Shown here piece by piece: positions 1-64,000 of a DNA stretch of 64,000 bases. The first letter of the stretch is position 1, and every line of letters starts with the position of its first letter. Made by a program: the position numbers and the translations under genes. The notes beneath the pieces were generated by a model, which was not told where the DNA came from, did no database searches, and worked only from the letters and a program-made list of their open reading frames with translations. Source of the stretch: Anolis carolinensis (lineage: Eukaryota); assembly GCF_035594765.1 (NCBI RefSeq), contig NW_026943818.1:2957757-3021756 (forward strand). The letters run 5' to 3'.

Positions 1-103
1 AAAGACAACCATACAACAGACATTCAGTACCACCACTACCTCAACAATTTCTCACCAACACCACCAGACAACACCACAGCAACGCGTGGCCGGGCACAGC
101 TAG
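1..103 (+). mobile_element. 3' end of non-autonomous Helitron
   Basis: Ends ccacagcaacgcgtggccgggcacagCTAG|t, identical to the 3' terminus of the copy at 3294-3746. Confidence 0.75.
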
Positions 104-452
104 TCACATATATAACTAGTGAAGGGACACAAAGGGCCTGATTTAATTTGATTCAATCTGATTCATAAATAGCAATGGTATTCAGAATGGTTTGATTAAC
201 TAATGTATTTATTATTTATCTACTTACAGTATTTATATTCCGCCCTTCTCATCCTGAAGTGGACTCAGGGCGGATCACACTGCACACACATAAGGCAAAC
301 ATTCAATGTCATAACATAGAACAGAAACAGAGACAAACGCAGGCACGGGCTGGCCTCGAACTCATGACCTCTTGGTCAGAGTGATTTGTTGCAGCTGGCT
401 GCTAACCAGCCTGCGCCACAGCCCGGCCTGCGTTTAAATAGTCTTCTTAATA

Positions 453-774
453 TAGTAGAGTCTCACTTATCCAAGCCTTGCTTATCCAAGTTTCTGGATT
501 ATCCAAGCCATTTTTGTAGTCAATGTTATCAATACATCGTGATATTTTGGTGCTAAATTTGTAAATACAGCAATTACTACATAGCATTACTGCGTATTGA
601 ACTACTTTTTCTGTCAAATTTGTTGTATAACATGATGTTTTGGTGCTTATTTGTAAAATCATAACCTAATTTGATGTTTAATAGGCTTTTCCTTGATCCC
701 TCCTTATTATCCAAGATATTCGCTTATCCAAGGTTCTGCCGGCCCGTTTAGCTTGGATAAGTGAGACTCTACTG
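453..774. mobile_element. ~320-bp Tc1/mariner (Tigger-like) MITE, family present about 14 times in the window
   Basis: TIRs CAGTAGAGTCTCACTTATCCAA...TTGGATAAGTGAGACTCTACTG flanked by TA. Other copies: 7941-8263, 8583-8905, 10277-10601, 20793-21115, 21624-21945, 23201-~23533, 23990-24294, 29100-29405, 39051-39373, 42369-42691, 44700-45004, 45699-46153 (interrupted), 56976-57298. Confidence 0.9.
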
Positions 775-2296
775 TAGTTAGAAGATGTCAGTAAGAAATG
801 TTTGTCACAAACATCAACAAATGGCCAGCAACAAAACAAGCCCATTGCCTTCCTGGGGATGCAAAGGAAATCAATTGACCAGGAACTCACACATGCGGGC
901 AGGGCAATAAAATACCATGGGGAGAGTCATTTGCCTTTGCATGTGCCTGCAAGTAGGCAGAATCAGTTTCAAACTGCCTGGATGCCAATTTGAACCCCCT
1001 TTAAAAATAAAAGTCTCAGTGTCCCTGGCATTGCCCCGCGACCTTGACAAGGCGTTGGCTATCTCTCCCCAAGAGCAGGGTATCTCTCATNNNNNNNNNN
1101 NNNNNNNNNNNNNNNNNNNNNNNNNNNNNNNNNNNNNNNNNNNNNNNNNNNNNNNNNNNNNNNNNNNNNNNNNNNNNNNNNNNNNNNNNNNNNNNNNNNN
1201 NNNNNNNNNNNNNNNNNNNNCAATAATATAAAATAATTATAACATATTATATATACATACAATATTCATAATATTATATTGTAATACGATATAATACTAA
1301 TAATACAATATAATATTAATTATATATTATATTTTACATGTAATATTACTAATAATATTACAATATATTGATACAGTACAATATGGTAATTTATTGCCAG
1401 TTATAATATANNNNNNNNNNNNNNNNNNNNNNNNNNNNNNNNNNNNNNNNNNNNNNNNNNNNNNNNNNNNNNNNNNNNNNNNNNNNNNNNNNNNNNNNNN
1501 NNNNNNNNNNNNNNNNNNNNNNNNNNNNNNNNNNNNNNNNNNNNNNNNNNNNNNNNNNNNNNNNGGCGCAAGCTGGTGAGCAGCCAGCTGCAGCCAGCTG
1601 AGACCAATCACTCTGACCAAGAGATCATGAGTTCGAGGCCAGATCGGAGCCTGCGTTTGTCTCTGTCTTTGTTCTATGTCAAGGCATTGAATGTTTGCCT
1701 TATATGTGTAATGTGATCTGCCCTGAGTCCCCTTCGGAGTGAGAAGGGCGGAATATAAATACTGTAAATAAATAAATAATATAATATTGTATGTAAATTT
1801 AATTTGTAAGCCGCTCTGAGTCCCCTTCGGGGTGAGAATGGCGGCATATAAATGTAGCAAATAAATAAAACCTTAGAAACAGTTCTAGATGTGAGGATCA
1901 GAGATGGTGTTTTGTTTCAGTTTGATTTTGATAGATGGACATTTGTTGTCTGTTGTTTTGATAAATGTCAGGATGAAACAAGATGAAAGAAGGAGGGGGC
2001 GTGGGAACAAGGAAGGTTGTGAAGTGAATGGTACCCCGCAAGAATATTATAATATTATAAAGTGCCACTCTTTTTCATGATGGTCACCTGCAGCTCTATT
2101 TGCAAATAAATCTGTGTATTTCTATCTCCTCTGCCTCCTGGTTCCTTTGTTGGAAAACCGGCACTAGGGGTTTCTGCAAAGCCATCCGAGCCTCAACACT
2201 AGCATGAAGCGATAGCTGAGGGGATGGAGGACAGCAGGCGGACAGCTTCCTCTCCCCACAATGGCCCCTCCTCTCCCCTCTGTGCCCCCACTTTAC

Positions 2297-25161
<22,865 letters not shown>

Positions 25162-25295
25162 CTCGGCGCCGGTGACGTCACTGCCGCGCGGCAGAGTCCC
25201 TGGCTCGCGCTGTGTGTGGCCTGACGTCACTCCCGCGCGCCGGAAGCGGCTCTCCTGAGGCGGCGGGAGCGGAAGCGGAAGCGGAAGCGGGGGCG
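25162..25295. promoter_or_regulatory. Bidirectional CpG-island promoter of NDOR1/TMEM203
   Basis: Two perfect CRE palindromes TGACGTCA (25173-25180, 25222-25229), CCGGAAG (25240) and tandem (GCGGAA)x3 ETS/GABP sites (25269-25286) between divergent ATGs. Confidence 0.85.
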
Positions 25296-25724
25296 ATGTT
25301 GTTCTCGCTGCGTGAGGCGGTGCAGTGGCTGGGCCTGGCGCCCTTCGAGCTGCTCCTGCAGGGCCTGGCGCTGCTGGCGGCCTCGGCGCTGGTGGCGCTG
25401 AAGGCGGACGGCGGGGAGGCCTCGGCGGGGCTGAGCTGGTGGGGCGCGCTGGGCCCGCTCTTCGCCGCCGACGGGCTCTGCACCTACTTCACCGCCATCG
25501 TCTCGGTGCGGCTCTTCCAGGACGGCGAGAAGCGGCTGGCCGTGCTGCGGCTCTTCTGGGTGCTCACCCTGCTCAGCCTCAAGTTCGTCTTCGAGATGCT
25601 GCTCTGCCAGAAGCTGGGCCAGGAGCCCAAGCCCGGCCGCGAGCAGCTCTGGTACGGCCTCATCATGGCGCCCGTCTTCATCCTGCTCCAGCTCCTCATG
25701 ATCCGCGCCTGCAGGATCTTCTGA
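25296..25724 (+). CDS. TMEM203: Transmembrane protein 203 (single coding exon, 142 aa)
   Basis: MLFSLREAVQWLG...AADGLCTYFTAIVSVRLFQDGEKRLAVLRLFWVLTLLSLKFVFEMLLCQKL...LQLLMIRAC; head-to-head with NDOR1 as in human. Confidence 0.97.
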   Translation: MLFSLREAVQWLGLAPFELLLQGLALLAASALVALKADGGEASAGLSWWGALGPLFAADGLCTYFTAIVSVRLFQDGEKRLAVLRLFWVLTLLSLKFVFEMLLCQKLGQEPKPGREQLWYGLIMAPVFILLQLLMIRACRIF

Positions 25725-25847
25725 GGCCGCCCGGGAAGGCCGTGCTGCCGGGCCGAGGGGAGGAGTGGCCCGGGGACACGGACAGGCTGCAAACGGGGCC
25801 CCTTCTCGTGCAGAGAGAGGCATTGTCGCTGGACCCTGGACCGCCGT

Positions 25848-28570
25848 GGAACCAGAGAAGAAATATGTAGATACACCCCCTTCTGATGCAAATATGTGAC
25901 TTCAGGGTATGTTGAACAAGACTGGTTTAAGACTAAATATGTAAATATATTCCCATTCTCGTGTCAATGCGTGTATTCTCATTGGACACCAACTTAAGAA
26001 GAAATGTGTAGACAGATCCTCCTTCTGATGCCAATATATGACTCCAGAATATGTCGAACAAGACTGCTATTTAATAATAAATGTTGATATATTCACAAAG
26101 ACTAAATATATAGATATATTCCAATTGTTATGCTGTCAATACGTGTATTCTCACTGGACTTCCGACCAAATGGAACCAGAACACCAACTTAAGAAGAAAT
26201 GTGTAGACAGATCCTCCTTCTGATGCCAATATGTGACTCCAGAATATGTCGAACAAGACTGCTATTTCACAATAAATACGTAGATCTATTCCCATAGACT
26301 AAATATGTAGATATATTCTAGTTCTTATGTCATAGGTGTTTTCTCAGTGGACTTCCAACCAAATGGAACCAGAACACCAACTTAAGAAGAAATGTGTAGA
26401 CAGTTAGTCCTTATGTAAATATCTGACTTCAGACTATGTTGAGCTAGACTGCTGTTTAAGAATAAATACTTAGATCTATTCCCATAGACTAAATATGTAA
26501 ATATATTCCCATTCTCGTGTCAATACGTGTATTCTCACTGGACTTCCGACCAAATGGAACCAGAACACCAACTTAAGAAGAAATGTATAGATAGATTCCC
26601 CCCTAATACAAATATGTTACTTCAGACTATGTCGAACAAGACTGCCGTTTAAGACTAAATATGTAAATATATTCCCATTCTCGTGTCAGTGCGTGTATTC
26701 TCACTGGACTTCCGACCAAATGGAACCAGAACACCAACTTAAGAAGAAATGTGTAGACAGATCCTCCTTATGTAAATATCTGTCTTCAGACTATGTTGAA
26801 CTAGACTGCTATTTAAGAATAAATACTTAGATCTATTCCCATAGACTAAATATGTAAATATATTCCAATTCTTATATCATCAATACATGTATTCTCACTG
26901 GACTTCCGACCAAATGGAAACAGAACACCAACTTAAGAAGAAATGTGTAGACCGATCCTCCTTCTGATGCAAATATGTGACTCCAGAATATGTCGAACAA
27001 GACTGCTATTTAATAATAAATATGTAGATATATTCGCAAAGACTAAATATATAGATATATTCCAATTCTTATGTTGTCAATACATGTATTCTCACTGGAC
27101 TTCCTACCAAATGGAACCAGAACACCAATTTCAAAAATATGTAGAGAGATTCCCCCCTAATGCAAATATGTGACTTCAGACTATGTTGAACAAGACTGCC
27201 TTTTAAGACTAAATATGTAAATAAATTCCCATTCTTATGTCAATTGGTGTTTTCTCACTGAACTTCTGACCAAATGGAACCAGAACACCAACTTAAGAAG
27301 AAATGTGTAGACCGATCCCCCTTCTGATGAAAATATGTGACTCCAGAATATGTCGAACAAGACTGCTATTTGACAATAAATACATAGATCTATTCCCATA
27401 GACTAAATATGTAGATATATTCCAGTTCTTAGGTCAATAGGTGTTTTCTCACTGGACTTCTGACCAAATGGAACCAGAACATCAACTTCAGAAATATGTA
27501 GACAGATCCTCCTTCTTATGTAAATATGTGACTTCAGACTATGTTGAACTAGACTGCTGTTTAAGACTAAATATGTAGATAGATTTCCATAGAGTAAATA
27601 TGTAGATAGAGTCCAATTCTTATATCATCAATATGTATATTCTTACTGGACTTCTGACCAAATGGAACCAGAACATCAACTTAAGAAGAAATGTATAGAT
27701 AGATTCCCCCCTAATACAAATATGTTACTTCAGACTATGTCGAACAAGACTGCCGTTTAAGACTAAATATGTAAATATATTCCCATTCTCGTGTCAGTGC
27801 GTGTATTCTCACTGGACTTCCGACCAAATGGAACCAGAACACCAACTTAAGAAGAAATGTGTAGACCGATCCCCCTTCTGATGAAAATATGTGACTCCAG
27901 AATATGTCGAACAAGACTGCTATTTGACAATAAATACATAGATCTATTCCCATAGACTAAATATGTAGATATATTCCAGTTCTTAGGTCAATAGGTGTTT
28001 TCTCACTGGACTTCTGACCAAATGGAACCAGAACATCAACTTCAGAAATATGTAGACAGATCCTCCTTCTTATGTAAATATGTGACTTCAGACTATGTTG
28101 AACTAGACTGCTGTTTAAGACTAAATATGTAGATAGATTTCCATAGAGTAAATATGTAGATAGAGTCCAATTCTTATATCATCAATATGTATATTCTTAC
28201 TGGACTTCTGACCAAATGGAACCAGAACATCAACTTAAGAAATGTGTAGACAGATCCTCCTTCTTATGTAAATATGTGACTTCAGACATGTGAAGACATG
28301 GGTATATTCCCATTATTGTGTCAATACATGTATTCTCGTTGGACTTCCGACCATATAGAACCAGACTGCTATTTAAGAATAAATATGTAAATAGATTCCC
28401 ATTCAATTCATATATTCTCTCTGGACTTCAGACTATGTGGAAGTAGGAATGGAACAAGATGGCTATTTAAGAATAAAGATGTACATCGATTTCCATTCTC
28501 ATGTTTATGAATTCTCACTGGACTTCCAACCATATGGAACAAGATCACAATTTAAGAATAGACATGTAAG
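25848..28570. repeat. Tandem array of 163-197-bp units with ~554-bp higher-order period
   Basis: Core ttctcactggacttccgaccaaatggaaccagaacaccaacttaagaagaaatgtgtaga recurs about 12 times, with degenerate units at both ends. Confidence 0.92.
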
Positions 28571-29429
28571 TATATATGTATGGTTTTATTGTTTTTCTCT
28601 GCTGGTGCTAAGAGTAGAGTATGCTGCCTGGGAGTTTGGCCATCTGTCAGGAGGGCTTGCATGGTGCCTTCCTGAATTATAATCTCAATTGTTGAGGGGG
28701 CCAGGTGTTGCTTTATGTTGTGTTTAAACTTCTTGGAAAACCTTTTGGAAGAATAAAGAATAATCATAGTAATAATAATAGTCCAAATAATATTCCTGTT
28801 GAGTGGGAGTCACTCCATCCTGGCTATTGAAGCAGGAATGGAAATCCTCATTGAAATAAATATTGGAATGCATTATTATACTACTAATGATACAATACAA
28901 TAATATTAATTATATATTATATATTCAATTTAATATTACTAATAATATTACCACATAACGATATAGTACAATATAGTAATTTAACACTTTTATTGTGCTA
29001 TGCTAATAATATATTGTATGTTCATTTGATTTGTAAGCCGCTCTGAGTCCCCTTTGGGGTGAGAAGAGCGGGACATAAATGTAATAAATAAATAATATAC
29101 AGTAGAGTCTCGCTTATCCAACGTAAATGGGCCGGCAGAACGTTGGATAAGCGAATATGTTGGATAATAAGGAGAGATTAAGGAAAAGCCTATTAAACAT
29201 TAAATTAGGTTATGATTTTACAAATTAAGCGCCAAAACATCATGTTTAACAACAAATTTGACAGAAAAAGTAGTTCAATGTGCAGTGATGCTATGTAGTA
29301 ATTACTGTATTTACAAATTTAGCACCAAAATATCACGATGTAATGAACAACATTGACTACAAAAATGCGTTGGATAATCCAGAATGTTGGATAAGCGAGA
29401 CTCTAATATAATACTCGATAGACAGGGGT

Positions 29430-30057
29430 TTTGACCAATAGCAGGAAAGCAAGCGCACTAATCCACCTCCATTCTTTGATTGACATAGATGACAGCCGAT
29501 AGGCGGAGCATATGAGAAGGGCGGGAGTATACAAACCTCTGGCTTGTTTGCCCAACACAAGACGAAGGGAATGCTCATCCAATGGCGGCTCGTAATTCCA
29601 AGCCATGCTGGTGTTTCTCTCTACTAATTGGTCCTTGTCCCTGAAGCCCCACCCCCTAAGGCACATTCTTAGCCGGCTTTTTCTCTGTTGTGGGCCCTTC
29701 CCCTGATTGACCAATGAATGCGCGCCCCTCAGCGAAGGCCACCAATCAAAAGAGCAAGGGCGGGCCATAGCGGTTGAGCCAATCACCTGTGCCGCCTCCT
29801 CAGGCGACGGCGAAATGCCCTGCCTGAAGGACACGATGGTTTTATCCAATCGGGTGTGCCTCAAAGAGCCGCTTTGCCTCCCAGCCAATGGGCGCCGCCG
29901 CCTGGGGGATGCTCCCCAATGGCCAGCGGCGACGCTCCCTGGGGCCCGCCCCCTTTTCGCCGGACCAAGCCGGAGAGGGTCAGTCTCCCTGAGGAGAGGG
30001 CGGCGGGCGGCCGCGTCTTGGCTCCCTCCCTCGCTGCTGTCTTCTCCCTCAGGCGCC
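29430..30057 (+). promoter_or_regulatory. CCAAT-box/GC-box-rich promoter of TPRN
   Basis: CCAAT at 29435, 29579, 29711, 29742, 29779, 29846, 29885, 29916 and ATTGG at 29627; GC boxes; CpG-rich. Confidence 0.7.
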
Positions 30058-33000
30058 ATGAGTTCGGCCGGGCTGCCGGCATGGAAGCAGGCCATCCTGG
30101 AGCGGAAGCGGGCCAAGCTGGCGGCCGGGCTGGAGCTGCCTCCGAGAGGCGCTCCGACGGCGAGGCCGCCCGGCTCCGAAGGGAAGCGGGAGGCGGAGGA
30201 GGAGGAGGAGCGGCTGGTGGTGGCGGAGAGCCTGGGCCCGCTGCGGGAGAACCCCTTCATGCGCCTGGAGAGCGAGCGGCGGCGGCGGAGGAGGAGGACC
30301 AGCGGGCCCCGGGCCCCTCCGCCCGCGCCCAGGCCCCCTTCCCCGCCCAAGCCCGCCGAGGCGCCCGCCCTGGCCCAGCTGCTGGAGCTCTACGGCTCCA
30401 TGCCGGGCATCCGCACCATCCGCGCCGACAACATCCTCATCATCGAGTCCCAGGAGAAGGGCCCTGAGGGGAAGCCAGGGGGCGGGGCCTCTGCCGGCTC
30501 TCCAGGGGGCGGGGCGTCGCACTCGCCCCGCCCCCTTTGGAAGCATCAACAACAACAGCAGGACCCCCTCCGCGCCCTCCTGGCCCGCAGTGGCTCCCGG
30601 GTCACTGAGATCCGCGCCTCCGAGGTGGTCATCTACGAGCCACGGCCCCCGGACCCCCCGGAGAAGGAGCAGGAGAAGGAGCCGGACCCCGAGCCGGGCA
30701 GGGTCAGCCGCCTGCTGCAGAAGTTCGACCAGCGGAGGGGCCCCCGTGGGAACAGGGCCTGGTGGCGTGGCGGAGGGGCCGCGGGGGCGGAAGCGGGCCC
30801 AGCGGTGGTGCCAAAGTCTCCCTCGGAGGAGCCCCGCTTGCCCCCCCACTCCCCACCCCATGGCGGCCTCCCGCCCCCCGCCCGGGGCTTTGTGCAGAAG
30901 ATCGGGGCCAACTCCTTCACGGTGAACCCTCGGGGGCACCTCCGCCTCCCCAGCCACCCGCCGGCCGTGCTCAGCAATGGGCCCCTGGAGCCCCAGGAGA
31001 AGGAGAGGGAGGAGGAGGACGAGGAGCCCGCCACCCTGCCCAGGAACTGTGGGGCTCACGGGGCTCCGGCTGCCAGCGCCCCGCCAGTGCCATCTCCGCC
31101 AAGCCCCGCCAGCCCCTGGAAGCCAAAGCCCGAGAAGAGCCCCGAAGCCCCCCTTGCAGACAGCAGTGCCAGTCCCGACAGCAGTGCCACCACGCTGCCA
31201 CTCAACAACAACGGCAACGGTGCCTTCGAAATCCGCCCCGCCCCCAAGCCGGACCTGGCCGCCATCCCGGCTCACGATTTGCAGGCCCAGGCGCTGGCCA
31301 GCCTCAGGCTCAACTCCCGCAACTCCTTCCTCTTCGTGCCGCGGAGGAAGCTGCCGGATCCCGATCCCGCACACGTCCCCGAGAAGCAGTCCGAGACCCC
31401 GGTGCCGGTGACATGCATCGACGAGGACCTTCTGGAGCCAGAGCCGGGCTCCTTGCCCCCGCTGAGAGTCCTGAGCCCCAGGCTGGAGGGCTTTGACGTG
31501 CTGCTCGAAGGCGGCCTGGAGATGGAGGAGGCCGCAGTGGCGTCCCTGTGCAGGACCCCTCTGGCCTTCCCCCCGAAGAACGGCAACACCTTCACCGTCG
31601 TGCCCAAGAGGAAACCCCCCGCGGCCGGACTGGAGACCTTCCACAGAGCCTGGTTGCCGGAGGAGGAGGATGAGGAGGAGGGCAAGGCCCGGGCCCCTCA
31701 CCTGGAGCTGGGCCACCTCCGCAAGAAGCGCTACCCCACCGTCCACGAGATCGAGGTCATCGGTGGCTACCTCTCCCTGGACAAGTCCTGCATGAGCAAA
31801 TCCGGCTCCCAGCGGAAGAAGGTACTTGGAGGAGAGGCCTTTCGCCCAGTCAAGCCTGAGTGGCTCTAATGTGCTGTAAATGATCAACTTCACTCTCTCT
31901 CAGTCTCTGACATTGCAGAGAGTCCAGTGAACATAACTGTATGTCTTCAAGGTATTAGTGTAAACACACCTAAAATAAGCAAATTGTGTGTGTACAAATA
32001 TAAGTGGAACAGGGCAACGTATTATTTCATTTCCTCACTTGCAGTGCCCAAAGTTCATTCAGGTTTCCTCCGGCCTGCCCTGGCCCCTTCTGGCTCATCT
32101 GACTGACAGGAAATGGTCAAAGTTCAGAATAGCCAACTTCCTTGATCTCTCCCACGGGCAGTATCTGCCCTTTCATCTTTTGGTGTCTCATCCAGCCAAC
32201 TTGGCACCTTTCTGACCCAGATTAGTATTTCTGTGACCAAACTCTTTTCTACAGACACCAGCTGGGGAAAGCCAACCTTCATGTTGACACAGCTGTGCAT
32301 ATCTGGGCCCACAGTGGGATTCTTGCATTTATCGGGTAAAGAGAATGCCTTTATGTGCTAGTAAAATGAGTCCGAACATGTGCTGCTCAGGGACTGGTGG
32401 GAAAACAGAGGGCCTCTCCTGCACCAGGTGTTTCCCTTTGAAGTTCATTGAGTCACTTGTGCAGCTGCGATTTTATATAATTTCTAGGCTGGCAGGACTT
32501 AGAGAATCATCTCAGGTTCCAGTTAGGGCCATGGTTGCCACTTTGCCTCTCAGTGCGGACCAGGAATCTGCTGTGTTTCCTCTGGACCTTTCCACTCAAA
32601 ATTCCTCAAGTGTGAAGATGCACAAACGCTCTTTCCTATAATGATTCTCGGGGTGGCATTTGCATAATCTGTCACTGCCACTTATTAAGTGGGTTTCCTG
32701 GAACCTTCCAAACCTCTGTACAATGGCTTGGCTCCGTTCCCATTGGTTGCAGGCATGCTGAAGCTGTCCCTGTGCCAGGAATGGGTGACAATGGGGCCCA
32801 GAAAGAGCCATTGCTGAGCTGTGCTTTGGTCCAAGATGCTACTAGAAGCATCAACAGCCCTGTCTGGGCATCAGAAGGAGAGAGGTCTTGAGGCTGCTGC
32901 TTGCTCCAGTTCCACATGGTTATGACCTGTGTCTTTCTGTGTGTTTCTAGAGCTCTTGTGTCTTTGGCTGAACTTTCTAAGGGGAGGTAAAGACACCCCC

Positions 33001-36000
33001 ACCAGTCTATTTTTTTATTTCCAGGGGCTGAATAGAGATGCAGTTAGATTCCAAGCATTGCCCCAAGCAGAACTTCTGCTGGAAGGCATAAGCATAGCTG
33101 TTAATTTTATGGAGGCCTAGATATCCTATAAAGACACCAGATCCCATTTAATCTTGGAAGCTAAGCAGGGTCAGCTTTGGCCGAATGCCAGCTCCAGGAG
33201 ATTGCTGACAAATGCCTGCTAAGGCAGGCTCTATTTCAGAGGAAGGAACTGGTAAAGCTATCTCTGAGTGTTAAAATAAACTGTGAAATCCATTGGTTTG
33301 TCTCCAGGCGACATGTAGTCCCCCATACATGGTATGGCTTCGTCCTTTTGAATGGCTGCCTGGGTGCTGCAAGGTGACTGTACTCACAGGCCGACCAGCT
33401 GGCAGTGGATCGCTTTATTGTTCTTATCTAGCCAGCAGCAGGTGTGGTTTCTGTGACAACAGAGGTGTGTTTGTGTGACGAAGTCTCGGTTTAGCAGACT
33501 CCATCCATTTCCTCCAGATGCGTGTCATTGCCACAACTCTTGCCTAATGAGAAACAGGCGGAAGGAAAGCAAGAGGGGAAACTGGGGCATCAAAGAGGAT
33601 AAGGTGTCATAATTTAGACTCTCGAAGGATAGGAGTGAAATCTTAAGCCAGCCATTTGGTTCTACACCTTGCTTATGGCTGGAGGATTATTGGACATCTT
33701 TGTACTCTAGGACTCCGCTGTCCAAACCCTCTTTTCGTGGCTGGATCTTGCAATCATGGCATGTTGTTCTTGAGGATTGGGGTGTTGATAAGGCAGATTC
33801 CAGGACTACAACTCACGCTTCTCTGTAGTCTTTAGCATCCACTCTTTCATTCACCTGCCCTTTTTCTGTGGCTGCCATTACAAGGCTTCCCTCTTGTTCC
33901 GCCTGATGCTATTTATATCCGCTCTGTGAATAAAAGAAGGAAGAGGGAAACCTGCAACTGAATGGCCATTGTGTCGCTCTTATGTTCCTTGCACCCAAGC
34001 CGTTGCCTCCTGGCTCTGGGCCTGAAAGCTCAGGTGGCTGCGAAGGAGGGAGGGCAAGGGCAGCGGAATGGAAGGGAGCTGGGTGGCATTTGCTCCCTCT
34101 CTTCCCAGCAAAGGTGGCCATTGCCAGGGGCTTAGGAGGCAGACTGCTGCCTCCAGGGAGGATTAGCTTGGGGAAAACGTAGGAAGATTACTTTTAGTGG
34201 AGTGTAAACAGCTAAAGCAAAAGCACAGAGGGAATTTGTTATTGGAGCATCAGAAGTGGTCCAGTATCTCCTCAAATTGAGGTCTTTTTTGGTAATGAAG
34301 CAAGCTCTTATGACAGTTTTTAGACTTAGTCTTCTGGAACCAGCTTTTGTGGATTGCAATCAACTTTACTAGATGGATAAAGTGTGAACCTGTCCCTAAG
34401 CCTTTTTCCTGGTGTCGGTTGGTTCATCTCAACTAAAGTAGACCTATTGACGCCACTGTTCAATGGTGAATCAACACATAGCTATATCCCATTGATTCAA
34501 TGAGCTACTGAGAATAACAAGAGTATGTGATGCCTGGATCTCTGGAAGTTCCTTCTTGACTCTGATGGATGTTATGTGGCTAATTCTGGTGTCTTCCATT
34601 GATAAGAGCCTTTTGTCTATGCAGAAATTTAGCCAGAGAGCTTGGGGCAAGTCCTTTTTGTTCCTGAAGACCAGGATTAATATTGTCACAGAGCAATTTC
34701 AGCAGGAGTGCTTATTTAAATTGGAGTGTAATTGAGGAACTATTTCTCTAGTTCTGATCAGAGGTGGGTTGTGTTTACTATGTGCTCCGTCATGTTGATT
34801 TTGAAGGGCTGGTCAGCATGGCATGTGGTGCTTTGGGACTGGACCCAGGAGCCCAGGTTACACCAGAGGCTCCTTCCCAGGGAGCGACAGGGCTAGAAAC
34901 ACTCTGGCGCCATGCTTTGAAAAGGGGGATTTCCACAGGGAATTGTGCATGGATTGCAGGCCCCTTTTGTCCAGTGCTGTATTTCCTGGGTGAGGCTGCA
35001 TGTTAAGCAGAAGGCGGGGTGCAGCCGGAACTTTCTTTGGCAGACCATGTGGCAAATCTACTTAAATTTGCATACCTTGCTTGCTAAACGGAGACTTAAT
35101 TCTGCCGGAATGGGAATGGTACCCAAGGCTGGAGACAGGGATGCAACCAAGCAGTCTTGGGCTGCTGCTGTATTCATTATGATCTGTTTATTTGAAATAA
35201 TTGTTCCAAGCCCAGAGCACGAGTCTTGCGGATGTGTTGTTGAGGCCAAATCTGTTGACTGCATTTCTGCAGAGGAATGGCCTCATCTCATGGACCAGAA
35301 TAGAGCTCTCGCAACGTGCTCTCCTCTGTTCTCAGGCCGGCTCCCCTAACACCTTCCCTGTCAACTGGCTCCAGGGCTGGTCTGGAGGAAGGCTGCAACT
35401 GAGTTAAACACCAGGCCGAAATCAAGGCAGGCCTCAGGAGTGGAATTTCAGCCAGAGGCGGCAACCCCTTCGTCTCCCGGCTGCAGCTATTGAATGTCCC
35501 TCTCAGTAGGTCAGCGGCCTCAGAGCAACGGTGCAGCGAGAACTATCATCCCGGTGCTGATTCTGTTTTGGTGGCCCCATGTCCAGACCTCAGCGCATGT
35601 TCATAGCCACAGCTTAGGCTAAAACTGGGGTCACTTTGTCCTGTGAGAGCCCTGCATTGCAAAAACAAAACAAGGAGGATTGGTTTTGGCTGAGATGGCA
35701 CTGGACCTGTTGGCACTTGAAGGAGAGAGGCTTGCACTTGCTAATGAAAAGGCTTTGTTCTTCCTTTCCTCCCTGGATCAGCCCGTTGGTTTGAATGTGT
35801 GTTGATATAAGAATAAGGCAATAAAACGAAGTTACGAGGAAGAAGGTGTGAACAGGAAATGAAGTAGCCCAGGCTTATAGAAAGGAGGGAGTGCCAGGCA
35901 TGGTTTGGCTTCTGCTCCTGGCCAGTCTCTGCAGGCTCTTGGAAGCCACCGTAGTTCATGTGTGTGTCTCTTAAGTCTGAGAAGGGCACAGGTTCTTGTC

Positions 36001-37315
36001 CTTGGAAGCATCTGAGAGCCCCATTGTGGACTCACTTGGGTGTGGTTTAGCACAGGTCTGAGGGGTCTCTTCATAATTTGAATGAGAGAAGGTTTGCCTT
36101 GCTTTCATGGCCTAGATCTGAGTGTACTTTCAACCTCTTTGTGTTGATTCAGGGCTTTTCTGGAGAGAAAGGCAGTTCAGTTCTATCCCCAAAGTGGTCC
36201 AGAAGTTTTCCAAATCTTCCCCATATTTTCAGTCCCTTTCACAGAGAAAAAAGTGGGCCATTAGTTCAGATTTGGAGTTGGGTGGCTCTGCTTCTAAGGG
36301 TCGGATTGCTGCGGGATGTTTTCGTGAGTGGCAAAGCGGATGCCCTTCTTGCTTGTTGCAGATGAAGATTTCCTTCAACGAGTCCAGCCTGCAGACCATG
36401 TTTGAGTATCCCTCTGAGAGCTCTTTGGTGGAGGAAGAGGAGGAGGAGGAAGAGGAAGAGGAAGAAGAATATGCCACGGAGGTGGATGAGGCCCCGCTAG
36501 CGCTCTTCATCCCTCGCGCCACCGGCACCAGGCACCCAAACACCACCAACTCAGGTAGAGCTCACAGTCCTATGGAAGGAAGGGCCTGGATATTTTCTGA
36601 TATTTTCCTTGTTGACTGGAGGAATGCTGAGGCGAAGCACTTGCTGCAGGAAGGGATTAGAGCAGAGCTTTCCCAACAGTTCATCTTGGGGACCCTTGCT
36701 CTTGAGACAGGCTTCATTTTGCAACACTTTTACTTGCAAAGTGGAGGTTACACGCACACTGCAGGCGAGACACAATTTGGGCTCTGGATTAGAGTCACCA
36801 AGGGGCCCCCAGTCGCCGGAGAGAAGGCCCGGGCTAGAATCAGCCATCTCCTCTACTAGCCCCCCTCCATTTCTCCTCAATAAAGCCATTTGCCCTTTCT
36901 TTGTAGGTTTATCCAGTTACACCCCAAAGCACTCCCTGGAATTCGGCAAGTGGCAGGAGAAGCAGCAGGAGGGGGCACCTCCAAGTCCAGGGGCCTTTCC
37001 ACGAGATGCTGACCAGCTGGTCCTCCAAGACATGGTAAGGCCTGCTTCTCATCATTTTTGCAGAAGAACATGGGGTGGAGGAGAAGGAGCCAAGGGGCAC
37101 ACTTAGCAAAAAGGCTGCAGACGGTTCCCAGGTTCATCAAAGAGCAGAGGTGAGACCATGGCCGTCCAGCTGTGTGTCACTGGGAAGGCCATTCTTCCCT
37201 TCCCTGGAAGAATAAGAAAAGGCTTTATGCCTTTCCTCTTGTCTCTTTGCAGCTCACCCCAGCCGACACGGACAGCCTCTCCGACTTCAGTAGTGAACCT
37301 GCCCTTTACTTCTGA
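30058..37315 (+). CDS. TPRN: Taperin (4 exons, 715 aa)
   Basis: Exons 30058-31821 (MSSAGLPAWKQAILERKRAKL, ENPFMRLE, GNTFTVVPKRK, KKRYPTVHEIEVIGGYLSL), 36362-36554 (MKISFNE, PP1 RVxF motif; poly-E), 36907-37034 (GLSSYTPKHS), 37253-37315 (LTPA..LSDFSSEPALYF*). Phases 0/1/0 are consistent. Possible ATTAAA at 38718. Confidence 0.95.
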
Positions 37316-40163
37316 CTTCCCAGCCTCACTTGGTGCTGAGCAGAGAGACCTGCGGAGGCCTTGGGTCACTCCAGAAAAAAATGGAAGGGTTGGACCGTCT
37401 TTTCCCTTGTGAATGCGAAGGGGGGCGTCTCATACTTTCAGCGGATGCTCAGGCATCCTTTGCTTGGAGGCAGCTCACCTCTTTTCTGCCCGTTGCCTTA
37501 ATAGTTCTGTCTTCAGACCAGCTTTGAAAGCAAGTCTCCTTGATGGATGCAGGTCTGAGCGAGTTACTTCCCTGCTGCTGGTTTTGAGATTTCTCGGAAT
37601 ACAGCTACCAGCAGCATTCGAATGGGGCAGTTGAGCTGGTGCTGAGTCCAAGCAGACAAGCTGTGCTTTGATAGCTGGAAAACCCCATATTGGTGAATGT
37701 TTGGACTCCTCTTGTGCGCAAAGCCTGACGTTGCCTGCGTTGGTGAGCACAAGAAAAGGACAAGAGCGGCCCTCCGTGTCTCTGACGTGGGCATAGCCAA
37801 ACTCCAGCCCTGCCTGGGTCCCCTTACGTTCAGGTGCTGTAACAAACATGACGTCAGTGAGGGCGCAGGGGCTGGGGTAGGCCTTGTAGCAGCGTGGACC
37901 ACTTCTCTGTGGAGCTGAGTGTTTGTGGTGCATGCTTGCACACATAACACATCTGGATCCATCAGCTGTCACAGGGTTTTGGTAAAAAGGGGCTGGGAGT
38001 AGTTGCTCCTCTGGTTAGCTGGCTCTCTTTCGCCCCAATATGCCCCTCTGGGCACTGGCCAAGCTCTTGTCCAAACGCCTCCAAGTCTGTGTCTGGGGAT
38101 TAGGGATGCTGCCAGTCCTCTCCCAAAGCCATGGCCCTCAAAGCCAAGACCACTCCGCTGTTGGGTCAATCCCACTGATTCCGGTGTGGAGGATCCCGTG
38201 GGTCTCCGGCCTGTTCCCCCCTTCCCCACTTTGCAATAATGACCTCTTGCTTCCACGTTCTCCAGAAACAGCTGAAACGTTGTTGATAATATTCAGGTTG
38301 TGGAAGCAAGATTCAGTACTGTAGCCTTAGCGCCCCTTTAGCCCTCAGTGCAGGAAACTCAGTCGGCATCTATGTTCTGCCTGCCAGGGACCGACCTCGG
38401 CCGACTCCCAAAGGACCCCGATTTTTGCTCTGAAACCTACTATGTGTGTATTTCCTTCAATTAGGATCTGTCGAATCAAAGCTGATTTCTCTCTGTGGTG
38501 GGTTGTAAAACGTTCTGTATTTTTGCACTTGATAATAACAACGACAATGATAATGTATTTGCAGGAGAAGTGTGGCCAGGGAAGGGCCTCTGCCCCGCAC
38601 GCTCAGCCGGCCGCTGTTGCTGGGTCTGGCTGGAGGGGCCAAAACGGCGGCACAGGGGTCCACTTCCCCCCCTCACTTCCCCTCTTTGGATGGTTTCACT
38701 TTGTGCTTCCAAAGCTCATTAAACTACACAAGTGATTGCTTCACAACTGGCTACTTGTGGCTTTTTTGGGTGCTAAAATCCCACACGTTTAGGCTAAAGA
38801 AACCGGGCCTTAAAAGGGAAAGGACTGCTGGGCAAATCCTTCCCTCTCCTCCTTTCCAGGGTCCATATTCTGCCTTGTTTTTATCTGTTTGACCAAAAAG
38901 AACGAGAAGAAGCCTTATGGAAAACAAGGGCCCACAGGATGCAGTCATTATTCAAGCACCATTGGCCATACATTGCGCGGGAATATTGTAGGATCCAACC
39001 AACATACGGTGGGAGGGGGCTCAGAGGTGACTGATTTCGATCCCCTTCTGCAGTAGAGTCTCACTTATCCAACATAAACAGGCCGGCAGAATGTTGGACA
39101 AGCGAATATGTTGGATAATAAGGAGGCATTAAGGAAAAGCCTATTAAACATCAAATTAAGTTATGATTTTACAAATGAAGCACCAAAACATCATGTTAGA
39201 TAACAAATTTGGCAGAAAAAGTAGTTCAATATGCAGTAATGCTATGTAGTAATTACTGTATTTATGAATTTAGCACCAAAATATCACGATATATTGAAAA
39301 CATTGACTACAAAAATGCGTTGGATAATCCAGAACGTTGGATAAGCGAGTGTTGGATAAGTGAGACTCTACTGTACTTGCAAGGCCTGAAGGGCAGCTAT
39401 TCAGTCACTGCCAAGCTGTTTGCCCCCCATTCCCCAAATGGGACAAGAATCCCTGGGTTTCTGCCAGAGCCTAGCAGTGCCTTTAGCCCAGGCTTCTTCT
39501 GAAATAGCCGGCTCCGCTAATGCCGGTGATAATCAGAGCTATTTCTAAGCCATGCGTTAAGCCCTGCTATTTCAAAAGCCCCAATCCCAGGCTGGCTTTG
39601 GACTCCTGGGAAAGTGCGCTGGGGTTGCTTACATAAAGGGTGGTGTGGATCAATTGGAAATGGCAGTCATATGGATGCTCAGCCATTGGTGTTTTTTGTG
39701 GACCAGCCTGGCTCTGTTGGGGCCCATTTCCCCTTTTGACTGATGCTACTGTGGTGGTCCGTTGAACCTCAGGAGCACAAAGTGTGCAAAAGTATGTCCC
39801 ACGGAGGAGGAATGAGCAAGGCTTGCGTTGCTGCTGCTGTGGAGTCACGGTTTCCAATGCCAGGAAAAGAGATGCCACCCAAACACCAGGAAGAGCATCC
39901 CAAGGGTCAGAGCTGTTTGGAACCTTTGAAGGCCCTCAATGAACGCCATCTCTTTCCCCCTAAGAAAGAGACTCATTTCTTCACTTCTCCCACGGGGAGG
40001 GCCGGCCACTGGAGGGGAGCGTTCCGTGGCTCTGTGACCTCACAATCTGCTCCAGAATCCCTGTTGCAAGGCTCTGTCCCCCCCACCCGCTGGCCTGACC
40101 GACTGTCCCTTAGCCGCAGAGGCTCCTTGGAAGGCATGAGGGATCCTTAGGCGAAGGACTGCC

Positions 40164-41966
40164 ATGATGCACCTGACCTGCATAGTCTTCCTCTGCATCG
40201 CAGCTTCGTCTTCCTGTGAGTCTTGCAGCCAGCGAGCAGCTGGGCATTTCTTCTTCTTCCTTTTATTATTATCCTGCTGCTAAAAAAGAGTTAGAGCAGC
40301 TTTCCCTTTGTGATATGTGACCGGGAGGGTGCCATTGTCGACAGCCTTGGTTTGTAGTTTCCATCCTGCCTCGCTCTTTTTATCTAATCACAAGTCTCTA
40401 AATGGTTCCCACTTTCTATATTGTTAGCATTTGTTTTTATGGGCCGGTGGCAGATTACAGGGCGCCAAGACCGAAGCAAGGTGGGAAGGATACGGGACGT
40501 CTCTTGACATGGGCCCAATCCTCACTCAGAGCGGGTTCCTCTGATTCCTTTGCTTCCCAGTGGAAACCACCAAGGAAGAGAGACCCAAAGCTCAGTCTCA
40601 CGGCTCGGACCTCCGGCTGGACAGTTTCAATGAGAGCGGCGCAGAGGGCCATGGGGACGTTGTCCGGAGAGCCATCCGGAAGGTGAGCCCAGGGATCTGG
40701 CCGTTCCTTGATACATGGGCCCTCTCTGCCCAAAGAGAGTCTGGCACAGAACTCACACAACTTCTTGTCCACAGTATCCAGAAGACTCTGGAGACAGCCG
40801 TGTCGGGCATCGGCATGACTCCTTCGAAGGTAAGGCCCACCTGGCACCTGGCATTCAGATAGGAAACTTGCCTCTGTGGCTGAGATTGGTGACAGAGATC
40901 AGATCTGGCCTTTGGGTTCCTCTGGGTTCACACTCTGCACAGCTTTGGGCAGAGGAGGTCTTGTTTCCCATGGCTGTCTTCCAAACCATACAGATTCAGA
41001 GCTCCCATTTGTGGTGGTCCCAGGGGTGATTTGACCTATTTCAAACAGTGAAGGTAACCTTAACAAGTGGGCTCCCCTCCTTTGGAAGCTGTTCAGCAGA
41101 CATGGGATGGCCGAGGGCCAGGACACTTTGGTTGCTTTCGTGGTCATGCAAAGCAGCACTGAGCCATGCAGCTCCTTCCTTCCGTCCTTTCCTTCTTCCC
41201 ACCCTCCCTCCCTTTCCTTCCTTTGCTCACTCGTTTGCTCCATCCCCCTTCCTTTTTCCCTCCCTTCCTTCCTCCGCTGCCTCTTGTGTTGCAGTGCCAA
41301 TCCAAGACGACTGCCAGTGCCCGCCGACGATGTCCGAAAGCACGGTGGTGGCCCTGGTGGCCACCTTGGCTTTCCTGGCCTTCCTCCCCACTGTCCTCCT
41401 CCTGGCGGCGGTCATTTGGTTCTTGTGCTGGGTGGTGAGGACAAATAAGTAAGTCTGGGAACCCTCCCCTGCCAGAGTGGCCCTTGGGTTTGGTGTCCCC
41501 TTTCTGATCTCAGGCCTTTCCTTCTCCCTCTTGGTTCCCAGGAAGAAGGAGAAAGAGGAGAAGGCGGGCCACCCGTCGCATCCTCGGAGGCGGGCCCCTC
41601 CTGTCCCGTAAGTGGCCCAAGCCCAGGTCGGGGGGGCTCCAGGCCTTTCCTGAAGGGGGCTTGACACGGCCATTCACCCCATCCAGATATGGGGCAGTTG
41701 GGGGTCCCTTGTGTTGCCTTTCAGCCCTGCCTTTGCTTCTGGTTGCAGGCCTCCTCGCCCAGACAACAGCTTCAGGTTGTCAAGGCAGACCTACGGATAT
41801 GAGCGGATCCAGCCGGCCTCCCCGTGAGTGCCCCTTCTCTGCCCCAAGCCCTCTTTCACCCCCCACCTGCCCCGATCCTGCTCCCAACTAGGAAAATCAC
41901 ACCATGTTCTCATTTAGCCAATGACCACTTTGTCCCATGGTGCTTCACTTTCCTTAATTGTTGTTG

Positions 41967-42020
<54 letters not shown>

Positions 42021-42108
42021 TATGACACAGCAAACAAGATAGATATGCTGGATTTCATATCACAAAATCACAAGTCGAACACTTCCCAAGTGTCTAGGAC
42101 TGTGTGAT

Positions 42109-42160
<52 letters not shown>

Positions 42161-43727
42161 ATCATTTCTACCCCGCCCTTCTCACCCATCAGGGGACTCA
42201 GGGCGGCTTACAATACAACCATATACATCAGAAAAACAGTTTACATCAAATTTAAAAGTCTTTCAAATTTAAAAATTAAAATATACATTAAAAACAGCAT
42301 AATTGTACATTTAAATAAACATTTAAGGCGCTTTTCATGTCCAGGTGGGGGTCTATCAGTGAGTTATACAGTAGAGTCTCACTTATCCAACACTCGCTTA
42401 TCCAACGTTCTGGATTATCCAACGCATTTTTGTAGACAATGTTTTCAATACATCATGATATTTTGGTGCTAAATTCGTAAATACAGTAATTGCTACATAG
42501 CATTACTGTGTATTGAACTACTTTTTCTGTCAAATTTGTTGTATAACATGATGTTATGGTGCTTAATTTGTAAAATCATAACCTAATTTGATGTTTAATA
42601 GGCTTTTCCTTAATCTCTCCTTATTATCCAACATATTCACTTATCCAACGTTCTGCCGGCCCGTTTACGTTGGATAAGCGAGACTCTACTGTATATTCAT
42701 ATCGTGATTCTGCTGCTACTCATGCTCAAATGCCTGATCCCATCGCCACGTTTTTGTTCTCTTTCGGAAGGACAGGAGGGCGGGAGCCTGTCTAATTTCG
42801 TTTGGGAGGGCGTTCAATAGGCGGGGGGCCCCAAAGGCCACCCAGTCCAACCCTTCTGCCATCAAATAAGACACCATCCAAGCCCTCCCAACAGATGCCC
42901 TACAGCCTCTGCTTTAAGACCTTCAGAGAAGAAGACTTGTATCAACATACTTTCCTGTGAGGCACCAATATCCCAGCTGGGTGGACAGAAGGGGCCGAGA
43001 AGAACCTGCTATATTTCATCCTGAGCTTTTGTGGAGATTGTCTTGCTTCTTGAGAGCTCATGCTGAGATCAATGGGTCGGCCTTAAAGGTCTCTCACAGC
43101 CCTTGGCCATTCTTTGGCCAGAAACATGGCCTTGTCCTCTTTTCTCTGCCTTTGTGTCCTTCCAGGCGAGATACGCAAGGGGTCTACCTGAATGCCAGTG
43201 AGCTGCACCCCGGGCCCAGGTGAGCAAGAGCAAAGGGAGAACGGACATCCTCCTTTAAGAGGAATCTTCCCAGTCAAGTGTTTTGACTTTTGCTTCATTG
43301 CTTCCCATATTTTGACTCCAGTCCTCTTTTTCCTTGTGATTTCAGAAGCCCTCGGGAGATGACCTACCAGAACCTTAAGTTAGTGGAATCCAAGTCAGTA
43401 ACAACAAGGAACTGGGGGGCCTCTTCTTGGATGGTTGGCTGGATGGCTAAATGAATGAATATCCTAATGATTTCCTGCACCCATTTGAACTTAGACTTTA
43501 AGGCTTTATTTGGTTCCTTAGTGGGGCTCCTAATACAGCTATTGAAGTCCAAACTTCCTATTGATCTGCATTTGGGTTTTCGTAACCAGTTTGGGCTCCA
43601 GACCCTATGGAGTTAAAGTCCTGTTTTTCCTTGTGATTTCAGAAGCCAAGAGGCCAGTTACCAGAACCTGAAGCCAATGGAACCTAAGTCAGTATGAACA
43701 AGGAAGTGGGAGGCCTCTTCTTGGTTG

Positions 43728-43779
<52 letters not shown>

Positions 43780-46570
43780 TCTTGCTACTAATCTGGGAAC
43801 CACAACACCTTCAAACATGGGGCTGGGGAGGTCTAGCATTTGGGAAATGCTGTGACTGTAGGTCCCAGAATCCCCAGCAGGAGCAGTTGCTGGGAACTGT
43901 AGTCAGAAAAAGCAGAGATGGAAATGGGGGGCAGCGGTGGTGGAAAGGGCCAGCTGGGCAAACTGAAGGAAAAGCAGAAGGGCTGAGCCTCCCTTCCTTG
44001 CCTTTCCAGGACAACCGTAGAGACGGGGTACATCAGCCCTGAGCGAGTGCTGCCTCTTTCCACGTGAGTCGCTGGGAGGGAAAGGTGGCCCCTGAGCATG
44101 TGCAGAGATCGGTCCTCCGCAATTCCCCATGTCCGGGCCCCGTGACCATTTTCTCCCTCGCAACCCCTCCCTTATTTATTTATTTGTTTGTTTACTACAT
44201 TTATATCCTGCACTTCTAACCCCCAAGGGGACTCAGAGCAGCTTACAAATTAAATTTACATATAATATTATATTATTAGCATAGTACAATACTGGCAATA
44301 AATTACTATATTGTACTGTATCAATATATTGTAGTATTATTAGTAATATTACATGTAAATATATAATATATAATATATTATTAGGAGCCCCGGTGGCAAA
44401 GTGCGTTAAAGCACTGAGCTGCAGACCGAAAGGTCCCAGGTTCAATCCCTGGGAGCGGCGTGAGCAACCACTGTTAGCTCCAGCTCCTGCCAACCGAGCA
44501 GTTCAAAAACACTGGCATGACTGCGCTCCATGCAGTCATGCCAGTGGCCACATGACCTTGGAGGTGTCTACGGACAACGCCGGCTCTTCGGCTTAGAAAT
44601 GGAGATGAGCACCACACCCCAGAGTCAGACATGACTGGACTTAACATCAGGGGAAAACCTTTATCTTTAATATATTATTATATTGTATTATTAGTATTAC
44701 AGTAGATCTTACTTATCCAAGCCTCGCTTATCCAAGCCTCTGGATAATCCAAGCCATTTTTGTAGTCAATGTTTTCAATATATCGTGATATTTTGGTGCT
44801 AAATTCATAAATACAGTAATTACAACATAACATTACTGCGTATTGAACTACTTTTTCTGTCAAATTTGTTGTATAACATGATGCTTTGGTGCTTAATTTG
44901 TATAATCATAACCTAATTTGATGTTTAATAGGCTTTTCCTTAATCCCTCCTTATTATCCAAGCTTCTGCTGGCCCGTTTAGCTTGGATAAGTGATACTCT
45001 ACTGTATATCGTACTACAATATAACATTATGAATATTATATGTATATACAATGTGTTATATTATTATATATTATTGCAATATAATCCCTTGCGTCCTTCT
45101 TCTTCCAGGCCTCCTTTGGAGAAGAGGTACATGAGTGCGGAGAAGTACATGAATATCGATCACTCCCATCCAACCTCTCTGTAAGTTTGGGTTCCATTAC
45201 CCATTTTGTCCTTTTATTCAGAGCAGCAGCAAGAATTTGGGGGTTCTCCAGAACCTCTTCGTTAGAATAAGAGGCTAAAAAAAAATCTGCTGCCCAGACA
45301 ATCAGTTTTGCACTCTTCTCCCTTCCCGCAGAACTGGAAGCGGCCCAGGGACCACCATGTCGCCAACATTGTCCCCAAAAGGGTGAGTAAGGTTTCCTTG
45401 ATGGACGCAAACACCAGAAAGTACTCTAAATCCCCACCTATAACATTTCCAGAACTTCTAGTCCTCATGATGCAAAACCCTTGGGAGTTAGTGTTACAAT
45501 TTTCTGGTTGTTATGGAAAACTACCCAAAAATACAACAGAGCATCTAAAATAGAAAAACAGGATACTTATGTAGTTGAGCATTCAGCTCACAGCAAGCAG
45601 AGCATGAAGTGCCGTTGGTTGTGGCTGTAAAGAATTTAGAGCTTTTACATGCAGAGTCGTAAAAATTACAAAAGGTCTATTTACAATAAAAATAACTACA
45701 GTAGAGTCTCACTTATCCAACACTCGCTTATCCAATGTTCTGGATTATCCAACGCATTTTTGTAGTCAATGTTTTCAATATATCATGATATTTTGGTGCT
45801 AAATTCATAAATACAGTAATTACTACATATCATTACTGTGTATTGAACTACTTTTACTGTCAAATTTGTTGTATAACATGATGTTTTGGTGCTTAATTTG
45901 TAAAATCATAACTTAATTTGGTGTTTAATAGGCTTCTCCTTAATCTCTCCTTGTTATAATAATAATAATAATAATAATTTTATTTTTGTACCCCGCCACC
46001 ATCTCCCCAGAGGGACTCGGGGTGGCTTACAGATATAAAACCAACATACAATAATATCAAATACAAAAACACACAAATAAATATGTTATCCAACATATTC
46101 GCTTATCCAACGTTCTGCTGGCCCGTTTATGTTGGATAAGTGAGACTCTACTGTAATTACATTCCGTAATGGTTAAAGCATTGGGTCTTAGCTATTCTAA
46201 CACACATTTCTTCTAACGTTTCAAGAGAGGGAAAAATCACCAAACACTACATCTCTCCTGACACATAAGCATACGCACAGCTCACACCAAGATGCAAAAG
46301 TAGAAGTCCAAAGTAAAGGCTTGCAATAGAAAAGTATCCATTCTACACAGCCAATCTGAACAAGAGCAGAAGCAGAGCAGAGAGAAGAAATTAGATAGAT
46401 ACATTCCAACTGTCATCCAGGAGACATGGGTGAAGGGAAACCCTCAGCCTGTTCTAAAGCTAACTCTTCCTCATTGAGGACTGCAGACTTGGGCAGCGTG
46501 GGGTTGAACTCCAACACTTTCTGCTTCCCTTTCCAGGCAGAACAACCATATCTACGAAGAGATAAGATGA
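40164..46570 (+). CDS. Unrecognised type-I transmembrane tyrosine-motif adaptor, 13 exons, 293 aa
   Basis: Exons 40164-40215, 40561-40682, 40775-40829, 41295-41448, 41542-41607, 41749-41823, 43166-43219, 43346-43393, 43643-43687, 44010-44063, 45109-45180, 45332-45382, 46537-46570. All GT-AG with pyrimidine tracts; they join into an 882-nt stop-free frame; gccATG start; ATTAAA at 46646. Confidence 0.82.
43727..43780. repeat. (GATA)n microsatellite
   Basis: Direct reading; a (TATC)n tract also lies at ~5246-5300. Confidence 0.9.
44384..44669 (+). mobile_element. Sauria-type SINE (internally deleted)
   Basis: tRNA-like head ggagccccggtggc..ggttcaatccc, body cacatgaccttggaggtgtctacggacaacgccggctcttcggcttagaaatggagatgagcacc, acctttatcttta tail. 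Confidence 0.8.
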
Positions 46571-46956
46571 GAGGAGGGCAGCGCATGGATGGTCTGTCCA
46601 CACGAAGGAGAGGGCCCCGCAGGATGGGGACTGCCTCGGCTTTGCATTAAAGCATCTCTTGTTTTGTTTTTTCCCCTCCTTTACTCATATGGTGTTTGCA
46701 AATGTTATGGTTTCCATATTCCTAAGCAGAACCGGCCTGCTTTGACCTCTTAACAGTGAACACACTTTACAGCATTTCCTGCTCTTGGGAGCTTTGGGGG
46801 AGTTTGCCTGTTATCCCATACCTCTGTATGCCATTTATAGGAAGGCAGTGGCCTAAAAGGGATAATTATTCTGGTTACTTTAAAGATGTCTACAAATTCT
46901 AATGTGTTTTTTGAAATTCAGTAGATTATGTTGCCCCGTGGGGGTTGGTAGATGCC

Positions 46957-47013
<57 letters not shown>

Positions 47014-47019
47014 GCTACA

Positions 47020-47402
47020 ACAACACAATAGACTCACTGAACCCATGGCTCCATTGGGATTGATAGATGCCAGGTTAATAATAACAGAGGTAGTGATAAC
47101 AATACAGTAGACTCAGTAAACTCATGGGGATTGGTAAATGATATAATAATAATAATAATAATAAACAATAGACATTGATAAAATTACGATCTGCCAACTG
47201 CAAAAGGCCACCAGTTAGACTGGGATCTGTGCGCATCATCCAAAAATACATCACACAGTCCTAGACACTTGGGAAGTGTTCGACTTGTGATTTTGTCATA
47301 CGAAATCCAGCATATCTATCTTGTTTGCTGTGTCATACAATAAAATAATAATAATAATATAATAGATTCAGCAAACCCATGGCACTCATGGGACTGGTAA
47401 AC

Positions 47403-47454
<52 letters not shown>

Positions 47455-47506
47455 AGTAGACTCAGCAAACCCATGGCACTCATGGGAATTGGTAAACATA
47501 ATAATG

Positions 47507-47555
<49 letters not shown>

Positions 47556-48030
47556 AGTAGACTCAGCAAACCCATGGCACCCATGGGGATTGGTAAATGT
47601 AATAATAATAATAATAATAATACAGTAGACTCAGCAAACCCATGGCACTCATGGGGACTGGTAAACGTAATAATAATAATAATAATAATAATAATACAGT
47701 AGACTCAGCAAACCCATGGCACTCATGGGGATTGGTAAATAATAATGATACAGTAGACTCAGCAAACCCATGGCACTCATGGGGATTGGTAAACGTAATA
47801 ATAATAATAATAATTATAATACTACAGTAGACTCAGCAAACCCATGGCACTCATGGGGATTCGTAAACGTAATACTAATATAACAATAATGATGATGATG
47901 ATGTAGATTCTCAATGAACCCATAGCCTCCATCACTATTGATATATATTATAATAAGAATAGTATTAATAATAATAATGGGCTCTTAATGAATCCATGGC
48001 CTCCATGGGGATTGATAGATGCCAGGTTAA
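47020..48030. repeat. Minisatellite: ~45-bp constant unit separated by (AAT)n
   Basis: cagtagactcagcaaacccatggcactcatggggattggtaaac repeated; same family as 54540-56960. Confidence 0.88.
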
Positions 48031-48799
48031 TAGTAGTAGTACTGTAGTAATAATAATAATAATAATACACTTTATATTCCGCTTTATTTCCCTGGAGGGA
48101 CTCAGAGCGGATCACAGTACATGTAAAGGCAAACATTCAATGCCTTTTTACACAACGAACAACGACATACAATACACAGATATGGTAAAGGCCTTCCCTT
48201 TTTCATCTCTGGCGTCTGGAGGTGCTGCTCAACTTCCGGCCATGTTCCATTTTCCACGATGAGGAGCCTGCTGCCCGTAGATATCTCCGATCTTTTTTGC
48301 TGCATGGGGCACCCTTTTACCTTCCCGCCAAGGCAGTACCTACTGATCTACTTGCATTGCATGCTTTGAACTGCTACGTTGGCAGAAGCTGGGGCTGACA
48401 GTCGGGAGCTCAGCCCGACTTGCGGCTTTGAATTGCTAAGCTTTTTCTACAGCTAGCAATTTTAACCATAAGCCCTTAGTAGTGGTAGTAATAATGTCAA
48501 GAGCTGTTCAACAGTGGAACTCTCTGCTTCTGAGTCCTTCCTTGCCAATACTCTCCCATACCAATAATAATGATAATATTGTCAGGTGGGGTTTTGCCCC
48601 TGAGGCTGAGAGAGTGTGACCCCACTTTAGTGGGCCTTTCTTTTGCTAGACTGCACGAGAGAGTCACCTATGCTTTGAAATATAGTTTAATGTGGACTGC
48701 AGTGGTCTCCGGCCTTCTCTTTTGGGCTTCAAGCCAAGCCCAGGCATTTCCTCCTGCCATGGTTTCCTCAGAAACCAGCCATGGCTGCCCTGTTTATGT

Positions 48800-64000: not shown

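Follow-up and report, generated by a model that had tools for sequence, protein, structure and literature searches.

The 13-exon gene on the forward strand of the window, which here denotes the entire 64-kb stretch of Anolis carolinensis DNA that was analyzed, is real, and it is the annotated but uncharacterized A. carolinensis gene LOC103281776. Taken as a whole, the evidence leans toward this gene encoding a squamate phosphotyrosine scaffold on the membrane that is probably the counterpart of TMEM210.

The exons run from 40164-40215 to 46537-46570 on the + strand, each at the position claimed for it earlier. All 12 introns are GT-AG, with GTRAG donors in 10 of them and a pyrimidine tract at every one of the 12 acceptors. 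Splicing yields a coding sequence of 882 nt and a product of 293 aa with no internal stops, so that the single open frame proposed in the preliminary description was recovered with all sites right. Exon 1 ends in phase 1 and encodes a hydrophobic N-terminus, in keeping with the phase-1 signal-peptide exon described there, and the claimed run of eight consecutive phase-2 exons of 45-75 nt is likewise present: exons 5 to 12 measure 66, 75, 54, 48, 45, 54, 72, and 51 nt, all of them in phase 2 and multiples of 3. The gene had also been called hidden, whereas the product of the joined frame is identical, letter for letter, to the database protein XP_008122163.2 (uncharacterized protein LOC103281776 isoform X1, Anolis carolinensis), and the NCBI annotation of LOC103281776 is exactly the 13-exon model, with four isoforms. 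The gene is therefore not hidden, merely uncharacterized; no literature was found under its LOC identifiers or under SRR6291270. Its features are as follows.

40033-40044, + strand: palindrome TGTGAnnTCACA, in a conserved upstream block of about 136 nt that is likely a core promoter or 5'UTR; unchanged across Anolis, Sceloporus, Pantherophis, and Phrynocephalus
40164-40215, + strand: exon 1, ATG and signal peptide, ending in phase 1; predicted helix 2-17
40561-40682, + strand: exon 2, variable acidic ectodomain with the conserved basic site VRRAIRK at its end
40775-40829, + strand: exon 3, conserved ectodomain piece YPEDS...GHR.xS
41295-41448, + strand: exon 4, CxC (second Cys invariant), transmembrane (TM) helix, and stop-transfer; the part weakly matching Pfam TMEM210
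41542-41607, + strand: exon 5, juxtamembrane KKKEKEEK and start of the proline motif RRxxPPVPPPRP
41749-41823, + strand: exon 6, last part of the proline motif, then GYERI (YxxL/I, found in lizards but lost from snakes)
43166-43219, + strand: exon 7, tyrosine exon YL(N/S)ASELxPGP
43346-43393, + strand: exon 8, first YQNL exon; alternative donor after 43378 in isoforms X2 and X4
43643-43687, + strand: exon 9, with the second YQNL; tandem copy of exon 8
44010-44063, + strand: exon 10, EYIxP tyrosine exon; cassette
45109-45180, + strand: exon 11, PPLEK-Y...KYMNID (the KYxNxE motif of other squamates)
45332-45382, + strand: exon 12, linker rich in Ser, Pro, and Thr
46537-46570, + strand: exon 13, conserved C-terminus NHIYEEIR followed by the stop codon; the final exon measures 34 nt in each of the four species compared
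46646-46651, + strand: candidate poly(A) signal ATTAAA, the first after the stop codon

Orthologues were sought with exon 4 as the seed, and the database proteins that this search returned were used from there on. They occur in at least 15 squamate species, comprising iguanians, snakes, Varanus, Rhineura, a cordylid, Podarcis, and a gecko, while protein searches found no homologue outside Squamata. The gene is thus lineage-restricted, as had been suggested, in that it is confined to Squamata, yet the restriction is not a narrow one, given its presence in all Squamata sampled. Frame conservation in related lizards, which the preliminary description had named as a check, was found: exon number and phases are kept in Anolis, Sceloporus, Pantherophis, and Varanus, and dN/dS among orthologues lies between 0.2 and 0.55. 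Local blastn (with 44345-44384 masked) confined the DNA similarity between Anolis and Sceloporus to the exons and a stretch of roughly 136 nt before the ATG. Since Sceloporus, Pantherophis, and Varanus share this exon plan and its phases and similarity is restricted in this way, the 13-exon structure is far beyond chance. One orthologue was moreover recovered on a 1051-nt intron-free Logan contig, that is, as a spliced transcript. It is hardly credible, then, that the gene is non-functional, whether as an open frame that arose by chance or is decaying, or as an annotation artifact: such a reading is opposed by the NCBI model with its four isoforms, by the phases kept in four species, by a dN/dS below 1, and by the transcript contig.

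The gene encodes a type I single-pass membrane protein that has no recognizable domain and a disordered tail. The Anolis product has a hydrophobic N-terminus, one TM segment at approximately residues 94-121, and 10 tyrosines, just as previously listed, and AlphaFold agrees, placing helices only at residues 2-17 (signal peptide) and 91-136 (TM), with the remainder at pLDDT < 50. No Pfam domain was found above threshold in the LOC103281776 proteins, searches of Pfam with single exons were also empty, and a profile search of the PDB returned noise only, the best match being sodium channel beta-2 (E 0.7). Across squamates, the signal peptide, a basic site of the form VRRAVRK|YPED, one ectodomain Cys, the TM helix, PPVPPPRP, and a C-terminal HIYEEV/I are conserved. 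The squamate alignment shows the basic site, C85, the TM helix, PPVPPPRP, Y182, Y200, Y231, Y249, and H-I-Y-E-E to be invariant or nearly so. Among these are the counterparts of three elements noted from the Anolis sequence, namely the basic RRAIRK cluster, the SH3-type proline motif, and the C-terminal YEEI. Of the ectodomain CxC, only the second Cys is invariant, the first position being variable and GxC in snakes, and the NES sequon is not general among the orthologues. On the cytoplasmic side, the TM helix has just one Cys close to its end, and the gecko and the cordylid lack this residue.

Five or six tyrosine motifs are conserved, one per exon. Y182, Y200, Y231, Y249, and Y289 persist across squamates in the contexts YQN, KYxNxE, and HIYEEV/I, and they agree at the level of motifs with SH2 ligands. 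The four YxN sites counted in Anolis fared unequally in this comparison: YQN and KYxNxE are conserved, but YLN is YLS elsewhere, and the second YQN and YMN are duplications of the Anolis lineage. Most of the tyrosine motifs can also be read as endocytic sorting signals, as GYERL, YQNV/L, KYVNV, and YEEV all fit YxxPhi. The protein might be a non-signaling membrane protein, for example of the germ-cell or epithelial surface like TMEM210, with its tyrosines serving as YxxPhi sorting or endocytosis signals and its proline motif as a site of trafficking or cytoskeletal contacts. Consistent with this, its positional counterpart, mouse Tmem210, is testis-enriched, and the knockout has no effect on male fertility (PMC9226692). 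Were the protein an ordinary surface protein of this kind, the present work would amount to routine annotation of an uncharacterized LOC gene. Conversely, the Asn at +2 in YQN and KYxNxE and the acidic EE of HIYEEV/I are conserved beyond what YxxPhi needs, and seven separate tyrosine sites together with an SH3 ligand exceed the usual sorting requirement. We regard the sorting function as quite improbable.

The favored role as a scaffold can be set out as a sequence of putative steps. Following removal of the signal peptide, the ectodomain would probably be cut at the conserved basic site (RRAVR-K/R before YPED). Such a cut would leave a stub of approximately 30 residues, whose membrane-adjacent invariant Cys could form a disulfide dimer. 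The disordered cytoplasmic tail would act as the phosphotyrosine scaffold. Phosphorylated YEEI binds Src-family kinases, phosphorylated YxN binds Grb2, and PxxPxR binds SH3 domains, all of which are established specificities. PPVPPPRP, as an SH3 ligand, and phosphorylated HIYEEV/I, as an optimal Src-family SH2 ligand, would jointly dock and open a Src-family kinase, and the docked kinase would phosphorylate YQN and KYxNxE (Grb2-type YxN sites), YLSxSEL, and EYIxP, whereupon SH2 adaptors would be recruited. The bipartite binding of Src by p130Cas and Sin, which pairs an SH3 ligand with a pYxxV/I SH2 ligand and can dock and activate Src-family kinases, may be alike in mechanism only, as those scaffolds are cytosolic and contain SH3 and substrate domains.

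The location of the gene bears on its ancestry. A search for synteny, also proposed earlier, found it immediately downstream of ANAPC2, in the same orientation, in four squamate lineages, namely Sceloporus, Pantherophis, Varanus, and Phrynocephalus; in the snake (Pantherophis), TPRN lies farther upstream. Anolis lacks the SSNA1-ANAPC2 block between TPRN and the gene; ANAPC2 is not the upstream neighbor there, and local tblastn detected nothing left of ANAPC2 or SSNA1 exons within the 64-kb window. In cattle, TMEM210 shares a 500-kb block with SSNA1, TUBB4B, and LRRC26. The human order, LRRC26-TMEM210-ANAPC2-SSNA1-TPRN, has TMEM210 in the slot that corresponds to the squamate gene.

By gene order, then, mammalian TMEM210 most likely has its squamate counterpart in this gene, although NCBI gives that name to none of the squamate genes. 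The Pfam family matched by most members is likewise TMEM210 (PF15195), with seven members scoring 13-18 bits (best 18.2 bits, E 0.0035), all below the 27-bit gathering threshold, and no match in the Anolis protein itself. These matches cover only the CxC and the TM segment. All six that were checked align the first Cys of CxC with profile position 3 and then continue through the TM helix, the members being interrelated and the segment hydrophobic. TMEM210 (approximately 147 aa in mammals) resembles the squamate protein in its signal peptide, its single TM helix, and its position directly downstream of ANAPC2 in the same orientation. The squamate protein has twice the length, however, with an additional pro-region and YPED ectodomain piece, and its gene has eight extra small exons that bear the proline and tyrosine motifs, compared with the 4 exons of the mouse gene (PMC9226692). 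On this view, TMEM210 would be a much shortened form of the squamate gene. A bolder and more tentative proposal is that squamates keep the full-length ancestral amniote scaffold, of which TMEM210 is a stripped-down remnant; this scaffold would comprise a convertase-processed, Cys-dimerized stub, a tail that captures and activates a Src-family kinase through its SH3 ligand and pYEEV/I, and further SH2 sites, each on a symmetric cassette exon of its own, with splicing setting the signaling output.

The absence of any recognizable known adaptor, as stated in the preliminary description, was upheld, in that Pfam profiles of LAT, LAT2, SIT1, PAG1, LAX1, LIME1, and SCIMP gave no match above cutoff to the squamate proteins. 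The sole subthreshold match was that of the SIT family to a single protein from Sceloporus, where it covered the TM segment (E 0.21, 12.6 bits; cutoff 27.6 bits). In form, the protein resembles such adaptors, with a single TM helix, a short ectodomain, and a domain-less disordered tail. Like the disulfide-linked SIT1 and TRAT1, it combines a short ectodomain, a membrane-near Cys, and one TM helix with a tail that carries YxN and other tyrosine motifs; yet there is no sequence relation, the squamate protein has a cleavable signal peptide and a longer pro-region, and its dimerization is putative. SCIMP and PAG1/Cbp are also domain-less TM proteins that pair a proline-rich Src-family SH3 ligand with phosphotyrosine docking for Grb2-type and other SH2 proteins, but the squamate protein lacks a palmitoylation CxxC and a Pfam match, and its gene structure and location differ. 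The juxtamembrane CxxC of the raft type (LAT, LAT2, PAG1, LIME1) is in fact absent throughout the squamate alignment. LAT and LAT2 share several YxN sites and a disordered tail built from many small exons, whereas LAT proteins lack a signal peptide, have next to no ectodomain, carry a juxtamembrane CxxC, and show no sequence match.

This typical architecture and motif set, the lack of detectable homologues beyond Squamata, and the subthreshold TMEM210 matches could all be accommodated by a squamate-born transmembrane adaptor, putatively of leukocytes and in the LAT/SIT/SCIMP functional class, unrelated to TMEM210 and inserted or retained beside ANAPC2. Such an origin is rather unlikely, as the gene fills the exact TMEM210 slot in four lineages, its commonest weak Pfam match is TMEM210 and in register, and the families of known adaptors are without a match. 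If the preferred reading as a TMEM210-related scaffold is true, squamates possess a family of transmembrane adaptors with no characterized member that lies outside all Pfam families, and the orphan mammalian TMEM210 would acquire both an origin in evolution and an ancestral function open to test.

Each proposed docking site lies on its own phase-2 symmetric exon, and skipping of an exon would therefore alter the set of sites. Such splicing, anticipated from the exon symmetry alone, is reflected in the annotation: isoforms skip single tyrosine exons in at least five species (Anolis, Pantherophis, Notechis, Rhineura, Vipera, and Hemicordylus). In A. carolinensis, isoforms X3 and X4 skip exon 10, and X2 and X4 use an exon 8 donor GT at 43379-43380 that removes KLVES. 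The layout of one site per symmetric exon, combined with species-specific duplication and skipping, offers a clean natural case for the evolution of a docking-site repertoire.

Two further candidate elements were rejected. A 2A-like ExNPGP skipping site was dismissed because the sequence is HPGP in Anolis and the upstream D-V/I is missing. A canonical ITAM (YxxL/I-x6-8-YxxL/I) is not conserved, as squamates other than Anolis carry just one YQN exon. Exon 9 and its intron flanks form a tandem duplicate of exon 8 with a 297-nt period, which is found in both Anolis species and is single in the other squamates. The spacing of the two YQN motifs varies, being YQNL-x11-YQNL in isoform X1, YQNL-x6-YQNL in X2, and YQNL-x12-YQNM in Anolis sagrei.

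LOC103281776 is a real gene, annotated yet uncharacterised, and is present across the squamates sampled. Its exons, as proposed in a preliminary description made from the sequence alone, were checked by script against window 40000-46700, and every detail of that 13-exon observation (exon places, GT-AG borders, phases and open frame) proved right. The 12 introns all have GT-AG borders, their donors being strong and their acceptors rich in pyrimidines, and the spliced frame of 882 nt encodes 293 aa with no internal stops.

Exons of LOC103281776 (window coordinates)
Exon 1: 40164-40215, +, ends in phase 1
Exon 2: 40561-40682, +
Exon 3: 40775-40829, +
Exon 4: 41295-41448, +
Exon 5: 41542-41607, +, phase 2, multiple of three
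Exon 6: 41749-41823, +, phase 2, multiple of three
Exon 7: 43166-43219, +, phase 2, multiple of three
Exon 8: 43346-43393, +, phase 2, multiple of three
Exon 9: 43643-43687, +, phase 2, multiple of three
Exon 10: 44010-44063, +, phase 2, multiple of three
Exon 11: 45109-45180, +, phase 2, multiple of three
Exon 12: 45332-45382, +, phase 2, multiple of three
Exon 13: 46537-46570, +

The same description had called the gene hidden, which is incorrect. When exon 4 was used as query against a library of 1.84 billion proteins, a single protein was returned (P0001), identical across the exon (100%) and with matching residue positions; a cluster look-up gave its name as 'uncharacterized protein LOC103281776' of Anolis carolinensis. 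By local comparison the spliced model is identical to annotated isoform X1, the fetched locus of which coincides with the window.

Isoforms of LOC103281776
X1: XP_008122163.2, 293 aa
X2: 288 aa, exon 8 donor 15 nt upstream (GT at 43379-43380)
X3: 275 aa, exon 10 skipped
X4: 270 aa, X2 donor and exon 10 skipping together

Annotated exon skipping is not confined to Anolis; it occurs also in Pantherophis, Notechis, Rhineura, Vipera and Hemicordylus. In A. carolinensis only, the X2 donor brings the two YQNL motifs (window 43346-43687) to a distance of 6 residues instead of 11, the spacing of a canonical ITAM.

Homologues were found in Squamata only, by searches that started from P0001 and continued with alignments of its matches; because these used a word-based prefilter, missing matches outside Squamata are not proof of absence. 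The homologue from Anolis sagrei is 78% identical; others come from Sceloporus, Phrynosoma, Phrynocephalus and Pogona, from snakes (Pantherophis, Thamnophis, Notechis, Naja, Erythrolamprus, Vipera), from Varanus, Rhineura, Hemicordylus and Podarcis, and from a gecko (Sphaerodactylus), and every one is named 'uncharacterized' or 'hypothetical'. The orthologue P0026 is encoded by an intron-free Logan contig of 1051 nt, which therefore represents a spliced mRNA. The proteins of Sceloporus, Pantherophis and Varanus were mapped exactly, spliced, onto their own loci, and all share a common plan: phases 0, 1, 0, 1, then symmetric phase-2 exons and a 34-nt last exon. Anolis has 13 exons as against 12. 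A tandem duplication (period 297 nt) doubled the YQN exon together with the intron sequence on either side; it is common to A. carolinensis and A. sagrei and absent in Sceloporus. Pairwise dN/dS within the family is 0.2-0.55, so the gene evolves fast but under constraint.

Anolis and Sceloporus are similar at the DNA level only in the exons and in the ~136 nt that precede the ATG. In four squamates the palindrome TGTGACCTCACA (TGTGAnnTCACA; window 40033-40044), ~120 nt upstream of the ATG, is invariant, and by its sequence it resembles CRE/AP-1 or nuclear-receptor half-sites. Two annotated models have unusual features, both probably annotation artefacts: a 59-aa insertion in Sceloporus from a 5'-extended exon 3 (L003:11123-11354), and an extended N-terminus replacing the signal-peptide exon in Varanus (L005:10001-10641). 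In a squamate transcript contig (L001:860-930), the conserved EHIYEEVN end is shifted by one frame relative to the main ORF and comes after a repetitive GSP-rich stretch; the contig represents an isoform or else contains an assembly error.

A hydropathy scan of the protein shows a hydrophobic N-terminus and one TM segment (~residues 94-121). Across the family, the signal peptide is followed by a variable acidic stretch, an invariant basic site (V-R-R-A-V-R-K/R) with Y-P-E-D directly after it at the exon 2/3 junction, a G-H-R-x-x-S motif, one invariant ectodomain Cys (the second of CxC, which is GxC in snakes), the TM helix with a Lys/Glu-rich juxtamembrane stretch, and the proline motif RRxxPPVPPPRP(E). 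Tyrosines occur one per exon, as YLSxSELxPGPR, YQN(V/L), EYIxP and KYxNxE across the family and GYERL in lizards only, before the kept C-terminal end NHIYEEV/I. Several motifs stressed initially do not generalise: YLN is Anolis-specific or not general (YLS elsewhere), the second YQN and KYMNID are duplications, and the NES sequon is not a general feature of the family. AlphaFold2, run on a 15-sequence alignment, predicts two helices only (2-17 and 91-136), and pLDDT below 50 elsewhere fits a disordered tail. The end of exon 7 (window 43204-43219) reads E-L-N-P-G-P in most squamates of the family alignment (A4), recalling the end of the viral 2A ribosome-skipping motif, D-V/I-E-x-N-P-G-P; skipping of this kind is unlikely, as A. 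carolinensis reads HPGP and there is no D-V/I upstream.

Topology, motif conservation, a tail that is disordered as modelled, symmetric exons with one motif each and the annotated exon skipping can be regarded as shown. Of the proposed 'immune-type adaptor', the adaptor-like part is a reasonable reading, while 'immune-type', like expression in leukocytes, is unsupported. Src-family SH2 domains prefer pYEEI/V, and PPVPPPRP fits class I and class II SH3 ligands alike; going by these specificities, the two jointly could recruit a Src-family kinase and open it, in the manner of p130Cas-type scaffolds, whose bipartite sites dock such a kinase. Grb2-family SH2 domains bind pYxN, and the pYxN sites of the tail may likewise serve as their docking sites. 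Proprotein convertases follow the rule (R/K)-Xn-(R/K), with n = 0, 2 or 4, which the basic site fits; putative cleavage there would leave a ~30-residue stub retaining the invariant Cys. As motifs, the conserved tyrosines also largely fit YxxPhi sorting signals, an alternative to the adaptor-like reading.

Single exons, full-length proteins and every family member were scanned against Pfam, without a match to LAT, LAT2, PAG, LAX, LIME1 or SCIMP; SIT gave one match, at noise level, and a profile search of the PDB returned noise only. The family with most member matches was TMEM210 (PF15195), with seven members at 13-18 bits (best E 0.0035), all seven below its 27-bit threshold. In all six matches whose register was checked, the first CxC Cys falls on profile position 3 and the alignment extends across the TM helix.

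Gene order supports the TMEM210 link independently of these matches. Sceloporus has SSNA1(-) ANAPC2(+) X(+) TUBB4B(+) CMI2B-like(-), X being the orthologue; the ANAPC2-X adjacency recurs in Pantherophis, Varanus and Phrynocephalus, and in Pantherophis TPRN lies upstream of the pair. The human 9q34.3 order is LRRC26-TMEM210-ANAPC2-SSNA1-TPRN, and TMEM210, on the strand of ANAPC2, is the next gene downstream of it. On the opposite strand this order reads TPRN-SSNA1-ANAPC2-TMEM210, equal to that of squamates, and a single inversion of the block lying between LRRC26 and TUBB4B suffices to account for TUBB4B as the squamate neighbour. On balance, LOC103281776 is rather likely the squamate counterpart of TMEM210. 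In a cattle paper, one 500-kb interval includes TMEM210, SSNA1, TUBB4B, LRRC26 and GRIN1; the four-exon mouse gene Tmem210 is testis-enriched and not needed for male fertility (PMC9226692).

In Anolis, a 796-aa TPRN (Phostensin domains) lies on one side of the gene and a tubulin, followed by a CMI2B/FAM166A-like gene, on the other; the SSNA1-ANAPC2 block is absent between TPRN and LOC103281776. Here TPRN is directly upstream (window 36860-40163); Sceloporus, Varanus, Pantherophis and Phrynocephalus have ANAPC2, with or without SSNA1, between the two genes. Over 37 codons, window 39511-39621 resembles the beginning of the Sceloporus locus (L003:1-130), past the SSNA1 3' end, which suggests that the Anolis lineage lost the block at this site.

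A ~320-nt interspersed repeat (start AGTAGAGTCTCACTTATCCAA...) is present in four copies, one upstream of the gene and the others within introns 6, 10 and 12.

Copies of the ~320-nt repeat (window coordinates)
39054-39377, -
42376-42695, +
44700-45006, +
45699-46165, +

Long (ATT)n and (GATA)n microsatellites occupy introns 6 and 9. Elsewhere, window 13407-17012 (-) holds a 1201-aa open Ty3/gypsy-type pol frame with protease, RT, RNase H, integrase and a Tf2-type SH3.
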